Origin: Alphaproteobacteria bacterium
GTDB lineage: Bacteria; Pseudomonadota; Alphaproteobacteria; UBA8366; GCA-2717185
Assembly (NCBI GenBank): GCA_012103325.1
Contig: WLWY01000001.1
Location: 1,153,653 to 1,217,652 of the forward strand
DNA: 64,000 nucleotides
Reading direction: 5' to 3'
Shown here: piece by piece, positions 1 through 64,000 of the stretch
Layout: each line of letters starts with the position of its first letter
How positions within the stretch are numbered: the first letter of the stretch is position 1
The notes under the pieces: generated by a model
Seen by the model: only the letters and a program-made list of their open reading frames with translations
Told to the model about the DNA's origin: nothing
Database searches by the model: none
Position numbers and translations under genes: made by a program

Positions 1-786
1 GTCGAAACCTGGATGCGCGATCCCTATGCGATTTACGCGCGGCATATCCTGCGGCTGCGGCCGCTCGACCCGATCGATGCGGACCCCGGCGCGGCGGATC
101 GGGGGACATTTATTCATGCCGCGTTGGACCGGTTTATTACCGGGTATCCCGAGACACTTCCCCCGGACGCGATGCGGCATTTGCTTGCGTTCGGGGAGGC
201 AGCGTTTGGGGAAGCTCTGGGGCGGCCGACAGTGCGCGCGTTTTGGTGGCCACGATTCGTTAGAATCGCGCATTGGTTTATCAATCTGGAAGCCGAGCGC
301 CGGCAAACGCTGGCGGGATCAGCGTCGGAAGTGTCCGGCACCCTGACCATCGAGGCCCCCGGCGGCCCCTTCGTTCTATCGGCCAAGGCCGACCGGATCG
401 ACAGGCTGCGGGACAGCGGGTACGAGATCATCGACTACAAGACCGGCGCGGTGCCGCAGCGCGGCGACGTCAATCTGGGATTTTCCCCGCAGCTCGCCCT
501 GGAGGCGGCAATTTTGCGGGCGGGCGGGTTCGAGACCCTTCCCGCCGGCACAGTCGACCACCTCGCCTATTGGCGTCTCAGCGGTGGCGAAACGCCCGGC
601 AAGCAACATCCGCTGCCGGGCGACGTGACCGCGCTTTCGGACAGCGCGCTGGATGGCCTGCGCGCACTTGTCGCCGCGTTCGACGATCCGCAGACACCCT
701 ATGCCGCAACGCCCCGACCGGACTACGCGCCGCGCTATAACGACTACACCCACTTGGCCCGGACGCTCGAATGGGGCGGCGGATGA
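1..786 (+). CDS. addB: AddB C-terminal fragment (double-strand break repair, PD-(D/E)XK nuclease region); 5' end lies outside the window
   Basis: The ORF frame is open from base 1 (VETWMRDPYAIYARHIL...). It sits immediately upstream of, and overlaps, the addA start, which is the usual addB-addA arrangement in alphaproteobacteria. Family assignment is by resemblance, not by a run search. Confidence 0.6.
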   Translation, partial: VETWMRDPYAIYARHILRLRPLDPIDADPGAADRGTFIHAALDRFITGYPETLPPDAMRHLLAFGEAAFGEALGRPTVRAFWWPRFVRIAHWFINLEAERRQTLAGSASEVSGTLTIEAPGGPFVLSAKADRIDRLRDSGYEIIDYKTGAVPQRGDVNLGFSPQLALEAAILRAGGFETLPAGTVDHLAYWRLSGGETPGKQHPLPGDVTALSDSALDGLRALVAAFDDPQTPYAATPRPDYAPRYNDYTHLARTLEWGGG

Positions 787-3700
787 GGGACGACGTCACC
801 GCCGAAGCGACCGCGCGGCAGCGCGATGCCTCCGATCCGGCCACAAGCGTCTGGGTGGCCGCTTCAGCGGGCAGCGGCAAAACGACCGTCCTGACCGACC
901 GGGTGCTGGCCCTGCTACTGACCGACACGCGCCCGGAGCGCATTCTCTGCCTCACCTTTACACGGGCGGCGGCCGCCGAGATGGCGCAGCGCATCAACCG
1001 CCGGCTCGCCCTGTGGGCAACCGAACCCGACCGGGACGTGCGCCAGGAAATCGCCGCCCTGCTCGACCGCGTGCCGGACGACGCCTTGCTCGACCGGGCG
1101 CGGCAGCTCTTCGCGCATGTTCTGGATGTTCCGGGCGGCTTGAAAATCCAGACCATCCACAGCTTCTGCCAGTCCTTGCTGGGCCGCTTTCCCCTCGAAG
1201 CTGAAATCGCGCCGCATTTCGAAGCGATCGACGAACGCAGCGCCGCCGAACTTCTCATGACGGCGCGGGATTCCGTCCTGTCGTCGGCCCGGACCGGCGG
1301 ACCGCTCGCCGACGCGCTCGACGTCGTCACGGGCTATATCCAAGAGGACTCATTCGGCGAGATGATGGCGCAGCTGGCGCGCGACCGCGGGCGCATTCGC
1401 CGCCTCATCGATATGTATGGCAGTATCCCGAGCGTTGCCGCGGCACTGGCGAAAAAGCTCGGGATCGCTCCGGGGCGGCGAGCCGAGGACGTCGTCGCCG
1501 ATGCCTGCCGCGATGGGGTCTTCGATACGGACGCTCTCGCCGTGGCCATAGACGCCTTGCTGGCAGGCACCGAAAAAACCGACCAGCCGCGCGGCCAACT
1601 GATCGCCCGTTGGCTAACATCCGATCCATCCGTGCGGGCGGCGTCGTTTGCCGATTACGCAGCAGGTTTCCTCACGCAGGACGGCGAACCGCGCAAGGTG
1701 CTCATTACCCGTAAGGCCGCCGAAGCCGCCCCCGACGCGGCGGAAACGCTCGCCATCGAGGCGGCGCGGCTGGTGCGGATCATGGAACAACGCCGTGCGG
1801 CGATAACCGCCGAAGCGACGGTGGCGTTGCTGCAGCTGGGCGCGGCACTCCTCGACGCCTACGAGAAGGCGAAAGCAGCGCTCGCCCGGCTCGACTATGA
1901 CGATCTGATCCTCAAGACGATCGCCTTGCTGCGCGAGAATGTCGACGCCGCCTGGGTCCTGTTCAAGCTGGACGGCGGACTCGATCACATCCTGATCGAC
2001 GAGGCGCAGGACACCAATCCGGACCAATGGGCCGTCGTCGCGGCGCTTGCCGAAGAATTCTTTTCCGGCGCCGGTGCACGGCCGGAGGTGCGAACGGTCT
2101 TCGCCGTCGGCGATTCGAAACAGTCGATCTTCAGCTTCCAGCGCGCCGACCCCGCCGCCTTCTCGGACATGCGGCGGCATTTCAGGGACCGAATCGAGGC
2201 CGCCGAAGCCGCCTGGCGCGATGTGGAGTTAAACTGGTCGTTCCGGTCGACCGCCCCGGTACTTGCCGCCGTGGATGCTGTCTTCGATCAGGACACGGCG
2301 CGCGACGGCGTCATTCCGGACGGCGTAACGATCGAGCACCGGGCCGTACGAACCGGCCATGCCGGTTCGGTCGAAGTCTGGCCTCTTATCGGTCCGCGCG
2401 ATACATCGCCCCTCGCGCCGTGGACCCCGCCGCTCACCCGGGAGCCGGCGGACAGCCCCTCGACACGGCTGGCAAACGCTCTTGCCCACCGTCTGGAGGG
2501 TTGGATCGGATGCGAAGCTCTGCCATCGAAGGGCCGGCTTGTCCGCGCTGGCGACATTATGGTCCTGGTGCGCCGGCGCAACAGCTTCGTCACGGATCTC
2601 GTCAGCGCGCTCAAGGCGCGGGATATCCCCGTCGCTGGCGTCGACCGGATGGTTTTGAGCGAACAACTGGCCGTTATGGATCTGGTCGCGCTGGGCGATT
2701 TTCTGCTCCTGCCGGAAGACGATTTGACCCTTGCAACGGTCATGAAAGGGCCCTTCATCGGCTTCGACGACGACGATCTGTTCACGCTGGCCTATAACCG
2801 GGGAAGCACAACATTGTGGCACCGGCTGGCCGATATGGCGGCCGATGACGACCGCTTTGCAGCGGCGTACGACTGGCTCGCGCGGCTGCTCGCCATCGTC
2901 GATTTTTCGCCGCCCTACGAGCTTTTCGCCCGGCTGCTCTCCGAACCGACAATTGCCCAAGACACCGGCCGGCAACGCATCGTCGCCCGGCTCGGCATCG
3001 AGGCGGAGGATCCGATCGAGGAGTTCCTCAACCTGGCGCTCGCCCATGAGCGCACCGATGTCCCGTCATTGCAAAACTTCCTGCATTGGCTGAAGGCCGG
3101 GGACGCGACGATAACGCGCGATCTCGAACACAGCGGCCGCGACGAGGTACGGATCATTACGGTGCACGGCGCGAAAGGCTTGCAGGCGCCGATCGTTATC
3201 CTGCCGGATACCACGACCGCACCCCGTTCCAGCCCGGCCGTTCTCTGGACCGACGATCTGCCGCTCTGGCCACCCAACCGTTCGCACGAACCGGCATTGT
3301 GCGTCGCCGCACGCGCGGACGCCAACTGGCGGCGCGACCAGGAATACAGACGATTGCTATATGTCGCGATGACCCGCGCCGAGGACCGTCTTCTCGTCTG
3401 CGGCTGGCACGGCCGGCAGGAACCGTCCGACACAAGCTGGTATGCGCTGATGCGCGACGGCATCGCACCGATCGCCGAAACCTTCGAATTCACAATGGAC
3501 GGCGAAGATGGCTGGAGTGGAGACGGGCTGTGCCTCGCATCGGCGCAAACCGCCGAAATCGAACCGTTCGTAGCATCGGAACTGCCGGAGACGATCGCGG
3601 AGCCGGCATTGTGGATGAACCGGCCGCCGGATCCGGAACCGACGCCACCCCGGCCACTCGCACCGTCACGGCCGTCCGCCGATCCGCCCGTTCTTTCTCC

Positions 3701-4232
3701 GATCCAGGCCGACGGCAGCGACCGTTTCCGGCGCGGTCAGCTCGTCCATCGGCTGCTTCAGACCCTGCCGGATCTGCCAACCAGCCGCCGTCGCGACGCG
3801 GCCACGGCTTTTCTCACCCGCCCCATCCACGGGGTCGATGCCGAAGAACGCGGCGCCATCGCGGATGAAGTGATGCGCATCCTGGAGGACCCCTCCTTTG
3901 CGCCGCTTTTCGCACCCGGAAGCCGGGCCGAAACGCCGATCGTCGGCACCGTAACGGGCCCACTAGGCCCGGAAATCATATCCGGACAGGTCGACCGGCT
4001 GGTGATTCGCGAAAACGAGGTCATGATCGTCGATTACAAGACAAACCGGCCGCCGCCCCTGCGCGAAAACGACGTTCCCGAAGCCTATCTACGGCAGATG
4101 GCCGCATACCGAGCGGTTATGCGGAAAATCTGGCCCAAACGGCCGATTCGATGCGTGCTCTTGTGGACCGACGGTCCGCGCACTATGTCTCTTGATGAAC
4201 AGCGGCTTGACCGCTTCTTTAACGCTTCCTAG
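771..4232 (+). CDS. addA: Double-strand break repair helicase AddA (UvrD-like helicase with C-terminal nuclease)
   Basis: 1153 aa. A Walker A motif (ASAGSGKTTVLTDRV) is followed by UvrD-family helicase motifs and a C-terminal PD-(D/E)XK-like region (IVDYKT). The start may be the ATG at 783, which overlaps the addB stop (ATGA). Confidence 0.85.
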   Translation: MGRRMRDDVTAEATARQRDASDPATSVWVAASAGSGKTTVLTDRVLALLLTDTRPERILCLTFTRAAAAEMAQRINRRLALWATEPDRDVRQEIAALLDRVPDDALLDRARQLFAHVLDVPGGLKIQTIHSFCQSLLGRFPLEAEIAPHFEAIDERSAAELLMTARDSVLSSARTGGPLADALDVVTGYIQEDSFGEMMAQLARDRGRIRRLIDMYGSIPSVAAALAKKLGIAPGRRAEDVVADACRDGVFDTDALAVAIDALLAGTEKTDQPRGQLIARWLTSDPSVRAASFADYAAGFLTQDGEPRKVLITRKAAEAAPDAAETLAIEAARLVRIMEQRRAAITAEATVALLQLGAALLDAYEKAKAALARLDYDDLILKTIALLRENVDAAWVLFKLDGGLDHILIDEAQDTNPDQWAVVAALAEEFFSGAGARPEVRTVFAVGDSKQSIFSFQRADPAAFSDMRRHFRDRIEAAEAAWRDVELNWSFRSTAPVLAAVDAVFDQDTARDGVIPDGVTIEHRAVRTGHAGSVEVWPLIGPRDTSPLAPWTPPLTREPADSPSTRLANALAHRLEGWIGCEALPSKGRLVRAGDIMVLVRRRNSFVTDLVSALKARDIPVAGVDRMVLSEQLAVMDLVALGDFLLLPEDDLTLATVMKGPFIGFDDDDLFTLAYNRGSTTLWHRLADMAADDDRFAAAYDWLARLLAIVDFSPPYELFARLLSEPTIAQDTGRQRIVARLGIEAEDPIEEFLNLALAHERTDVPSLQNFLHWLKAGDATITRDLEHSGRDEVRIITVHGAKGLQAPIVILPDTTTAPRSSPAVLWTDDLPLWPPNRSHEPALCVAARADANWRRDQEYRRLLYVAMTRAEDRLLVCGWHGRQEPSDTSWYALMRDGIAPIAETFEFTMDGEDGWSGDGLCLASAQTAEIEPFVASELPETIAEPALWMNRPPDPEPTPPRPLAPSRPSADPPVLSPIQADGSDRFRRGQLVHRLLQTLPDLPTSRRRDAATAFLTRPIHGVDAEERGAIADEVMRILEDPSFAPLFAPGSRAETPIVGTVTGPLGPEIISGQVDRLVIRENEVMIVDYKTNRPPPLRENDVPEAYLRQMAAYRAVMRKIWPKRPIRCVLLWTDGPRTMSLDEQRLDRFFNAS

Positions 4233-4298
4233 AGTCCCTTGGAAAAGAACGCTCCAGGCAAAGCGTACAAACTAGAAATAAATTCAGGGGTGCCGAAA

Positions 4299-4619
4299 AT
4301 GACAACGGTAAAGGTTTCGGACGACGATTTCGAAAACAGCGTTCTCGGATCAGGACAGCCGGTGCTGGTTGATTTCTGGGCGGAATGGTGCGGACCGTGC
4401 AAAATGATCGCACCGGCGCTTGAAGAAATCGCAACGGATATGGGCGGAAAACTTACGGTTGCCAAACTTAACATCGACGACAACCCACAGACGCCGGCCA
4501 AGTATGGTGTCCGGGGTATCCCGACATTGATGATCTTCAAGGACGGACAGGTTGCCGCGACCAAAGTTGGCGCTCTGGCAAAGTCGCAACTCGAACAATG
4601 GGTCGAATCGGTCGTCTAA
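4299..4619 (+). CDS. trxA: Thioredoxin
   Basis: Carries the WCGPC active site ([20 protein letters not shown]). Starting at [11 protein letters not shown] gives a typical 106-aa protein; the longer ORF begins at 4239. Confidence 0.9.
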
Positions 4620-4645
4620 CTGGCGGCTCCAACCAATTCCTGCAA

Positions 4646-4677
4646 GCCCCGCCCACTGTGGCGGGGTTTTTCTTTGT
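4646..4677 (+). terminator. Rho-independent terminator downstream of trxA
   Basis: GC hairpin CCCCGCCC-ACTGT-GGCGGGG followed by TTTTTCTTT. Confidence 0.7.
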
Positions 4678-4820
4678 GCGAGACCAGATCAAGATTGGTC
4701 GAACCCATGTCATGGGTTCGAACGATTTTGTGAATCTGCTCGTCATGAATAGTTTAAGAGCAAATTCACGCGGTTGTTGGATCGCCAAAGGCGATGCCAA
4801 CCAACCCCGATTTGCTCTAA

Positions 4821-6125
4821 TTAAGCATTTTGCGCCAAAACGACACCAGCCAAATATAGCGAACCGCAAATAAGGATACGCCCGGGTTCATCAGCAGCTG
4901 TAACCAGCCCCTGAACAGCGTCTACGAGGTCCGCCGCGGGTTGCGCTCGAAGGCGCGCGGCGCGGGCGCCTTGCGCGGCCTCTTCGGCCGACAAGCTCGC
5001 CTCTTCACCCGGGATCGAGATACTACGCGATGCCCGTACAGACCGTGCGACCGGCGCAAGTAGTGCCCGCAGATCCTTCGTATTGAGTACACCGAAAACC
5101 AAATCCAGCGGGCGATTAACCCACTCCCGCGCAACTTCCGCCAGAACCTTGCCCGCGGCTGCATTATGGCCACCATCGAGCCACAACTCCCAGCCGGGTG
5201 GCAACAGATCGACCAACGGCCCGGAGAGCAGGCGTTGCAATCGTCCCGGCCAAACCACCTGTGTCAGGCCCTTGGCGATGGCGGCATTGGTGATACCGAA
5301 GCCCTCCAGCTTCTCCGTGCAGGCGATCGCCATGGCGGCGTTGTGATACTGATGTGCGCCCAAAAGCGCGGGCACCGGAAACTGGCGTATCGTCGGGCCC
5401 GACCGATAGCGAATTCCATCAACGCCGCCGGATACGCCCCAATCCGCGCCAAGGCGAAATAGCGGAGCCCCTACCTCCGCCGCCTGCTTTTCGATAACGA
5501 CTGCCGCTTCCGGAGGCTGTTCGCCGATCACCGAAGGCACATTCGGTTTCTGGATCGCCGCTTTCTCGCCGGCAATGTCCGTGAGCGTCGGCCCCAGAAA
5601 CTGGACATGATCGATCGAGATCGGCGTAATCGCCGTCAAAGCCGGCCGGTCGACCACATTGGTTGAATCGAACCGGCCGCCCAAACCGGTTTCAAGCAAC
5701 AAAATGTCCGCCGGTTTCTCCGCAAAGGCGCGAAACGCCGCCGCCGTCGTGATCTCGAAGAAGGTAATCGGGCGACCCTCGTTGAGGATTTCGCAGTAGC
5801 CGAGGAGCTGCGACAAATGTTCCTCCGGTATCAGTTCGCCCGCAAGCCGAATACGTTCGTTGAACCGGACCAGATGAGGTGAGGTGTAAGTGTGAACCCG
5901 CTTGCCTGCTGCCTCCAGAATGGCGCGCAGGAAGGCGATCAGGGAGCCCTTTCCGTTGGTGCCCGCAACATGGACAACCGGTGGCAGCCTGTCCTGCGGC
6001 CGTCCCAGCCGTTCCAGAAGATCCAGGGTCCGCCCCAAACTCAAATCGATCTTCTTCGGATGCAGCGACATCAGCCGCGCCAGAATGGCGTCGCTGCTGC
6101 GCGGGTCCATGCCTTCGGAAACCAA
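4821..6125 (-). CDS. folC: Bifunctional folylpolyglutamate synthase / dihydrofolate synthase
   Basis: Mur-ligase P-loop VHVAGTNGKGS; 434 aa; sits in the conserved folC-accD pairing. Confidence 0.85.
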   Translation of the reverse strand: MVSEGMDPRSSDAILARLMSLHPKKIDLSLGRTLDLLERLGRPQDRLPPVVHVAGTNGKGSLIAFLRAILEAAGKRVHTYTSPHLVRFNERIRLAGELIPEEHLSQLLGYCEILNEGRPITFFEITTAAAFRAFAEKPADILLLETGLGGRFDSTNVVDRPALTAITPISIDHVQFLGPTLTDIAGEKAAIQKPNVPSVIGEQPPEAAVVIEKQAAEVGAPLFRLGADWGVSGGVDGIRYRSGPTIRQFPVPALLGAHQYHNAAMAIACTEKLEGFGITNAAIAKGLTQVVWPGRLQRLLSGPLVDLLPPGWELWLDGGHNAAAGKVLAEVAREWVNRPLDLVFGVLNTKDLRALLAPVARSVRASRSISIPGEEASLSAEEAAQGARAARLRAQPAADLVDAVQGLVTAADEPGRILICGSLYLAGVVLAQNA

Positions 6126-6132
6126 GGTCAGC

Positions 6133-6384
6133 TAGGAGCCTGTCCGAGCAATGCTTATGGTCTGCACCGCGTTTTCAAGGGTTTGGGTTAGGATGGTGTC
6201 GCGTGGCGATGCCGGGGGCATCGCGAGCGGCGCCGGACGACATCCCAAACCCTTGAAAACGCAGCCCTTCGGGTCGACCAGAGAAGCGCGCGCGCTGCGT
6301 CGGGGGCGCTTGACGATGCTTCCGGCATCGCCGGCGCACCCTCTCCTAACACGCACGCTTCTCTGGTCGATGCAGGCCGCAAAC
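6133..6384. repeat. Nested palindromic intergenic element between folC and accD
   Basis: Outer inverted repeat TAGGAGCCTGTCCGAG / CTCCGACAGGCTCCTA. Inner perfect inverted repeat CGTTTTCAAGGGTTTGGG / CCCAAACCCTTGAAAACG around the palindrome CGATGCCGGGGGCATCG. A second inner inverted repeat TCGACCAGAGAAGCG / CGCTTCTCTGGTCGA. Confidence 0.6.
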
Positions 6385-6385
6385 A

Positions 6386-7348
6386 TTACTCCGACAGGCT
6401 CCTACCAGGCGGAGCCGCGTCGTCCGCCGCCTCGGCGTCGCCCGAATACGGGATTTGCAACGTGTCGTCGGGCTCGTCGTCCTGCATCTCCTCTACCGGT
6501 CGGGGCATACGCAGCAGGCCGATAATCCGGCTGAGGGTGTCGCGGAGCTCGCCGCGCGATACGATACAATCCACCATGCCGTGTTCGAACAGGAACTCGG
6601 ACCGCTGAAAATCGTCGGGCAGCGTTTCGCGAACCGTCTGCTCGATGACCCGCCGCCCCGCGAAGCCGATCGTGGCGCCGGGTTCCGCGACATGAATATC
6701 GCCCAGCATCGCGAAACTGGCCGAGACGCCGCCCGTGGTCGGATCCGTCAGCAGGACGATGTATGGCAGGCCGGCTTCCTTGAGTTCCTGCACGGCAATT
6801 ATCGTTCGCGGCATCTGCATCAGGGACAGAATGCCTTCCTGCATGCGCGCGCCGCCCGATGCCGGATTGACGATCAGCGATGCCTGCTGGCTGACCGCCA
6901 GCCGCGCCGCCTTCACGATCCCCTCGCCGGACGCCACCCCCATGGATCCGCCCATGAAATCGAAATTGAACAGGGCAACCACCACCGGCAAATCGTTCAT
7001 ACGGCCGGTCGCGACGACCACCGCATCGCGCTCCTTGGTTTGGGCGCGCGATTCCTTCAGCCGGTCCGTATAGCGTTTTCTGTCGCGAAACTTCAGCGGA
7101 TCATCGGGTATGTCGGCAAGCTCGACCTTTCGATAAACACCATCATCGAAGAGAATTTTGAGCCGCAAATCGGTCGGAATTCGAAGGTGGTAATTGCAAT
7201 ATTGGCAGACATGCAGGTTGTTCGTGAGATCCCGGTGAAAAATCATCTGGTCGCAGCCGGGACATTTGCTCCACAGGTTCTCCGGGACGTCGTTTTTCTT
7301 AACCAGCGCCTGCAGCTTGGGGCGGACGAAGTTGGTCAGCCAGTTCAT
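6386..7348 (-). CDS. accD: Acetyl-CoA carboxylase carboxyltransferase subunit beta
   Basis: N-terminal zinc ribbon [26 protein letters not shown] followed by the carboxyltransferase domain. Confidence 0.9.
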
Positions 7349-8178
7349 GACCGCAACCCGCTGGCGAGCTCGCGGACATATTTATGTACCGTCTCAACCA
7401 GCTTTGCGGACGGCCGTCCGTTCTCATCAACGTCGGCGGCAATCCGGTCGACAATCGCGGATCCGACAACTGCAGCATCAGCCGTTGACGCTATTTCTCG
7501 GACAGTCTCGGCCGTGCGGATACCGAAACCGACCGCTACCGGAAGTGCGGTGTGCCGCTGCAACCGCTCGACTGCATCTCGAATTTCCACTTCGGCCGCC
7601 GATTTCGTCCCGGTAATGCCCAGGACAGAAACGTAATAGACGAACCCGCTGGTGTTCTTGAGCACCGTCGGAAGCCGTTCATCGTCCGTCGTCGGCGTCG
7701 CAAGACGGATAAAATTGAGCCCCGCCTGCAGTGCCGGCACGCACAGTTCCGCATCCTCCTCCGGGGGCAGATCGACGACGATCAAGCCATCCACACCAGC
7801 CTCACGCGCGTCTTTCAGAAACGCGTCCACACCGTAGCTGTAAATCGGATTGTAATAGCCCATCAGAATGATCGGCGTATCGCCGTCATGCGCCCGAAAA
7901 CTTCTCACCAGCTCCAACGTACGGCCCATATTGGCACCCGCTTTGAGCGCACGCAGCGACGATGCCTGAATCGCCGGGCCATCGGCCATCGGGTCGCTAA
8001 ACGGCATCCCGATCTCGATCAAATCCGCGCCGGCATCGGGAAGCCCGAGCAGGATCTTCTCGAACGTCTCGTGATCCGGGTCGCCGGCCGTCAGGAACGT
8101 GACGAATCCGCCTCGGCCCGCCGCTTTCAGCGCCGCAAACCGCTTTTCGATCCGCCCGGAGTCGGTGGCCGCGGTCAT
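7345..8178 (-). CDS. trpA: Tryptophan synthase alpha chain
   Basis: 277 aa. TrpA-like N-terminus ([26 protein letters not shown]). Overlaps the trpB stop. Confidence 0.9.
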
Positions 8179-9386
8179 ATCTCTGTTCCCAGCGCCTCAG
8201 CGACGGTGAAGATATCCTTATCGCCGCGACCGCACATGTTCATGCAAATGATGTGATCCTTCGGCAGATCCGGCGCGATCTTGGACACGTAGGCCAAGGC
8301 ATGCGACGGCTCCAGGGCTGGAATGATCCCCTCCATCCGGCTGCACAATTGAAACGCATCGAGCGCTTCCACATCGGTGGCCGACACGTAATCGACACGG
8401 CCGGATTCATGCAGCCAGGAATGTTCCGGTCCAATACCCGGATAATCCAAACCCGCCGAAATGGAATGCGCATCGAGGATCTGACCGTCATCGTTCTGCA
8501 GCAGGTAAGTCCGGTTGCCGTGCAGCACGCCCGGACGGCCGCCGGTGAGCGAGGCGGCATGCGCGCCGGTTTCGATACCGTGGCCCGCCGCCTCGACGCC
8601 GTACATGCGTACCGACGGATCGTCCAGGAAGGGATGAAATAGACCGATGGCGTTCGATCCGCCGCCGATGCAGGCGACGAGCGAGTCGGGAAGGCGGCCT
8701 TCCGCTTCCATCATCTGCTCGCGCGCTTCGCGGCCGATCACCGACTGGAAATTGCGCACCATGGCCGGATAGGGGTGCGGCCCCGCCGCCGTGCCGATGA
8801 TGTAGAACGTCGATTCCACATTGGCGACCCAATCGCGCAACGCTTCGTTCATCGCGTCCTTCAAGGTGCCGGTGCCGCTCGTAACGGGCACCACCTCGGC
8901 GCCCAGCAGCCTCATCCGGAAAACGTTGGGTTGCTGCCGCTCGATATCGGTCGTGCCCATATAGACAACGCAGGGCAGATCGAACAACGCGCATACCGTC
9001 GCCGTCGCGACTCCGTGCTGGCCGGCACCGGTTTCCGCAATGATGCGGGTCTTCTTCATGCGCCGCGCCAGCAGAATCTGGCCGAGTGTGTTGTTGATCT
9101 TGTGCGAACCGGTATGGTTCAACTCGTCCCGCTTGAAGTAAACCTTCGCACCGCCGAAATGTTCCGTCAGACGGCGCGCAAAGTACAGCGGGCTCGGCCG
9201 GCCGGCGTAATGCTTCAGATAATCGTCAAGCTCCGCCTGGAACGACGGATCGTTTTGCGCCGCGTCATAGGCCTGCTCGACCGCAAGAATAAGCGGCATC
9301 AGCGTTTCGGCAACGAAACGTCCGCCGAACATGCCGAAATGCCCGTTCTCGTTCGGACCTTCGCGAAAGGTATTTACTTGTTTCAT
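8175..9386 (-). CDS. trpB: Tryptophan synthase beta chain
   Basis: PLP-enzyme motifs ([17 protein letters not shown]). The start is placed at [24 protein letters not shown] (ATG at 9386); the ORF track extends 116 codons further upstream, which looks spurious. Confidence 0.85.
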
Positions 9387-9463
9387 CGTCACCCCGCGCC
9401 CCATTGGGCCTCGGTAACTAGTATATGGCGCCCGCCGCCGTGTATCGACTAAATCATCGTGTT

Positions 9464-10111
9464 CTACAAGGCATTTACCGCATTGAGAAATGCACGGATT
9501 TTGTCCGGGTTCTTCCGGCCTGGCGCATCTTCCACACCGGACGAGGTATCGACGACGGAGGCACCCGACAGGCTTACGGCCTGCGCGACATTCTCCGCCG
9601 TCAGCCCACCCGCAAGCATCCACGGCAGAGCCGATGAAAGGCCCCCAAGCAGACGCCACTCGAAACTCAGCGCGTTGCCGCCCGGCAGCGCGCCGGCCAT
9701 GTCCTTTGGCGGCTTCGCATCGAACATCAACCAATCGGCAACATCGAGATAAGCGTCCGCACGCCCGATATCGGTCTCGTCCGCCACGGATATCGCCTTC
9801 ATAACGGCAATGCCGGTGCGCGCTTTAAGGGCCGCGACCCGCGCGGGATCCTCGCTGCCATGCAGTTGCAGCAGATCGAGCGATGTCGCCGCAAGCGCGG
9901 CATCGATTTCCGCATCCGTCGGATCGACGAACAACCCGACGCGCGTGATGCCTTCGGGCACCAGCGCCGCCAGAGCCGCCGCCTCGCTTTGCGTCACATA
10001 GCGCGGACTGGGTGGATAGAACACCAACCCGACATGACGCGCGCCCGCATCGACCGCCGCACACATCGCCGCCGGATCGTTGACCCCACAAATTTTCGCG
10101 GCGACCGCCAT
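9464..10111 (-). CDS. trpF: Phosphoribosylanthranilate isomerase
   Basis: 215 aa with a TrpF-like N-terminus ([39 protein letters not shown]); located in the trpFBA operon. Confidence 0.85.
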
Positions 10112-10120
10112 ACCGTTTGC

Positions 10121-10834
10121 CTAGTTGAGAGCCGCCGCCATGGCCCGGGCAGCAGCAGCCGGGTCGGGCGCGCGGGTAATCGGACGGCCGATGACCAGGA
10201 AATCCGCGCCGGCGTTCACCGCATCGGCGGGACCGGATGTGCGCTTCTGATCACCGGACAGGCCAAGGCTTGGCCGGATGCCCGGAACGACCAGCTTGAA
10301 ATCGGGGCCACAGGCGGCTCGCACGCTCGCGGCCTCCTTCGGTGAGCAAACGACACCGTCAAGCCCGCATTCCTGCGCCAGCCGCGCCAGCCGCAGGACC
10401 TGATCGGCCGGCGGACCGTTCTGGCCGACCGCTTCCAGGTCCGTGGTGTCGAGGCTCGTGAGAACCGTAACGCCCACCACAATGGGGCGCTTTACATTAT
10501 GTTCCGCCGCCGCTTCGCTCGCGGCTTCCGCGGCCGCGCGCATCATGGCAGGGCCGCCGCCGGCGTGGATGGTTAGAATTTTCGGACGCAACGGCACGGC
10601 GGCACGGACCGCACCCGCGACCGTGTTCGGAATATCGTGGAACTTTAAATCCAGAAACAAGGGCAAACCGGCGTTCGCCACGGCCCGTACGCCGCCGGCA
10701 CCATTCGTGGTAAAAAATTCCAGACCCAGTTTCGCGCCGCCGACGGATCCTTTGAGACGCCGGGCAAACGATCGCGCCTCATCGACATCGGTCATGTCGA
10801 GCGCAACGAAGATACGGTCTGTGGCTTTGCTCAT
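10121..10834 (-). CDS. pyrF: Orotidine 5'-phosphate decarboxylase
   Basis: 237 aa; FVALDMTDVDEA...KLGLEFF matches the OMP decarboxylase family. Confidence 0.85.
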   Translation of the reverse strand: MSKATDRIFVALDMTDVDEARSFARRLKGSVGGAKLGLEFFTTNGAGGVRAVANAGLPLFLDLKFHDIPNTVAGAVRAAVPLRPKILTIHAGGGPAMMRAAAEAASEAAAEHNVKRPIVVGVTVLTSLDTTDLEAVGQNGPPADQVLRLARLAQECGLDGVVCSPKEAASVRAACGPDFKLVVPGIRPSLGLSGDQKRTSGPADAVNAGADFLVIGRPITRAPDPAAAARAMAAALN

Positions 10835-10909
10835 GTCTCCTCCGAAGGCTGAACGGTGCGCAGTTCTACACCGCCCAAACTGCGAAGGGTAGAGGCCGCT
10901 TATTCGGGC

Positions 10910-11284
10910 TCAGCGGGCGCTGGCGACTTTCGGCAAGGTATCGGGCGTCTCAGCGGATAGGGCGACGACGGATGTGCTTTGCGCCGCCTCTTTCTCCGCC
11001 TCGTCCAGGCGCTCTCGCAGGGTATTAACCTCCTGCTGTAGACGATCGGCCCGGCGCAGCGCCAATTTCGCCCGGCCGCGTACGGTAATCGCCCTCAACC
11101 ACACGAAAAAACCGCCGCACAGGAACCCGATCGCGAAGGCGCCCAAACCAAAGGCGTACACGGAGACTTCCGCGACATAGGGTAACGGCCAAAACCCGAA
11201 CTCGACGGTCTGGCGGTTGCTCAACGCAAACAGCACGGCAACCACGATCAATGCCGCCGCGAACACCCAGTAGAGTAGTTTCAT
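10910..11284 (-). CDS. lapA: LapA/DUF1049 family inner-membrane protein
   Basis: 124 aa with an N-terminal transmembrane region ([31 protein letters not shown]) and a C-terminal coiled coil. It lies directly downstream of ihfB, as in other alphaproteobacteria. Confidence 0.7.
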
Positions 11285-11562
11285 GAACCGTTTATAAGTT
11301 CGCGCAACTGCTTACCGGTCTTGAAGAACGGGACCGTCTTCGCGTCGACATTGACGGATTCCCCGGTTCTCGGATTACGGCCGACCCGCGAGTCGCGGGA
11401 TTTGACCGAGAACGCTCCGAAGCCCCGGAGTTCGACCCGATCGCCACGCTCAAGCGCCGCAGATATTTCTTCAAAAATCGTTGAGACGATGCGTTCCACA
11501 TCGCGCTGGTAAAGGTGTGGGTTCAATTCGGCGATGCGCGAGATCAGTTCCGACTTGGTCAT
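11281..11562 (-). CDS. ihfB: Integration host factor subunit beta
   Basis: 93 aa. HU/IHF fold: [12 protein letters not shown]...[25 protein letters not shown]. Confidence 0.9.
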
Positions 11563-11745
11563 CGCGACTCATTCCTTTATCGATTTGCCGGCATCTTATC
11601 GATTTGTGCCGGTCTCGGTTTCGTTCCCTGTTCTCGTAAGGCTCTTGCCAATACGATTACGGAGCGTGCCAAAGCTATGCCCGCCCGTCAAGCGACAAGC
11701 CCTGAAATCTAAAGGGTTTTCTATGATTTTTCCGCTATACCGCGA

Positions 11746-13524
11746 TCAGGATTCCGACTTTTCAGCCGCCTCGTCTTCCGCTTCGGACGCGTCGTCCGTT
11801 TCCGGCGTATCGTCCTCATCGGTATCTGTTTCCGACGCTTCTAGCTTAGATTGCAGTGCCGCGCCAAGAATATCGCCAAGCGATGCGCCGGAATCGGAGC
11901 TGCCATAATCCTTCATGGCCTGCTTCTCTTCCTCGATCTCCTTGGCCTTGATCGACAGGTTCAGCTTGCGGCCGGTCTTGTCGACCATCGTGACGCGTGC
12001 ATCGACCTTCTCTCCGACCGCGAAGCGGTCCGGACGCTGTTCGGAACGATCGCGCGACAGGTCCGCCTTGCGGATGAAGCCTGTCATCACGTCGTTCACC
12101 GTCACCTCGATGCCATTGTCGACAATCTTGGTAATGGTGCAGGTCACGATCGCGCCCTTCTTGATCGAGTCGACGCTGCCGGCGAACGGATCGTCCGTCA
12201 GCTGTTTGATGCCGAGGCTGATACGCTCTTTATCGACGTCGACTTCCAGGATCTTCGCCTTGACCATGTCGCCTTTCGTATAGGCCTGGATTGCTTCTTC
12301 ACCCTGCGACTGCCAGTCGATATCGGACATGTGGACCATGCCGTCGATATCGTTCGCCAGCCCGATAAAGATACCGAACTCGGTGATGTTCTTGACCTCG
12401 CCCTCGACAAGCGTGTCGACCGGGAACTTCTCGACGAAATCTTCCCACGGATTGGCCATCGTCTGTTTGAGACCGAGGCTGATCCGCCGCTTGTTCGGGT
12501 CGACGTCGAGGACCATCACGTCCACGGCCTGACTGGTCGACACGATCTTGCCCGGATGGACGTTCTTCTTGGTCCAGCTCATTTCCGAAACGTGCACCAG
12601 ACCTTCGACGCCGGGCTCGAGTTCCACGAACGCGCCGTAATCGGTGATATTCGTGACCCGTCCGGTAAACCGCGTGCCGATCGGATATTTCGCTTCGACG
12701 CCTTCCCATGGATCGGCTTCGAGCTGTTTCATGCCGAGGCTAATACGCTGGGTTTCCGGGTTGAAGCGGATCACCTGGACTTTCAGGGTCTGCCCGATCT
12801 GCAGCGCCTCGGTCGGGTGATTGATGCGCCGCCAAGCGATATCCGTGACGTGCAACAGGCCATCTACACCACCCAAATCGACAAACGCGCCGTAATCGGT
12901 GATATTCTTGACCACGCCCTCGAGCACCTGGCCTTCCTTCAAATTCGCGATCAGTTCGCCGCGCTGCTCCTGCCGGCTTTCCTCCAGGACGGCGCGGCGG
13001 GAAACCACGATATTGCCGCGGCTGCGGTCCATCTTGAGAATCTGGAAGGGCTGCGGCGTGCCGAGCAACGGCGCAATGTCCCGCACCGGGCGAATGTCGA
13101 CCTGGCTGCCCGGCAGAAATGCCACGGCGCCTGAAAGATCGACGGTGAACCCGCCCTTGACGCGGCCAAAAATCGTCCCGTTGACACGCTCATTGGCTTC
13201 GAATGCTTTTTCCAGCAAGCCCCAGGCTTCCTCGCGACGTGCCTTTTCGCGCGATAGCACCGCCTCGCCGTTCCGGTTTTCCATGCGTTCGAGATAGACA
13301 TCGACGATATCGCCAACCCGGATCTCTTCGCTCGCGTCGCCACCGGTGAATTCCCGAAGAGCGACCCGCCCTTCGGATTTCAGACCCGCATCGATGACGG
13401 CGAAATCGTTTTCGATGGCAATGATATTGCCCTTAACCACGGAGCCTTCGAGGCTGTCTTTATTGCCGAACGTTTCATTGAGAAGATCGGCGAAACTTTC
13501 TTTTACTGCGGCATCTGAAGCCAT
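11746..13524 (-). CDS. rpsA: 30S ribosomal protein S1
   Basis: Six S1-domain repeats. The start is placed at MASDAAVKESFADLLNE (ATG at 13524, preceded by AAGGA); the ORF track starts 10 codons upstream. Confidence 0.9.
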   Translation of the reverse strand: MASDAAVKESFADLLNETFGNKDSLEGSVVKGNIIAIENDFAVIDAGLKSEGRVALREFTGGDASEEIRVGDIVDVYLERMENRNGEAVLSREKARREEAWGLLEKAFEANERVNGTIFGRVKGGFTVDLSGAVAFLPGSQVDIRPVRDIAPLLGTPQPFQILKMDRSRGNIVVSRRAVLEESRQEQRGELIANLKEGQVLEGVVKNITDYGAFVDLGGVDGLLHVTDIAWRRINHPTEALQIGQTLKVQVIRFNPETQRISLGMKQLEADPWEGVEAKYPIGTRFTGRVTNITDYGAFVELEPGVEGLVHVSEMSWTKKNVHPGKIVSTSQAVDVMVLDVDPNKRRISLGLKQTMANPWEDFVEKFPVDTLVEGEVKNITEFGIFIGLANDIDGMVHMSDIDWQSQGEEAIQAYTKGDMVKAKILEVDVDKERISLGIKQLTDDPFAGSVDSIKKGAIVTCTITKIVDNGIEVTVNDVMTGFIRKADLSRDRSEQRPDRFAVGEKVDARVTMVDKTGRKLNLSIKAKEIEEEKQAMKDYGSSDSGASLGDILGAALQSKLEASETDTDEDDTPETDDASEAEDEAAEKSES

Positions 13525-13658
13525 AAGTACGTACGTCCTTTCGAATCTTTGCAATTTCCGGCCAACCGGTTGTATCCGGCGGTCTTTACCAATTCAGTGA
13601 AACTTTCACCGCACGCCTTCGGGCGACGCGGCGCCATAAAACTTCTTCAAAGCGTATT

Positions 13659-14294
13659 TCAACCGGTGCGTTGTTGAATGAAATCGAGTGCCGTAGCAAA
13701 CGCCTCATCCGGATCCATCGCAGTCGTGTCGATCACGATGGCGTCCGCCGCCGCTTTCAAAGGCGCCGCCGAACGGCTGCTGTCGCGGGCGTCCCGGTCC
13801 TTCAACGCCTGCAGCACGCGCGGATATATACTCGGCTCACCCTTGTCAAGCAACTCTTTATGGCGCCGCCGGGCCCGTTCTTCCACATCTGCGGTAACGA
13901 AAAGCTTAACGTCAGCATCGGGGCAAACCACCGTTCCGATGTCTCGACCGTCGAGAACAGCGCCTTTAGCACCCTTCGGTGGTGACGCAGCAAATCTTTT
14001 CTGAAAATCCAGCAACGCCGCCCGGACAGGCTCGAGAGCGGCGACCTTGGACGCCGCGACGGCGGCGACGTCCCCCGTCAATTCGGGGCTGTCCAACGTG
14101 GAGGGATCAAGTGCTTGTGCCGCTTGCAACGCTGCATCCACATCTTGGGGGTCTCCGCCGTCCGTGAGAACGCGATACCCGACCGCACGATAGATCTTCC
14201 CGGTATCGAGATAGGCATATTGGAAATGCACCGCAATACGGCGCGCCAAGGTGCCCTTGCCCGACGCGGCGGGGCCGTCGACCGCGATAATCAC
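13659..14294 (-). CDS. cmk: Cytidylate kinase
   Basis: P-loop [21 protein letters not shown]. The likely start is the GTG at 14294, which overlaps the aroA stop (GTGA); the upstream ORF extension has no in-frame ATG before the P-loop. Confidence 0.8.
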
Positions 14295-15628
14295 GGCGCG
14301 GCCTTCCCGGGCCCAATATTGGCGCCCAACCCGTTCATCATATCGACGAAACCCGGAAAACTTGTGTCTATAGGCCCGGCATCGTCGACGGCGACCGGTT
14401 TTCCGCACGCGCCGCCAAACACCAGGAAGCTCATCGCAATACGGTGATCGAGCGCCGTCGCGACGGCACCACCGCCCGGCGCCGGTCCGCCGCAGCCGTG
14501 AACGACGAGACTGTCTTCACTCTCTTCCACAGCCACCCCGCAATCGGCCAGCCCTTTGGCGACCGCGGCCAAACGGTCGCTTTCCTTGACCCGGAGCTCG
14601 CCGATACCGCGCATGACCGTGTCGCCATGGGCAACCGCCGCCGCCACGGCCAACACTGGATATTCGTCGATCATCCTCGGCGCCCGCTCCGCGGGCACGT
14701 CGACGCCGCGCAACGCCCCGGCCCGCACACACAAATCGGCAACGGGCTCGCCGGCTTGCAGGCGCTCGTTCAACCGGGTGATGTCGGCGCCCATTTCCAC
14801 CAAAGTCTCGAACAGACCTGCACGGCGCGGATTCATGCCAACACCTGCGAGCGTGATATCCGATCCGGGCGCAATAATCGCTGCGACGGCGGGAAACGCA
14901 GCGGAGCTGGGATCGCCCGGTACGACGACGGATTGCCCGGTCAGTTCGGGCTGCCCGACGAGCCGGATATGAGCGTCGCCGTCCGCATCCCGGCTGACGT
15001 CTATATCGGCGCCAAAATGCCGCAACATCAATTCCGTATGGTCGCGAGTCGGCTCCGGTTCTATGACCGTCGTATGGCCTGGCGCGTTGAGTCCCGCGAG
15101 CAAGACGGCCGATTTGACCTGCGCCGATGCAACCGGCAACCGATAGCTTATCGCGATCGGGTCCGCAGCACCGATGATCGCGAGCGGCAATCGTCCGCCG
15201 CTGCGCGAAACGATGCGGGCGCCACATTCGGCAAGCGGATTTGCGACACGGTTCATCGGCCTGCTGCACAAGGACTCGTCGCCGGTCATGAAAACCGTAA
15301 TCGGATGTCCCGCCAAAACGCCCAGCAACAAGCGCGCGCCCGTGCCGGAATTGCCATAATCGATGACCGAGTCCGGTTCGCGCAATCCGCCAATGCCCAC
15401 ACCCTGGACACGCCAGGTTCCAGCATCATCGCGTTCTGCCGTGGCACCCAGCTTGCGAATAGCGGCAACCGTGTTGAGAACATCCTCGCCCTCCAGCAGC
15501 CCGTCGATGACCGTCTCGCCAACGGCAAGCGCGCCCAGCAACAGCGCGCGATGGGAGATCGATTTGTCGCCTGGCGGCGTTACGGCACCAACGAGCGGCC
15601 CCGCGCTGGCGGAATACAGGGAAGTCAA
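14291..15628 (-). CDS. aroA: 3-phosphoshikimate 1-carboxyvinyltransferase (EPSP synthase)
   Basis: EPSP synthase motif [18 protein letters not shown]. The start is uncertain: a TTG at 15628 with a GAGG Shine-Dalgarno gives a 446-aa product, while alternative ATGs at 15718 and 15769 give longer N-terminal extensions. Confidence 0.8.
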
Positions 15629-15809
15629 GCGGTTCGCCTCGTCAACAAGGGTTTTTGGTATGATTTCGCCCTCTCTTACACGAAACAGCCGGTCGGTGGT
15701 AGAGGCTGCACAGCGCATAAATCCCGGACAGTGCATTTTGCTTTTGACAGGCGCCAGCGAACGTGGCAATTCGGCGCAAATTTGTCGGAGACTTTAAAGG
15801 AGCGAGCCT

Positions 15810-16142
15810 TTGGCGAAACCCGAATGGGGCAACAAGCGCACCTGCACCAGTTGCGCAGCCAAATATTACGACTTTCAACGCGACCCGATCGTCTGCCCAA
15901 AATGCGGTGAGAAATTTGTCGCGGCGACAACGAGACCAAAACGGAACCGCAGCGCCCGACCGGAACCCGTGGCTGAAAAACCTGCTGTGGCCGCGAAAGA
16001 CGCAGATCCAATCGCTGCGGAAGACGAGGATGTCGATGACGACGATGTCGATGACGATGTGATCCTCGACGACTCGGACGACCTAGACGACGATTTGATC
16101 AGCGTCGACGCCGGCGACGACTCGGACGAGAAGGAAGCCTGA
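15810..16142 (+). CDS. TIGR02300 (FYDLN_acid) family zinc-ribbon protein
   Basis: N-terminus MAKPEWGNKRTCTSCAAKYYDFQRDPIVCPKCGEKF with an extremely acidic C-terminal tail (DDDVDDDVILDDSDDLDDD). Confidence 0.75.
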   Translation: MAKPEWGNKRTCTSCAAKYYDFQRDPIVCPKCGEKFVAATTRPKRNRSARPEPVAEKPAVAAKDADPIAAEDEDVDDDDVDDDVILDDSDDLDDDLISVDAGDDSDEKEA

Positions 16143-16185
16143 CCGGATCGTCGGAGTATCCGCCGCGGATGACAGGAGAAATTTC

Positions 16186-16213
16186 TTGCACCGCCGCGGT
16201 CGGTCTTTATAAG
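16186..16213 (+). promoter_or_regulatory. Sigma70-like promoter upstream of tRNA-Ala
   Basis: TTGCAC, a 16-nt spacer, then TATAAG, about 30 bp before the first base of the tRNA. Confidence 0.5.
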
Positions 16214-16242
16214 AGGCCCGTCCCGGGCGGGACAAATCCCAT

Positions 16243-16318
<76 letters not shown>

Positions 16319-16341
16319 ATAAAAACAAAGACTTAACTAAT

Positions 16342-16365
16342 AGCCCTTCGGGGCTGTTTTTTATT
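16342..16365 (+). terminator. Rho-independent terminator after tRNA-Ala
   Basis: AGCCC-TTCG-GGGCT hairpin followed by GTTTTTTATT. Confidence 0.75.
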
Positions 16366-16888
16366 AAGTCACCACAGAAGGCCGAAAACAGGCCCATTCC
16401 GCATCGATTTTCCTCCAGATCGAAAGGGCCAGCCACCCCCTCGGGGTCGCGGGAGCCTGTACTAATGCTAGTCTAACATCCAGCCCACTTGAAACCTGGA
16501 TACCATTCATACGCGCGTCCGTTACACTACCAAGGATGAACGACGACACCCCACCCGAGGAAGAGCCGCGCGTGCCGGCCAAGCCTGTCGGCATAAAATT
16601 CGTGCTGGCCTGCATAATTCTGGTCGTCTATGTCGGCTATCTTGTCTATGTCGGATTCAGCGACCCGCGCTAACGTAGAACTATCGATCGCTAGCTATCC
16701 TCGTCACGCTCGCCCGTCCCTCCCTGCGCGTGCGCGACGGCGTAACGAAAAGTCCGGTAACAAGCACCAGCCCCTACCAAAATATCCGCCGGCCTGGTTC
16801 ACCGGGCGCTCACCACCGTAATACACGTAGCGCTATTACACCGGGTCCCCTTAATTCCCTTTTATCCGGAATCCCTCCCCTTAATTCT

Positions 16889-16918
16889 CATACGAAAACG
16901 GCCGCGCAATGGCGGCCG
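16889..16918 (-). terminator. Rho-independent terminator of the PEP-CTERM gene
   Basis: On the minus sense strand, CGGCCGC-CATTGC-GCGGCCG is followed by a short U-run (GTTTTCGT); this is the weakest of the terminator calls. Confidence 0.55.
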
Positions 16919-16941
16919 TTCGCGTCGGGTTTAAATGTCGT

Positions 16942-17571
16942 CTAGGCGTCCTTTCGACGGCGGCGTGTCAGGGCTAAGCCACTTAAACCAATTCCGAAGA
17001 GTACAAGCGTGCCGGGTTCTGGAACCGCGCGGCCATTTGAAGCCTCGATAGTCGCCGTGGACTGGTTGGTGTCGATCGTACTAAAAACACTAGACCCTAA
17101 GTCGCCATTCTCGAATTGAACCGAAAACACGGCGCCAGCCTGACCGACAACGCCTCCAGGCGCGGGGTCGCTGATCAGGAAATCCGTATCAGCGGAGAAA
17201 CGCATCGAATCGCCGACGCCGAACGAGCCTGCCGCGAAGTTGAAAGTGAGCACTTGTGGATGATCTGTATCCCCTCCTACGAAGATGCTCGTAATGAAAC
17301 CTATATCGCCCGCAATCAATCCGTTCAGTGCGCCAATTACTGGAGCATTCGGAGAGCCATCAAAATCGAAAAAGGCGTTTGCATCGTTCGTAATATCGAA
17401 AGTAGCCGACTGAATGAAGCCTGTACCGCTTGTGAAAGAAATGCCCCAAAAATCGTTGCCAGCGTCAGCACTGTCGGTTCCGGTAGCATCGGCGATAACC
17501 GTTGCGTTAGCATTATTCGCAAACACAAAGAAGCAGCAAGCTGCCAACGTAAACATAATTCGCTTGTACAT
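16942..17571 (-). CDS. PEP-CTERM sorting-domain protein (predicted exosortase substrate)
   Basis: Signal peptide MYKRIMFTLAACCFFVFANNANA. C-terminal VPEPGTLVLFGIGLSGLALTRRRRKDA gives a PEP motif, a transmembrane helix and an Arg-rich tail. The gene is low-GC. The start is taken at the internal Met; the ORF track extends to 17637. Confidence 0.75.
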   Translation of the reverse strand: MYKRIMFTLAACCFFVFANNANATVIADATGTDSADAGNDFWGISFTSGTGFIQSATFDITNDANAFFDFDGSPNAPVIGALNGLIAGDIGFITSIFVGGDTDHPQVLTFNFAAGSFGVGDSMRFSADTDFLISDPAPGGVVGQAGAVFSVQFENGDLGSSVFSTIDTNQSTATIEASNGRAVPEPGTLVLFGIGLSGLALTRRRRKDA

Positions 17572-18372
17572 ATGCTTCCTCTCCTGTCGGAATGCTTTAC
17601 AATATGTGCCTGAATTGGGCATCTCAGAGGTATTCATGCAAATCCCGGGCCATAGCTATAAATTTAATTAAGTTATTGATTTTCATACAAACATGGGATT
17701 TCCTGTCTCAAAATTCCTGAAGATTGGGGTAAAACCGTCGGAATTCTTTACGTTTTTGAGTTGGCTTGTTACCTGGGATATCGCATATCGTGGTGGAAGT
17801 GGAGTCAGGGATGTTCTGAGGCACTGACCGTTCCTCGCTGAGGCTGTCCCGGCGTTGTTAGTTGACGCCCGCTCTTCCCCCGATTCTGTTGCAGAACTCG
17901 GTAGCTCAGCCAAAAAGGGGCCTAACGCGAAACAATGATTCAAAGTCAACGGCAGTCTTGAATCAAACTTACGTATCATTGTCGTTTGGGGACCGATAAT
18001 TTCGGGCAAGTCCTATGAACAGATTTTTGCAACAGAATCCCCCCAGCATGCGAAATCCCGATATCTACGGGGACAAAGAGGCCGTTACCACTCTTCGGTT
18101 CAGGTGGTCGCGCGCTATTGCCCCACACATATCCAACGATTTTCAAATCCCGGATAGCGAATATCCGCTACACTGTCGAGCATGCGGGATAATCCTGATC
18201 AGATCGCAGATAGCCTAATAGAGCAACACGGTGTTGAAGGCGCCTTGGTGGCGGCGAGAGACGGGATAGCGACGGCGCATGCGAGCGAGGACAATTACAG
18301 ACTAAGTGTCTGGCGTGAAGTGACTCGCGCGTTAAGAGACAAGCGGGACGCTCTTCAGGAACCGTCGGAATC

Positions 18373-18429
18373 CTAGTGTCCTGATCGTGAAATTCAAAGG
18401 ATTGAATTTCGCGTGAATCATCACACTAG
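18373..18429. repeat. CTAGTG-bounded palindromic intergenic element, copy A (type 1)
   Basis: CTAGTGTCCTGATCGTGAAATTCAAAGGATTGAATTTCGCGTGAATCATCACACTAG; the internal hairpin is GAAATTCAA / TTGAATTTC. Related copies occur at 43694, 50575 and 59521. Confidence 0.7.
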
Positions 18430-18567
18430 TCACGTCCGCCTTATGCGAGATTAAGTCTGCTTTTTCTTGATCCCGGGAATGGTGGCCAATTTGCGAATTG
18501 GTGGCAGTTTCCGCGACTGCTAAAAGAAATCAAAGAACACGAATAATCCCAGGCACGGAGATTTTCG

Positions 18568-20214
18568 ATGACCGCACCAACGACCATATATTCGGCACGG
18601 CGGATTCTGACCATGAATCCGTCCAATCCCGAAGCCACCCATGTAGCCGTGCGGAGGGATCGCATCCTCGGCGCAGGCTCGCTGGAAGAGCTCGTCGGAT
18701 GGGGCGATTATACGTTGGATGACCGGTTTACGGACAAGGTGCTGATGCCCGGCCTCGTGGAAGGTCACAGCCATGCGACGGAAGGCTCGTTCTGGCGTTA
18801 TGTGTATTGCGGTTATTTCGACCGAACCGATCCCAGCGGCAAGACCTGGCCCGGCCTGCGCTCCGTCGACGCGGTTGTGGAACGCTTGCAGGAGAAGAAT
18901 GCCGAACTCGGAGAGGGGGAAGACCCGATTAGCGCATGGGGGCTCGATCCGATCTATTTCGGCGATGTCCTCGTCTCACGCGCTGATCTCGACCGCGTTT
19001 CGACAACCAAGCCGATAGGGATTCGCCAAGCGAGCGGCCATATCATGAGTGTCAATACCAAGGCCCTGGAACTGAGCGGCCTGTTGCGCACCGGTATCGA
19101 CCATCCGGGCGTACCGCTCGACACGGAAGGATTGCCAACCGGTGAAATGAAGGGGCCCGATGCGATGGAATTGGTTGCGGCCCATGTCGGCCTCGACCGC
19201 AAGGTTATGTCGGCGGATGAATGGGGATTCAGGCAATTTGGCCGACTTTGTGTCCGCCAAGGTGTCACGACGGCGGCCGACCTGGCCAATCCGCTGCCGA
19301 CGGACGCCGTCGAAATGATGCTGCGCGTCACCGGCGAAGCGGATTTCCCCGTGCGGATCATACCGTTGCGCAGATTTCAGGGCGTTACGCCGCGTGAACT
19401 TATCGAGCGATCGCGGGAACTCCGGGAGATGAGTACGGATATGCTGCGCTTAGGGCGTGTGAAGATTCACGCCGACGGGTCGATCCAAGGCTTTACGGCC
19501 CGCATCCGGTGGCCCGGCTATTACAATGGCGCGCCGAACGGACTTTGGTATGCAACGCCGGAACAGTTGCAGGAGATCTACGAGCTCGCATTGGAGCACG
19601 ATCTTCTGGTCCATACCCATACCAATGGCGACGAAGCCACGGAACTGATGCTCGATATGTTTGAGCGCGCTCTGCATAAGGTGCCGCGACCCGATCATCG
19701 CTTCACGCTCCAGCATTGCCAACTGGCGGATACGGCGCAGTTCCGTCGGATGAAGAAGCTCGGCGTTTGCGTCAATCTATTCTCCAACCACACCTATTAT
19801 TGGGGCGAGCAGCATTATGCGAAGACGGTTGGACCGGAACGGGCGCAACGCATGAATGCCTGCGCCACCGCGCTTCGGGAAGGGGTGCCCTTGGCGATTC
19901 ATTCCGATGCGCCGGTGACACCTTTGGGGCCGTTCTTCACCGCCTGGTGCGCGGTCAACAGGCTCACACCAAGTGGCCGCGTCCTCGGAGATGAGGAAAA
20001 GATCAGCGTTGCCGATGCGCTCCGCACGATCACCATTGGCGCGGCTTATACGATGAAGCTGGACCATGAGATCGGATCCATCGAGACCGGCAAACGCGCC
20101 GATTTCGCGGTGCTGGAAGACGACCCCACTGCGATCGAAGAGGCAGAACTAAAAGATGTCCGCATTTGGGGCGTTGTCCAGGGCGGCCGGGTCTTCTCGG
20201 CTGCTGATATTTAA
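18568..20214 (+). CDS. Amidohydrolase-3 family metal-dependent hydrolase
   Basis: 548 aa. HxH metal motif (PGLVEGHSHATEG), a distal HTHTNGD motif and a C-terminal Asp, all consistent with a TIM-barrel amidohydrolase. Confidence 0.8.
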   Translation: MTAPTTIYSARRILTMNPSNPEATHVAVRRDRILGAGSLEELVGWGDYTLDDRFTDKVLMPGLVEGHSHATEGSFWRYVYCGYFDRTDPSGKTWPGLRSVDAVVERLQEKNAELGEGEDPISAWGLDPIYFGDVLVSRADLDRVSTTKPIGIRQASGHIMSVNTKALELSGLLRTGIDHPGVPLDTEGLPTGEMKGPDAMELVAAHVGLDRKVMSADEWGFRQFGRLCVRQGVTTAADLANPLPTDAVEMMLRVTGEADFPVRIIPLRRFQGVTPRELIERSRELREMSTDMLRLGRVKIHADGSIQGFTARIRWPGYYNGAPNGLWYATPEQLQEIYELALEHDLLVHTHTNGDEATELMLDMFERALHKVPRPDHRFTLQHCQLADTAQFRRMKKLGVCVNLFSNHTYYWGEQHYAKTVGPERAQRMNACATALREGVPLAIHSDAPVTPLGPFFTAWCAVNRLTPSGRVLGDEEKISVADALRTITIGAAYTMKLDHEIGSIETGKRADFAVLEDDPTAIEEAELKDVRIWGVVQGGRVFSAADI

Positions 20215-20216
20215 GT

Positions 20217-21137
20217 ATGACAGCACAAACACTGCCAGTTACCGTGATCGGCGGCTATCTGGGGGCCGGCAAAACAACCTTGATCAACCATTTGCTGCGG
20301 CATGCCGACGGGCTGCGATTGGCGGTACTGGTAAACGATTTCGGTGAATTGCCGATTGATGCAGATTTAATCGAGAGCCGGAATGACAATGTCATCAGCA
20401 TCACCGGCGGCTGTATGTGCTGCGCTTATGGTAGCGATCTGATGGCAGCGCTCGCTGATCTCGACAGACTTGAGATGCCGCCGGACCATCTGTTGATCGA
20501 AGCCAGCGGTGTTGGACTGCCAGATGCCATCGCGCAGTCGGTGCGGCTAATCCCGCGCTACGCGATTGACGGGATTGCCGTATTGGCCGATGCGGAAACT
20601 GTCCATAAGCTGGGCAAGGACCAATATCTTCAGGACACGATTGAGCGTCAGCTCGATGCAGCCGACGTCATCATCCTGAACAAGGTCGACCTCGCAAGCG
20701 ATGAAGGGCTCGAAAAGACCCGACGATGGCTTTCCGGCAGAGCGCCCGATAGCCGTATCATTGAAGCGGTAAGCGCAAATATTCCGCTTTCCGTATTGCT
20801 GGGAAGCGGCATGGAACATGTGTTCGATGAGGGCCAAGGCGAAGGTCATAATCATGATCACGCCACCCATGAAGCCGCCGTTTTTACGCTGGACCGGCCG
20901 GTTGAACCTGAAATGTTGGCGAAACGATTGGCGGCAAGAGAGGTGGGTTTGGTTCGAACGAAAGGCTTCGTTCAGGCGCCGGATGGTGGTTTTTATACGC
21001 TGCAAACCGTCGGTCGGCGCTGGTCTGTGTCAGAGGCGCCATCTTCGAGTGCGCTCCAAGGCCGCATCGTTTGCATAACCCACAGGCCGCCAATAGATGC
21101 TGAGAAAATTACCCTGATCATCAACTCGGAATGCTAA
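20217..21137 (+). CDS. COG0523 (CobW/ZigA-like) GTPase metallochaperone
   Basis: P-loop GGYLGAGKTTLINHLL and a GCMCC metal-binding motif (ITGGCMCCAYG). The start is 2 nt after the amidohydrolase stop. Confidence 0.8.
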   Translation: MTAQTLPVTVIGGYLGAGKTTLINHLLRHADGLRLAVLVNDFGELPIDADLIESRNDNVISITGGCMCCAYGSDLMAALADLDRLEMPPDHLLIEASGVGLPDAIAQSVRLIPRYAIDGIAVLADAETVHKLGKDQYLQDTIERQLDAADVIILNKVDLASDEGLEKTRRWLSGRAPDSRIIEAVSANIPLSVLLGSGMEHVFDEGQGEGHNHDHATHEAAVFTLDRPVEPEMLAKRLAAREVGLVRTKGFVQAPDGGFYTLQTVGRRWSVSEAPSSSALQGRIVCITHRPPIDAEKITLIINSEC

Positions 21138-21154
21138 AGCCGAGTCGTACCGTC

Positions 21155-21922
21155 CTAGTGCTCGCCAAGAAACACATCGTTGCGGCCGCACCGGTCCACA
21201 CCGCGGACGAGATGCAACTGGCGCTGCGAAATATCGACGACACCTAACTCAGCCACCTGCCGCGCGCCCAATTCCCGGTCGAAATACGATGTCGACGGCA
21301 TGTAGCGGAAGGTCAGCCCGCCGCGGCGGCGGCCGGAATTGTTCGCCTCCGCGCCGTGCACCAGATAGGCATCGTGGACGGAGAACATGCCGGGTTGCAG
21401 GATGACGTCCCGCGGCGCGGCGCCGAGCGACTCCGCGTTCGGCAAGACCTGATTCAGGATCAGTGCGTCGCTGTTGTCCACCGCATGCGGAAAGGTCTTG
21501 CGCTCCCGATGCGAGCCCGGGATCACCCGCAGACATCCGTTTTCCGGTGTCGACGGGTCGAACGCGATCCACACTGTACACGTCTCTAGCGGGCGGATTG
21601 GCCAGTACTGACCGTCCTGATGCCACGGTGTCGCCCTGCCGCCCGTGCCGCTTTTGCAGAACAGCGCCGAGCCCCAAAGAATAATGTCGTCGCCGAGCAC
21701 TTGCGCGACGACGTCGAGGATCTCGGGCAAGGTCGCGAATTCCAGCCAGCTGGCATCCTGCTCGATCAAATTGGGAATGTAGTCCGGCGAAACGCCGGGA
21801 CAGGCTGCCAGGAACGATTCCACCCTATCACTAAGCCGTGCGAGCGTGGCTTCGGACAGCTGGCCGCCATAGGTAATCTGGCCATCGCGGGTGTATTCCT
21901 GAACTTCCTGTGCGCTCAACAT
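21155..21922 (-). CDS. Phytanoyl-CoA dioxygenase (PhyH) family Fe(II)/2-oxoglutarate oxygenase
   Basis: 255 aa. PhyH motif region GGRATPWHQDGQYWPIRP plus a distal His (VHDAYLVHGAEAN). Confidence 0.75.
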   Translation of the reverse strand: MLSAQEVQEYTRDGQITYGGQLSEATLARLSDRVESFLAACPGVSPDYIPNLIEQDASWLEFATLPEILDVVAQVLGDDIILWGSALFCKSGTGGRATPWHQDGQYWPIRPLETCTVWIAFDPSTPENGCLRVIPGSHRERKTFPHAVDNSDALILNQVLPNAESLGAAPRDVILQPGMFSVHDAYLVHGAEANNSGRRRGGLTFRYMPSTSYFDRELGARQVAELGVVDISQRQLHLVRGVDRCGRNDVFLGEH

Positions 21923-23218
21923 CTAAGAGACCTTCCCGTACACAAGGTCGGGCAGGAACGTCACAATCTCCGGAAACAGCGAGATCAGCACGATCACCAC
22001 CACATAGGTGAGCAGGAACGGGATGACCGCGACCGATATTCGGTCGATGCCGAGATTCGTCAATCGCGCGGCAACGAACAAATTGGCGCCGACAGGCGGG
22101 GTCAAAAAACCGATCTCGCACGCGATGATCATCAGAATGCCGAACACGATCGGATCGATGCCGACGGACACCGCGATCGGCAGCATCAACGGCGTCAGCA
22201 AGATAATTTGCGCGATGGATTCCAGGAACATGCCCGTAATGATCAGAACAACCGAAATAACCATCAGAAGGATGAAGCTGTTGTCCGTGAAGCCGATCAG
22301 AAATTGGCCGACAAGCTCGGGCACATCCATCAGGCTCATCAACTCGCCGAACGCTTTGGCCGGCCCCACGATAATGAGCACCGCGCCGGAGATCATGGCG
22401 GTGGTCTTCAGGCAGGTCCGAATATCATCCATGGTGAGTTCGCGATAGATGAATTTGCCGACGATGAACGCGTACACCACCGCAACCGATGCGGCTTCGG
22501 TCGGGGTGAAGATGCCGGAATAGATGCCGCCGAGGATGACAAACGGTGCGCCGATCGCCCACTTGCCATCCCACGCCGCGTCCCAAAGTCTGCCGAACGA
22601 GAATGCAATGCCGGTATCGCCGCCATAGCCCCGTTTACGGGCGATCAACCAGGTGCAAAGCAACAGCAGGCTGCTCGCAAGGATGCCAGGAATAACGCCG
22701 GCCAGGAACAGGCGCGGGATCGAATTATCCGACACAATGCCGAAGATGATCATCAGATTGCTCGGCGGGATGAGGCTGCCAAGCGCCCCGCCCGACGCCG
22801 CGATGGCACCGCCGAACGCCGGATCGTAACGCTCGCGGATCATCGCGGGGATCATGACGGAGCCGATGGCCGCCGTGGTCGCCGGACCCGACCCGGACAG
22901 TGCTGCGAAGAAGGTACAGCCGAGAACCGCGACGAGACCGAGGCTACCCTTATAATTGCCGATCATCGATTGGGCGATGGCGACAATCCGTGTCGCCAAT
23001 CCGCCGCGTTCCATTAGCGACCCCGCAAAGACGAACAGGGGAACGGTCAGCAGCGGAAACGGTTCGACGCCGGTATACATCGCCTGCGCGATGGCGACGA
23101 AGGGAATATCGATCAGAAAGTAGCCGACCACGGTCGCGATGGCGACGGCGATGGGAATGGGAACGCCGATGGCGATGGCCAGCAGCAGCGCCCCGAACAT
23201 GAACCATACTTCATTCAT
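21923..23218 (-). CDS. dctM: TRAP transporter large permease subunit
   Basis: 431 aa, polytopic, DctM-like throughout; overlaps dctQ. Confidence 0.85.
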   Translation of the reverse strand: MNEVWFMFGALLLAIAIGVPIPIAVAIATVVGYFLIDIPFVAIAQAMYTGVEPFPLLTVPLFVFAGSLMERGGLATRIVAIAQSMIGNYKGSLGLVAVLGCTFFAALSGSGPATTAAIGSVMIPAMIRERYDPAFGGAIAASGGALGSLIPPSNLMIIFGIVSDNSIPRLFLAGVIPGILASSLLLLCTWLIARKRGYGGDTGIAFSFGRLWDAAWDGKWAIGAPFVILGGIYSGIFTPTEAASVAVVYAFIVGKFIYRELTMDDIRTCLKTTAMISGAVLIIVGPAKAFGELMSLMDVPELVGQFLIGFTDNSFILLMVISVVLIITGMFLESIAQIILLTPLMLPIAVSVGIDPIVFGILMIIACEIGFLTPPVGANLFVAARLTNLGIDRISVAVIPFLLTYVVVIVLISLFPEIVTFLPDLVYGKVS

Positions 23219-23738
23219 GGATCGAGACCTCGCCGTCGCGCGGTTCCATTAGCGGTTCGTCGAAGCGGATCCAGCGGTAATAGACTTGAATCAGCCGCAG
23301 GGTCATCAGACCAAAGCCGAACACCAGGCAGAGATAAGGCCATTTCTGCGCGATGCCGAGCACCGGCGACTCGAACGGCAGCGTCCACATGGAAAGATGA
23401 AGAAGCAGACTTTGATAGGTCAGGAAAATGGCGAAGATGAACCAGATCAGATCGCTGAACATCGTCATGGCGGTCGACATCTTGCCGGGAAACATCTGGA
23501 CCAGGTTCATCACCCGGATATGCGCACGCTCGCGCACCGCCCAGGACGTCGACAGATAGACCGACCAAAGCATCGCGTAGACGGCAATTTCGTCGGACCA
23601 GGACATCGGCGCGCTGAACACATAGCGCATGACGACCTGGAGAAAGACCAGAACGGTCATCACGACGACGCAGATACCGGCGATCACTTCTTCCGCACGG
23701 CTTTCAAGGAATGTCCAGATTCGGGCCGGTAAAGACAT
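23211..23738 (-). CDS. dctQ: TRAP transporter small permease subunit
   Basis: 175 aa with four transmembrane helices; positioned between dctP and dctM. Confidence 0.8.
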   Translation of the reverse strand: MSLPARIWTFLESRAEEVIAGICVVVMTVLVFLQVVMRYVFSAPMSWSDEIAVYAMLWSVYLSTSWAVRERAHIRVMNLVQMFPGKMSTAMTMFSDLIWFIFAIFLTYQSLLLHLSMWTLPFESPVLGIAQKWPYLCLVFGFGLMTLRLIQVYYRWIRFDEPLMEPRDGEVSIHE

Positions 23739-23845
23739 GCTTCTACCTTCGCGCGACGATCCGCCAAGAATGCATTAAAGAGCCGGCGCGGCGCCCCTGC
23801 AACCTGGGACACCGCGCCGGAACGCGTTGGTCTTGAAATTAGACC

Positions 23846-24838
23846 CTAGTTCGCTGCGTCGTTGATCGCCTTGATCAACTCCACATAGGCCGCACCCCGT
23901 TTCGCGGCAAAGGCGTCATGCACTTTCGCCGCAGCCGAGATAAACGGCTTCTTGTCCGGCTCGGTGAATTTGACACCAGATGCGATGAGCTTTTTCTTGA
24001 CGCCCGCAAGACCGGCCAGCGTGTGCTCGCGCGCCGCGGCAGCCGCGATATCGGCGGCCATTTGCATGGTTTCTTTTTGTGCCGGCGTCAGCTTCTGCAT
24101 GAACCTGTCGCTGACGAAGAACGGCGGTGCGAGCGCGAAATGCCCGGTCATCGCGACATGTTTCGCAACTTCATGGAATTTCTGCGCATAGATCACGTCG
24201 ATCGGAAGATCGCCGCCATCGACTGTGCCCGTCTGAACGGCCGTCAAGGTTTCCGACCAGGCCATCGGAACCGGATCGGAACCAAACGCCTTGTAGGTGT
24301 CGACCATGACGACATTCTTCGGCACGCGATATTTCAGCGGCGCGAAATCGGCAATGTTGTTGATCGCCTTTTTGGTGTTGTAGACGTGGCGGAACGAAAC
24401 CAAAGAAATCTTCACCAAGTGAACGCCGGCTTCCTTCGGCATATCGCCCCAGATCTTCTGGCCAACCGGGCCGTCTACGACCTTGATCGCATGCTCGTAG
24501 CTTTGCAGCATGTACGGCAGGACCAGCAGATCGATCTTCGGATAGAACGGACCGGCATTGTTTTGCGCGATCAGCGTGCCGTCCAGGGTACCGAGCTGAA
24601 GCTTTTTGAACATGTCCTGCTCGCCGCCCATCTTGAAGCAGCAATGCACCTTAACCTTGATTTCGCCGCCGGTGAGGTTCGTAAACCGCTCGGCGAACGT
24701 ATTCATGAAGGTCCCGTAGGGGTGCGCGTCACTTGTCGCATAGCCGATATTCATCAGCTTCTTCGCCGAGGCTGGCGCCAAGGCGATCATCAAGGACGCC
24801 GCCGCGATGGCGGCCCCCATTCCAAGTCTTCTTATCAT
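23846..24838 (-). CDS. dctP: TRAP transporter substrate-binding protein
   Basis: Signal peptide MIRRLGMGAAIAAASLMIALAPASA with a DctP-family body. The ORF track extends to 24877. Confidence 0.85.
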   Translation of the reverse strand: MIRRLGMGAAIAAASLMIALAPASAKKLMNIGYATSDAHPYGTFMNTFAERFTNLTGGEIKVKVHCCFKMGGEQDMFKKLQLGTLDGTLIAQNNAGPFYPKIDLLVLPYMLQSYEHAIKVVDGPVGQKIWGDMPKEAGVHLVKISLVSFRHVYNTKKAINNIADFAPLKYRVPKNVVMVDTYKAFGSDPVPMAWSETLTAVQTGTVDGGDLPIDVIYAQKFHEVAKHVAMTGHFALAPPFFVSDRFMQKLTPAQKETMQMAADIAAAAAREHTLAGLAGVKKKLIASGVKFTEPDKKPFISAAAKVHDAFAAKRGAAYVELIKAINDAAN

Positions 24839-24912
24839 AGATAGTCCTCCCTTCGATGGTTGATTAATGCCGGCCAATTATCGCTGGCCGCTAACAACGT
24901 TTACGTTCCTCC

Positions 24913-25983
24913 TCAAACACCACGGCTTGCGCCTTTCGGCGGCGCCGTCGTCTCTCTCACAATCAGTCCAACTTCGAGCTCCGTCATATCCGGTACGGCC
25001 TTGCCTTCGAACCGGGCAAGTAAATATTCCGCCGCCTTGCGGCCCATCAATTCCGACGGCACGGCCATCGTCGTCAGGGGCGGCGACAAATGTGCGGCCA
25101 GCGGCAAATCGTCGAATCCGACGATCGAGACGTCGCCGGGCACGCTCAGTCCCAGCGCCTGACACTCGAACAGTGCACCCATCGCCAGTACGTCATTACC
25201 GCAAACGACAGCCGTCGGCCGCGAATCGGAACCCATCAGGAGCCGCAGCGCCTCCCGCCCTTCGGCCACTTCGTAGCCGCGTTCGATCAACCGGTGCGAA
25301 GGCAGTTCAATATCCCAGTCCGCCAACGCGTCGCGCACGCCGACGATGCGGTCTCGCGCCCGATCGTTATGGGTGCTGATCCCGGCGATCATCGCAATAT
25401 CGCGGTGCCCAATCTCCAGCAGATAACGGGTCAGCCGATACGCGGCGAGCCGATTGTCGAACCCAACGGACGGATGCGGCCCGTCCAGGTGATACGTCCA
25501 GGTGGTAACGTAGGGCAGATCCTTCGCGCGTATCAGCTCGAACACTTCATCGCGATGGCTTTGACCAATCAACATCAAACCATCAACGCCGCGGCTCAAT
25601 AAACTGCGGGCGTGGCGCAGCGCATGATCCGGATCGTATTCGGAAATCGCAATCAAGAGCGTGTAACCGGACTCGTCGAGCCGTTGCTCGAACGCCTGTA
25701 AGCCGGTGGCGAAAATGGCGTTCGACAATGTCGAAATGATCGCGCCAACCGTGCTCGAACGCTGTGATGCCAACGTTCTGGCCGCACCATGCGGCACATA
25801 GCCCACCGCCTCGATCTCCGCCAGAACCCGTTCCCGCAAAGCCGGACTGACATCGCCCGGCCGGTTCAGAACTCGTGACACTGTTGCGGTTGAAACACCT
25901 GTCAGCCGTGCGACATCGCTCAAGGTCGGCTGCCTTCCGGGCCGAACTTGTAAGCGATTACACTGGTCCTTGTCGGGTTTCAT
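24913..25983 (-). CDS. LacI family transcriptional regulator
   Basis: N-terminal helix-turn-helix PTLSDVARLTGVSTATVSRVLN with a periplasmic-binding-protein-like effector domain. Transcribed divergently from the hisD-like/hyu operon. Confidence 0.85.
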   Translation of the reverse strand: MKPDKDQCNRLQVRPGRQPTLSDVARLTGVSTATVSRVLNRPGDVSPALRERVLAEIEAVGYVPHGAARTLASQRSSTVGAIISTLSNAIFATGLQAFEQRLDESGYTLLIAISEYDPDHALRHARSLLSRGVDGLMLIGQSHRDEVFELIRAKDLPYVTTWTYHLDGPHPSVGFDNRLAAYRLTRYLLEIGHRDIAMIAGISTHNDRARDRIVGVRDALADWDIELPSHRLIERGYEVAEGREALRLLMGSDSRPTAVVCGNDVLAMGALFECQALGLSVPGDVSIVGFDDLPLAAHLSPPLTTMAVPSELMGRKAAEYLLARFEGKAVPDMTELEVGLIVRETTAPPKGASRGV

Positions 25984-26108
25984 ATAGACTATCCACAAAG
26001 GACTATTCGTATCGTACTGTTTCTCATTAAAAAATTTTAATTCCTACCTGTCCAGACAAATTTTTCTTGACTTGCACAGGTTCCGCATGGCTCCAATGAG
26101 GTACGATA

Positions 26109-26122
26109 TGTAAGCGCTTACT
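26109..26122. promoter_or_regulatory. Candidate LacI-family operator
   Basis: TGTAAGCGCTTACT matches the LacI/GalR consensus TGNAANCGNTTNCA. It sits in the divergent promoter region between the LacI gene and the hisD-like gene. Confidence 0.55.
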
Positions 26123-26155
26123 TTCATTGCAGTATACGGGGAGTAGCGATACGCT

Positions 26156-27460
26156 ATGGCGATCCAATATTTAAAACGAGCGGCAAAAACATCCGCGACC
26201 GGTGAGGACGAAACCCGCCAAATCGTTGCCGATATGCTGGCGGAGATCGAACGCGACGGCGAAAGCGCAGCGCGCGCCTACGGCGTAAAACTCGATGATT
26301 GGGACGGCGATATCGAGGTCGGCTCGGATGCGATTGAAGCCGCTGCGCGCCAGGTTCCGGACCAGCTCAAGGACGATCTCAAGTTCGCCCATGACCGGGT
26401 GCGCGGCTTCGCCGAGCGGCAACGGGCCAGTATTGGCGAATTCGAGGCCGAACTGTCGCCGGGCCTGTGGGCCGGTCAACGCCTGATCCCCGTGCAAACG
26501 GCGGGCTGCTACGTTCCCGGCGGCCGCTACGCCCATGTCGCCTCCGCAATCATGAGCATTACGACCGCCAAGGTCGCCGGCGTCGAAAACGTCATCGCCT
26601 GTTCCGCGCCGAGCCAGGCGCACGGCGGCATTCATCCCGCCATCCTGTACACGATGGATATGTGCGGCGCCGACCACATCCTGGCTCTGGGCGGCGTGCA
26701 GGGTATCGCCGCCATGGCGTTCGGGCTGTTCACGGGCCGCAAGGCGAACATTCTGGTGGGGCCGGGCAACCGCTTCGTCGCGGAGGCCAAGCGGTTGCTG
26801 TTCGGCCGCGTCGGCATCGACCTCTTCGCCGGCCCGACGGAAATCCTGATCATCGCGGACGGGTCGGCGGACCCCGCTATTGTCGCCAACGATCTGGTCG
26901 GCCAGGCCGAGCATGGCCCCGACTCGCCAGCCTGGCTGGTCACGACCGATCACGGTTTGGCGGAAAAGGTCATGGCGCGGATGCCCGGCCTGATCGCGGC
27001 GCTGCCGGAAGTACAGCGTAACGCCGCCGAGGCCGCCTGGCGGGATTACGGCGAGGTCGTACTCTGCGATTCAGCCGAGGAAGCCGCCGCGGCCAGCGAC
27101 GAATACGCCCCGGAACACCTCGAACTGCAAACCACCACCGATTCGTGGTACGTCGAACGGCTGACGAATTACGGCTCGCTGTTCGTCGGCGAGGAAACCA
27201 CCGTGGCGTTCGGCGACAAATGTTCCGGCACCAACCACATCCTACCGACCAAGGGCGCCGGCCACTACACCGGCGGCCTGTCGGTGCATAAATTCATCAA
27301 AATCGTCACCACTCAGCGTATGACCAAAGAAGCCAACGAAGAAGTTGCCGCCGTCACCGCCCGCATCTCGCGGCTCGAAGGCATGGAAGGCCATGCGCGC
27401 ACCGGCGACGTTCGTCTGGCGAAGTATTTCCCGGGAAAGAACTTCGACCTTTCGCCGTAG
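26156..27460 (+). CDS. Histidinol dehydrogenase (HisD) family NAD-dependent dehydrogenase; likely a catabolic paralogue
   Basis: 434 aa, similar to HisD throughout. Its context (TRAP transporter, LacI regulator, hydantoinase genes) argues against a role in histidine biosynthesis. Confidence 0.75.
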   Translation: MAIQYLKRAAKTSATGEDETRQIVADMLAEIERDGESAARAYGVKLDDWDGDIEVGSDAIEAAARQVPDQLKDDLKFAHDRVRGFAERQRASIGEFEAELSPGLWAGQRLIPVQTAGCYVPGGRYAHVASAIMSITTAKVAGVENVIACSAPSQAHGGIHPAILYTMDMCGADHILALGGVQGIAAMAFGLFTGRKANILVGPGNRFVAEAKRLLFGRVGIDLFAGPTEILIIADGSADPAIVANDLVGQAEHGPDSPAWLVTTDHGLAEKVMARMPGLIAALPEVQRNAAEAAWRDYGEVVLCDSAEEAAAASDEYAPEHLELQTTTDSWYVERLTNYGSLFVGEETTVAFGDKCSGTNHILPTKGAGHYTGGLSVHKFIKIVTTQRMTKEANEEVAAVTARISRLEGMEGHARTGDVRLAKYFPGKNFDLSP

Positions 27461-27505
27461 CAGAACCGTATGCCATGCTGACCGCTCGCTTAAGCGGGAA
27501 ACATC

Positions 27506-30500
27506 ATGGCAACGGAAACGCAGCGCTATCGTCTCGGCTTCGATATCGGCGGCACCTTCACCGACTTCGTGTTGGTGGACGCCACGGAAAGCCGCATCCA
27601 TCTGCATAAATGCCTGACGACGCCGGCCGACCCCTCGGTCGGCGCCCTGGACGGCATGACCGAACTGCTGGCAACAGCCGGCATTCCCCTCGCCGCCGTC
27701 GACCACATCGTCCACGGCACGACCCTGGTGACGAACGCGATCATTGAACGCCGCGGCTGCCAGATCGGTTTCCTGACGACCAAGGGCTTTCGCGATACGC
27801 TCGAAATGGGGACCGAGCAGCGCTACGACATCCATGATCTGTTTCTCAAGTTTCCGGCACCGCTGGTCGCGCGGCGGCATATCCGTGAGATCGACGAGCG
27901 TATCGCCTTCGACGGCACGGTCCACACGGCGATGGACAACGATCAGGCGCGCCATGCGATCCACGACCTTGTCGACAACGGCGCCGAGGCCATCGCGGTG
28001 TGCTTTCTGCACGCCTATCAAAACCCGGCGCATGAACGCCGGATACGGGATCTCATCCGGGCCGAATTTCCGGATCTCTCGGTTTCCATTTCAAGCGACG
28101 TGGACCCGGCGCTGAAGGAATTCGAACGGTCGTCGACCACCGTCGCCAACGCCTATGTCCAGCCGTTGATGACGCGCTACGTCGAGAAGCTCCAGACCAC
28201 CTTACGCGAAACCGGTTTCGAGGGACGGTTCCATCTGATGCAGTCGTCCGGCGGGCTGACCGCGCCGGAGACGGCGACCGCGTTCCCGGTCCGCTTCCTC
28301 GAGTCCGGCCCCGCCGGCGGCGCGCAGGCCACCGCCTTCATCGGCGAGGCTATCGGCCACAAGGACATTCTGTCCTTCGACATGGGCGGTACCACGGCAA
28401 AGGCTTGCCTGATCCAGAACGGCAAGCCGGATATCGCGGCGATGCTCGAGGCCGGACGGATACACCGTTTCAAGAAGGGCAGCGGATTGCCGATCCGCGC
28501 GCCCGTCATCGACATGATCGAGATCGGCGCCGGTGGCGGGTCGATTGCGAGAGCCGACTCGTTGGGGCTGCTCAAGGTCGGTCCGGACAGTGCCGGGGCC
28601 GATCCGGGGCCGGCCTGCTACGGCCAGGGCGGCGATGCACCGACCGTCACCGACGCGAACCTGCTGCTGGGCTATCTCGACCCGGACTATTTCCTCGGCG
28701 GCCGGATGACCCTTGACCGCGCCGCAGCAGAAAGCACCGTCGCGCAAATCGCAGCCCCTTTGAAGCTCTCGGCACTGGAAGCCGCCTGGGGCATATACGA
28801 TCTTGTGGCCGAGAACATGGCCGGCGCTGCCCGGGTTCACATCGTCGAGAAGGGCGGCGACCCGCGCCGCTTCGCCATGGTCGCGATGGGTGGTGCCGGT
28901 CCCCTGCATGCTGCCCGTGTCGCGCGTAAGCTTGGCGTTTCGAACGTCATCGTGCCGCCGGCCTCGGGCGCCGCCTCCGCACTCGGCTTCCTGGCCGCAC
29001 CGGTCGGTTACGAAATTTCCCGCTCACTGCCCATGGCGCTCGACCGTGCCGACTTTGCGGCAGCGAATGCCGCTCTGGCGGAAATGGAAACGGCCTGCCG
29101 CGCACGGTTGCTGGAAGCCGGCGGCGGCGAGGACAGCATCACGGTGGAACGCTTCGCCGAGATGCGCCTGCAAGGACAGATGCACGAAATTACCGTGCCG
29201 CTCCCCGAAGCGCCGCTAGATGGCCAATCCGTCGCAACGCTGTCCGCAACGTTCGAAGAAGAATACACAAGGCTTTTCACCCATCTCTATGACGGCGCTC
29301 GCATCGAAATCATCAATTGGCGGCTGCGCTGCACCAGCCCGGCCCCAATACTGTCGACGCGGATGGAGAGCGAAACGACCGTAGACGCAAAAAAGGGAAC
29401 GCGCCAAATCTATTCCCCGGAGGCACGCCGCATGACCGAAGCGTCGGTCTATGACCGTTATGCCTTGCAGCCGGGCGACACGGTTCCCGGCCCCGCCGTA
29501 ATCGAAGAGCGCGAAGCCACGACCATCGTGCCCACCGATGGTACGGTGACCGTCGACGCCGCGCTCAATTTGCAGCTTCACCTGGACCCGGCGCAGGACG
29601 CCGAGATCGTTATCGCGTCCGACACCGCGCTCGACAAAGCCATTGCGCGGATCGAGGCCGATCCGATCGGGTTCGAGATCATGTGGAGCCGGCTCATCAA
29701 CATCACCGAAGAATGCTGGCATACGGTGATCCGCACGGCCTTCTCACTGATCATCGGAGAGGCACAGGATTTCGCCTGTGAAATTCTAGACGCCAAAGGC
29801 AATCAGATCGCCCATTCCCCGCGGGCGATGCCGGTGTTCAACCTCACCCTGCCGGTCGCGGTGAACGCGATGATCGAACGCCACCCGCCGCAGACGCTGG
29901 TCGAGGGGGACGTGCTGATCACCAATGACCCCTGGCTTTGCGCCGGTCACCTGTTCGATATTGCTATCGCCGTGCCGGTGTTTCGCGAGCGACGGATCGT
30001 CGCTTTCGTTGGCATCGTCGGGCATGTCGCCGATATCGGCGGCACGACGGACAAGCTGAACGCGCGGGAAATCTACGACGAGGGCATCCAGATTCCGCCG
30101 ATGAAGCTGTTCAAGGCAGGCGAACCCAACGAGGACCTGTTCCAGCTTCTCGGCGAAAACATCCGCCGGCCGGATCAGGTGCTGGGCGATGTCCATGCCC
30201 TGGTTGCCGCCGGCGTCACCGGCGCGAAGCGCATCAACGAGTTCATGGAAGAATACGGGATGCACGACCTGGAGGCACTGGCAACGGTCGTTCAGACCCG
30301 CGCCGAGACGGCGATGCGCAAGGCGATCAGCGCACTGCCGGACGGCGTCTACGAGCATGTCGTGCAGGGCGACGGGATCGACGAGGTGATGACCTACCCG
30401 ATCAGCGTCTCGGTTCAGGGCGACGAAATCGCCGTCGATTTCGAGGGCGCACCGCCGCAGACCGAGCGCGGCGGCAGCAATTGCACGCTCAGCTACACGA

Positions 30501-31384
30501 TGGCGCACGCGACCTATCCGCTGAAATGCATCCTCACCCCGGACGTGCCCGGCAACGCCGGATGTTATCGGCCGATGTCGGTCACCGCACCACGCGCCAG
30601 TATCTTCAATTGCGAAAAACCCAAGGCCGTCGATACGCGCGTGCGCACCGGCTGGTACATCGCGCCCAATGTCTTCGGCGCGCTTGCCGATGCTGCCCCC
30701 GATAGGGTCCAGGGCTTCACCGGCATCCCGTCGAGCGCCCTGTTTCATGGCGTCGGGGCGGCTGGCGTGTACTACAGCGATCATCTGTTTCAGGGCGGCG
30801 GTCAGGGCGCGTCGGATCAGGGCGACGGCAAATCGGCGCTGCTCTACCCCACCAGCGCCGCCAACACCTCGGTCGAACTGTTCGAAACCCGGGTGCCCGT
30901 GCTGGTGATCGAGAAAGCCTTCCTGTCCGACAGCGGCGGCCCCGGCCGCAAGCGCGGCGGGCTGGCGCAAATCGTCGCCACGCGAAAACTGAACGACGAT
31001 GGCGAGGCGTGTCAGGTCGGCCTCTATCCCAATGGCGTGAAAGCCCCGATGGCGGGCCTGTTCAGCGGCAAACCGGGCCGCGCGGGCCAGGCGTTGGTAA
31101 CGGAAAGCGACGGTACGAAAACCGACCTCGGCGTTGGCGCCTTGACCCGGCTGATCCAGACGGACCAAAGAGCGGACCTCTTCCTCGCCGGCGGTTCCGG
31201 TTTCGGCGATCCCTGGACCCGGACGTATGACGAGGTTCAGCGCGACCTCGATGAAGGATACATTTCAGCGGATGGCGCGCGTCACGACTATGGCTGTGTC
31301 GTCGAAGCGGACGGCCGGATCGACCAAGAGGCAAGCGATAGCTTGCGCATGAAAAACGTGAAGGTTCGCGAGCCGGCGGAATAG
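27506..31384 (+). CDS. Fused hydantoinase A / hydantoinase B (oxoprolinase-type, HyuA-HyuB fusion)
   Basis: 1292 aa. N-terminal HyuA signature RLGFDIGGTFTDFVLVD. The C-terminal half matches HyuB (FEIMWSRLINITEECWHTVIRTAFSLIIGEAQDFACEILD). Confidence 0.85.
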   Translation: MATETQRYRLGFDIGGTFTDFVLVDATESRIHLHKCLTTPADPSVGALDGMTELLATAGIPLAAVDHIVHGTTLVTNAIIERRGCQIGFLTTKGFRDTLEMGTEQRYDIHDLFLKFPAPLVARRHIREIDERIAFDGTVHTAMDNDQARHAIHDLVDNGAEAIAVCFLHAYQNPAHERRIRDLIRAEFPDLSVSISSDVDPALKEFERSSTTVANAYVQPLMTRYVEKLQTTLRETGFEGRFHLMQSSGGLTAPETATAFPVRFLESGPAGGAQATAFIGEAIGHKDILSFDMGGTTAKACLIQNGKPDIAAMLEAGRIHRFKKGSGLPIRAPVIDMIEIGAGGGSIARADSLGLLKVGPDSAGADPGPACYGQGGDAPTVTDANLLLGYLDPDYFLGGRMTLDRAAAESTVAQIAAPLKLSALEAAWGIYDLVAENMAGAARVHIVEKGGDPRRFAMVAMGGAGPLHAARVARKLGVSNVIVPPASGAASALGFLAAPVGYEISRSLPMALDRADFAAANAALAEMETACRARLLEAGGGEDSITVERFAEMRLQGQMHEITVPLPEAPLDGQSVATLSATFEEEYTRLFTHLYDGARIEIINWRLRCTSPAPILSTRMESETTVDAKKGTRQIYSPEARRMTEASVYDRYALQPGDTVPGPAVIEEREATTIVPTDGTVTVDAALNLQLHLDPAQDAEIVIASDTALDKAIARIEADPIGFEIMWSRLINITEECWHTVIRTAFSLIIGEAQDFACEILDAKGNQIAHSPRAMPVFNLTLPVAVNAMIERHPPQTLVEGDVLITNDPWLCAGHLFDIAIAVPVFRERRIVAFVGIVGHVADIGGTTDKLNAREIYDEGIQIPPMKLFKAGEPNEDLFQLLGENIRRPDQVLGDVHALVAAGVTGAKRINEFMEEYGMHDLEALATVVQTRAETAMRKAISALPDGVYEHVVQGDGIDEVMTYPISVSVQGDEIAVDFEGAPPQTERGGSNCTLSYTMAHATYPLKCILTPDVPGNAGCYRPMSVTAPRASIFNCEKPKAVDTRVRTGWYIAPNVFGALADAAPDRVQGFTGIPSSALFHGVGAAGVYYSDHLFQGGGQGASDQGDGKSALLYPTSAANTSVELFETRVPVLVIEKAFLSDSGGPGRKRGGLAQIVATRKLNDDGEACQVGLYPNGVKAPMAGLFSGKPGRAGQALVTESDGTKTDLGVGALTRLIQTDQRADLFLAGGSGFGDPWTRTYDEVQRDLDEGYISADGARHDYGCVVEADGRIDQEASDSLRMKNVKVREPAE

Positions 31385-31430
31385 GAAAAGGCTGGGCCTC
31401 TCACACACACGGTGAGACGCCCAGCCTTCC

Positions 31431-32570
31431 TTACACCTCCTTTCCGTTGCGCGGCCGAATGCGCACGAGATCTTCGAGAACGCCGTCCATGCCGTTACCG
31501 ACAATGACGTTGCCGACCTTCTCGGACACCTTCTCAAGCGCCTCCAACTCCTTCAGCCGCAAGAGGGTCGGGTTGTCCTCCATCAGCTTCGCGGTGTTGA
31601 GCAGAGAGCGCGTTGCCGCGGTCTCTTCCCGACGCTTGATCACGTTGGCCTGCGCGGTCTTCTCGGCCTCGATCACCCGGTTCATCAACTCCCGCACGTC
31701 GCCGGGAAGGATGATGTCCTTCACGCCGACGGAGGGCACGTCGAGACCGGTATCCACGAGATTGCCGGCAAGTTGCCCGGCAATCGCCGCGTTGATCCCC
31801 TGCTTGTCGCCCAGCACCTCTTCGAGGGTCCGGGTGCCGACCACCTGACGCAGCGCGAATTGCAGCGCCTTGTACAGGTAGTCCTGCAGGTTCGCCGTGA
31901 CGGAGACGGCTGCCTCCGGATCGACAATCCGGTAGACCGCCGTCACGTTCGCCCGCAACCCGATCCGGTCCTTGGTCAGCACCTCCTGGCCGGTCACTTC
32001 CAGCGCCTGGAGCCGCAGATCGAGGATCACCGAATCGACCCGGTGCACCGCCCGCAGGAACGCGTACCGACCCGGTGCGAGTTGCCGCGTGAACACGCCG
32101 TCGACATACAGCAAGCCGACATGGTCGGAAGGCACTTCGACCGGTAGGACGAAGTTGGTCGCCTTCAACCGCATAAGCGGCGCGATCAGCGTTTCCGGCA
32201 CCACGATGTCCTGATCGGCATCGAGGACTCGGACTGCGATATCCCGCAGACCCTTGGCGTAGAACGCCCGTTCCCCCGGCCCGACCAGACCGACAAGCTT
32301 GCCGTCCGCGGAGACCAGACCGAGCTCGTTATCGGCCATGTCCGCCACGACGAAACGCTCGCCGACGATATCCGGATGCGTCAGGTAGAGCGCATCCAGC
32401 AACGGATCGCGCACGGGCAGCCGCGTCATGTCCAACTTCTGGACGAATGTGCGGACCGTCATGTCGCGCACCCGTCGGTACACACCGGGTCCCAGAACCT
32501 TCTGGAAGACCCGGTCGCGGTACTGGAGCCCGAGCTCCGTATCCGCAATCCTTTCAGTCTTGAAAACCAT
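31431..32570 (-). CDS. SPFH/band-7 (slipin-like) domain protein
   Basis: 379 aa. The C-terminal region resembles a band-7 domain with a coiled coil (…VIEAEKTAQANVIKRREETAATRSLLNTAKLMEDNPTLLRLKELEALEKV). Confidence 0.6.
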   Translation of the reverse strand: MVFKTERIADTELGLQYRDRVFQKVLGPGVYRRVRDMTVRTFVQKLDMTRLPVRDPLLDALYLTHPDIVGERFVVADMADNELGLVSADGKLVGLVGPGERAFYAKGLRDIAVRVLDADQDIVVPETLIAPLMRLKATNFVLPVEVPSDHVGLLYVDGVFTRQLAPGRYAFLRAVHRVDSVILDLRLQALEVTGQEVLTKDRIGLRANVTAVYRIVDPEAAVSVTANLQDYLYKALQFALRQVVGTRTLEEVLGDKQGINAAIAGQLAGNLVDTGLDVPSVGVKDIILPGDVRELMNRVIEAEKTAQANVIKRREETAATRSLLNTAKLMEDNPTLLRLKELEALEKVSEKVGNVIVGNGMDGVLEDLVRIRPRNGKEV

Positions 32571-32913
32571 AGGTCTTCTCCTTTTCTACGCTTCACTTCA
32601 ACGGAACCAAAAAGTTCCAAACGAATTGCTTTAAACGGGGAAACCGGAAGGAAACCGACACGAACGGTGCGGGTCGTGACGTCCATGCGTCCCACTCTCA
32701 TGAGAAGGGTTGAGGGTTCCGAACCGAATTGACCCGGCGTGCCCAACCTTTCATCGATGGAAGCGGAAAGCATGGAGATGTACTGGCGCTGAGCGCCGCC
32801 ATGCCTGATCTGGTCTGCCATGCAGCCGAAGCTGCAAAACAAACGCAAATCTGGTTTCCTTCCGGCGCCCCAATATTGTGACTGTCTAAAAGTCAGGAGC
32901 GATTTTCAGTCGC

Positions 32914-32983
32914 ATTGATGGAGGGAATCGAACCCTCGACAGCTGAAGCCTAAGTTCAGTGCTCTTCCTCTGAGCTACATCCG
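32914..32983 (-). tRNA. tRNA-like element (class I, anticodon UAG) with imperfect acceptor stem; possible pseudogene
   Basis: D-arm, anticodon arm (CTGAA-CTTAGGC-TTCAG) and T-arm (GAGGG-TTCGATT-CCCTC) are canonical. Acceptor pairs 2:71 and 3:70 are mismatched, there is no CCA, and the variable loop is short despite a Leu-type anticodon. It abuts the CCA of the neighbouring tRNA. Confidence 0.45.
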
Positions 32984-33059
32984 TGGGGGCCATGGCAGGA
33001 GTCGAACCCGCGACATCCGGATTCGAAATCCGGTGCTCTTCCAGCTGAGCTACATGGCC
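32984..33059 (-). tRNA. tRNA with anticodon UCG (Arg by the genetic code), CCA encoded
   Basis: Acceptor GGCCATG/CATGGCC, D-arm GCTC-AGCTGGAA-GAGC, anticodon arm CCGGA-TTTCGAA-TCCGG, T-arm GCGGG-TTCGACT-CCTGC, discriminator C, CCA. The UCG anticodon is uncommon in bacteria. Confidence 0.75.
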
Positions 33060-33534
33060 AGGTTCCACCTTGGGAGTCCGCTTCCTCGATACACGCAAGA
33101 CGCATTACGAGCGTCAAGCGCGCCGGCCGGGCATTCGGAACCCGAACCATGGCGAAGCGAACGGTCCGAAAAAGGACCAAACGAACGAAGCCCGGTCACC
33201 CCATAATCGGTGCCGGCGTTTCGGCTATGTGTGTAAATGTTCTTTCATCTGTCTCGCTCCTTTTCCTGCAAATCGGAAGGGCGAGACGCGCGGGTATTCG
33301 AGCGTCAGCCCTTAGTTCGGCCGGGCAAACCTTGCCCGTATTGTTTCGCTATATGACGCATCGTTTCTCTTTTCCGCGTTGATGTTGGCCGCCCGGTTCG
33401 CGAGCGGACGGCGCTTGTAGGACAGGTTGGTGTCGCCGATCAACAGCCAAGTTGTCGGCGCTCGAAGAAAGACCGATTACATCGGATCGTTCTGGGATCG
33501 GGAAATTTTCGATCCGTGACATTGCCGGGAGCGG

Positions 33535-35034
33535 CTATTTCTTGCGCCGCTTGTTGTACTCGATGCCGAGGAAAATCGCCGGAATGATGCCCAGCAGGTA
33601 GGAGAAGAACAGGACCCAGAACCCGTCCTGGAAGCTAAGCGCCGTGGCCTGTGCTTCGATCATCTGGCCGAGGTAGTGCAGCCCGCCAGATGTATGCACG
33701 TTCTCCGGCACCCCCGCCTCGCGGAAAATTTGCGCGACGCCACGCAGCAGGCTCGCGCTGGCCGAACTTTGATCGGATTGCATCGCGGAAAGCTGCTCGC
33801 TGTGAAATTCGATACGCCAATCGACGAAGACGACCCAGATATTGGTGCCGATCGACCCGGCGAGATGGCGGCAGAAGTTTACCGTGCCCCCTCCGGAATT
33901 CAGTTTCTCCGGCGGCAACGTCTTCAGCGCCGTGTTCATGATGAAGGGCTGTACGAACGCCGTCGCCCATCTTCCCACCAATCCGTATGCGACGATCTTG
34001 AGAAACGACGTGTTGGCATCGGCGAAGGCAAAGGGCAGCGCGCCGAACGCCAGAAACGTCAGGCCGAAGATCAGCGCCTTGTGCGGCGCGATCCTGTCGG
34101 ACAGGCGGCCGCTGATCGGCATGATGATGACGGCGACCATCATCGCCGGCATCAAAGCGAGGCCGGCGTCCAGCGGCGTCATGTTCTGCACAAGCTGGGC
34201 CGCGACCGGGATCGCGTAGACGGTCGCGAAATTACCGACTGCGGACAAGGCCGTGACAAGAACCGCCAGGGTGAACATCTTGTTTTTGAACAGGCTGAGG
34301 TCCAACAAGGACGCCGCCTCACGCCGCTGCGACAGCAGAAATCCCACACCGGCCAGCAAAGCGACAACGAACAACCCCACGATATAGTCCGACACCCAGC
34401 CGTCGCGGTGCCCGTTCGAGATCGCCGTGACCAGGCAATACATCGACAGCACGATCAGCGTATAACCGAGCCAATCGAACGCAACCGCCTCTTCGTTGCG
34501 CTCGGCCGGCATGAACATCAGCCCCAACGGCACGCAGACCGCCACCAGCACCAACGGCATGAAGAAGATCGCGCGCCAATCGAACGCTTCGATCGCGATG
34601 CCGCCGAAGACCGGGCCGACCGACGCCGCGAAGACCAGCCCCATCGCGTAGAGGCCCAAGGCCTGCCCGCGCTTACCCTCCGGAAACACCCGGAACAAAG
34701 TCACCATGATCAGGGGCTGGATGATCCCGGCGGCGGCGCCCTGCAAGACGCGGCCGATCACGATCATGTCAAACGTCTCCGCCGCACCGGCAACGACGCT
34801 GCCAATCGTGAAGAGGACCAGCGTCGCGGTGTATCCGTAGCGCTGCCCAAAAACCGAAACGGCCCAGGCGTTCAAGAGCTGGCCGGTCGTCATCGCGATA
34901 TTGAACGCGGTCGCCATCAGTTGCACTTCGCTCTGGCTGACACCGAACGCGCCAATCACATCGGGGACCGCGACATTCACAATCGTGCTCGCGATGACCA
35001 TGGTGAACGCGGCCAACATGCCGGTGGCCGTCAC
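33535..35034 (-). CDS. MFS transporter, DHA2 (EmrB/QacA-like, 14-TMS) family
   Basis: 499 aa; N-terminus MLAAFTMVIASTIVNVAVPDVIGAFGVSQSEVQLMATAF is typical of DHA2 efflux pumps. Confidence 0.8.
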   Translation of the reverse strand: MTATGMLAAFTMVIASTIVNVAVPDVIGAFGVSQSEVQLMATAFNIAMTTGQLLNAWAVSVFGQRYGYTATLVLFTIGSVVAGAAETFDMIVIGRVLQGAAAGIIQPLIMVTLFRVFPEGKRGQALGLYAMGLVFAASVGPVFGGIAIEAFDWRAIFFMPLVLVAVCVPLGLMFMPAERNEEAVAFDWLGYTLIVLSMYCLVTAISNGHRDGWVSDYIVGLFVVALLAGVGFLLSQRREAASLLDLSLFKNKMFTLAVLVTALSAVGNFATVYAIPVAAQLVQNMTPLDAGLALMPAMMVAVIIMPISGRLSDRIAPHKALIFGLTFLAFGALPFAFADANTSFLKIVAYGLVGRWATAFVQPFIMNTALKTLPPEKLNSGGGTVNFCRHLAGSIGTNIWVVFVDWRIEFHSEQLSAMQSDQSSASASLLRGVAQIFREAGVPENVHTSGGLHYLGQMIEAQATALSFQDGFWVLFFSYLLGIIPAIFLGIEYNKRRKK

Positions 35035-35259
35035 ATAGGTGCGGTACCGTGGGCCATAGATTTTAAAGAGCTCGTCGATAGTCGCCGTCCACCCTTCGGA
35101 TCAGACCTGCTCAACCTTAGTATGGCGATATTAGTCCGGACATTGAAAGCACGACTCTGTTAGGCCCGAAACGGATTCGTCGTTGAACCGGGACCTGCTC
35201 TCGGTTAGTGCTCTAAGTCGCAGCTTCAACCGCGCGACGGAACCGATCGAGAGACAGCC

Positions 35260-36222
35260 ATGAATCTGAATGACATCACCATCCACTTCGCCCATCCCGC
35301 CTATCAACTCGCCGCGGCGCTCGACCGCCGCAACACCGGGATCAAGAGCTTTCAAACCTGGACACGCGAGGAAATGCGCGACCGGGTCGGCGACGGCGAT
35401 GTCATGGTGCTGTCCGGCTATTGGGACAACGCGCTGCTGCCCAACGCTGACAAGCTAAAATTCATCCAGGTCTGCGGCGCGGGCTACGACGCCTTCGATG
35501 TCGATGCGATCCGCGCGAAGGGTGTCCGTCTGGCCAATGCCAGCGGCTGCAATGTCAACGCGGTCAGCGACCACGCCATGGCGCTACTGCTCGCCCTCAC
35601 CCGCCAAATTCATACCGGCCGGGACAATCAGCACAAGGCGCATTGGCGCGGCATGATCTCCGACCTGACGAAGCGCGAAGATGAGCTGCCCGGCAAGACA
35701 ATGCTGATTTTCGGGCTCGGCAAGATCGGCGGCCGCCTCGCAAAGCTGGCGAAGGCGTTCGATATGACCGTGATCGGACTCAAACGGGATACGTCGTCGC
35801 CGGTCGAGCATGTCGACGAACTGCACCCTTCTGCCGCCTTCATGGAACATCTGCCCCGCGCGGACGTCGCCGTCCTGACCTGCCCGCTAACAGAAGAAAC
35901 CCGCAATATCGTCGACGGCACAGCGCTCGCCGCGATGAAGCCCTCGTCCTACCTGGTCAATGTCGCCCGCGGCGGCTGCGTTGACGAGCCGGCCCTTATC
36001 GAAGCGCTGCAAGGGAACGCCATCTCTGGCGCCGGCATCGACGTCACGGTGGAGGAACCGCTCGCCGAAACCTCGCCGCTCTGGTCGATGGAAAACGTCG
36101 TCCTAACCCCGCACACCGGCGGAGAGACCCGGATGTACGAAGAAAACGTCATCGATTACCTGCTCGAAAACCTCAACCGCCTGTCCCGCGGTGAGGCCGA
36201 ACTCTTCAATCAGGTGATCTAG
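35260..36222 (+). CDS. D-isomer-specific 2-hydroxyacid dehydrogenase family protein
   Basis: 320 aa. NAD-binding region GLGKIGGRLAKLA and a catalytic RGG...E...H pattern (VARGGCVDE...PHTGGET). Confidence 0.8.
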   Translation: MNLNDITIHFAHPAYQLAAALDRRNTGIKSFQTWTREEMRDRVGDGDVMVLSGYWDNALLPNADKLKFIQVCGAGYDAFDVDAIRAKGVRLANASGCNVNAVSDHAMALLLALTRQIHTGRDNQHKAHWRGMISDLTKREDELPGKTMLIFGLGKIGGRLAKLAKAFDMTVIGLKRDTSSPVEHVDELHPSAAFMEHLPRADVAVLTCPLTEETRNIVDGTALAAMKPSSYLVNVARGGCVDEPALIEALQGNAISGAGIDVTVEEPLAETSPLWSMENVVLTPHTGGETRMYEENVIDYLLENLNRLSRGEAELFNQVI

Positions 36223-36225
36223 CGC

Positions 36226-36807
36226 TTACGCCCCCAGGAACGCATCGCGGAATCGCACCCGGCATTCTGCGGGGTCGAAGTTACGCTTGTAGACGGACGG
36301 CGCAGTCGGAAGCACGCGGGCCAACAGAAAGCGGGGGCCAGACGCTGTTTTCAGAAACGCAGCGCCGTCCTTCATCTGGTCCGGGTTGGAAATCGTCATC
36401 GTCGACGGCAGACCGGAGCCCTTCGCGATGGCTTCGAGATCCGTGGCGCGGGACGTATGACCGGTTTGCCCCCCGGTTTCGCCATGCTGCAGATTGTCGA
36501 TACAGACGATGCTGAGATTGGCGGGCGCCATCGACGCAACCGTGATCAGCGACCCGATACCCATCAGCAACTCACCATCGCCGGTCACGACCACCACGTC
36601 GCGGTCCGGCGCGTTCAACGCCACGCCGAGCCCCATGGGCACGGCTGCGCCCATCGTGCCCGCCATCGTAAACAGGTTCGCACCGTCATCGGTAAACGCA
36701 GCCGTATCCTTTGCCGCGCCGGCCAGGCCGCTGATAAAGAGCGCCTCGTCCGGACTGTCGAAAAGGGCCGGCAGCAGCTCGCGGCGTTCGATTGTCGGTT
36801 CTGTCAT
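36226..36807 (-). CDS. comE: Sulfopyruvate/phosphonopyruvate decarboxylase beta subunit (TPP-binding C-terminal half, ComE-like)
   Basis: 193 aa. TPP-binding GDG...N motif (VVVVTGDGELLMGIGSLITVASMAPANLSIVCIDN). Confidence 0.7.
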   Translation of the reverse strand: MTEPTIERRELLPALFDSPDEALFISGLAGAAKDTAAFTDDGANLFTMAGTMGAAVPMGLGVALNAPDRDVVVVTGDGELLMGIGSLITVASMAPANLSIVCIDNLQHGETGGQTGHTSRATDLEAIAKGSGLPSTMTISNPDQMKDGAAFLKTASGPRFLLARVLPTAPSVYKRNFDPAECRVRFRDAFLGA

Positions 36808-36821
36808 GTTATTCCCTCCGC

Positions 36822-37346
36822 CTAAAACGCTTTCGCGCCCAAAAATTTCTGCGACAGGACCAACGCTGCCGACTGGCTGCCCTTCATTGCGGCTGAAATC
36901 GCCGCCGCCGCCGTCTTTTCCAGGTCTTCCGGCTCGTCCACCTTGAAGGTTAGCACGCCCATGGTTTCGAAGATCGGTTCGACGGCCTGGCCCATCGGAT
37001 ACTGCCAGGGGTTCTGCTCGCCGAAGTCACCCCGCATCGAGACGACCATTAGCAGCGGGAAGCGTCCGCCATTAACTAGCGACAGATAATTGACGCAATT
37101 GCCGACGCCGCTCGACTGCATGCACAGCACCGCGCGCTTGCCGACCAGATCGGCGCCGGCGCAAACCGCGATACCTTCTTCTTCGGTGGTCAGCAGAACG
37201 GAACGGGTCTCGTTGCTGGCATCGACATGTTCGATAAGGCGCTTGTTGCCGGCATCCGGCACATAGGCGAACAGATCCACGCCCGCGTCCAGCATCTGGC
37301 GAAAGAGCGTCGCGGACCAATCGTCGTCCACGGATTGTTGAGTCAT
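36822..37346 (-). CDS. comD: Sulfopyruvate/phosphonopyruvate decarboxylase alpha subunit (ComD-like)
   Basis: Matches the N-terminal pyrimidine-binding half of a TPP enzyme (FAYVPDAGNKRLIEHV...CMQSSGVGNCVNYL). The start is placed at MTQQSVDDDW with a GAGGGA Shine-Dalgarno; it lies immediately upstream of comE. Confidence 0.7.
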   Translation of the reverse strand: MTQQSVDDDWSATLFRQMLDAGVDLFAYVPDAGNKRLIEHVDASNETRSVLLTTEEEGIAVCAGADLVGKRAVLCMQSSGVGNCVNYLSLVNGGRFPLLMVVSMRGDFGEQNPWQYPMGQAVEPIFETMGVLTFKVDEPEDLEKTAAAAISAAMKGSQSAALVLSQKFLGAKAF

Positions 37347-37492
37347 TGGGTTATCCCTCAGGAAATAGGAAGGCCGCGTTATATCAGACGAAGCGGCGCG
37401 ACGAAACCGCGACCGGGTCGATTGCTTTGACGTCACTGGACCGCGCTTATAAGCTTATCGCTTCCTGTCCTTTTCCCGCCACCGGTGAATCC

Positions 37493-39136
37493 ATGACCGA
37501 CGCGTTCGATCCCGTAACCCTGGAGATATACTGGAGCCGCCTGATCTCCATCGCGGACGAGTCCGCGGCGGCGCTCCTGCGCACGTCCTTTTCGACCATC
37601 GTCCGCGAGTCGAACGATTTCGGTACCGTCCTGATGGACGCCAACGGCGACTCGCTTTCGGAGAATACGGGCGGCATTCCGTCCTTCTCGGGCATCCTGC
37701 CGCGCACGCTGAAACACTTCCTGGCACGCTTTCCCAAGGAAACCTGGAAGCCCGGCGACTGCGTCATCACCAATGACCCGTGGCTGGCGACGGGGCACCT
37801 GCCCGACATCACTATGGCAATGCCGATCTTTCATAACGGCACATTGGTCGGGTTTTCGGGATCGATCGCCCATTCGCCGGATATCGGCGGATCGCTGTGG
37901 TCCGCGGACTGCCGCGAGCTGTTCGAAGAAGGGCTGCGCATCCCGCCGACGAAATTCCTGATCGAAGGCGAACCGAACGAGTTGCTGCAGGAAATCATCC
38001 TCAGCAACGTGCGGCTTCCGGATCAGGTCTTGGGCGACCTCAACGCGCAGGTCACGGCGAACCAAGTCTGCGGCCGGCGGCTGCACGAATTTTTGGACGA
38101 TTCCGATCTGGCAGATTTGTCGAGCCTGTCGAGCACCCTGCAACAGCGTGCGGAGAGCGCGATGCGCCGCGCCATCGAGGAGGTACCGGACGGCGTCTAC
38201 CACGCGACACTCGATGCCGACGGCTTCGACGAGGACGAAACCCATATCGAATGCACGATCACGGTCAAGGGCTCGGACCTGAACATCGACTATGCCGGCA
38301 CGTCGCCGCAGATCAATCGCGGCCTCAACACCGTGATGAACTACACCTATGCCTACTCCGCCTACCCGATCAAATGCGCGCTCGACCCGAGCACGCCGCG
38401 CAACGAAGGATCCTACCGTCCCGTCACCGTGGACGCGCCCGAAGGCTGCATCCTCAACCCGCGCTACCCGGCGCCCTGTAACGCGCGCCAGCTGACCGGA
38501 CACCTGCTTGCCGGCGTCATCTACCGCGCGCTGGCGGAAGCGATTCCGGACCGCATACTGGCCGACAGCGGCAGCGCGCCCTCGATGCGCGCCGTCTTCA
38601 ACGGGCTCGACCCGCATGGCAACCGCTTCTCGCAGATTCTGTTCGCCAGCGGCGGCATGGGCGCCAGCGCGCATAAGGACGGGCTGCCAACGACGGCGTT
38701 CCCGACCAATTCCGGCGCCGGCAGCATCGAAGCGTTCGAGAGCGTGTCGCCGCTGATCGTCTGGAAGAAGGAGTTCCGCGTCGATTCCGGCGGCGCCGGT
38801 CAGTTCCGCGGCGGCTTGGGGCAGGAATGCGAGATCGAGGTCCGTTCCGCCGAACCCTTGCAGCTGTCGCTGCTGTCGGACCGCTGGCGGCACCCCGCGA
38901 CGGGTGTGCTGGGCGGCGAACACGGGGCGACCAGCAGGATCAGTTTCAGCGACGGCACCATACCGCACCAGAAATCGCGCACGACCATCGGGCCCGGCAT
39001 GCGGCTGCACATGGAATATGCCGGTGGCGGCGGGTATGGCGACCCGAAAACCCGCGATCCTGAGCTGGTCCTCGACGACATCAAGAACGGCTATATCACC
39101 GCGGACGCCGCAAAACGCGACTACGACGTCTCCTAA
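37493..39136 (+). CDS. hyuB: Hydantoinase B / oxoprolinase family protein
   Basis: Starts MTDAFDPVTLEIYWSRLISIADESAAALLRTSFSTIVRESNDFGTVLMDANGD. About 548 aa. Confidence 0.85.
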   Translation: MTDAFDPVTLEIYWSRLISIADESAAALLRTSFSTIVRESNDFGTVLMDANGDSLSENTGGIPSFSGILPRTLKHFLARFPKETWKPGDCVITNDPWLATGHLPDITMAMPIFHNGTLVGFSGSIAHSPDIGGSLWSADCRELFEEGLRIPPTKFLIEGEPNELLQEIILSNVRLPDQVLGDLNAQVTANQVCGRRLHEFLDDSDLADLSSLSSTLQQRAESAMRRAIEEVPDGVYHATLDADGFDEDETHIECTITVKGSDLNIDYAGTSPQINRGLNTVMNYTYAYSAYPIKCALDPSTPRNEGSYRPVTVDAPEGCILNPRYPAPCNARQLTGHLLAGVIYRALAEAIPDRILADSGSAPSMRAVFNGLDPHGNRFSQILFASGGMGASAHKDGLPTTAFPTNSGAGSIEAFESVSPLIVWKKEFRVDSGGAGQFRGGLGQECEIEVRSAEPLQLSLLSDRWRHPATGVLGGEHGATSRISFSDGTIPHQKSRTTIGPGMRLHMEYAGGGGYGDPKTRDPELVLDDIKNGYITADAAKRDYDVS

Positions 39137-39154
39137 AGACAGGTGGATGAAAGA

Positions 39155-41239
39155 ATGAACAAACGTATCCGCATCGGGGTCGATGTCGGCGGGACCTTCA
39201 CGGATTTCGTGCTGGTCGATGAAGAACGGGACCTGATCTATACGGGCAAGCGTTTGACGACACCGGACGACCCGAGCGCCGCAATCCTCGACGGCACGGC
39301 ACGGCTGCTTACCGAAGCGGGCACGGAACCGGCGCAAGTCCACAGCATCGTCCACGGCACGACCCTGGTCACCAACACGATCATCGAACGCAACGGCGCG
39401 AAGATCGGGCTGATCACCACCAAGGGCGTGCGCGACACCTTGGAGATGGGCAAAGAGATCCGCTACGACCTCTACGATCTGTTCCTCGAAGCGCCGCCCA
39501 CCCTCGTCCCGCGCCACCTGCGCCGGGAAGTCGCGGAGCGTGTCGCGCCGGACGGTGAGATCCTGCTCGATTTCGATGCGGATGCGTTCCGCGCCACAGC
39601 CCTCGACCTCATCGAAACCGAGAAGGTGGAAGCGATTGCCGTCTGCTTCATGCACGCCTACCGCAACCCGGATCATGAGCGCCAAGCCAAGGCGATTCTG
39701 ATGGAGGAGTTCGACGCGACGCCGTTCACCATCTCCTCCGATGTCGCACCGGAAATCCGCGAGTTCGAACGCACCAGCACCGCCTGCGCCAACGCCTATG
39801 TGCAACCGCGCATGCAGAGCTATCTGCAGCGGCTCGAAACCGAACTGCAGGCGCAAGGCCATTCGGGCGCGCTGTACGTCATGTTGTCCGGCGGCGGCAT
39901 CACCACTGTCCAGTCGGCCCGCGAATTTCCCATCCGTCTCATCGAGTCGGGTCCAGCGGCAGGTGCCATGGCCGCGTCGTACTACAGCACCCTGACCGAC
40001 ACCGAGAACCTGATCTCCTTCGACATGGGCGGCACCACGGCGAAGATGTGCCTGATCGATGGCGGCCAGCCCGACCGCAAGCATGATTTCGAAGCCGGCC
40101 GGGTGCGCCGCTTCCAGAAGGGCTCCGGCCTGCCGCTCAAAGTCTCCGTCGTCGACATGATCGAGATCGGCGCCGGCGGCGGCAGCCTTGCCAATGTCGA
40201 CAATATGGGTCTGCTGAAGGTCGGGCCGCGCAGCGCCGGCTCCGCGCCGGGGCCGGTCTGCTACGGGCTCGGCGGCACCGACCCGGCCGTGACCGACGCC
40301 GACCTCTATCTCGGCTACCTCAACCCCGACTACTTCCTCGGTGGGGAGATGAGGCTCGACATGGCGACGGTGGAACAGGCGATCGAGGAGAAGATCGCCA
40401 AACCGCTCGGCCTCTCGACCCTGGACGCCGCCATCGGCATCCACAACATCGTCAACGAGAACATGGCCGCCGCGACGCGCATGCATCTGGCCGAGAAGGG
40501 CCGCGACCCACGGCGCTATCAGATGATCGCCTTCGGCGGTGCCGGGCCGGTGCATGCTTACGGCCTCGCGCAAATCCTGAAGCTCAAGCGGCTGATCGTG
40601 CCGCTCGGTGCCGGCGTGACCTCGGCGCTGGGATTCCTCGTTGCGGCACCGGCCATCGATTATGTACGCAGCTACGTCTCGCGGCTGGAGCAGCTCGACT
40701 GGGGGCATCTCAACACGCTGTTCAAGGAGATGGAGGAAGAGGCCAAGGGACTGCTCGTCGATGCCGGCGCCCAGCCCGAGGAAATTACCCTGACGCGGAC
40801 GGCGGACATGCGGCATATCGGGCAGGGATTCGAGATTGCGGTGCCGGTTCCGGAGGGCGAATTAACACCCGGTCTTCTACCGGGTATTCGGGAGGCGTTT
40901 TTCCAGTCCTATCACCGGCTGTTCGAGCGTACGGTTCGGGATGTTTCCATTGAATCAATGAGTTGGCGTCTTGCCGCGAGTGCACCAGTGCCCAACATCA
41001 AACTTGCGTTCGGCGGACAGTCGTCGGAAACGGGGGAAGCGCTGAAAGGCACCCGCCAGGTCTACTTCCCAGAGACTGGATTCGCCGCCTGCGACGTCTA
41101 CGACCGCTACGCGCTGCACCCGGGCGACAGCTTCACCGGCCCGGCGGTCGTCGAGGAGCGCGAATCGACCACGGTGATCGGCCCCGGCGGTTCGGTCACC
41201 GTCGACCCATACCGCAATTTGATCTGTGCACTGCCCTAA
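39155..41239 (+). CDS. hyuA: Hydantoinase A / oxoprolinase family protein
   Basis: MNKRIRIGVDVGGTFTDFVLVDEE with an ASKHA-fold body. An alternative start lies at 39143. Confidence 0.85.
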   Translation: MNKRIRIGVDVGGTFTDFVLVDEERDLIYTGKRLTTPDDPSAAILDGTARLLTEAGTEPAQVHSIVHGTTLVTNTIIERNGAKIGLITTKGVRDTLEMGKEIRYDLYDLFLEAPPTLVPRHLRREVAERVAPDGEILLDFDADAFRATALDLIETEKVEAIAVCFMHAYRNPDHERQAKAILMEEFDATPFTISSDVAPEIREFERTSTACANAYVQPRMQSYLQRLETELQAQGHSGALYVMLSGGGITTVQSAREFPIRLIESGPAAGAMAASYYSTLTDTENLISFDMGGTTAKMCLIDGGQPDRKHDFEAGRVRRFQKGSGLPLKVSVVDMIEIGAGGGSLANVDNMGLLKVGPRSAGSAPGPVCYGLGGTDPAVTDADLYLGYLNPDYFLGGEMRLDMATVEQAIEEKIAKPLGLSTLDAAIGIHNIVNENMAAATRMHLAEKGRDPRRYQMIAFGGAGPVHAYGLAQILKLKRLIVPLGAGVTSALGFLVAAPAIDYVRSYVSRLEQLDWGHLNTLFKEMEEEAKGLLVDAGAQPEEITLTRTADMRHIGQGFEIAVPVPEGELTPGLLPGIREAFFQSYHRLFERTVRDVSIESMSWRLAASAPVPNIKLAFGGQSSETGEALKGTRQVYFPETGFAACDVYDRYALHPGDSFTGPAVVEERESTTVIGPGGSVTVDPYRNLICALP

Positions 41240-42033
41240 TCGCTGTTGCGTAAGTAAACGACCCAGTAAACCAGCGCCACTAGCACGCTGCCGCCGACGA
41301 TATTGCCGAGCGTCACCGGCACGAGGTTGGCAAGGAAGGACGTCATCGTCACCCCCTCCGCCCCGGCGAACCAACCGACCGGGATCAGATACATGTTCGC
41401 CACCGAATGCTCGAAGCCGAGGGCGACGAAGGCGGTGATCGGGAACAGGATGGCGAGGATCTTGCCGCTGACCGAATGCGCCGCCATGCACAGCCACACC
41501 GCGAGGCAGACCAGCGTGTTGCACAGCATGCCGCGCACGAACGCCTCGGCGAAGGGCAAGGCCACCTTGGCGCTCGCAATATTGCGCGCCGTTGTTGCGA
41601 CCGCGCCGTCGCCCAACTCCAGGGTGCCCGACCATGATACGAACACCGCCGTCGCCACCGCCCCGATGAAATTCCCGACATAGACCAGCAGCCAGTTGCG
41701 CAACAACCGCGCGGTCGTGATGTGACGGCTCGCCCAGGCCATGACGATCAGGTTGTTGCCGGTGAACAGCTCCGCCCCTGCAACGACAACCAACACCAGG
41801 CCGAGCGAAAACGCCGCCCCGCCGAGCAGACGCGCCGGCCCGAACCCCAGCCCGGACTCTGTGATCGCGACGGTGAAGAACATGCCGCCGAACGCGATGA
41901 ACGCCCCCGCCAGCACGCCCAGCACCAGCGTCTTCTGCACGGAAAGCGCGGCCTTGGTGACGCCGGCCTTCTCCACCCGCGCCGCGACTTCAGCGGGAGC
42001 ATAGGCATCGATTTGGTTGGGAGACAATTGCAT
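41236..42033 (-). CDS. Formate/nitrite transporter (FNT) family channel
   Basis: 265 aa, similar to FocA/NirC throughout (…LGVLAGAFIAFGGMFFTVA…FTGNNL…). Convergent with, and overlapping, the end of hyuA. Confidence 0.8.
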   Translation of the reverse strand: MQLSPNQIDAYAPAEVAARVEKAGVTKAALSVQKTLVLGVLAGAFIAFGGMFFTVAITESGLGFGPARLLGGAAFSLGLVLVVVAGAELFTGNNLIVMAWASRHITTARLLRNWLLVYVGNFIGAVATAVFVSWSGTLELGDGAVATTARNIASAKVALPFAEAFVRGMLCNTLVCLAVWLCMAAHSVSGKILAILFPITAFVALGFEHSVANMYLIPVGWFAGAEGVTMTSFLANLVPVTLGNIVGGSVLVALVYWVVYLRNSD

Positions 42034-42085
42034 ATAAGGCTTCGAGGCTTCCTTTATTTAATCAGGGTCGCTGCGTGGCGCGTTT

Positions 42086-42291
42086 CCTCTCCCTGTGGGG
42101 AGATTTCTGCGAAATTGCGAATGGAGCCGTTTCACCCCCCATCCTAACCTTCCCCCACAAGGGGGGAAGGGATAATTTAGATAGATCAATAGGTTATTCT
42201 CCTCCCCCTTGAGGGGGGAGGATTAAGGTGGGGGTGAAACGGCTCCATTCGCAATTTCGCAGAAATCTCCCCTCAGGAGAGGGTATATCGA
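42086..42291. repeat. ~200-bp GC-rich nested palindromic intergenic element, copy 1
   Basis: 53-bp arms (CCTCTCCCTGTGGGGAGATTTCTGCGAAATTGCGAATGGAGCCGTTTCACCCCC and its reverse complement) flank two inner hairpins, CTTCCCCC-ACAA-GGGGGGAAG and TCCTCCCCC-TTGA-GGGGGGAGGA. A related copy lies at 45252-45570. Confidence 0.75.
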
Positions 42292-42455
42292 CAACGCAAT
42301 CTGCGTCGCTTCGAAAATTCTACATGCGATCGCCCTGGCGTGAACAGGGGTGTCGATTCCTGCATGGCGACGCCGCACTCTCCAAGTGTCCGAATGGCTA
42401 TCGACAGCCTGCGCGCGATACTATGCTATCGCGCGAAAGAGCGAGAGGAGAATCC

Positions 42456-43697
42456 ATGTTCGAGCGCGTAAAACCGGAAAGCGTCGGCCTGTCGGGAGTC
42501 CGCCTGCAGCGGATCGCGCCCTGGATGGACGATTATGTCCATAGCGGCAGGTTTCCGGGCTGCCTGACCGCCATCCTGCGCCGCGGCGAACTCGCCTATC
42601 TCGACTGCCGCGGCATGGCCGACCCGGACAGCGGCCGCGCGGTCGCCGAGGATACGGTGTTCCGCATCTACTCCATGACCAAGCCTATCGTGACGGCGGC
42701 GGCGATGACGTTCTTCGAGGAAGGCCGCTTCCAACTCGACGACCCGGTCGCGCGCTTCCTGCCGGAATTCGCCGACACCCCCGTCTGGGTCGAGGGCGAA
42801 GGCAGCGCGATGCGCACCGAGCCGGCCGCGGACAGCATGAAGATCTGGCACTTGATGAGCCACACGGCGGGGCTGGTCTACGGCGCCCGCAACGACAGCC
42901 CGGTCGGCGCGATGTGCCGCGAGAACGGCATCGACTTTTCGCGCCGCAACGGCGGTTCGCTCGCCGACACGGTGCGCAACCTGGCGAAGATTCCCCTGCG
43001 CTGGCAACCGGGCACGCGCTGGGAATACAGCGTGGCCACCGACGTGCTGGGCCGCCTCGTCGAAGTCCTGGCGGAACAATCTTTGGATCAGGCACTCAAG
43101 CACCGCATCTTCGACCCGTTCGGCATGCACGAGACCGGCTTCCAGCTGCAGCCCGGCCAGTTGCCGCGCTTCGCCGCCCTGTTCAATGCCAAGGACGGCG
43201 GCCTGGAACTGAACGAACGGCCTGACGAAAACGCCAGCCACGCGCGCGACGTCACCTTGTGCTCCGGCGGCGGCGGGCTGGTTTCCACCGTGGGCGACTA
43301 TCTGCGCTTCGCTGAGGCGATCCGATGCAAGGGCGCGCTCGGTGATGCGCGCGTCGGTGATGCCCGCATCCTGGGCCGCCGCACTGTCGAGTTGATGACC
43401 ATGAACCACATGCCGGGCAATGCCGATCTGGCGGCGATGGGTACGCCGGTGCATAGCGAGACGAGTTACGAAGGCATCGGCTTCGGGCTCGGCTTCTCCG
43501 TCGTGCTCGACCCGGCAACCGCCAAGGCGGCCTGTTCCACGGGCGAGCATGCCTGGGGCGGGGCGGCTTCCACGGCTTTCTGGATTGACCCGGTCGAGGA
43601 CATTGTTGTCGTATTCATGACGCAAGTCATGCCGTCCTCAAGCTACCCGATCCGCCGCGAGTTGCGGTCGCTCGTCTATCAAGCAGTCATAGACTAG
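42456..43697 (+). CDS. Serine hydrolase, beta-lactamase/transpeptidase-like (class C/EstB-type esterase family)
   Basis: SxxK motif FRIYSMTKPIV. The start is placed at MFERVKPESVG, preceded by GAGAGGAG; the ORF track extends upstream through the palindromic repeat. Confidence 0.8.
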   Translation: MFERVKPESVGLSGVRLQRIAPWMDDYVHSGRFPGCLTAILRRGELAYLDCRGMADPDSGRAVAEDTVFRIYSMTKPIVTAAAMTFFEEGRFQLDDPVARFLPEFADTPVWVEGEGSAMRTEPAADSMKIWHLMSHTAGLVYGARNDSPVGAMCRENGIDFSRRNGGSLADTVRNLAKIPLRWQPGTRWEYSVATDVLGRLVEVLAEQSLDQALKHRIFDPFGMHETGFQLQPGQLPRFAALFNAKDGGLELNERPDENASHARDVTLCSGGGGLVSTVGDYLRFAEAIRCKGALGDARVGDARILGRRTVELMTMNHMPGNADLAAMGTPVHSETSYEGIGFGLGFSVVLDPATAKAACSTGEHAWGGAASTAFWIDPVEDIVVVFMTQVMPSSSYPIRRELRSLVYQAVID

Positions 43698-43744
43698 TGT
43701 CCTGATCGCAAAATTCGAGGGATTTTGCGTGAATCAGCACACCA
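43694..43744. repeat. CTAGTG-bounded palindromic element, copy B (type 1 variant)
   Basis: CTAGTGTCCTGATCGCAAAATTCGAGGGATTTTGCGTGAATCAGCACAC. Relative to copy A, both sides of the central stem have changed (CGCAAAAT / ATTTTGCG) while pairing is preserved. The element overlaps the TAG stop of the upstream gene. Confidence 0.7.
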
Positions 43745-43796
43745 AGAAAATGGTCATTTGAAATCAAGCAAACCACAACACAAGAGGAGAAACGAC

Positions 43797-44099
43797 ATGG
43801 CGAAAAAGACCCCTTACGAAATGGTCCCGCAACTGGGCAAGCTGCGCGACGAAGTGCTGTTCGGCGATGTTTGGGAACAGCCGGAGCTGACCAAGCGCGA
43901 CCGCAGTCTGGTCACGATTTCCGTGCTGACCGCGCTGTACCGTACCGACGAGCTGAAAGGCCACATGAAGCGCGCGCTCGACAACGGCGTCACCCAGGAC
44001 GAAATCCGCGGCATGATCACCCATCTGGCGTTCTATGCGGGTTGGCCGACGGCGGTAAATGCGGGGCGAATTGCCGTGGAGGTGTTCGAGGACGACTAG
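43797..44099 (+). CDS. Carboxymuconolactone decarboxylase (AhpD-like) family protein
   Basis: About 100 aa with a CMD signature (…SVLTALYRTDELKGHMKRALDNGVTQDEIRGMITHLAFYAGWP). AGGAG Shine-Dalgarno upstream. Confidence 0.75.
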   Translation: MAKKTPYEMVPQLGKLRDEVLFGDVWEQPELTKRDRSLVTISVLTALYRTDELKGHMKRALDNGVTQDEIRGMITHLAFYAGWPTAVNAGRIAVEVFEDD

Positions 44100-44293
44100 G
44101 GCGCGCGGGCGGTATTCACCCGACATCCGACCGACGTCATCCCAGACGCGGCTTTCCTCCAAATCTCTGATTTGGCAAGGAAAGGCAGCGATCAGGGATC
44201 CAGACTCTTCGTGTGTGAGCGGCGTTTCCTGGATCCCGGATCAAGTCCGGGATGACGATGAATGGGAAGTATAGGAACACAGGGAGTGACATC

Positions 44294-45058
44294 ATGGCAC
44301 GCGTACAGGACAAGGTAGCAATCGTCACCGGCGCGGCGATGGGGCTCGGCGCCGCAATCGCGCTGCGGCTGGCGGAAGAAGGCGCCAAGCTCATGCTGGG
44401 CGACATCGACGCGGACGCGCTCGAGACCTCCGCCGCGAATGCAAAAGCCGCCGGGGCCGAGGTGGAAACCCTGGTCGGCGACGTGACAGAGGAAGGCCCC
44501 GCTGCGGCTTTGATCCAAGGCGCGCTCGACCGGTTCGGGCAGCTCGACATCCTGGTCAACAATGTCGGCGGCAGCCGCAATTCGAAGATCTGGGAGATGC
44601 CGGTCGAAGACTGGGACCACACGGTGAAGCTCAATCTGCGCGGCACCTTCCTGTGCACCCGTGCCGCGGTGCCGCATATGATGGAACGCAAAGCGGGCAA
44701 GATCATCTGCCTGTCCTCCGGTGCGCGCGAGGGCACGCCCTGGACCGCGTACTATCAGGGCGGCTCGGCCTACTCCGCCTGCAAGGCGGGCGTGCACGGC
44801 TTCATCCGCGACGTGGCGCTCGAACTGGCCGAATACAACATCAACGTCAACGCCGTCGGCCCCGGCCCGATCGACACCGAACGCGCCGGCGCGACGCTGC
44901 GCCAGATGAACGAAACCGTGGAATACAGCCCCAACCACATGACCCCGCTCGGCCGCCTCGGCCAACCAAAAGAGGTCGCCGACGCGGTCCTGTTCCTGGC
45001 CTCCGACGAAGCGTCGTACATCTCGGGACACACCCTGGCGGTGGCCGGCGGACGGTAA
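44294..45058 (+). CDS. SDR family oxidoreductase
   Basis: Cofactor motif TGAAMGLGAAIA, NNVG, and the catalytic region SSGAREGTPWTAYYQGGSAYSACKAG. Confidence 0.85.
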   Translation: MARVQDKVAIVTGAAMGLGAAIALRLAEEGAKLMLGDIDADALETSAANAKAAGAEVETLVGDVTEEGPAAALIQGALDRFGQLDILVNNVGGSRNSKIWEMPVEDWDHTVKLNLRGTFLCTRAAVPHMMERKAGKIICLSSGAREGTPWTAYYQGGSAYSACKAGVHGFIRDVALELAEYNINVNAVGPGPIDTERAGATLRQMNETVEYSPNHMTPLGRLGQPKEVADAVLFLASDEASYISGHTLAVAGGR

Positions 45059-45070
45059 CCGCGCGCCCGA

Positions 45071-45102
45071 CCCTGCAAATCTCGCAAGCAGGGTTGTTGT
45101 TT
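45071..45102 (+). terminator. Rho-independent terminator after the SDR gene (first of two)
   Basis: CCCTGC-...-GCAGGG followed by TTGTTGTTT. Confidence 0.55.
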
Positions 45103-45145
45103 AATCCCCCCTGATTTTGTATAAAAAGCCTATCAGCAAGATCTG

Positions 45146-45179
45146 CGCCCGCCCGGAAAACTCCGCGGCGGGCTTTTTC
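45146..45179 (+). terminator. Rho-independent terminator (second)
   Basis: GCCCGCCCGG-AAAACTC-CGCGGCGGGC followed by TTTTT. Confidence 0.7.
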
Positions 45180-45251
45180 GTGGCTCGCTCAAATTACGGT
45201 GGCGAACAGCGCACATCGTGATCCTAGCCGCGATCCATTCCTCACGTCCGT

Positions 45252-45570
45252 TGTTCTCCCCTCACCCCGCCCTGAATGCCTTTGTGGGCATCCAGCCCCA
45301 AGGAGAGGGAGAATCAGCGCGCCGATCTAGACCCTCTCCCCACGAAGACCTCTGCGAAATAGTGCCAATGACATCGTTTCACCCCCCATCCTATCCTTCC
45401 CCCACAAAGGGGGAAGGGATAACTCACAGAGATCAACAGGTTGTTCTCCTCCCCCTTGAGGGGGGAGGACTAAGGTGGGGGTGGACGGCGGCTCCCCCTG
45501 CTGTTTCGCAGAGGTCTCCCACGGGAGAGGGAGGGCCCCGCGGAGCGGGAGGGTGAGGGGAAAACATGTC
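45252..45570. repeat. GC-rich nested palindromic element, copy 2 (with additional outer inverted repeat)
   Basis: Core GTTTCACCCCCCATCCTATCCTTCCCCCACAAAGGGGGAAGGGATAA…TCTCCTCCCCCTTGAGGGGGGAGGACTAAGGTGGGGGTG is about 90% identical to copy 1. Outer inverted repeat TTCTCCCCTCACCCCGCC / GCGGGAGGGTGAGGGGAAAA. Confidence 0.7.
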
Positions 45571-45606
45571 TCCAAAACCTATCGACCTCATTAGAAGGAG
45601 CCCCCC

Positions 45607-47793
45607 ATGCCCCGATTGCCCGGCGTGCGAGATGTCACGCGTGTATCGACCGACGGCCTGCGCCTGCCCGCCCTGAACGCGCCCGCGCCCGATCCGACCG
45701 GGGCGGCGCTGCAGGAGGTCGGGCGGTCGCTGGGCGACTTCGGCGAGGCGCTCGACGATTTCGCCCGCAAGCGCAAACGGCTCAAGGAGGCGGACGAAAG
45801 ACTCAAGGCGCAGAAATTCGATGCCGACTTGGCCAAGGGACGCGCCGTTTCGCCGCCGGACGGTTTCTTCTTCGAAGACGCGGACGAGGATGGCGAGGGT
45901 GAGGCGCGCATCGGTGGCGCGGCCACCCCAAGCGCGGACAATCCGCCCCTGCTCTCCTTCGAGGAAGCGGGCGACGCTCACATAAAGCGAATTCAAAACC
46001 CCGAGCAGCAGGCGCGTCACCAAAAGATCTTCGATGGCCACAAGAAGTTCCGCCTTATCGACCGCGGCGTCGAAGACCAGAACATCGGCGCCGCCAATCT
46101 CGTGTTCCGCGTCGACGGCATCCTCGACCGGCACCGCGAAACCGTGTCCGCCAAACCGGACATGATCAAACTGTCGCTGGAGAAAGGACGCGGCGTCCTG
46201 CGCCAGAACAAAGACGATCTGGGCTGGTCCGACGAGACCCTGCGCGAGAAGGAGGCGGCCTTCGAGCGCAGCCTCGACGTGGCGCTGTTGCGCGGCCGCA
46301 TCGCCCGCGGCGAGACCGTACCGGTGCTGGACTTTCTCAAAGGCCCCGACGCCCGGACCCTGCTGGACGGAGACAGCATCGCCGGCCTGACCCGGGAGGC
46401 GGAAGCGCGCGAGGCCAGCGAGGTGACGGCGATCCTGAGCGATATGGATATCCATGGCGCGGCGACCGAGCGGGCCGGGACCGGCCTCGAAGGCCTGCCG
46501 GAGCGCGCGGCCGAGACCCTGCCGCCGGAACAGTTCGATGATTTCGAAGTGGCCCAGCGCCGGGCGCGGACCCTGTTCGACTTTGGACAGCAGCATGGCG
46601 CGTCCTCGCAATCGGAAATCGAGGCGGCGGCGAAAGCACTGCGTCCCGCCGAAGGCACGGGTGCGGCGGATCAGAAGACGTTCGAGGCGGTCACGGACAA
46701 GGCGCAGCGCATCATCGCCGAGCGTCACGCCGAGCGGGCGGTCACGCGGAGCCTGGCGGTACAGGAAAAGCGAGAGGTGCCAGAAGAGCTGCGCAAGGTG
46801 CTGCCGAAGGAAGAAGCGCGCACCATGGCGGCCGACCTGGACGCCCTGCCGGCACTGGCCCGCGCGCCAGAAATTCTGAAACTGAAGGAGAAGTACGGCA
46901 AGCATTTCGACGCGGTGTTGCCGCAGATGCGGACGGAGGGGCTCGACCCGGAAACCGCCGCCATTGCCGCCGTCGCCGACAATCCCAAGGCGCTTCAGAC
47001 CGTGCTGCAGGCCATGGGCGTGCCCTATGCGCAACTGACCGAAGGCAAGACGCCGGACGAGGTCGCCGATCTGCGCGCGGCCCTCGCGGTGGAGCGGGAC
47101 GTCCTGGAGCAGCAGGGCCGCCTCGACCCCGCCATCGAGGGCTTCGTCTATGAGAAGATCGCCCTGCGCGGTCTCGAGCAAAGCGGCAACACGCAGCTCG
47201 CTGTGAAACGCGCCATGAAAACCTTCGCGGGACCGGACGACGCGGTCGCTAGCGACGATTCGGTTTTTGGGGAAGTGGGTAATGACCTTCTAATCGAAGG
47301 AAATAGTAACGATGCGCAGACTGGCAGCTCAATCAGCCTCACATCGGCGCAGCCCTCTAATCAATTAGGTGCAGAGAATACACTTTCTCTGGACGCCGAT
47401 GAAGATGAACTTCTAGACCTTGCAGAACTAGACCCAGCTACCATTCGTGCGCTCAGCAATCTTCGCGCACTCCTCAGGCAGAATAGAAGCAAAGGCGTTT
47501 CCAGCCAGAAATCGGGTTTAAAGTTCGTTGAGAAAAATTGGGATCCCGTAAATATAATCCCATGGCCGAAGGCTTTTATGCATCATTACAAGAAGCATGC
47601 ACCGCCGGGAATGTCACCTGTCGAGTATACTCAAAGAGCAATAAAATCATGGAAAACACGGCTTGAACCGGGATCAAACATCACAAAATCAACAGACGCG
47701 CTCGGGCGACGAGCGATCATGGTAGAAACATCAACAGGTGTAGGTCTTTATACGCCAAGCGGGAGAGCAATATGGTTCAGACCAAAAAAATGA
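45607..47793 (+). CDS. Large Ala/Glu-rich hypothetical protein with an AT-rich C-terminal module (candidate polymorphic toxin)
   Basis: 728 aa with no domain I recognise. The first ~1.67 kb is high-GC; from about 47280 the coding sequence becomes strongly AT-rich. The C-terminal ~170 aa reads FVEKNWDPVNIIPWPKAFMHHYKKHAPPGMSPVEYTQRAIKSW…GRAIWFRPKK. Confidence 0.6.
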   Translation: MPRLPGVRDVTRVSTDGLRLPALNAPAPDPTGAALQEVGRSLGDFGEALDDFARKRKRLKEADERLKAQKFDADLAKGRAVSPPDGFFFEDADEDGEGEARIGGAATPSADNPPLLSFEEAGDAHIKRIQNPEQQARHQKIFDGHKKFRLIDRGVEDQNIGAANLVFRVDGILDRHRETVSAKPDMIKLSLEKGRGVLRQNKDDLGWSDETLREKEAAFERSLDVALLRGRIARGETVPVLDFLKGPDARTLLDGDSIAGLTREAEAREASEVTAILSDMDIHGAATERAGTGLEGLPERAAETLPPEQFDDFEVAQRRARTLFDFGQQHGASSQSEIEAAAKALRPAEGTGAADQKTFEAVTDKAQRIIAERHAERAVTRSLAVQEKREVPEELRKVLPKEEARTMAADLDALPALARAPEILKLKEKYGKHFDAVLPQMRTEGLDPETAAIAAVADNPKALQTVLQAMGVPYAQLTEGKTPDEVADLRAALAVERDVLEQQGRLDPAIEGFVYEKIALRGLEQSGNTQLAVKRAMKTFAGPDDAVASDDSVFGEVGNDLLIEGNSNDAQTGSSISLTSAQPSNQLGAENTLSLDADEDELLDLAELDPATIRALSNLRALLRQNRSKGVSSQKSGLKFVEKNWDPVNIIPWPKAFMHHYKKHAPPGMSPVEYTQRAIKSWKTRLEPGSNITKSTDALGRRAIMVETSTGVGLYTPSGRAIWFRPKK

Positions 47794-48134
47794 AGCTATT
47801 GGAAAACAGGTTAGAAATCATCCGTAACCAAACGTTACCCATTTTTGATTACGAAAATGATAGAGATATATTCGATGCTATCTGCCAAATCTTTACGGAT
47901 GAGAGTGGCTTTGCTGGGATAGCGTACAGGCTGGTTGACAACCCATCTGCAACAATTTCGGATGAAGAAAGAAAAGCAGTTATAGATCCGGTATTCTCAA
48001 CGCCCGGAAAGTTACTTGGTAGAAGTGGCGAGGAAATTGATCTGAGAAGTGCGCCGGAGGTAGTAAAATATGCTGAAAATATGGACGAACTCAGAAAAGC
48101 AATTATAGAAGTAAGCAAAGATAAGGAGACATAA
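47790..48134 (+). CDS. Small low-GC ORF overlapping the end of the upstream gene (candidate immunity protein)
   Basis: Its ATG overlaps the upstream stop (ATGA); the ORF track starts at 47772. 115 aa, acidic, low-GC like the upstream C-terminal module. No recognisable family. Confidence 0.45.
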   Translation: MKLLENRLEIIRNQTLPIFDYENDRDIFDAICQIFTDESGFAGIAYRLVDNPSATISDEERKAVIDPVFSTPGKLLGRSGEEIDLRSAPEVVKYAENMDELRKAIIEVSKDKET

Positions 48135-48189
48135 TGAGCTAACCCGGGTTTGATGGACAGTTTAATTGAGCACGATTGCTCCGTTCTTC

Positions 48190-48345
48190 GTATGCGGCCG
48201 GACTTATGCATTGGGAAATACCGGGAAATACGGTGACGGAAATACGGTGACAGTGCACTTTACTAAAGCAAGGTGCGTGAGCTGACAGAAATCACGTATG
48301 CCCCCTCTCGCCGAACAGATTAAGTGCACTGTCACCGTAAATTAA
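48190..48345. repeat. Iteron-like direct repeats and inverted repeat in a non-coding spacer
   Basis: GGGAAATACCGGGAAATACGGTGACGGAAATACGGTGAC (three GAAATAC units). Inverted repeat CGGTGACAGTGCAC … GTGCACTGTCACCG. TTAAGTGCAC occurs twice. Confidence 0.55.
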
Positions 48346-48478
48346 GTGCACGGAGCTTTAAGGGTCAGGTCTTGCAATCCTACATTAGTTTACGAGCAGG
48401 TCCCTTTATTCACTCTCGGTAAGTACAGTGTCGCAGTAAGTTGAGCGACGCATATCGACGAAAAGACACCACCGCCCC

Positions 48479-50194
48479 CTACCCCACCGCCCTTGCCCCA
48501 CGCACCAGCCGCCCTGGTAGCCCTCCCGTCTCCACCCCGCCGATCTGCACCGGCGTGCCCGAGACGATCGTCGCGTCGTAGCCGTCGACCTTCTGGACCA
48601 GCCGGCGGCCGCCGCTCGGCAGGTCGTGGACCACGTGCGGGGCGTGCAGGCGCAGGCGGTCGTAATCGATCACGTTGATGTCGGCCTTGTAGCCGGGGCG
48701 CAGCAGGCCGCGGTCGTTGAGGCCGATGGCGGCGGCGTTGTCGTGGCTCAGCCGCCGGATCGCCCAGGGCAGCGGCGCTTTCGGCCCGCGCGTGCGGTCG
48801 CGCGTCCAGTGGGTCAGCATGTAGGTCATCGCGCTGGCGTCAGAGAGGATGCTGACATGCGCGCCGCCGTCGCCCAGCCCGACCAACGAATTCGGATGGC
48901 TGAGCATGTCCCTGACCGTGCCGAGGTCGCCATAGCTGTAGTTGCTCAAGGGGCGGTACAGGATCGTCTTGCCACCATTTTCCAGCAGCATGTCGTAGGC
49001 GAGACCGGCGGGATCGATGCCGGCGCGCGCGGCCATCGCGGCGATGCTCTGTTCCGGTGCCGGTTCGTAGTCCGGCGGGTCGCCGAGGGGGAAAATCCGC
49101 GCCCAGTTCGACACGCGGTTGGCCAGCCGCTCGTCGGGGTTGCTCTCCGCCATCAACTGCCGGCGGAAGTCGGGCTGGCGCAGCGCCGCGAGCTTTTCGG
49201 CGAACGGCAGGCCGGCGATCTTCTCCCAGCTCGGCCGGTTGACGAACGGGTTTTGGGAGATTTCGAAACCGAGATTGATGCCCGTCGCGCGGGTCAGCAC
49301 CTGACCGAAGATGCGCAGCCCCTCGGCATTGGCGCCGGCGATGCGCGCCATCAGATCGCGCCACGCTTCGGGCCTCGTGTCGCGCTGCAGGATGGTGATC
49401 GTCATCGGCCGGCCCGACGCCTGCACGATGCGGCGCAGCATATCGAACTCGGCTTCCTGATCGTCGAAGTCGGAAATCACCTGCATCCAGCCGGACCCCG
49501 TCTCACCCACCGCCGCCCCGATTTCGATCAGCTCGTCGGCTTCGGCCTTCAGGGTTGGCGTGTGTTCGCCCGCCAGCGTCTTGTGGTTGATCGTGCGCGA
49601 GGTGGAAAAGCCGAGCGCGCCGCTGCGGATGCCGGCCGCCGCGATCCGCGCCATCGCCGCGCGGTCTTCTGCATTCGCCGGCTCGTGCGCCAGGGCGCGT
49701 TCGCCCATCACATAGGTGCGGACGGCGGCATGCGGCACTTGCGTCACGATATCGAGGTCGTAGCGGCGGGCGCCGAGCGCGCCCAGAAAGTCGTCGAAGC
49801 TCTCCCAGTTCCACGGCAGGCCTTCGGTCAGCACGACTTCGGGAATGTCTTCCACGCCTTCCATCAGCTTCACCAACATATCGCGCTGTTCCGGCCGGCA
49901 GGGCGCGAAGCCGACGCCGCAATTGCCGACCATGACCGTGGTCACCCCGTTCCAGGACGAGGGCGTGATGCGGTTCGACCAGGTCGCCTGCGCGTCGTAA
50001 TGTGTGTGCACGTCGACGAAGCCCGGCGTCACCAGCTTGCCGCGCGCGTCGATCTCCTGCGCGCCCTTCGGCAGATTGGCGCCGACCGCAGCGATCCGAC
50101 CATCCGCCACCGCAACATCGGCCTCTACCGGGTCGCCGCCCGATCCGTCCAGGACGGTCCCGCCGCGAATGACCAGCGATGCGTCTTGCGTCAT
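48479..50194 (-). CDS. N-acyl-D-amino-acid deacylase (D-aminoacylase) family amidohydrolase
   Basis: [19 protein letters not shown]…[12 protein letters not shown] (HxH metal motif). The ORF track extends to 50293. Confidence 0.8.
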
Positions 50195-50273
50195 GCCAAA
50201 CTCTCCCGCTCCGTAACCCCTTAAACAATAGCCTCCCGCATTCCGGCGGACCAAATCCTGTGTTAGAATTGCA

Positions 50274-50579
50274 TTGGAAACGGAGGACCGCATGGATCTT
50301 CAAACCTTCAAGGCCTCGATACACGGCGAGGCGCCGCCGGACGGACACAGCCTCGCGCTACAAGCCTTGTGGCAGGACGCGAAAGGCGAGTGGGACGAAG
50401 CGCACAAGCTGGCGCAGGCGCAGGATGATGCCACCGGGGCTTGGGTGCATGCCTATCTGCACCGGGTCGAGGGCGATCTGCGCAATGCCGGCACCTGGTA
50501 CAAGCGCGCCGACAAGCCCGAATGCACCGCACCGCTCGCCGAAGAGTGGGACGAGATTGCCGCGGCGCTGCTGCGCTAG
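50274..50579 (+). CDS. Hypothetical small protein (~95-101 aa)
   Basis: High-GC ORF divergent from the D-aminoacylase gene. No recognisable motif. It ends exactly at the TAG embedded in the CTAGTG repeat. Confidence 0.4.
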   Translation: METEDRMDLQTFKASIHGEAPPDGHSLALQALWQDAKGEWDEAHKLAQAQDDATGAWVHAYLHRVEGDLRNAGTWYKRADKPECTAPLAEEWDEIAAALLR

Positions 50580-50706
50580 TGTGATGATTCTGAAGTTCGC
50601 CGCATTAAATGCGGCTAATTTTAGGATCTGAATCACACGAGACTCTAATAGTGAATGTGCTGATTCACGCGAAATTCAATCCTTTGAATTTCACGATCAG
50701 GACACT
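50575..50706. repeat. Composite CTAGTG palindromic element, copy C (type 2 + type 1, inverted relative to copy D)
   Basis: The type-2 unit contains the hairpin GCCGCATT-AA-ATGCGGC, followed by the reverse complement of the type-1 unit. It runs from a CTAGTG terminus to a CACTAG terminus. Confidence 0.7.
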
Positions 50707-50709
50707 AGG

Positions 50710-51933
50710 TCAAATCACGCCGCCACCGCGCAGCGCTTCGATCTCATCGGCCGACATGCCAAGCAGGCCGCCCAGCACTTCATCTGTATGGGCGCCGAGC
50801 GGCGGCCCGGGCCAGCGGATCTTGCCTGGGTCTTCCGGCACGCCGGGCACGATGCCGGCCTGCAGGACTTTGCCGAACAGCGGGTCGTCAACGTCCCGGA
50901 CCATTTCGCGGTGGCGGTATTGTGGGTCGTTGGCGACGTCGGCGGCGGTGTAGACCAGCGAACTTGGGATATCCGCGTCGGCCAGGACGTCGAGCAGGGC
51001 GTCGGCGGTGAACTTGGCGGTCCATTGGCCGATGATCTCGTCCAGGACCTCGACATTCTCGACCCGCGCCTGATTGCCAATGAAGCGTGCATCTCGTTCC
51101 AATTCCGGCTGGCCCATCGCCTTGGAGAGCCGGCCGAACAGCGGTTCGGAGTTCGCCGCGATCAGCACCCATTTGCCGTCCGATGCCAGATAGGCGCTGG
51201 TCGGGGCGGCGGTCGCGATGCGCGAGCCCGTGGGCTCCTTCACCATGTCGAGCACGCCATATTCCGGCAACATGCCCTCCATCATGCTGAGCACGGATTC
51301 GGTGAGCGCCACATCGAGGCTGCGCGGGCGCGCATCGCCACCGACCCGGTCACGCTGCCACAGCGCCGCCATCACACCGAACGCCGCGTACAGGCCGGCA
51401 ATCGAATCGCCGATGCTGACCCCAACGCGGACCGACGGCAGGTCGGAGGCGCCGGGCGCGTGGTCGGTCAGGTAGCGCAGCCCGCCGAGCGACTCACCAA
51501 TGACGCCGAACGCCGCTTTGTCGCGGTACGGCCCGTCCTGGCCGTAGCCGCTTACATGCGCAATGACGAGATCCTCCCGCGCGCTGCGCAGCACGTTGGG
51601 CCCGAGCCCCATGCGCGCCAGCTGCCCCGGGCGAAAATTCTCCACCACCGCGTCGCTTACCTTGGCGAGACCGAGCACGATGTCCTTCGCCTTCGGGTCC
51701 TTCAGGTTGAGCGTCATGCAGCGCTTGTTGCGCGCGTGCTGCGACCACCAGGGCGAATTGCCGTCGACATGGGTCCCCCACTGCCGGATCGGATCGCCCG
51801 CGGGCGGTTCGATCTTGATCACGTCCGCGCCGAGATCGGCGAGCAGCCGCGTACCAAACGGGGCGGCGATAAAGTGCCCGATCTCCAATACCCGCAGTCC
51901 AGTGAGCGGTCCCGCCCGCGTGCCGTCGTTCAT
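50710..51933 (-). CDS. CoA-transferase family III (CaiB/BaiF) protein
   Basis: N-terminus PLTGLRVLEIGHFIAAPFGTRLLADLGADVIKIEPPAGDP. Confidence 0.85.
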   Translation of the reverse strand: MNDGTRAGPLTGLRVLEIGHFIAAPFGTRLLADLGADVIKIEPPAGDPIRQWGTHVDGNSPWWSQHARNKRCMTLNLKDPKAKDIVLGLAKVSDAVVENFRPGQLARMGLGPNVLRSAREDLVIAHVSGYGQDGPYRDKAAFGVIGESLGGLRYLTDHAPGASDLPSVRVGVSIGDSIAGLYAAFGVMAALWQRDRVGGDARPRSLDVALTESVLSMMEGMLPEYGVLDMVKEPTGSRIATAAPTSAYLASDGKWVLIAANSEPLFGRLSKAMGQPELERDARFIGNQARVENVEVLDEIIGQWTAKFTADALLDVLADADIPSSLVYTAADVANDPQYRHREMVRDVDDPLFGKVLQAGIVPGVPEDPGKIRWPGPPLGAHTDEVLGGLLGMSADEIEALRGGGVI

Positions 51934-51967
51934 CTTCTCGTATCCTTTGCGAATTCGGCGCGGCGGG

Positions 51968-52459
51968 CTATTTCTGCTTCCGCCCGCGCATATCTTCCCC
52001 GTAGAAATCCTTCGTGGCGCGCCGCCGGTCCGGTCCGAAATAGCTTGCCACCTGGACGAACTCGCGGGGGTTCGTGACGGTCGCGGTGATGCGTTTCTTG
52101 AAGTCGTTCGCGGAGAAAGGCTTGATCAGGAATTCCGTCACACCGGCATCGCGCGCTTCGGTAACATCGCTCATGCTCGGCATGGCCGTCGTCATCAGAA
52201 TGGGAACGAGCGGGTTCGGGCTGTCCGCCGCGGTGCGAATCATGCGCGTCAGATCGATACCGTCCAGCGTCTCCATGTACCGCTCGGTGATGACGATATC
52301 GAAGCGCCGGTTGCGCAATTCGGCATAAGCGCGGCTGCCATCGTCCACCGTGTAGACCTGCGCTATGCCCATCGCATTCAGCATATCGCGGCACAGCACG
52401 CGCATGCTCCGGTCGCTATCGACGATCAAGATACTGAGATTCTTCAAGTCTTCCGACAT
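51968..52459 (-). CDS. Single-domain response regulator (CheY-like receiver)
   Basis: ILIVDSD…DIVITERYM…TT…K pattern. The start is placed at MSEDLKN; the ORF track extends further upstream. Confidence 0.75.
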   Translation of the reverse strand: MSEDLKNLSILIVDSDRSMRVLCRDMLNAMGIAQVYTVDDGSRAYAELRNRRFDIVITERYMETLDGIDLTRMIRTAADSPNPLVPILMTTAMPSMSDVTEARDAGVTEFLIKPFSANDFKKRITATVTNPREFVQVASYFGPDRRRATKDFYGEDMRGRKQK

Positions 52460-52657
52460 GCAAGCACGCTTTGCTTTCCCACAGGGCGCGCAATTATATC
52501 GTGACGGCGCATTCTTGGGTTGAGAAATTTTCGCCGAAGGGTCGTTTCCAACCTCTGATCGCATTGATTGACTTCCACAGCGACCGGCAGCACTATTAAT
52601 GAGTACGCATCCCCTATCTTCGATATCGCCTATCAGAGTCAAAGAAGGATCGTAACA

Positions 52658-53473
52658 ATGCCCCGGTTCATTCGGTATACCCTATTCGCCGCACTGCTTG
52701 GCATTTTCGGCGCGCCGTTCGGCGTCGGCCATGCGGCGACCCAGTCCCTTGCCCTGCTCGAAACGGACGCGCCCCTGCCGCTGGTCTGCGAGAACGGCGT
52801 ATGCAAGGCGGAGTTCTCGACATTCTGCCTGCAAAAGGAACGCGATCTGCCGCGCGCCGGCGACCCCTACACCGTTGCCGATGGCGGCGCGGTCGGGCTG
52901 GTCCTGACCGGCCCGGACGGCTCGGTTAAGCGGGTGCCAGCCGCCAGCCACGTCCGCATCAGCGCGGCGCGCAGCGGCCACACCGCCGTCACCATCGAAC
53001 TGAACCGGAGCGTTCTGGACAGGCTCGGCGCACACCATGCCGCGATCGAAGTCGGCGAGCGGGTCGCGTTGATGCCGGTTCCAATCGTCGGCGACGACAA
53101 CCCGCAGACCGAACAGGACAAGCTGTTGGCGGCCGGCCCGCTGCGCCAGCTCGGCCAGGCCATCGTCGATCAGGGTCCGCATGACATCAACCGCGTCCGG
53201 GTTCTGAACCGGCTGATCAACGCCCTGCCAGATTCGATCGACATGCACGCCGACGCGCGGCAAACCCTATGGCGCCGTGCGGTGGATACCGGCTTCCAGG
53301 CGGCACCGCCCGCGCGCGTCGCGAAAGCGGCCCAAGAGTACGATGCCTGCTGGCAGGACCGCGTCGTCGCCCTGTTCGGCTATTCGGTCCGCCACTGCCT
53401 GCAACGCCAGCATGACGGGCTGATGTGGGGCCACGTCAAACGCTACTGGAACGCGGCCGGCGCGGGTAGTTAG
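52658..53473 (+). CDS. Hypothetical secreted protein
   Basis: Signal peptide MPRFIRYTLFAALLGIFGAPFGVGHAATQ; AAGGA Shine-Dalgarno; no family recognised. Confidence 0.55.
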   Translation: MPRFIRYTLFAALLGIFGAPFGVGHAATQSLALLETDAPLPLVCENGVCKAEFSTFCLQKERDLPRAGDPYTVADGGAVGLVLTGPDGSVKRVPAASHVRISAARSGHTAVTIELNRSVLDRLGAHHAAIEVGERVALMPVPIVGDDNPQTEQDKLLAAGPLRQLGQAIVDQGPHDINRVRVLNRLINALPDSIDMHADARQTLWRRAVDTGFQAAPPARVAKAAQEYDACWQDRVVALFGYSVRHCLQRQHDGLMWGHVKRYWNAAGAGS

Positions 53474-55833
53474 GCCGCCCGGTCCTTCAGGGCGCTCCAG
53501 AGTCGCTGCGAGGTCGCCGGCATGTCGAAATGGGTAATGCCGGCCTCGCGCGCCAGCACATCGACGATTGCATTCATGATGGCCGGCAAAGCGCCCGTGC
53601 AGCCGGCCTCGCCACACCCTTTGGCGCCGAGCGGATTGGTTTTGGCCGGCACCGGATGTGAGGCGAACACGAAATCGGGCAGGTCGTCCGCCCGCGGCAT
53701 CACGTAATCCATGTAGGAGCCAGAGATAAGCTGGCCGTCTTCGCTGTAGGACGTCGTCTCCATCAGCGCCTGGCCAAGCCCCTGGATCACGCCGCCATGG
53801 ACCTGACCTTCGACCAACATCGGATTGATCAGCGTTCCGAAATCGTCGACGATGACATAACGGTCGACCCGGACGACGCCGGTGTCCGGCGCGATTTCCA
53901 CTTCCGCGATATGGCAGCCGTTCGGAAAGGCGGACGGCGGCGTTTCTTCCGCCAGCTCCGCATCGAGTGATTCCGGCACATCGTCCGGCAAGGCGGTTCC
54001 GCCGCGCAGGCTGTCGGCGAGTTCCATGATCGAGATCGCCCGGTCGGTACCGGCGACGCGGAACGTACCCCTCTCGAACTCGATATCCTCGACCGCGGCT
54101 TCGAGCACGTAGCTGGAAATCTGCCGGCCGTTCTCTATCACCGCGTCGGCGGCGTGCAGCAGGAGGGTGCCCGCGGAAATCACGGTGCGCGACCCGCCCG
54201 TCCCCGCACCCGCGATCAACTCGTCGCTGTCACCCTGCAACAGCCGGAACCGGTCGAACGGAATGCCAAGCTTGGTCGTCAGGATCTGCGCGAAGGTGGC
54301 GGCGTGACCCTGCCCGTAATTCAGCGAACCGGAGACCATCGTCACCGTACCGTCTTCCTCGAAACGGATGCCGCCCATCTCCGTCGCCGGCGGTCCGGTC
54401 ACTTCCAGATAGCAGCCGATCCCAAGCCCGCGCAGCATTCCCTTTGCGGCGGACGTTTCGCGCCGCGCGTCGAACCCGTCCCAGTCTGCCGCCGCGAGTG
54501 CCTTGTCGAGCACGGCGGGAAAGTCGCCGCTGTCATAGGTCAGTTCCGAAACCGCGTCATAGGGCATTTCATCCGCCGCGATGATGTTGCGCCGGCGCAG
54601 TTCGATGCGGTCGATGCCCATCTCGCGCGCCGCGGTATCCATCAGCCGTTCCATGTAATAGACGCCTTCCGGACGTCCGGCGCCGCGATAGGCACCGATC
54701 GGCGTCGTGTTGGTGAACACCGCGTGCGAGCGGGCATTGAACACCGGCAGGCGATAGACGCCGGGAAAATTCCGCGGGATGTTGCGCGTGCTCATCGATG
54801 GCCCGACGGCACTCAGATAGCCGCCGAGATTGGCGTAGCTGACGACGCGACCGGCGAGGATGCGGCCCCCTGCATCGAAAGCGAGCGACGCCTCGGCCCA
54901 GCTGTCGCGGCCGTGCTGATCGGACATAAAACTGTCGCTACGATAGTCGCACCATTTCACCGGGCGGCCCAGCAGCCGGGCGGCAATCAACACCGGTGCA
55001 TATTCCGGATAGGGCGCCGACTTCATGCCGAAGGAGCCACCGACTTCGTAGGTTCTCACCCGAAGCTGCTCGCGCGGGATGCACAGGATCTGGGTCGCAA
55101 GCACACCGGTGAACCCGAAGACGCCTTGTGTCGGTACATGCATGGTGTACCGGCCGCTATCGGCATCGTACTCGCCCACCGCCGCCCGCGGCTCCATCGC
55201 CGCAACGACGACCCGGTTGTTGCGCAGGGTCAGGCTGCTAACATGATGCGCGGACTCAAATATCCGGTCGACCTCCGCACCGTCGCCGAATTCCCAATCC
55301 AGCGCCTGGTTGCCCTTCGCCGCGTCATGCAATTGCGGGGCATCGGTGCGCATCGCCTCCCTTGCATCGGTCACCGCCGGCAGAACATCGACGTCGAATT
55401 GGATCAGCTCCGCCGCATCCCTGGCGAGCGCCAGACTTTCCGCAACGACGAAGGCGACGGCCTCGCCGCAATAGCGGACCCGGTCGGTGGCCAGCGACGG
55501 CCGTTCCGGTTTCACCAACGGCGACCCGTCGCGGCTCTTCACCGCCAGCCGGCAGGGAAGCGGTGCGACCCCTTCGGCTTCCAGATCCGCCGCGGTCAGA
55601 ACCGCAAGCACGCCCCGCGCGGTTTTCGCCGCCGACACATCGAGCGTCGTGATGACGCCATGCGCGTAGGGCGACCGGAACACATACCCGTAGGCCTGGC
55701 CCGGAAGACTGAAATCGTCCGTGAAACACCCGTCGCCCCGAAGCAAGCGCGGATCCTCCGTGCGCGAAACCGATTGGCCGACAGCGAATTTTTCAAACGA
55801 TGAGTCTGACAACGCTCGTGCACCCCTGCTCAT
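53470..55833 (-). CDS. Molybdopterin-binding subunit of a xanthine dehydrogenase / aerobic CO dehydrogenase-like (CoxL-family) enzyme
   Basis: 787 aa. N-terminus SVSRTEDPRLLRGDGCFTDDF, with aldehyde-oxidase/xanthine-dehydrogenase a/b hammerhead and molybdopterin-binding regions. Confidence 0.8.
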   Translation of the reverse strand: MSRGARALSDSSFEKFAVGQSVSRTEDPRLLRGDGCFTDDFSLPGQAYGYVFRSPYAHGVITTLDVSAAKTARGVLAVLTAADLEAEGVAPLPCRLAVKSRDGSPLVKPERPSLATDRVRYCGEAVAFVVAESLALARDAAELIQFDVDVLPAVTDAREAMRTDAPQLHDAAKGNQALDWEFGDGAEVDRIFESAHHVSSLTLRNNRVVVAAMEPRAAVGEYDADSGRYTMHVPTQGVFGFTGVLATQILCIPREQLRVRTYEVGGSFGMKSAPYPEYAPVLIAARLLGRPVKWCDYRSDSFMSDQHGRDSWAEASLAFDAGGRILAGRVVSYANLGGYLSAVGPSMSTRNIPRNFPGVYRLPVFNARSHAVFTNTTPIGAYRGAGRPEGVYYMERLMDTAAREMGIDRIELRRRNIIAADEMPYDAVSELTYDSGDFPAVLDKALAAADWDGFDARRETSAAKGMLRGLGIGCYLEVTGPPATEMGGIRFEEDGTVTMVSGSLNYGQGHAATFAQILTTKLGIPFDRFRLLQGDSDELIAGAGTGGSRTVISAGTLLLHAADAVIENGRQISSYVLEAAVEDIEFERGTFRVAGTDRAISIMELADSLRGGTALPDDVPESLDAELAEETPPSAFPNGCHIAEVEIAPDTGVVRVDRYVIVDDFGTLINPMLVEGQVHGGVIQGLGQALMETTSYSEDGQLISGSYMDYVMPRADDLPDFVFASHPVPAKTNPLGAKGCGEAGCTGALPAIMNAIVDVLAREAGITHFDMPATSQRLWSALKDRAA

Positions 55834-55915
55834 GGAAAGATGTCAACCGGCGTCCGAGCGCCGCGGATGCAATTGAACGAAATTCGACCGGCGACCGCAA
55901 CAGGGACACCGTCAA

Positions 55916-58165
55916 TTATGCCCGGTTGGGGAACCGTACCGTTACTGTCGTGCCTTCGCTGGGACGGCTGTCGATGTCGAGGGTGCCATCGTGCAGATCG
56001 ACGAGCGACTGGGTGATCGCGAGCCCGAGACCGATGCCGTCCTTGTGTTCGTATTTATCGACCTGGCCGCGCTCGAACGGTTTGGTGATATGCGGTAGGT
56101 CGTCATTGGCGATACCGACGCCCGTGTCGGTCACGCGTATTTCGCTCCACTTGTCGGCATGCCGCATCGATACGGTGACCGCACCGCCATCCGGCGTGAA
56201 CTTCACCGCGTTGGACATCAGATTGATGACGATCTGCTTGAAGGCCCGGCGGTCCGCAAAGACCCTCCGTGCGTCATCCGGCAACATGGCTTGCAGTTGC
56301 ACGGTGGACGCTTCGGCCATGTTGCGAACCAGCGCCACACACTCGTCGATGATCGCCGCCGCCGCGAGATCCTCTTTCATGACCGGGTACTCGCCGACCT
56401 CAATCCGGGAGATATCAAGAATATCGTTGATCAGTTCGAGCAGGTGGCGGCCGCTCGTATAAATGTCGTCGGTGTAGTCGACATAGCGCTCCGACCCCAG
56501 CGGCCCGAAGATTTCGCCGCGCATCGTATCGGCGAACCCCAATATGGCATTGAGCGGCGTGCGGATTTCGTGGCTCATATTCGCCAGGAATCGGGATTTG
56601 GCGAGGTTCGCGTCTTCTGCACTGATGATGGCGCGGTAGAGTTGTGATTCCGCCCGCTTTCTTTCCGTAACATCGATCATGACGCCGCCGAGATCCGTCA
56701 TCCGATCGCCGTCCGCTATCGGAAACTTGGTCAAGCTGAAAGTCCGCGTTTCACCGGTCGGAAGCGGTATGTCGATCTCGTCGGTCGTAACCGTATTCGA
56801 TCGTACCGTTTCCCGGTCGCCCGCATCGTACCGGTCGGCCCGTTCCTTTGGGTAAAGATCGTGGACGGTCTTTCCGACGATCTCATCCGGCTCGAGGCCG
56901 AACCAGTTCGCATAGGTCCGGTTGACCAGCTTGTAAGGACCATGCTGTTCTTTTAAAAACAGCGCAGCGGGCACATTGTCGAATATCGCGCGGAACCTCC
57001 GTTGGCTGGTGTGGAGTTCCCGTTCCGCGTTCTTCTGCTCGGTGATGTCCACCATGAAGCCGCGCAGGCGCGCAGGCCGGCCATTTTCGATAACCACCGT
57101 CACGATATCGCGAAGCCACACGGCCCGGCCGTCCGCGGCGATCATCCGGTACTCGAACTCGTGGTTCTCGCCGCGCTCGGTGGATGCGGTGCAATACGCC
57201 ACCGCGAAATCCCGATCCTCAGGATAGATGTGATCGGCCCAGAAGTTCTCCGTCTGCCACTCTTCAACAGGATAGCCGAGAAGATCGACTACCTGAGGCG
57301 ATACATAGGTAAATCGCCAGCTATCGAGATCCAGTTCCCAGGCGACCGCCTTCGTCGATTCGACGAGCTGGCGGAATCGCGCCTCGCTTTCCCGCAACGC
57401 GTCTTCCGTCTTCTTCCGCTCCGAAATATTTTTTACGGCGCCGCGAAACCCGAGGAACGTACCGGCAGCGTCGAACTTGGGAATACCGCTCACCGAGACC
57501 CAAACCGTCGTTCCGTCGGATTGCGGCCGAGGCAGCAAAAATTCGCGAAACGGCCGGTGTGCGGCCAAATTCTCCAGATGCATATCCCAGATTTCCGGCG
57601 GCACGCCAGGATTCCCCGATTCCTCACGAGTCTTTCCAAGCAACGCACCTTGCGAAAGCCCCGTTCCCGATGAAAACTTCTCCGACAGGTAGGAAAACCG
57701 CAGCTCGGCATCCATTTCCCAAAACCAGTCCGTCGCCGACTCGGCGAAGTCGCGGAATCGCTCCTCGCTTTTCTGAAGCGACTCCTTCATTTCGTTGTGA
57801 TCGGCAACCAGCTCGCTCTGCCGGCGATGGGCGACCCTAAGGGCGCGATTGTTCAAGGAGAAGCCCATACCAACGCCGACCAAACCGCCGATAACGACTA
57901 ACCAACTATATTCCAGATAGTGCCCGTTCGCCGCTGCACTGGCGCCGGCCGTCGGCGCGAACAGCGGCAGGCCATGCATGATGATGAGATCCGCCGCCCA
58001 AACCGTGATCAGAACGGTGCCGGCGATAAGCGGCACACGGCCTCGGCTCAGTGCCGCCTGAGCCGGCATTGGCCGTTCGGAAAAAAACGACCAGCCCGCG
58101 AAGGCTCCAAAGCCGACGACGATGAGCCCCACCGCCATCATTAATGGAACAGAGGACCAAATCAA
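55916..58165 (-). CDS. Membrane-bound PAS-domain sensor histidine kinase
   Basis: N-terminal transmembrane helices, at least three PAS/PAC-like repeats, HisKA (MSHEIRTPLNAILGF) and HATPase_c (DTGVGI…GLGLAI). Confidence 0.85.
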   Translation of the reverse strand: MIWSSVPLMMAVGLIVVGFGAFAGWSFFSERPMPAQAALSRGRVPLIAGTVLITVWAADLIIMHGLPLFAPTAGASAAANGHYLEYSWLVVIGGLVGVGMGFSLNNRALRVAHRRQSELVADHNEMKESLQKSEERFRDFAESATDWFWEMDAELRFSYLSEKFSSGTGLSQGALLGKTREESGNPGVPPEIWDMHLENLAAHRPFREFLLPRPQSDGTTVWVSVSGIPKFDAAGTFLGFRGAVKNISERKKTEDALRESEARFRQLVESTKAVAWELDLDSWRFTYVSPQVVDLLGYPVEEWQTENFWADHIYPEDRDFAVAYCTASTERGENHEFEYRMIAADGRAVWLRDIVTVVIENGRPARLRGFMVDITEQKNAERELHTSQRRFRAIFDNVPAALFLKEQHGPYKLVNRTYANWFGLEPDEIVGKTVHDLYPKERADRYDAGDRETVRSNTVTTDEIDIPLPTGETRTFSLTKFPIADGDRMTDLGGVMIDVTERKRAESQLYRAIISAEDANLAKSRFLANMSHEIRTPLNAILGFADTMRGEIFGPLGSERYVDYTDDIYTSGRHLLELINDILDISRIEVGEYPVMKEDLAAAAIIDECVALVRNMAEASTVQLQAMLPDDARRVFADRRAFKQIVINLMSNAVKFTPDGGAVTVSMRHADKWSEIRVTDTGVGIANDDLPHITKPFERGQVDKYEHKDGIGLGLAITQSLVDLHDGTLDIDSRPSEGTTVTVRFPNRA

Positions 58166-58405
58166 TAATTCACACCCTTAACAAGCAACGTTTCAGCTTG
58201 AGATCGAGCCGCATACGTTTTTGCGAAGCAGTCACAGCCCACTCCCTGCGCCAGATCGGTCTAACAATTTTAACTATTAATAAAATTTATGATGAATAAA
58301 TCGTTAATATCTATATTTCATTGGTTTTATTACAGCGTATGAAATTCTACTTCGTTCTCTTCTTGATAAAGGTTGTGACCACTAGAACCACAAAAGAGAG
58401 TCCGT

Positions 58406-58675
58406 TAATACCAAGAAGCGTTGATAGTGACCCCTAGAGATCGCGCATGCGGTCCGTCGGGTAGGAGGGGCGGCGCCGGCGATGTGGTGCATCGTCAAGC
58501 CGTTCCGACGCCCTCCGACGGACCGCATACGCGACCCGAAGGGCGGGTTATCCAGGCTTTCGGACAGCGTCGCGCCCGGCTTCCGATGCACCGCATCGCC
58601 GCACCGTGCGCTTCTTGCCGAAAACCTGGGTAACCTGTCTCTATGAGTCACTATCAACGCTTCTTGGTATAATGT
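58406..58675. repeat. ~270-bp long imperfect palindrome with perfect 23-bp terminal inverted repeats (MITE-like)
   Basis: Terminal inverted repeat TACCAAGAAGCGTTGATAGTGAC / GTCACTATCAACGCTTCTTGGTA. The arms are about 70% self-complementary with nested inverted repeats (GCATGCGGTCCGTCGG / CCGACGGACCGCATACGC). It generates two mirror-image ORFs, 58382-58657 on the - strand and 58421-58633 on the + strand. Confidence 0.65.
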
Positions 58676-58708
58676 CCTCGCCTATCGGAATCGCGGGAGA
58701 CAATTGGA

Positions 58709-59497
58709 ATGGCGGGACGGCTAGACGGCAAGGTGGCAATCGTTACGGGTGCGGCGTCGCGCGGCGAAGGGATTGGCAACGGCAAAGCCACTGCCTTGCT
58801 GTTCGCGCGCGAAGGCGCGCGCGTCATGCTGATAAACCGGTCGAAAGAACGCGCCGAGACGCTGCGCGAGGAGATTGCCGGCGAGGGCGGCGAGGCCGCA
58901 ATTTTCGCCGGCGACATGACCAACGCCGACGACGCGTCGGCCGCCATCGACGCGGCCGAGGAACGCTACGGCCGGCTCGATATTCTGTGCAACAATATCG
59001 GCATCGGCAGCCCCGGAAAGGTCGAGGACGTGACCGAGGCGCAATGGGACAAGATTATCGAAACCAATCTGAAATCGGCCATGCTCTGCGCGCGGGCGAG
59101 CATTCCCGCGATGCGGCGGGCCGGGGGCGGGTCGATTATCAATATTTCCTCCGTCGTCGGCGCCGGCGGCCTGGCCAGCGACGCCGGTGCGGTCGCCTAC
59201 GCAACCTCGAAAGCGGGCATGCATGGGTTCACCCAGTCCGTTGCGGCCGATTACGCCGCGGAGGGAATCCGATCGAACTGCATTGTCGTCGGCACCGTTC
59301 ACACGCCCATGGTGGCGGCGCGCGGGCCGGAATACCGCGAACGCCGGCGCCGCTCGGTGCCGTTGGAAACCGAGGGTACCGGATGGGACATCGGATGGGG
59401 CGCCGTCTATCTGGCCAGCGACGAGTCGCGATGGATCACCGGCCTGCTGCTGCCCATCGATGGCGGCCTGATGGCGATCCGGCCCTGGCCGCGTTAG
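58709..59497 (+). CDS. SDR family oxidoreductase
   Basis: Cofactor motif VAIVTGAASRGEGIG, NNIG, and the catalytic region YATSKAG. Confidence 0.85.
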   Translation: MAGRLDGKVAIVTGAASRGEGIGNGKATALLFAREGARVMLINRSKERAETLREEIAGEGGEAAIFAGDMTNADDASAAIDAAEERYGRLDILCNNIGIGSPGKVEDVTEAQWDKIIETNLKSAMLCARASIPAMRRAGGGSIINISSVVGAGGLASDAGAVAYATSKAGMHGFTQSVAADYAAEGIRSNCIVVGTVHTPMVAARGPEYRERRRRSVPLETEGTGWDIGWGAVYLASDESRWITGLLLPIDGGLMAIRPWPR

Positions 59498-59520
59498 GTC
59501 ATGGACTCATAAACTGCGCT

Positions 59521-59652
59521 GGTCTTGATCGTGAAATTCAAAGGATTGAATTTCGCGTGAATCAGCACACTAACTATTGGAGTCTAGTGTGATTCAGATC
59601 CTAAAATCCGCCGCATTCAATGCGGCGAACTTCAGAACCATCACACTAGTGT
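59521..59652. repeat. Composite CTAGTG palindromic element, copy D (type 1 + type 2)
   Basis: Type-1 unit TCTTGATCGTGAAATTCAAAGGATTGAATTTCGCGTGAATCAGCACACT, a spacer, then type-2 unit CTAGTGTGATTCAGATCCTAAAATCCGCCGCATTCAATGCGGCGAACTTCAGAACCATCACACTAG. It fills the SDR-GNAT intergenic region. Confidence 0.7.
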
Positions 59653-59659
59653 CGAAGAC

Positions 59660-60193
59660 ATGACAAACGGCACCCTCACCAGCCGGCCTGTCGAAGACGC
59701 CGATATTCCAATCCTCTGCGGGTTCCCGGCAAGCTTGGACGAACTCTCCTTCATGTTCCCGAATGCCGCCTTCCCGCTCACCGCCGAGGTGCTGCGCAAC
59801 GCCATCACAGAGCGCGAAGACTCCACTGTCGTCTGTATCGATGACGCAGTTGCGGGGTTTGCGAATTTCTATGGCTGTGCTACCGGGGAAAGCTGCTCCA
59901 TCGGGAACGTCATCGTCGATCCCGCACAGCGCGGCAAAGGTGTTGCCCGTTTCCTGATCGGCACCATGATCAATATTGCGGCCGAAAAACATCGAGCGAA
60001 ACGGGTCAAGCTCGTCTGCTTCAATAGCAATGTCGGCGGACTCTTGCTGTACACGAAACTGGGCTTCAAGCCTTACGCGATCGAGGGACGAGTAGATCCG
60101 CAAGGCGCGCGTGTCGCAATAATCCGCATGGCGCTGTCGATCGACGGCAAAACCGCGGACCCAGGCTTTGCGGAGGGAAAGAGCGGCAATTGA
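59660..60193 (+). CDS. GNAT family N-acetyltransferase
   Basis: Acetyl-CoA-binding motif NVIVDPAQRGKGVARFLI. Confidence 0.8.
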   Translation: MTNGTLTSRPVEDADIPILCGFPASLDELSFMFPNAAFPLTAEVLRNAITEREDSTVVCIDDAVAGFANFYGCATGESCSIGNVIVDPAQRGKGVARFLIGTMINIAAEKHRAKRVKLVCFNSNVGGLLLYTKLGFKPYAIEGRVDPQGARVAIIRMALSIDGKTADPGFAEGKSGN

Positions 60194-60229
60194 TGCTATT
60201 CTTGCCGCGAATTGTAGGAGGGCCCGGAT

Positions 60230-60664
60230 ATGAAGGTACAATCACTCGGCCATGTCGTGCTGAAAGTCAGCGATCAAAAACGCGCGGAAGAATTCTATAA
60301 CGGTCTTCTCGGCCTGCCGCTCGTCGCGCGGTTCGACTCCCGCAAGATGTCGTTCTTCAGCCTCGGCGACCATCACGACTTCGCGGTTGCCGCCGTTGGG
60401 GAAGATGCCGCCGGTCCGGACGACAACGGCATTGGCCTGCAGCATGTCGCCTTCAAGATCGGCGATACGGCCGATGTCCTGAAAGAAGCGAAAATGGAAT
60501 TGGAGGCGGCTGGCGTCGCCGTCACGCCTGTCGACCACGGGGTGACCCAATCGCTCTACTTCCTGGATCCGGACGGAAACCGCCTGGAAGTATATGTCGA
60601 CGTTTCCGATGCGTGGCGGCGCGATCCCGGCCTTGTCGCACAGGCGGAGCCGCTGAGCTTGTAA
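60230..60664 (+). CDS. VOC (glyoxalase/bleomycin-resistance/extradiol dioxygenase) family protein
   Basis: LGHVVLKVSDQKRAEEFYNGLLGL…LQHVAFKI…LYFLDPDGNRLEVY shows the βαβββ module pattern of the family. Confidence 0.8.
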   Translation: MKVQSLGHVVLKVSDQKRAEEFYNGLLGLPLVARFDSRKMSFFSLGDHHDFAVAAVGEDAAGPDDNGIGLQHVAFKIGDTADVLKEAKMELEAAGVAVTPVDHGVTQSLYFLDPDGNRLEVYVDVSDAWRRDPGLVAQAEPLSL

Positions 60665-60673
60665 CCACGCCAG

Positions 60674-61030
60674 CTATTCGGTGCGGTCGACGATCCGTTC
60701 CGGCGAGGCATGCACGCCATAGGTTTTCATCGGTGTGGCGCCGGTGACGCGAAAACCGTGTTTCACATTCGGCGGCAGGACAAGCGTCGTGCCGGGCCCT
60801 ATCGCGACGGTGCCTTCCTGCCCGTCCATCCAGGCCTCGCCCTCCCCTTCGATAACGCTCACGATTTCCATATAGGGGTGCGAATGGGTGCCTGTCGAAT
60901 AGCCCGGCGGCGAAACTTGAACGCCGATCCGGACCGGCGTCGAGCCGGCCTCATCGCCAACGATCGTCTGATAGGTCGCTCCGCTGGGAAACGGCTGCTT
61001 GGGTACATTGTCCAGTTCAACGATCGGCAT
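60674..61030 (-). CDS. Cupin domain protein
   Basis: Cupin motifs GTHSHPYMEIVSVIEGEG and PPNVKHGF. Confidence 0.75.
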   Translation of the reverse strand: MPIVELDNVPKQPFPSGATYQTIVGDEAGSTPVRIGVQVSPPGYSTGTHSHPYMEIVSVIEGEGEAWMDGQEGTVAIGPGTTLVLPPNVKHGFRVTGATPMKTYGVHASPERIVDRTE

Positions 61031-61163
61031 CGCTGCTATTCCCGCTACAATCAATATCCTTGACGATTATACCGGGTAGGCGGAGCCAGCGCCATGGCGG
61101 CACATCAGCCAGCAGTGAGAAGATCGGTTGCCGTTTCAACTCAAAAGTATGTCGTAGAGACCG

Positions 61164-61454
61164 TTAGTCTTTTTCGTTCTTTACGGCGACGAAGCCAGAA
61201 GCACCTTTACCACGTGCGCGTCGCACGGTGTAGCCTTGATTGCCCAACCGAAAACCCTCATCCTTTTCCAAAGACGCAAGCGCTTTGACAAGTTTTTCAG
61301 CAACGGGATCGGCTTCTTCGATTTTTTTTGCGGACTGTTGACGCCTCAACCATTTCACGAACACATCTTCAGCAAGATCGTCACCTACAGACTTTCGCAG
61401 CGCATTCAGTTTTGCAATCTGCCCCTTTTTTAGTTCGCTTTCATCTATCGGCAT
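61164..61454 (-). CDS. Hypothetical small basic protein (96 aa), low GC
   Basis: ORF in a low-GC stretch adjacent to the left end of IS66. No family recognised. Confidence 0.4.
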   Translation of the reverse strand: MPIDESELKKGQIAKLNALRKSVGDDLAEDVFVKWLRRQQSAKKIEEADPVAEKLVKALASLEKDEGFRLGNQGYTVRRARGKGASGFVAVKNEKD

Positions 61455-61625
61455 CGGAGTTTACTCCACACTGTTTTGTAGGAACTGTTGATCACCGAGC
61501 GTTTTAGAGCATTGAGTACAGTCAAGGAACCCTCCTTTCGAATATTTTATGTTTCCGGTGCTAACGAAACTCGAGTGAGCGTCCGGTAAAGCAGCCCTGC
61601 CTATGATGACGTTGGACTGTTACGC

Positions 61626-63137
61626 TCAGGTTTGAGCGTAACGCCAGGGGAGCAGTTCGTCGATCCGATTGATTTTATGGTCGGCGATACAGGCTAGCGT
61701 GTCGGTTAGCCAGGCCTGCGGATCGACGCCATTGAGTTTTGCTGTCTCGATCAGCGTATAGGCGATGGCGGCTGATTTGCCGCCGGCCTCGGACCCCATG
61801 AAGAGATAATTCTTCCGCCCCAGGGCGATGGGCCGCATGGATCGCTCTGCGGTATTGTTGTCGAGTTCAAGAAAGCCGTGATCTAGATATGGTCGCAGCT
61901 TCTTCATGCGGGTCAGGGCGTAGCGAATAGCACCGGCTAAGGGTGATTTGCCGGATATCCGGGTCAATTGGGCATGCAGCCATGATTCCAGGTCGTCGAA
62001 GATTGGTTTTGATTGGCGCTGCCTGATCTTCACCCGTTGATCCGGCGATTGGCCCCGAACCTCCTTCTCGACGCCATAGAGTGTGGCGATACGTTTTATG
62101 GCTTCCTCGGCAATCGCCGATCCCTGAGCTTTGTGGATATCGACGAACTTGCGTCGGATATGGGCCATGCAGGCCACTTCCGTCACCTTGCCCGTGCGGT
62201 ACAGGTCATTGAACCCCGCATAGCCATCGGCATGCATGAAGCCCGTGAAGTCCGCTAGATGTTCGCGCGGGCGAACGCCCTTCCTGTCGGACGAGAACTG
62301 ATACCATGCGGCAGGATGCGCCTCTCCGGCCCAGGGTCGTTCATCGCGGACATAGGCCCAAAGCCGCGCGGTCCTGGTTTTACCGGAGCCTGGGGTCAGC
62401 ATTTTTACCGGCGTATCATCGGCGAAGAGGGCCTGTCCCTTTAAAACATGGCGCGCGACGGCGTCCGCCAAAGGTTCCAACAGAGCCGTGGATTTGCCAA
62501 CCCAATCGGCCAGGGTGGAGCGGTCCAGATCGATCCCCTCGCGCTGGAATATCTGACTTTGCCGGTACAAAGGCGAATGATCGGCGTACTTGTTGACCAG
62601 CACATGGGCCAGTAGGCCAGGACCGGGCCGCCCGTGCTCAATCGGCCGCGACGGCAGGGCTGCCTGATGGAACGTCTCACAGCAGGTGCAGGCCATGCGC
62701 GGGCGAACAATCCGGTTCACGACAAAACGTCCGGGGACATATTCCAGTTCCTCGGTGACATCGTCGCCAAGCGTTTTGAGCGCACCGCCGCATTCCCCAC
62801 AGGCATCGCCCGGCGACAGTGTTGTCTCGTTGCGTGGGAGATGACCGGGCAGCGGTTTACGTTTGGGCTTGTCTTTTGGCGCTGCAGATTGATCTGCATT
62901 TGCATCGTCTGACGCGGGCTCCTGCGCGGACGCCGCAATCTCTTCGTCTTCCAGCGTCAACGCCAGTTGATCCAGAGCCTCCGAGCGCGACCCGAAGCGA
63001 TGCTGGCGCATCCCGGCCAATTGGTGTTGGAGCTTCTCGATCAACACCGCCTGTGACTTCACTTCCGACGCCAGCGATGCCACCAGACCTTTTAATGCGG
63101 CAGGTTCATTCGGGAGGTTCTCAGCGTCGTCGAGCAT
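61626..63137 (-). CDS. tnpC: IS66 family transposase (TnpC)
   Basis: 503 aa with a leucine zipper, a CxxC…C-x-C zinc motif (CGECGG…CTCCETF) and a DDE region. Confidence 0.9.
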
Positions 63138-63209
63138 GCCGGCAATCTATCAGCCGCCACCCCGCATGGGAATCCCCGGAAATTGACAACCCTTTGCTGT
63201 GAAACGACT

Positions 63210-63557
63210 TTACCCAGCCGTCAGGGGACGCCACGTTCGTTGTGGTATGCGCCAATCAATCCCTTCCAGCAGCATCGCCAATTGAGCCGGGGTCAGCGCA
63301 ACCTTGCCCGCTTTCGCAGACGGCCAGACAAACCGTCCCTTCTCCAGACGCTTCGAGAACAGACATGCCCCTTGCCCGTCCCACCAGATCACCTTGATCA
63401 GATCGCCACGGCGACCCCGGAAGACGAACAGATGACCGCAATACGGCGCCGCCTTTAGAACCTTCTCTGTTTGCGCTGACAGCCCATTGAACCCCTTACG
63501 CATGTCCGTCACGCCGGCCGCAAGCCAAACCTTCGTGTTCGTGGGAACCGGGATCAT
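63210..63557 (-). CDS. tnpB: IS66 family accessory protein TnpB (Orf2)
   Basis: [29 protein letters not shown] is the conserved IS66 Orf2 N-terminus. Confidence 0.9.
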
Positions 63558-63931
63558 CCCGACAAGCACCGGAGCAGACGTACGAGCGCTTCGGGATCGT
63601 AAGGGCCGCTAATGCTCAAGCGATGACCTCCGGCAAGCGTGACCTCGATCTTGCCTTCGTCACCAACAGGGCGCTCGGCTTCGTGCTCGACGTGACGCGC
63701 AATCTCAACCGGCAGGAAACAGGCGGCGTCATCGACCGTGTCACTTCCCGCAAACCGGGGATCTTTCAGCCAGTTGAAAACCTGATTGGCGTTCACATTG
63801 TAGCGCCGTGCAACCTGTGAAACCGAAACGCCCGCAAACCGCGTCTGTGCGCAAATCATCCGCTTCTCGTCTGCACTCCAGCGCCGACGCTTGCCCCGCT
63901 TCGCCACATCCTGATCCCCGTTAGTGTCCAC
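63554..63931 (-). CDS. tnpA: IS66 family TnpA (Orf1), helix-turn-helix protein
   Basis: [41 protein letters not shown] is an IS3/IS66-type helix-turn-helix. Confidence 0.85.
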
Positions 63932-64000
63932 CTAAACAAGTGGACACTAAACCTCACTTCTTCTGCACGGCAGAGCGGTCAGGCCGGACGCTTACAAACT

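Follow-up and report, generated by a model that had tools for sequence, protein, structure and literature searches.

BIMEs of enterobacteria are mosaics of PU/REP units and linking motifs, and they bind IHF, gyrase and Pol I. RIMEs of the Rhizobiaceae were reportedly described by Osteras et al. in 1995. Counts of RIMEs and Sm-repeats have been reported (PMC3738161), and 'untagged' REP-like families have been named as an open class (PMC3733652). Among nucleases, the EDxHD/Vsr-like homing endonucleases have been grouped with DUF559 (PMC3424549). Here we describe two composite palindromes in a 64-kb stretch of DNA, referred to as the window. An earlier sequence-only reading had likened them to RIME/BIME-type mosaics, and as a description of architecture this holds: they are assembled from reusable palindromic modules and belong to a dispersed family, with members in the loci L161 and L027.

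Two nested palindromes in intergenic DNA

The window contains two GC-rich nested palindromic copies, recovered as inverted repeats at 42086-42285 and 45252-45566, where the sequence-only reading had placed them. As it had also proposed, both are intergenic and flank a serine hydrolase, a CMD-family and an SDR gene, assignments that Pfam supports in all three cases. Copy 1 is a near-perfect palindrome of 200 nt with the module order mini-hairpin, arm, tail, hairpin A, spacer, hairpin B, tail, arm', mini-hairpin':

42086-42285, unstranded: copy 1, whole composite palindrome (inverted repeat I1; fold; arm complementarity)
42088-42103, unstranded: left terminal mini-hairpin TCTCCC-TGTG-GGGAGA
42104-42129, unstranded: left outer arm TTTCTGCGAAATTGCGAATGGAGCCG, pairing with 42240-42265
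42130-42170, minus strand: left unit, tail TTTCACCCCCCATCCTAA and hairpin A CCTTCCCCC-ACAAG-GGGGGAAGG
42171-42199, unstranded: spacer separating the two head-to-head units
42200-42239, plus strand: right unit, hairpin B TCCTCCCCC-TTGAG-GGGGGAGGA, linker TTAA, tail GGTGGGGGTGAAA
42240-42282, unstranded: right outer arm (42240-42265) and right mini-hairpin (42266-42282)

The outer 47-nt arms of copy 1 are complementary at 45 of 47 positions, and its C5-6/G5-6 hairpins occupy 42148-42170 and 42200-42222. Folded as a single strand, copy 1 reaches -155.9 kcal/mol (z = -15.4), a value equalled by none of 200 shuffles. The left unit, read on the minus strand, consists of a hairpin followed by a G-run tail. 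The left-arm module is found again in copy 2 and in L161, and conservation of the spacer is limited to these closest copies. The CCCTCTCCC/GGGAGAGGG-type stem, as in the left mini-hairpin, is the fifth commonest stem class at the family loci, with 30 of 568 strand-wise hits.

Copy 2 spans 45252-45566 and repeats the design of copy 1 in nested form, an inner composite being accompanied by an outer inverted layer (45252-45312 paired with 45515-45566):

45332-45531, unstranded: copy 2 inner composite, module order as in copy 1 (inverted repeat I2)
45252-45312, unstranded: outer left layer, tail TTCTCCCCTCACCCCGCC, small inserted hairpin CTGAATGCC..GGCATCCAG, then CCCCAAGGAGAGGG (repeats I16, D4)
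45515-45566, plus strand: outer right layer, hairpin TCTCCC-ACG-GGAGAGGG, GC hairpin CCCCGCGGAGCGGG, tail AGGGTGAGGGGAAAACA (repeat I16)

The C5-6/G5-6 hairpins of copy 2 lie at 45395-45417 and 45447-45469, and the small inserted hairpin module also interrupts the left hairpin of L161. Copy 2 folds at -173.5 kcal/mol (z = -6.6).

The copies lie in direct orientation (repeat D1), 3.2 kb apart, with 81% identity over 151 nt. Their shared 109-bp cores (42128-42236 and 45375-45483) match at 100 of 109 positions (92%), in agreement with the roughly 90% claimed earlier. The arms differ by 26-43% between copies, and copy 1's own arms are 96% complementary; one between-copy arm change is two-sided (GATTTC/GAAATC versus GACCTC/GAGGTC). 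Dinucleotide shuffles of the window yield 0 expected matches to the element hairpins. The same stretch of DNA appears in three independently built assemblies (L121, L122, L123), on which ground an assembly artefact was rejected; the short-read contig L123 begins at window position 42243, in the right arm of copy 1, and stops at 45157, about 95 bp before copy 2. A blastn search of the elements against 72,556 plasmids, rhizobial megaplasmids included, gave no match. The open reading frames over the palindromes had been dismissed as spurious, plausibly so, given that a search of 5.8 billion proteins returned no homologue of the 112-aa ORF lying across copy 2.

A hairpin unit dispersed across phyla

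In the basic unit of both elements, about 40 nt long, a 9-bp hairpin of a pyrimidine run and a purine run is followed by a linker of 3-5 nt and then by the G-run tail GGTGGGGGTGA. Two such units form the core of each element, arranged head-to-head with the hairpins inside and separated by a 29-nt spacer. The window units (42130-42170 and 42200-42239 in copy 1, 45377-45417 and 45447-45485 in the inner composite of copy 2) are all intergenic, and modules of the element are present at 2 sites only in the 64 kb. For this analysis the unit was defined as an 8-9-bp CCYTCCCCC/GGGGGARGG hairpin joined by 3-5 nt of linker to a GG(G)TGGGGGTG(A) tail, a pattern that both window right units fit exactly. 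As single-stranded DNA, each unit is predicted to form a hairpin with an unpaired tail (-10.9 kcal/mol for the hairpin of the copy 1 left unit).

An exact 21-mer of the unit occurs in at least 120 contigs with labels spanning many phyla, a seed that skews the sampled loci toward one hairpin variant. Over 40-41 nt, the window right units are identical to units in L074, L013, L062 (Atribacterota) and L050 (unclassified bacterium). A third composite copy, 89% identical over 119 nt, lies on a different contig from the same sequencing project (L161), and a Rhodospirillaceae MAG (L027) carries three doublets in 4.4 kb with 82-84% identity over 108-128 nt. In rhizobial contigs with the 21-mer the unit has three parts, a GC hairpin standing between the hairpin and the G-run tail, and it usually forms tail-to-tail dimers. 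Across the family, hairpin units, tails, arms and mini-hairpins combine head-to-head, tail-to-tail or nested. CGTC stands beside the tail in some copies only (copy 2, L027, L071, L161).

Among 13 family members, two-sided UA to CG swaps leave the local hairpins intact, and 96-98% of cells are paired. At those same columns the pairing across units is broken, and only the local hairpins are conserved.

Association of the unit with DUF559 genes

In other phyla, the unit flanks small DUF559 genes (Vsr-fold, PD-(D/E)XK endonuclease) as inverted repeats, in the layout hairpin-tail, 10-80 nt, ORF, tail-hairpin. These genes are free-standing, encode about 110 aa and are bracketed by hairpin units; in L102, a shortened DUF559 ORF lies between the units. 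Among the 21-mer matches listed, a DUF559 ORF adjoins the unit in 7 of 120 loci, and in 3 of 3 further DUF559 loci inspected in the DNA sequence the left unit lies directly against the start codon. Wherever a gene lies between or next to units, it is DUF559 (10 of 10 such loci) and never a Y1 transposase. Furthermore, of 138 diverse DUF559 proteins, taken as representatives clustered at 50% identity, 89 have unit-encoded peptides (...HPPLTPPIKGGE, SPLRGEGQGGG) at their ends, compared with 1 of 120 controls. The right unit of copy 1 is identical at 41 of 41 positions to the unit directly upstream of the DUF559 gene on the Atribacterota contig L074. The orientations differ: the window doublets are head-to-head, whereas the DUF559 genes lie between tail-to-tail units. 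An HMM built from 118 DUF559 proteins and run over all six frames of the 64-kb window detected neither a DUF559 gene nor a remnant of one, and it gave no significant similarity in the outer arms of the elements, where bit scores were negative. Identical DUF559 proteins have the same gene neighbours in every case (18 and 20 contigs) and thus give no direct sign of recent DUF559 movement.

We consider it likely that the window holds a non-autonomous REP/REPIN-, BIME- or RIME-like mosaic repeat, separately inserted twice, whose units come from DUF559-associated repeats. Two elements would have landed in two intergenic regions that happen to be 3 kb apart. The pair of units would have been extended in this lineage by a palindromic arm and a terminal mini-hairpin, and copy 2 would additionally have become nested within another unit pair. 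On single-stranded or extruded DNA, the unit may fold into a hairpin with a free G-run tail and be recognised by a nuclease specific to it, whose gene would lie elsewhere in the genome. Reasoning from RAYT and REPIN, we postulate that this nuclease is most likely a DUF559 protein and that DUF559 would mobilise the repeat units. New copies could arise by repair or copy-in at intergenic sites, and fold-back or arm-to-arm copying may keep young copies near-perfect palindromes. Against this explanation, no target-site duplication is evident: a direct repeat was not seen at the copy 1 junctions (GCGCGTTT / GTATATCG) or at copy 2, and the relatives' empty sites are too diverged to fix the junction. 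The small number of sites, 2 in 64 kb and 0 in the relatives' loci, also speaks against it. So do the lack of DUF559 in the window, the fixed gene context of identical DUF559 proteins, the differing orientation of the doublets and the skew of the 21-mer seed.

The unit pair might instead be a classical REPIN: a REP doublet that owes its spread to a single-copy RAYT gene (Y1 transposase, PF01797) at some other locus, with DUF559 irrelevant here. The core is indeed an extragenic inverted doublet of short palindromic units with a spacer of about 30 nt, its hairpins are kept through compensatory change, and REP families typically form head-to-head and tail-to-tail dimers (PMC3733652). We nevertheless judge a classical REPIN unlikely. 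The GTAG/CGTC tag is missing next to the stem, the stems do not begin with the A/T of CGTC REPs, no RAYT-like YxxxNP motif turned up in a crude scan of the 64-kb window, the genes at the ten loci above are DUF559 rather than Y1 transposases, and Group 1 RAYTs are rare in Alphaproteobacteria (PMC5581495).

For the mosaic repeat with DUF559-associated units, the wider distribution hints at more: the unit flanking DUF559 genes across phyla may belong to an undescribed REP-like selfish-DNA system. Tentatively, and with more doubt than conviction, we suggest that the unit and its nuclease gene of about 110 aa could form an undescribed pan-bacterial counterpart of REPIN-RAYT, or else an ultra-small homing-type selfish element. 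If so, the DUF559 nuclease would recognise the unit and give rise to non-autonomous dimers and mosaics, the two window elements among them, and cross-phylum transfer would explain the 40-nt identity of units between Alphaproteobacteria and Atribacterota.

Genomic setting and comparison with relatives

The copies are set among the following features:

41236-42033, minus strand: formate/nitrite transporter (FNT) gene, flanking copy 1 on the left and divergently oriented to the hydrolase gene (Pfam)
42456-45058, plus strand: flanked genes, beta-lactamase-fold serine hydrolase (42456-43697), CMD-family (43725-44099) and SDR (44252-45058) (Pfam)
45145-45180, plus strand: terminator-like GC hairpin and T-run, between the SDR gene and copy 2 (read straight from the sequence; not called by a simple consensus scan)

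Copy 1 has the FNT gene on its left and the hydrolase gene on its right. Copy 2 sits downstream of the SDR stop (45058) and the terminator-like hairpin, upstream of an orphan ORF (45607-47793). In relatives with a 79-85% identical hydrolase, the order HydB-HydA-FNT-hydrolase-CMD-SDR, hydantoinase genes first, is kept, and the flanked segment has the same gene order in L124-L128. Its three genes are contiguous with FNT in L124, L125, L127 and L128 and directly follow the hydantoinase genes in L126, in each case with the element absent. The FNT-hydrolase spacer spans 72-110 nt in L124, L125, L127 and L128 compared with 423 nt in the window, and the unit motif is absent from the relatives' 15-kb loci. 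Since the relatives keep synteny with short spacers that lack the element, the copies are best read as lineage-specific insertions into intergenic DNA. Judged from these sequences, the hydrolase, CMD and SDR genes are ancestral and not part of the element.

This setting bears on whether the copies serve the host as a structured RNA or DNA element (terminator, attenuator, mRNA stabiliser, sRNA or protein-binding site) regulating the three-gene block. Both copies fold very strongly, host roles are known for BIMEs, and RIMEs and other rhizobial intergenic repeats have been reported to be transcribed (PMC3738161). Such a role is nonetheless improbable. The relatives' orthologous spacers retain the proximal promoter/operator sequence and lack the element, copy 1 lies between divergent genes and so not in a terminator position, and copy 2 is unneeded as an operon terminator because the terminator-like hairpin already follows the SDR gene. 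The palindrome is, moreover, strand-symmetric, and Rfam returns generic (miRNA) hairpins only, below threshold.

The proposal of the sequence-only reading that the copies delimit a mobilisable or recombination-prone three-gene cassette fares worse and is very improbable. It could draw on the direct orientation and 3.2-kb distance of the copies and on the position of copy 2 at a synteny breakpoint, where genes downstream of the SDR vary among relatives and the window has an orphan 728-aa ORF and a low-GC patch instead. However, the synteny of the three genes in the element-free relatives largely refutes it, the GC content of these genes resembles that of their surroundings, 81% identity over 151 nt implies that the copies are not a recent duplication, and Pfam revealed no integrase or transposase nearby. 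Least probable is that a single odd palindrome was duplicated locally and has no relatives beyond. The presence of just two sites in 64 kb, lying as close together as two random sites would with an estimated chance of about 0.1, and flanked genes that are syntenic and ancestral would suit it, but the copy on a different contig, the related alphaproteobacterial doublets and the unit's presence across phyla in at least 120 contigs refute it, the element not being unique to the two sites.

Comparison with known systems

The window units are short extragenic palindromes within the 20-40 nt of REPs, and their stems are maintained by compensatory change. They form an inverted doublet with a short spacer, and the whole window element folds as one long hairpin, as in REPINs. 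Like the RAYT gene of REPIN systems (Nunvar 2010; Bertels & Rainey 2011; PMC3116915, PMC5581495), DUF559 is a small nuclease gene flanked by its own units and stable at one locus. REPs reach tens to hundreds of copies per genome; the counts here are 2 sites in the 64 kb, 1 more on a separate contig of the project and 3 doublets within 4.4 kb of a related MAG. In contrast, the GTAG/CGTC tag is absent beside the window stems, where the conserved flank is a G-run tail on the 3' side of the hairpin; the protein is of the Vsr-fold PD-(D/E)XK type (PF04480/PF18741) rather than an HUH Y1 transposase; and REPs are specific to their lineages, while the unit hardly varies between phyla. CGTC-tagged REPs (Di Nocera et al. 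2013, PMC3733652) resemble the units in their 8-9 bp stems, 4-5 nt loops, short unpaired tail and mostly head-to-head dimers, and are common in Alphaproteobacteria, Rhodospirillales and relatives included. Their stems start with A/T and their tail is CCA, unlike the CCYTCCCCC stem and GGTGGGGGTGA tail found here.

With BIMEs the elements share the mosaic build, in which palindromic units alternate in orientation and are joined by arms, mini-hairpins and a second GC hairpin, as well as the intergenic location and nested clusters. The unit sequence is unrelated to the enterobacterial PU/REP Y and Z units, and only the mosaic principle is common. By architecture, the elements also resemble the RIME and Sm-repeat of Rhizobiaceae as alphaproteobacterial intergenic mosaic palindromes, and the outer right layer of copy 2 is three-part like the rhizobial variant, with an extra GC hairpin between hairpin and tail. 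They differ in source, a marine-type Rhodospirillaceae-like alphaproteobacterial MAG rather than Rhizobium, and in range, the unit occurring in many phyla rather than being restricted to Rhizobiaceae; Rfam contains no RIME model. MITEs (Correia/NEMIS, ERIC) are similar in their 100-300 bp length, terminal inverted repeats, intergenic insertion and presence or absence among relatives, but here no target-site duplication is seen, the element terminates in hairpins at both ends and a DDE-transposase parent is missing.

Finally, EDxHD/Vsr-like homing endonucleases such as I-Bth0305I (Taylor et al. 2011, PMC3239194) share a fold clan with DUF559. I-Bth0305I-type enzymes reside in group I introns and inteins of phage and host genes, in contrast to the free-standing DUF559 genes, and they show that Vsr-fold nucleases are able to drive the spread of selfish DNA.

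Anatomy of the two palindromic elements

The two palindromic elements both lie in intergenic DNA and flank a beta-lactamase-fold hydrolase gene, a CMD gene and an SDR gene. The assignments of these genes, and of the formate/nitrite transporter (FNT) gene to their left, are borne out by Pfam. Features of the locus, in window positions, are as follows.

42086-42285: copy 1, an almost perfect palindrome of 200 nt
42413-42434: imperfect palindrome GCGCGATACTATGCTATCGCGC, ~25 nt upstream of the hydrolase start codon and kept in L124 and L125 (relatives with the same genes); probably the operator of a local regulator
42456-43697: hydrolase gene
43725-44099: CMD gene
44252-45058: SDR gene
45145-45180: GC-rich hairpin with T-run, GCGCCCGCCCGG...CCGCGGCGGGCTTTTT, directly after the SDR gene; it looks like an intrinsic terminator (putative)
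45252-45312 and 45515-45566: extra inverted layer of copy 2, enclosing the inner composite
45332-45531: inner composite of copy 2, the same composite as copy 1
45607-47793: orphan ORF of 728 aa, matching nothing in Pfam, NCBIfam or PHROG

Folded as a single strand, copy 1 reaches -155.9 kcal/mol vs -74 in shuffles (z = -15.4), and copy 2 has a z of -6.6. The core common to both copies is identical at 100 of 109 positions. Neither of its C-run/G-run hairpins is expected by chance in shuffled sequence, and no further module of this kind occurs elsewhere within the 64-kb window. The pair is present as the sequence-only reading had described it. Three independent assemblies carry the identical sequence, and a contig from short reads begins within copy 1 and stops ~95 bp before copy 2, so the elements are real DNA and not an assembly fold-back. 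The overlying ORFs, already suspected to be spurious, do not merit annotation as genes; a protein search with the 112-aa one, which overlies copy 2, gave no matches and no further copies of the element.

The composite is built from the following modules, in order.

Module 1: mini-hairpin, TCTCCC-N3-4-GGGAGA
Module 2: arm, 26-28 nt
Module 3: C-run tail, TTTCACCCCCCATCCTA
Module 4: hairpin A, CCTTCCCCC/GGGGGAAGG
Module 5: spacer, 29 nt
Module 6: hairpin B, TCCTCCCCC/GGGGGAGGA
Module 7: linker and G-run tail, TTAAGGTGGGGGTGAAA
Modules 8 and 9: arm', then mini-hairpin'

This order identifies the core as one unit, consisting of hairpin, linker and G-run tail, present twice in head-to-head arrangement. 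Folded as ssDNA, each unit gives a hairpin of 9 bp and leaves its tail free (-10.5 to -10.9 kcal/mol). Copy 2 has as its outer layer a second pair of hairpin-tail units, the right one with an additional GC hairpin separating hairpin from tail and the left one with a small inserted hairpin. Four G3+ runs are present in the most frequent form of the unit, GGGGGGAGGGTTGGGGTGGGGG; a G-quadruplex switch was dropped for the window element, as no G3+ x4 motif is present on either strand of the window copies.

Under a model of local hairpins, 96-98% of cells in 13 doublets are paired, and UA to CG swaps are fully compensated at one pair per hairpin (the search seed biases the data for hairpin B; those for hairpin A are unbiased). 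A model pairing unit A with unit B fails at those swap columns, leaving 9/13 and 6/13 unpaired, and its covariation score over the 13 doublets is no better than that of shuffles. Since local pairing is kept and cross-unit pairing is broken, the object under selection is the single unit rather than the long palindrome, and the local hairpin is what is conserved. The arms of copy 1 are complementary at 45 of 47 positions, arm difference among composites amounts to 26-43%, and one difference is two-sided (GATTTC...GAAATC vs GACCTC...GAGGTC). Such an arm pattern would be expected under either arm-to-arm copying or a fold-back intermediate.

The flanked genes are ancestral

The DNA is assigned to an alphaproteobacterial MAG (GCA_012271395.1), and its hydrolase occurs on a 1.8-Mb contig as well. 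Homologues of the hydrolase with 79-85% identity are found on contigs of related organisms. The order FNT-hydrolase-CMD-SDR is the same in L124 and L125 (85%) and in L127 and L128 (79%, labelled Rhodospirillaceae), and, like the window, the latter two have hydantoinase genes upstream of it; L126 (81%) carries the same block without FNT. The spacer 5' of the hydrolase measures 72-110 nt in L124-L128 vs 423 nt in the window, and the ~75 nt adjoining the hydrolase start codon are conserved in L124 and L125, where the element is absent. On the 3' side of the SDR gene, the spacer is 20-30 nt where an FAA-hydrolase gene comes next (L126, L127, L128), a different gene follows after 53 nt in L124, and the window has 549 nt. 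The unit motif occurs nowhere in the 15-kb loci of L124-L128, and the GC content of the three genes equals that of their surroundings. The genes are therefore ancestral, and both elements are later insertions. Synteny in relatives without the element, together with the ordinary GC content, refutes the earlier suggestion that the pair bounds a mobilisable cassette, which removes a false lead for this locus. The elements are intergenic mosaic palindromic repeats of the ordinary kind, and they flank three housekeeping-type genes by chance.

The relatives differ in the region downstream of the SDR gene, which places copy 2 at a synteny breakpoint, a single case from which the cause is not deducible. 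Here the orphan ORF and the low-GC patch that follows it (region 45607-48300; GC 0.44-0.52 vs ~0.65 around), with overlapping 120-aa ORFs on both strands, stand in place of the FAA-hydrolase gene of L126-L128 (and of a PALP gene too in L127 and L128). Together they look like a lineage-specific insertion adjoining copy 2. An IS1595-family transposase near the syntenic block of L126 (14379-15227) fits the variable downstream flank of the locus. The hairpin directly after the SDR gene was not called by a simple terminator consensus scan. Three tRNA genes in the window (16243-16315 and 32913-33059; two adjacent on the minus strand) are unrelated to the elements.

A repeat family at three levels

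The elements form a family at the levels of composite, head-to-head doublet and unit. A third composite, on a different contig from the same sequencing project (L161), has the same arms, units and spacer and matches at 89% over 119 nt. A small hairpin module, also present in the outer layer of copy 2, breaks the left hairpin of this third composite. A Rhodospirillaceae MAG contig (L027) holds three doublets within 4.4 kb, one per intergenic gap, and similar head-to-head doublets occur on other alphaproteobacterial contigs. An exact 21-mer of hairpin B, searched in one-genome-per-species bacterial genomes, matched at least 120 contigs. By record title, the matches listed include Nitrospirota, delta-type proteobacteria, Deinococcus, Atribacterota, Planctomycetota, Elusimicrobia, Omnitrophota, Spirochaetes, Chloroflexi (SAR202), Bacillota, and Alpha-, Beta- and Gammaproteobacteria. 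The flanks of the 21-mer hold a conserved unit, CCCTCCCCC-TTGA-GGGGGGAGGG, 3-5 nt, GGGTGGGGGTGA, and over 40-41 nt the right unit of the window matches units of Atribacterota and other contigs at 100%. Units are arranged solo, head-to-head (spacers of 17-64 nt) or tail-to-tail (7-54 nt).

Modular composites in a dispersed family, with doublets and a cross-phylum unit, agree in architecture with the RIME/BIME-type mosaic proposed at the outset. The sequence-only reading had also considered an ordinary local duplication, unique to these two sites among ancestral genes; the genes are syntenic and ancestral in the relatives, and the element, with its copy on L161, is not unique to the two sites.

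Rhizobial loci (L048 6239-6871 of Rhizobium sp. CG5, L011, L014, L019, L063, L085 and L106) carry a three-part unit of hairpin, TCGCCGCGAAGCGGCGG hairpin and GGGTGGGGGTGA, mostly in tail-to-tail dimers with partner ends CCCTCCCCCTCAAGGGGAGGG. In L013 (Atribacterota, ~3260-3330), a CGTC/TGTC-type REP, TGTCATTCCCGCGAAAGCGGGAAT, lies just upstream of a hairpin/G-run unit, placing two distinct REP-like families in one intergenic region. For the elements themselves, CGTC-REP membership was rejected on misfitting stem and tail rules, and a plasmid-borne or rhizobial origin was rejected as PLSDB blastn gave no match. The metagenome pattern GGTGGGGGTG N5-35 TTTCGCAG proved too loose, with one true relative (L161) in 120 loci among the matches listed.

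Physical association with DUF559 genes

In other lineages the unit is physically associated with DUF559 genes. A DUF559 ORF is present in 7/120 loci among the 21-mer matches listed: it lies within ~100 nt downstream of the 21-mer unit in L039, L042, L074, L080 and L102, starts ~400 nt downstream in L085, and stands between a variant unit and the 21-mer unit in L032. The layout comprises a hairpin-linker-GGGTGGGGGTGA unit, 10-80 nt, an ORF of ~110 aa and a CACCC..CC-hairpin unit, and the ORF often ends within the right unit. On L102 (4850-5200), a Nitrospirae-type groundwater MAG contig, the ORF between the units is limited to its 5' two-thirds, the right-hand unit CCCCTCACCCTATCCCTCTCCCACAAGGGGAGAGGG cutting it after ~67 domain residues. 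This locus resembles an intermediate of internal deletion, midway from a full DUF559 element to a short tail-to-tail dimer.

The association is also visible in the proteins. Among the best 120 homologues of one unit-adjacent DUF559 protein, all carry PF04480 and 118 carry PF18741. Most of them end in ...CL(S/N)HPPL(T/N)PP(I/L)KGGE, the right unit in translation, and the N-terminal SPLRGEGQGGG of some DUF559 homologues is the left unit. One fixed pattern of this unit-peptide signature matches 65/119 homologues and 89/138 representatives of 50% identity clusters, and 1/120 control proteins. In three DUF559 genes without the signature at protein level, the left unit adjoins the start codon, and two of the three have the right unit as well. 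The family comprises 26,964 clusters at 50% identity (E <= 0.001) and belongs to the Vsr clan of PD-(D/E)XK nucleases (PMC3424549), which includes the homing endonuclease I-Bth0305I (PMC3424549, PMC3239194).

The window unit is exactly identical to a DUF559-adjacent unit; within the 64-kb window, no DUF559 gene or remnant was found. A reading of the outer arms as remnants of a deleted DUF559 ORF was dropped as unsupported: 'SQFRRNLPSGE' resembles LRRNxTxxE by eye, and HMM bit scores were negative only. The neighbours of two DUF559 proteins, each present on 18-20 contigs, never vary, so that the gene acts as a stable single-locus gene like RAYTs, not as a jumping IS, and recent mobility is unsupported.

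In L251 (1160-1500), three hairpin-plus-tail units are repeated in tandem every ~100 nt directly upstream of a DUF559 start codon, and the 200 nt downstream show no unit. Many members of the P0121-P0389 sets of DUF559 proteins bear long low-complexity C-terminal extensions (repeated PSREGK, GEGxG), attributable to read-through into arrays of units, and many of their genes lie on contigs <2 kb, as expected of repeat-bounded DNA.

Origin of the elements and relation to known repeats

We propose that a DUF559 protein may recognise the unit and generate new copies, and that the window composites would have spread by such copying. An orientation mismatch speaks against this mechanism, as the window doublets are head-to-head and DUF559 is flanked by tail-to-tail units, and so does the lack of a DUF559 gene or remnant in the window; no target-site duplication is visible at the window elements. 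A REPIN driven by a RAYT is a possible alternative, but the GTAG/CGTC tag is missing and the window is without a RAYT-like motif. A regulatory-RNA element is unlikely, given that the elements are absent in orthologous spacers, that copy 1 lies between divergent genes, that a terminator-like hairpin already stands upstream of copy 2, and that Rfam yields no match at gathering score; at the E-value threshold it returns nothing beyond sub-threshold miRNA-precursor models, of a kind that any long hairpin will match, and membership of a known RNA family was rejected.

The building block, a REP-like unit without a tag, hardly varies across many phyla and is tied physically to DUF559. What raises the locus above routine interest is this cross-phylum unit bound up with an uncharacterised nuclease family. 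Searches of the open-access literature found no description of the unit or of a DUF559-repeat tie, which appears to be new. A single purified protein and one 40-nt oligonucleotide would be enough to test the tie directly. If functional, it would give a role to DUF559, a large family without assigned function, and account for the odd 'PLTPPLKGGE' ends of thousands of database proteins.

Among published repeats, the RIME/Sm-repeat families may correspond to the rhizobial three-part unit. REP-like repeats that lack both the GTAG and the CGTC tag are recognised as an open class, one whose partner protein is not known (PMC3733652). A functional tie between the unit and DUF559 would constitute a second, independent case of a domesticated nuclease maintaining a hairpin-repeat population.

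Follow-up and report, generated by a model that had tools for sequence, protein, structure and literature searches.

A predicted polymorphic toxin and its candidate immunity gene on a carrier homologous to podovirus internal virion proteins

In the window, the whole 64-kb stretch of alphaproteobacterial DNA analysed here, we found a 728-aa ORF that joins a body homologous, by profile comparison, to internal virion proteins of T7-like podoviruses to an exchangeable toxin-type tip, and that overlaps a small downstream ORF. The account that we favour, and regard as probably correct, is that this locus encodes a polymorphic toxin and its immunity gene on a carrier derived from a phage protein. The sequence comparisons below establish the cassette and the origin of its carrier, and a phage-like particle would be the vehicle of delivery. 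Polymorphic toxins are classed by their carrier, and the carrier determines the route to the target. A polymorphic toxin/immunity pair had also been the original prediction for this DNA, and it was largely right, with each of its testable predictions borne out. The same tip is found at the C-terminus of Rhs-repeat, PT-HINT and eCIS_core proteins.

Results

The ORF runs from 45607 to 47793 on the plus strand, as predicted, and comprises a GC-rich carrier body (aa 1-~545, 45607..47240), a low-GC junction and linker of ~75 aa (aa ~546-622, 47241..47472) and a toxin domain of ~106 aa (aa 623-728, 47473..47790), all on the plus strand. Its leader (45551..45606, plus strand) contains the Shine-Dalgarno sequence AGAAGGAG at 45591-45598, which is kept in an alignment with the paralogue L020. 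The flanking genes encode an SDR and an amidohydrolase. There are no tRNA genes near the locus, those of the window lying far away, and an Rfam scan of 44900-48700 gave no credible match. GC content, taken over 200 nt at a time, is 0.62-0.73 until ~47200 and 0.40-0.53 from there as far as ~48400. The abrupt drop in composition that had been predicted also shows in GC3, which is 0.8-0.97 ahead of codons 541-556 (nt 47227-47272) and 0.27-0.5 behind them. The 1.2 kb at 47201-48400 have a GC content of 0.462, the minimum of the 64-kb window (median 0.614). This low-GC stretch, ~47230-48400, spans the linker, the toxin domain and the 120-aa ORF that follows; since two conserved protein families are encoded there, the reading of it as a low-complexity linker, named beforehand as a refuting case, could be dismissed.

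The comparison with L020 shows that the tip is exchanged. At the DNA level L020 is 94%, then 82% identical to the window gene, and this identity ends at nt 47237, where the GC3 break also falls. Past this point both the low-GC tip of L020 and its small ORF, of the DUF7660 family, are unrelated to those of the window gene; a literature search on DUF7660 found nothing. Close relatives thus keep the N-terminal region and differ in the C-terminal tip, as had been expected of a polymorphic toxin. A GC3 drop in the tip was present in 5/5 genes of the chromosomal clade and in none of the phage-borne genes. Taken together, these comparisons show that the low-GC segment, ~47240-48400, was horizontally acquired and sits where the phage family has its canonical C-terminal domain.

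Candidate borders of the exchange and of the duplicated gene unit can be recognised in the flanking DNA. Upstream, a segment at 45084..45183 (plus strand), in which the hairpin GCGCCCGCCCGG..CCGCGGCGGGC precedes a T-run, is common to both paralogues (blastn, 89% identity to L020 9615-9713) and marks the left edge of the duplicated unit. Downstream, the motif AGCTT..GGGTCAGGTCTTGCAATCCTACA (48355..48384, plus strand) also stands directly after the unrelated cassette of L020, where 21/23 positions are identical and the chance expectation is 0 matches; it may be a conserved right-hand boundary of the exchangeable segment. The repeats said to bracket the cassette are real, but their membership of it is undemonstrated. 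The upstream element is a REP/MITE-like nested palindrome (45252..45566; inverted repeats I1, I2 and I5, with arms of 16, 31 and 37 nt) whose DNA fold has an energy of -83.9 kcal/mol and a z of -6.2. In the alignment L020 carries a different REP-like sequence at this place, and the palindrome, which lies outside the exchanged segment, is probably no part of the toxin system; a mobile unit bracketed by the repeats is accordingly unsupported. The spacer repeats at 48224..48339 consist of two 14-nt tandem repeats (GGAAATACGGTGAC; 48224-48251) and a perfect 18-nt inverted repeat with arms at 48243-48260 and 48322-48339, 61 nt apart, and their RNA fold has a z of -2.3.

In order to trace the carrier, we searched with the full 728-aa protein. 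Pfam, NCBIfam, PHROGs and PDB sequences gave no match, which agrees with the earlier statement that no known trafficking domain is present; in particular, no MuF/SPP1 gp7 domain (PF04233) was found in the protein at Pfam E<=1, and no domain that belongs to an established secretion or trafficking pathway was recognised in its N-terminal region. A word-indexed protein search returned 2 homologues only for the full protein and none for the tip. Exhaustive phmmer searching yielded two separate classes of match, one to the tip only and one to the body. Residues 1-551 of the body match P0048 (E 2.3e-08), and hhalign of the chromosomal clade against the phage-borne members gave 99.9% and E 7.6e-36 over ~530 columns (1-552 vs 1-577). 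The homology takes in the N-terminal M-P-x-[LI]-P motif of the phage family, and the conserved carrier N-terminus reads MPRLPGVRDVTRVS.DGLRLPALNAPAPDPTGAAL. The canonical family occurs in 42 IMG/VR viral contigs, and its phage contexts are Ab31 ORF14, HTVC100P gp46, L012 and L010. In T7-like podoviruses the family gene has the gp14-like 'internal virion protein B' on one side and, on the other, further internal virion proteins plus the tail fibre; one member, P0065, has an SLT insert. A weak Col-Pyo DNase match in the family member P0052 (16.8 bits against a cut-off of 27, residues 112-170) was rejected as a second toxin fusion. By these comparisons of sequence and gene order, the carrier body (aa 1-~545) is a homologue of a T7-like podovirus internal virion protein that stands alone in a chromosome. 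Internal virion proteins are packed in the head of tailed phages and shot into the host. For the phage members of this family, gene position and the annotations of the phage records likewise suggest presence in the virion and ejection into the host. That the delivery region has such homologues lay beyond the view of the original prediction, which was made from the sequence of the window alone.

Two features set the window protein apart from the phage family. The canonical C-terminal domain (G.WVTN..G.GL.LMVPF..GG.LPL), found in 36/46 family members, is missing from it, and the body is without ~21 aa after aa 375, within a conserved motif, that are present in all relatives, phage ones included. 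Its surroundings also differ. A tblastn search of the complete structural module of L012 against the 64-kb window recovered this gene and no other phage structural gene, so that it stands outside any array of portal, capsid, tail tubular A/B and internal virion B genes. Homologues in L004, L007 and L011 are likewise found among housekeeping genes. The clade-specific N-terminus was present in none of the IMG/VR viral contigs, and scans of genome contigs located it in two MAGs only. The paralogue P0002 is the only homologue of the chromosomal clade with known phage-like neighbours, a portal and a protease gene, and this cluster comes without capsid or tail genes. A contig 99% identical to the end of the window puts the portal-protease-paralogue cluster ~9 kb past that end.

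Such isolation raises the question of whether the gene is still a carrier at all. It could be the last piece of a decayed T7-like prophage, with a 3' end that serves as the landing site for mobile toxin-immunity cassettes; there would then be no delivery, and the pair would act inside the cell only, as an addiction or abortive-infection module, or form a silent reservoir of tips for recombination. Besides the lack of neighbouring phage structural genes in the window and three other loci, the incomplete cluster next to P0002 and the 21-aa deletion, the toxin domain itself was on no IMG/VR viral contig. Decay does occur within the carrier family, because L020 contains an in-frame TAG (codon 309) and a frameshift. 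We nevertheless find this account rather doubtful. All 728 codons of the window gene are intact behind a good Shine-Dalgarno sequence, the body is under purifying selection (dN/dS 0.14 against L020), and homologues of 30-43% identity stay full-length ORFs in at least 5 different genomic contexts. The N-terminal 35 aa are near-identical between paralogues that are only 30% identical overall, whereas the DNA there is 77% identical, which points to conservation as protein and not as DNA. A purely intracellular toxin, moreover, would have no need of a 620-aa carrier.

The junction between body and tip was considered for another kind of export. An RTX-nonapeptide-like motif, DDSVFGEVGNDLLIEG, stands at aa ~559-575; this DDxxxGGxGxDxL-like motif is found at the body/tip junction of the window protein, P0001 and L020. 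Together with the failure to find phage machinery locally, this would fit a body co-opted for a non-phage route, such as type I secretion or colicin-like release by lysis. The motif amounts to about two repeats, however, and Pfam reports no HemolysinCabind or other secretion domain; no T1SS genes were found in the immediate neighbourhood and no lysis gene was recognised in the cassette. We therefore regard secretion by such a route as improbable.

The tip belongs to a family of its own. The original prediction had set off a C-terminal module of ~170 aa; a shared toxin-type domain is indeed present, but its conserved part is the ~106 aa that follow the low-GC linker. About 36 proteins with total lengths of 62-2316 aa match query residues 621-728 only (phmmer), at or near their own C-termini, and aa 623-728 share 36-45% identity with the very ends of proteins that have unrelated N-terminal carriers. 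Pfam identified RHS repeats, DUF6531 and the RHS core in P0028, P0029, P0043, P0061 and P0022, eCIS_core in P0019 and P0059, and PT-HINT in P0017. The family, of ~100 aa, has the motifs WD, YH..KH, YTQ, GR and GLFT..G.IIWF, and in the alignment the window tip keeps the invariant residues W, D, H, Q, G, T, G and I. Conserved positions retained in it are W645, D646, K655, H660, H664, Y674-T675-Q676, D697, G700-R701, G713, T716, G719 and I722-W723-F724; H660, H664, K655, T675, Q676 and R701 are invariant or near-invariant in the family alignment. As had been anticipated, no nameable toxin family matched: neither Pfam nor NCBIfam nor the PDB sequences contain the tip family, PHROGs gave no match to the tip, Pfam assigned no curated toxin domain to the window protein or to the ~16 family members scanned, no NCBIfam toxin family matched among the 30 aligned tips, and a literature search with the toxin motif strings found nothing.

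We then modelled the tip. From a single sequence, AF2 modelled the last 168 aa poorly (pLDDT 46); the model built from the 30-sequence alignment was good (pLDDT 88, pTM 0.78) and shows three helices and, after them, a four-strand meander. The BECR fold is defined by an N-terminal helical segment and a four-strand meander (PMC3482391), and in the tip model the helical segment does precede a four-stranded antiparallel meander. The structural check proposed with the original prediction thus returned a BECR-like domain, with a CdiA-CT toxin as best structural match, followed by other RNase toxins of this fold. From this model we infer that the tip is a BECR-fold RNase, and its predicted target is probably tRNA or rRNA. 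Type II toxins of toxin-antitoxin systems (RelE/BrnT-like) are small and stand alone; here the domain tips a 728-aa protein, and the same domain ends Rhs and eCIS proteins as large as 2316 aa.

Tail fibres and their assembly genes show the same layout, in which the N-terminus is conserved, the C-terminus is variable and low in GC, and a small ORF comes next. The protein might then be no toxin at all but bind a receptor through a tip of exchangeable specificity, with the ORF behind it encoding an assembly chaperone. We consider this very unlikely. The homology of the body is to an internal virion protein, and in the phage modules concerned another gene encodes the tail fibre or spike. The tip, for its part, also ends Rhs, PT-HINT and eCIS-core proteins, and its model is a small alpha+beta BECR-like domain, not a fibre.

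The candidate immunity gene encodes 120 aa (MVQTKKM...; 47772..48134, plus strand) and overlaps the toxin ORF by 22 nt. An overlap at ATGA had been predicted, and it exists (47790-47793), but a start there would give 115 aa and was rejected: all homologues begin with MV, 19-22 nt before the toxin stop. We place the start at ATG 47772 because the homologues share it; an SD-like GGGAGAG at 47757-47763 precedes this ATG. As expected of a cognate gene, homologues of the small ORF follow the same toxin domain in 4/4 other loci examined, which involve three different carriers; these ORFs, of 114-117 aa, come after Rhs and eCIS toxins, with an overlap of 19-22 nt at the toxin stop. Full-length BLASTP matches to the 120-aa protein were obtained with the small ORFs of L014, L015 and L016/17 (E values of 6e-13, 7e-10 and 5e-11), and L015 adjoins Pvc16 and sheath genes, an eCIS locus. 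The downstream gene co-varies with the tip, as the different tip of L020 comes with the DUF7660 ORF. Searches of the small ORF against Pfam, NCBIfam, PHROGs and PDB sequences gave no match, and the word-indexed protein search returned only the identical sequence. The 120-aa protein is predicted to neutralise the tip by binding.

Discussion

The closest known systems share single parts with this locus. MuF polymorphic toxins of temperate phages likewise have a head-associated phage protein as their N-terminal carrier, end in a variable toxin domain and are followed by an immunity gene; they are predicted to be packaged in the phage head and transferred along with the DNA (Jamet et al. 2017, PMC5576092; Zhang et al. 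2012, PMC3482391). The window carrier differs from them in lacking the MuF domain, being homologous instead to a T7-like podovirus internal virion (ejection) protein; its gene lies outside any recognisable prophage, and the hosts of the window type are uncultured Alphaproteobacteria. Rhs and eCIS-core (PF13699) effectors such as P0061, P0029 and P0019 share the toxin domain with the window protein at 36-45% identity, and their immunity genes, of the family found here, overlap the toxin stop by 19-22 nt. Their carriers, however, are an Rhs shell or eCIS_core, tied to T6SS/Tc-like or contractile injection systems, and the window protein has neither. With the BECR toxins CdiA-CT of E. coli O32:H37 (8ey4), Kp342 (6cp9) and NC101 (5i4q), BrnT (3u97) and colicin D (1tfk/5znm), the tip shares only 9-15% identity in structure-based alignments; a literature search on 8EY4 gave nothing relevant. 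The carrier is closest to 'structural lysozyme' ORF14 of Pseudomonas phage Ab31 and gp46 of Pelagibacter phage HTVC100P, homologous to the window body over ~530 columns and functionally akin to T7 gp15/gp16; some members of that family have an SLT lytic transglycosylase domain. Unlike these phage genes, the window gene is alone in a chromosome, and a toxin domain replaces the canonical C-terminal domain.

Under the reading that we favour, a polymorphic toxin on a carrier of phage origin, the conserved N-terminal region of the carrier would load the protein into the head of a podovirus-type particle whose genes lie elsewhere in the genome. The protein would then be ejected into the target cell together with other core proteins, where the RNase tip would arrest non-immune cells, while sister cells with the immunity gene would survive. 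More tentatively, a chromosomal clade of podovirus ejection-protein homologues might have turned into a new trafficking class of polymorphic toxin among uncultured Alphaproteobacteria, one in which the N-terminal region loads exchangeable tips into podovirus-type or GTA-like particles that are encoded by dispersed genes and inject competitors. Such particles would be the podovirus counterpart of MuF toxins and eCIS cargo.

Genetically, the locus bears every hallmark of a polymorphic toxin. The use of a podovirus internal virion homologue as the carrier of one looks previously undescribed in the literature that we searched. A full-text search for 'polymorphic toxin' with 'internal virion protein' found nothing, and one for 'polymorphic toxin' with 'ejection protein' returned MuF toxins and other phage systems, with no podovirus internal virion carrier among them. 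Our analysis also newly defines a toxin family (~100 aa) and an immunity family (~115 aa), neither of which is in Pfam or NCBIfam; both are borne by Rhs and eCIS effectors from many metagenomes. If the gene were a mere relic, the locus would still show that toxin-immunity cassettes can graft onto non-secretion genes, which matters for the annotation of these cassettes. Should the carrier still be taken up into phage-type particles, it would be the second independent case, after MuF, of phage heads delivering toxins. Ejection proteins would then tolerate C-terminal cargo, a property that would be useful for engineered phage-based protein delivery.

Results

The window protein (728 aa) is encoded by ORF 45607..47793 (+). 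In 200-nt windows, GC content was 0.62-0.73 until ~47200 and 0.40-0.53 from there to ~48400, and third-position GC fell from 0.8-0.97 to 0.27-0.5 across codons 541-556. The stretch 47201-48400 (GC 0.462) was the lowest in GC of any 1.2 kb in the window, where the median was 0.614. Both measures agree with the abrupt GC drop inside a 728-aa ORF described in the original prediction. A second low-GC island (16600-18800, GC 0.48-0.52) adjoins tRNA-Ala (16243-16318) and contains the gene for a 231-aa PEP-CTERM-type protein (16942-17637, -).

Curated libraries and PDB sequences held no match to the full window protein, its tip or the small ORF, and a word-indexed protein search found no relative of the tip. 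When 1.84 billion representatives were searched exhaustively with HMMER, the window protein gave 93 hits, which formed two separate classes. The tip-only class (~36 proteins of 62-2316 aa) aligned just to residues ~621-728, always at or near the protein's own C-terminus; identity was 31-49%, or 36-45% in A2, the trimmed alignment of tips. According to Pfam, the tip is carried by Rhs-repeat proteins (P0028, P0029, P0043, P0061, P0022), eCIS_core proteins (PF13699; P0019, P0059) and a PT-HINT protein (P0017); P0061 has DUF6531, the RHS core and, immediately before the tip, a DPLGL motif. Pfam, scanned with ~16 members, and NCBIfam, scanned with the 30 aligned tips, had no family covering the tip itself, just as the sequence had first been read to match no nameable toxin family. 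The C-terminal toxin module proposed at that stage was recovered as a toxin-type domain on several carriers, its conserved part being aa ~621-728 rather than ~170 aa. One 149-aa protein from the representative search, P0051, joins a transposase-like N-terminus to a C-terminal fragment of the toxin domain, which suggests a toxin gene broken by an insertion sequence.

Across the 30 tips of A2, W, D, H, Q, G, T, G and I were invariant, and K, S, Y, H, Y, T, D, G and R nearly so. The window copy keeps W645, D646, K655, H660, H664, Y674-T675-Q676, D697, G700-R701, G713, T716, G719 and I722-W723-F724. In an AlphaFold2 model of the tip from A2 (pLDDT 88, pTM 0.78), three helices precede a four-strand meander; the model's top Foldseek match was 8ey4_A, the CdiA-CT of E. 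coli O32:H37 (probability 0.99, E 0.025). Helices followed by a four-strand meander are the topology by which the BECR RNase fold is defined (PMC3482391). Given the modest structural scores and a structure that is itself a prediction, we rate a BECR-like RNase as probable, and not more.

We then compared the loci of three tip carriers, L014 (Rhs protein P0061), L015 (eCIS-core protein P0019, adjoined by Pvc16 and sheath genes) and L016/L017 (Rhs protein P0029). In each, an ORF of 114-117 aa begins 19-22 nt upstream of the toxin's stop codon and aligns over its full length with the window's small ORF at 26-30% identity (pairwise BLASTP E 6e-13, 7e-10 and 5e-11). The downstream ORF had been proposed as the toxin's cognate partner, and finding its homologue behind the same tip in all these loci upholds that proposal. 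Two starts are available in the window: ATG 47772, preceded by a Shine-Dalgarno-like GGGAGAG, and an ATG within ATGA at 47790. Since the homologues overlap the toxin stop by 19-22 nt and all compared partner ORFs begin with MV, the gene starts at 47772 and encodes 120 aa; the predicted low-GC overlapping ORF is present, with its start moved from the ATGA. No curated family covers it. As judged from these alignments, putative toxin and partner are one two-gene cassette moving among three unrelated carriers. The polymorphic-toxin architecture first proposed is thereby corroborated by a common tip on Rhs, eCIS_core and PT-HINT carriers, and by the partner ORF behind it in the Rhs and eCIS loci compared, and we consider the toxin-immunity cassette very likely.

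The second hit class (~50 proteins, 650-890 aa) aligned to residues 1-~560. A canonical C-terminal domain (G.WVTN..G.GL.LMVPF..GG.LPL) is present in 36 of 46 aligned members and absent from the window protein; in P0065, also of this class, an SLT lytic transglycosylase domain is inserted. The canonical family occurs on 42 IMG/VR viral contigs. P0060 matches ORF14 of Pseudomonas podovirus Ab31 ('structural lysozyme') and gp46 of Pelagibacter podovirus HTVC100P. In both annotated phages the gene is downstream of those for portal, protease/scaffold, capsid and tail tubular A/B, with 'internal virion protein B' on one side and more internal virion proteins and the tail fibre on the other; P0048 and P0012 lie in the same type of structural module on metagenomic contigs. 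Compared profile to profile, the chromosomal clade (A10) and the phage-borne members (A9) matched with 99.9% probability (E 7.6e-36, 530 columns), over residues 1-552 against 1-577, the N-terminal M-P-x-[LI]-P motif included. On this profile match, the carrier body almost certainly originated as a phage internal virion protein.

The closest relatives of the window protein are P0001, P0002, P0005, P0011, P0013 and several fragments. This chromosomal clade has a strongly conserved N-terminus (MPRLPGV.DVTRVS..GLRLPAL.AP..DPTGAAL), and housekeeping genes flank P0001, P0005 and P0011 (L004, L007, L011). GC3 drops in the last 180-400 codons of all four other clade genes and not in phage-borne genes; AT-rich spacers (GC 0.32-0.48) lie downstream of clade genes in L001, L004, L007 and L011. 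Tips differ among members, except one common to P0002 and P0011 (...IDGLRR.T...I..S...). P0002 (812 aa) is 30% identical to the window protein, with a nearly identical N-terminal 35 aa, and follows an intact T7-type portal (PF12236, E 3.7e-106), a 113-aa gene and a protease-like gene. This cluster (L021/L001) contains no capsid or tail genes and may be an incomplete set of phage-derived genes or a remnant; L021, whose positions 1-905 equal window 63082-63995 at 99%, places it ~9 kb past the window's 3' end.

A close paralogue, L020 (WLWD01001396.1, 10001-12896), and the contig of P0002 belong to one assembly. L020 aligns to window 45551-46733 with 94% identity and to 46719-47237 with 82%, and has nothing in common with the window beyond. 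Its different, low-GC tip (…IRPMQNTIKRDF…VFTLDHRRLIAHRLAG…) is followed by a 91-aa ORF of family DUF7660, possibly an uncharacterised immunity family, which begins at the tip's stop. A constant N-terminal body with variable tip and downstream gene, as anticipated for orthologues, is thus what L020 presents. The dN/dS of 0.14 between the two bodies indicates purifying selection on the body; in L020 itself, codon 309 is an in-frame TAG and the frame shifts near 11950, so this copy may be decaying or mis-assembled. At the exact boundary of body and variable tip, aa ~559-575 (window ~47281-47331), there is a short RTX-nonapeptide-like motif, DDxxxGGxGxDxL, which P0001 and L020 have at the corresponding position; by analogy with VENN or DPxGL it may serve for demarcation or for recombination.

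Repeat elements had been thought to bracket the locus. The repeats are real, both the strongly folding nested palindrome upstream (45252-45566, z -6.2) and those downstream (48224-48339). The palindrome, however, lies outside the exchanged segment, and L020 has a different REP-like sequence in its place, whereas 45084-45183 and the leader 45551-45606 are common to window and L020. We read it as a REP/MITE-type intergenic element. Behind the two unrelated tip/small-ORF cassettes stands the motif AGCTT..GGGTCAG[GA]TCTTGCAATC[CA]TACA (window 48355-48384, L020 12955-12984), in which the 23-nt stretch 48362-48384 is identical at 21/23 positions, with 0 chance matches expected. It may mark the right-hand recombination boundary of the exchangeable segment, or may be a regulatory or terminator element.

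Discussion

Taken together, these comparisons identify a putative toxin-immunity cassette whose family also serves Rhs and eCIS systems. It is a low-GC segment, gained horizontally and grafted onto a carrier of phage origin from a clade with exchangeable tips. T7 gp14-16 are packed in the phage head and ejected; gene position and annotation suggest the same for the family of Ab31 ORF14 and HTVC100P gp46. By extension, the conserved N-terminal region would load the window protein into a podovirus-type particle, which would eject it into target cells; there the tip would act as an RNase, and the 120-aa protein would protect against it. Such delivery is a tentative proposal. Against it, tblastn with a complete phage module picked out no further structural gene of a phage within the 64-kb window, and none of the viral contigs scanned carried the window toxin domain or the clade N-terminus. 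Moreover, the window protein lacks ~21 residues after aa 375 (AERHA|ERAV, window 46726-46735), within a motif (DPAxYxxxDPxVA...) kept by L020, P0001, P0002, P0005, P0011 and the phage-borne members. These points favour the main rival, a prophage relic serving as landing site for a selfish cassette, which we nevertheless regard as unlikely. Cassette, phage-derived carrier and particle delivery combined are, in our view, the moderately probable explanation.

The nearest described system, the MuF toxins of temperate phages (PMC5576092, PMC3482391), follows the same logic; those toxins carry a MuF domain, whereas the window protein has none in Pfam and uses a different carrier. Literature searches gave nothing relevant on polymorphic toxins with internal virion or ejection protein carriers, or for the toxin's motif strings. 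We class the locus as a polymorphic toxin whose class of carrier is undescribed; it also adds two uncurated families, one of putative toxins and one of candidate immunity proteins.
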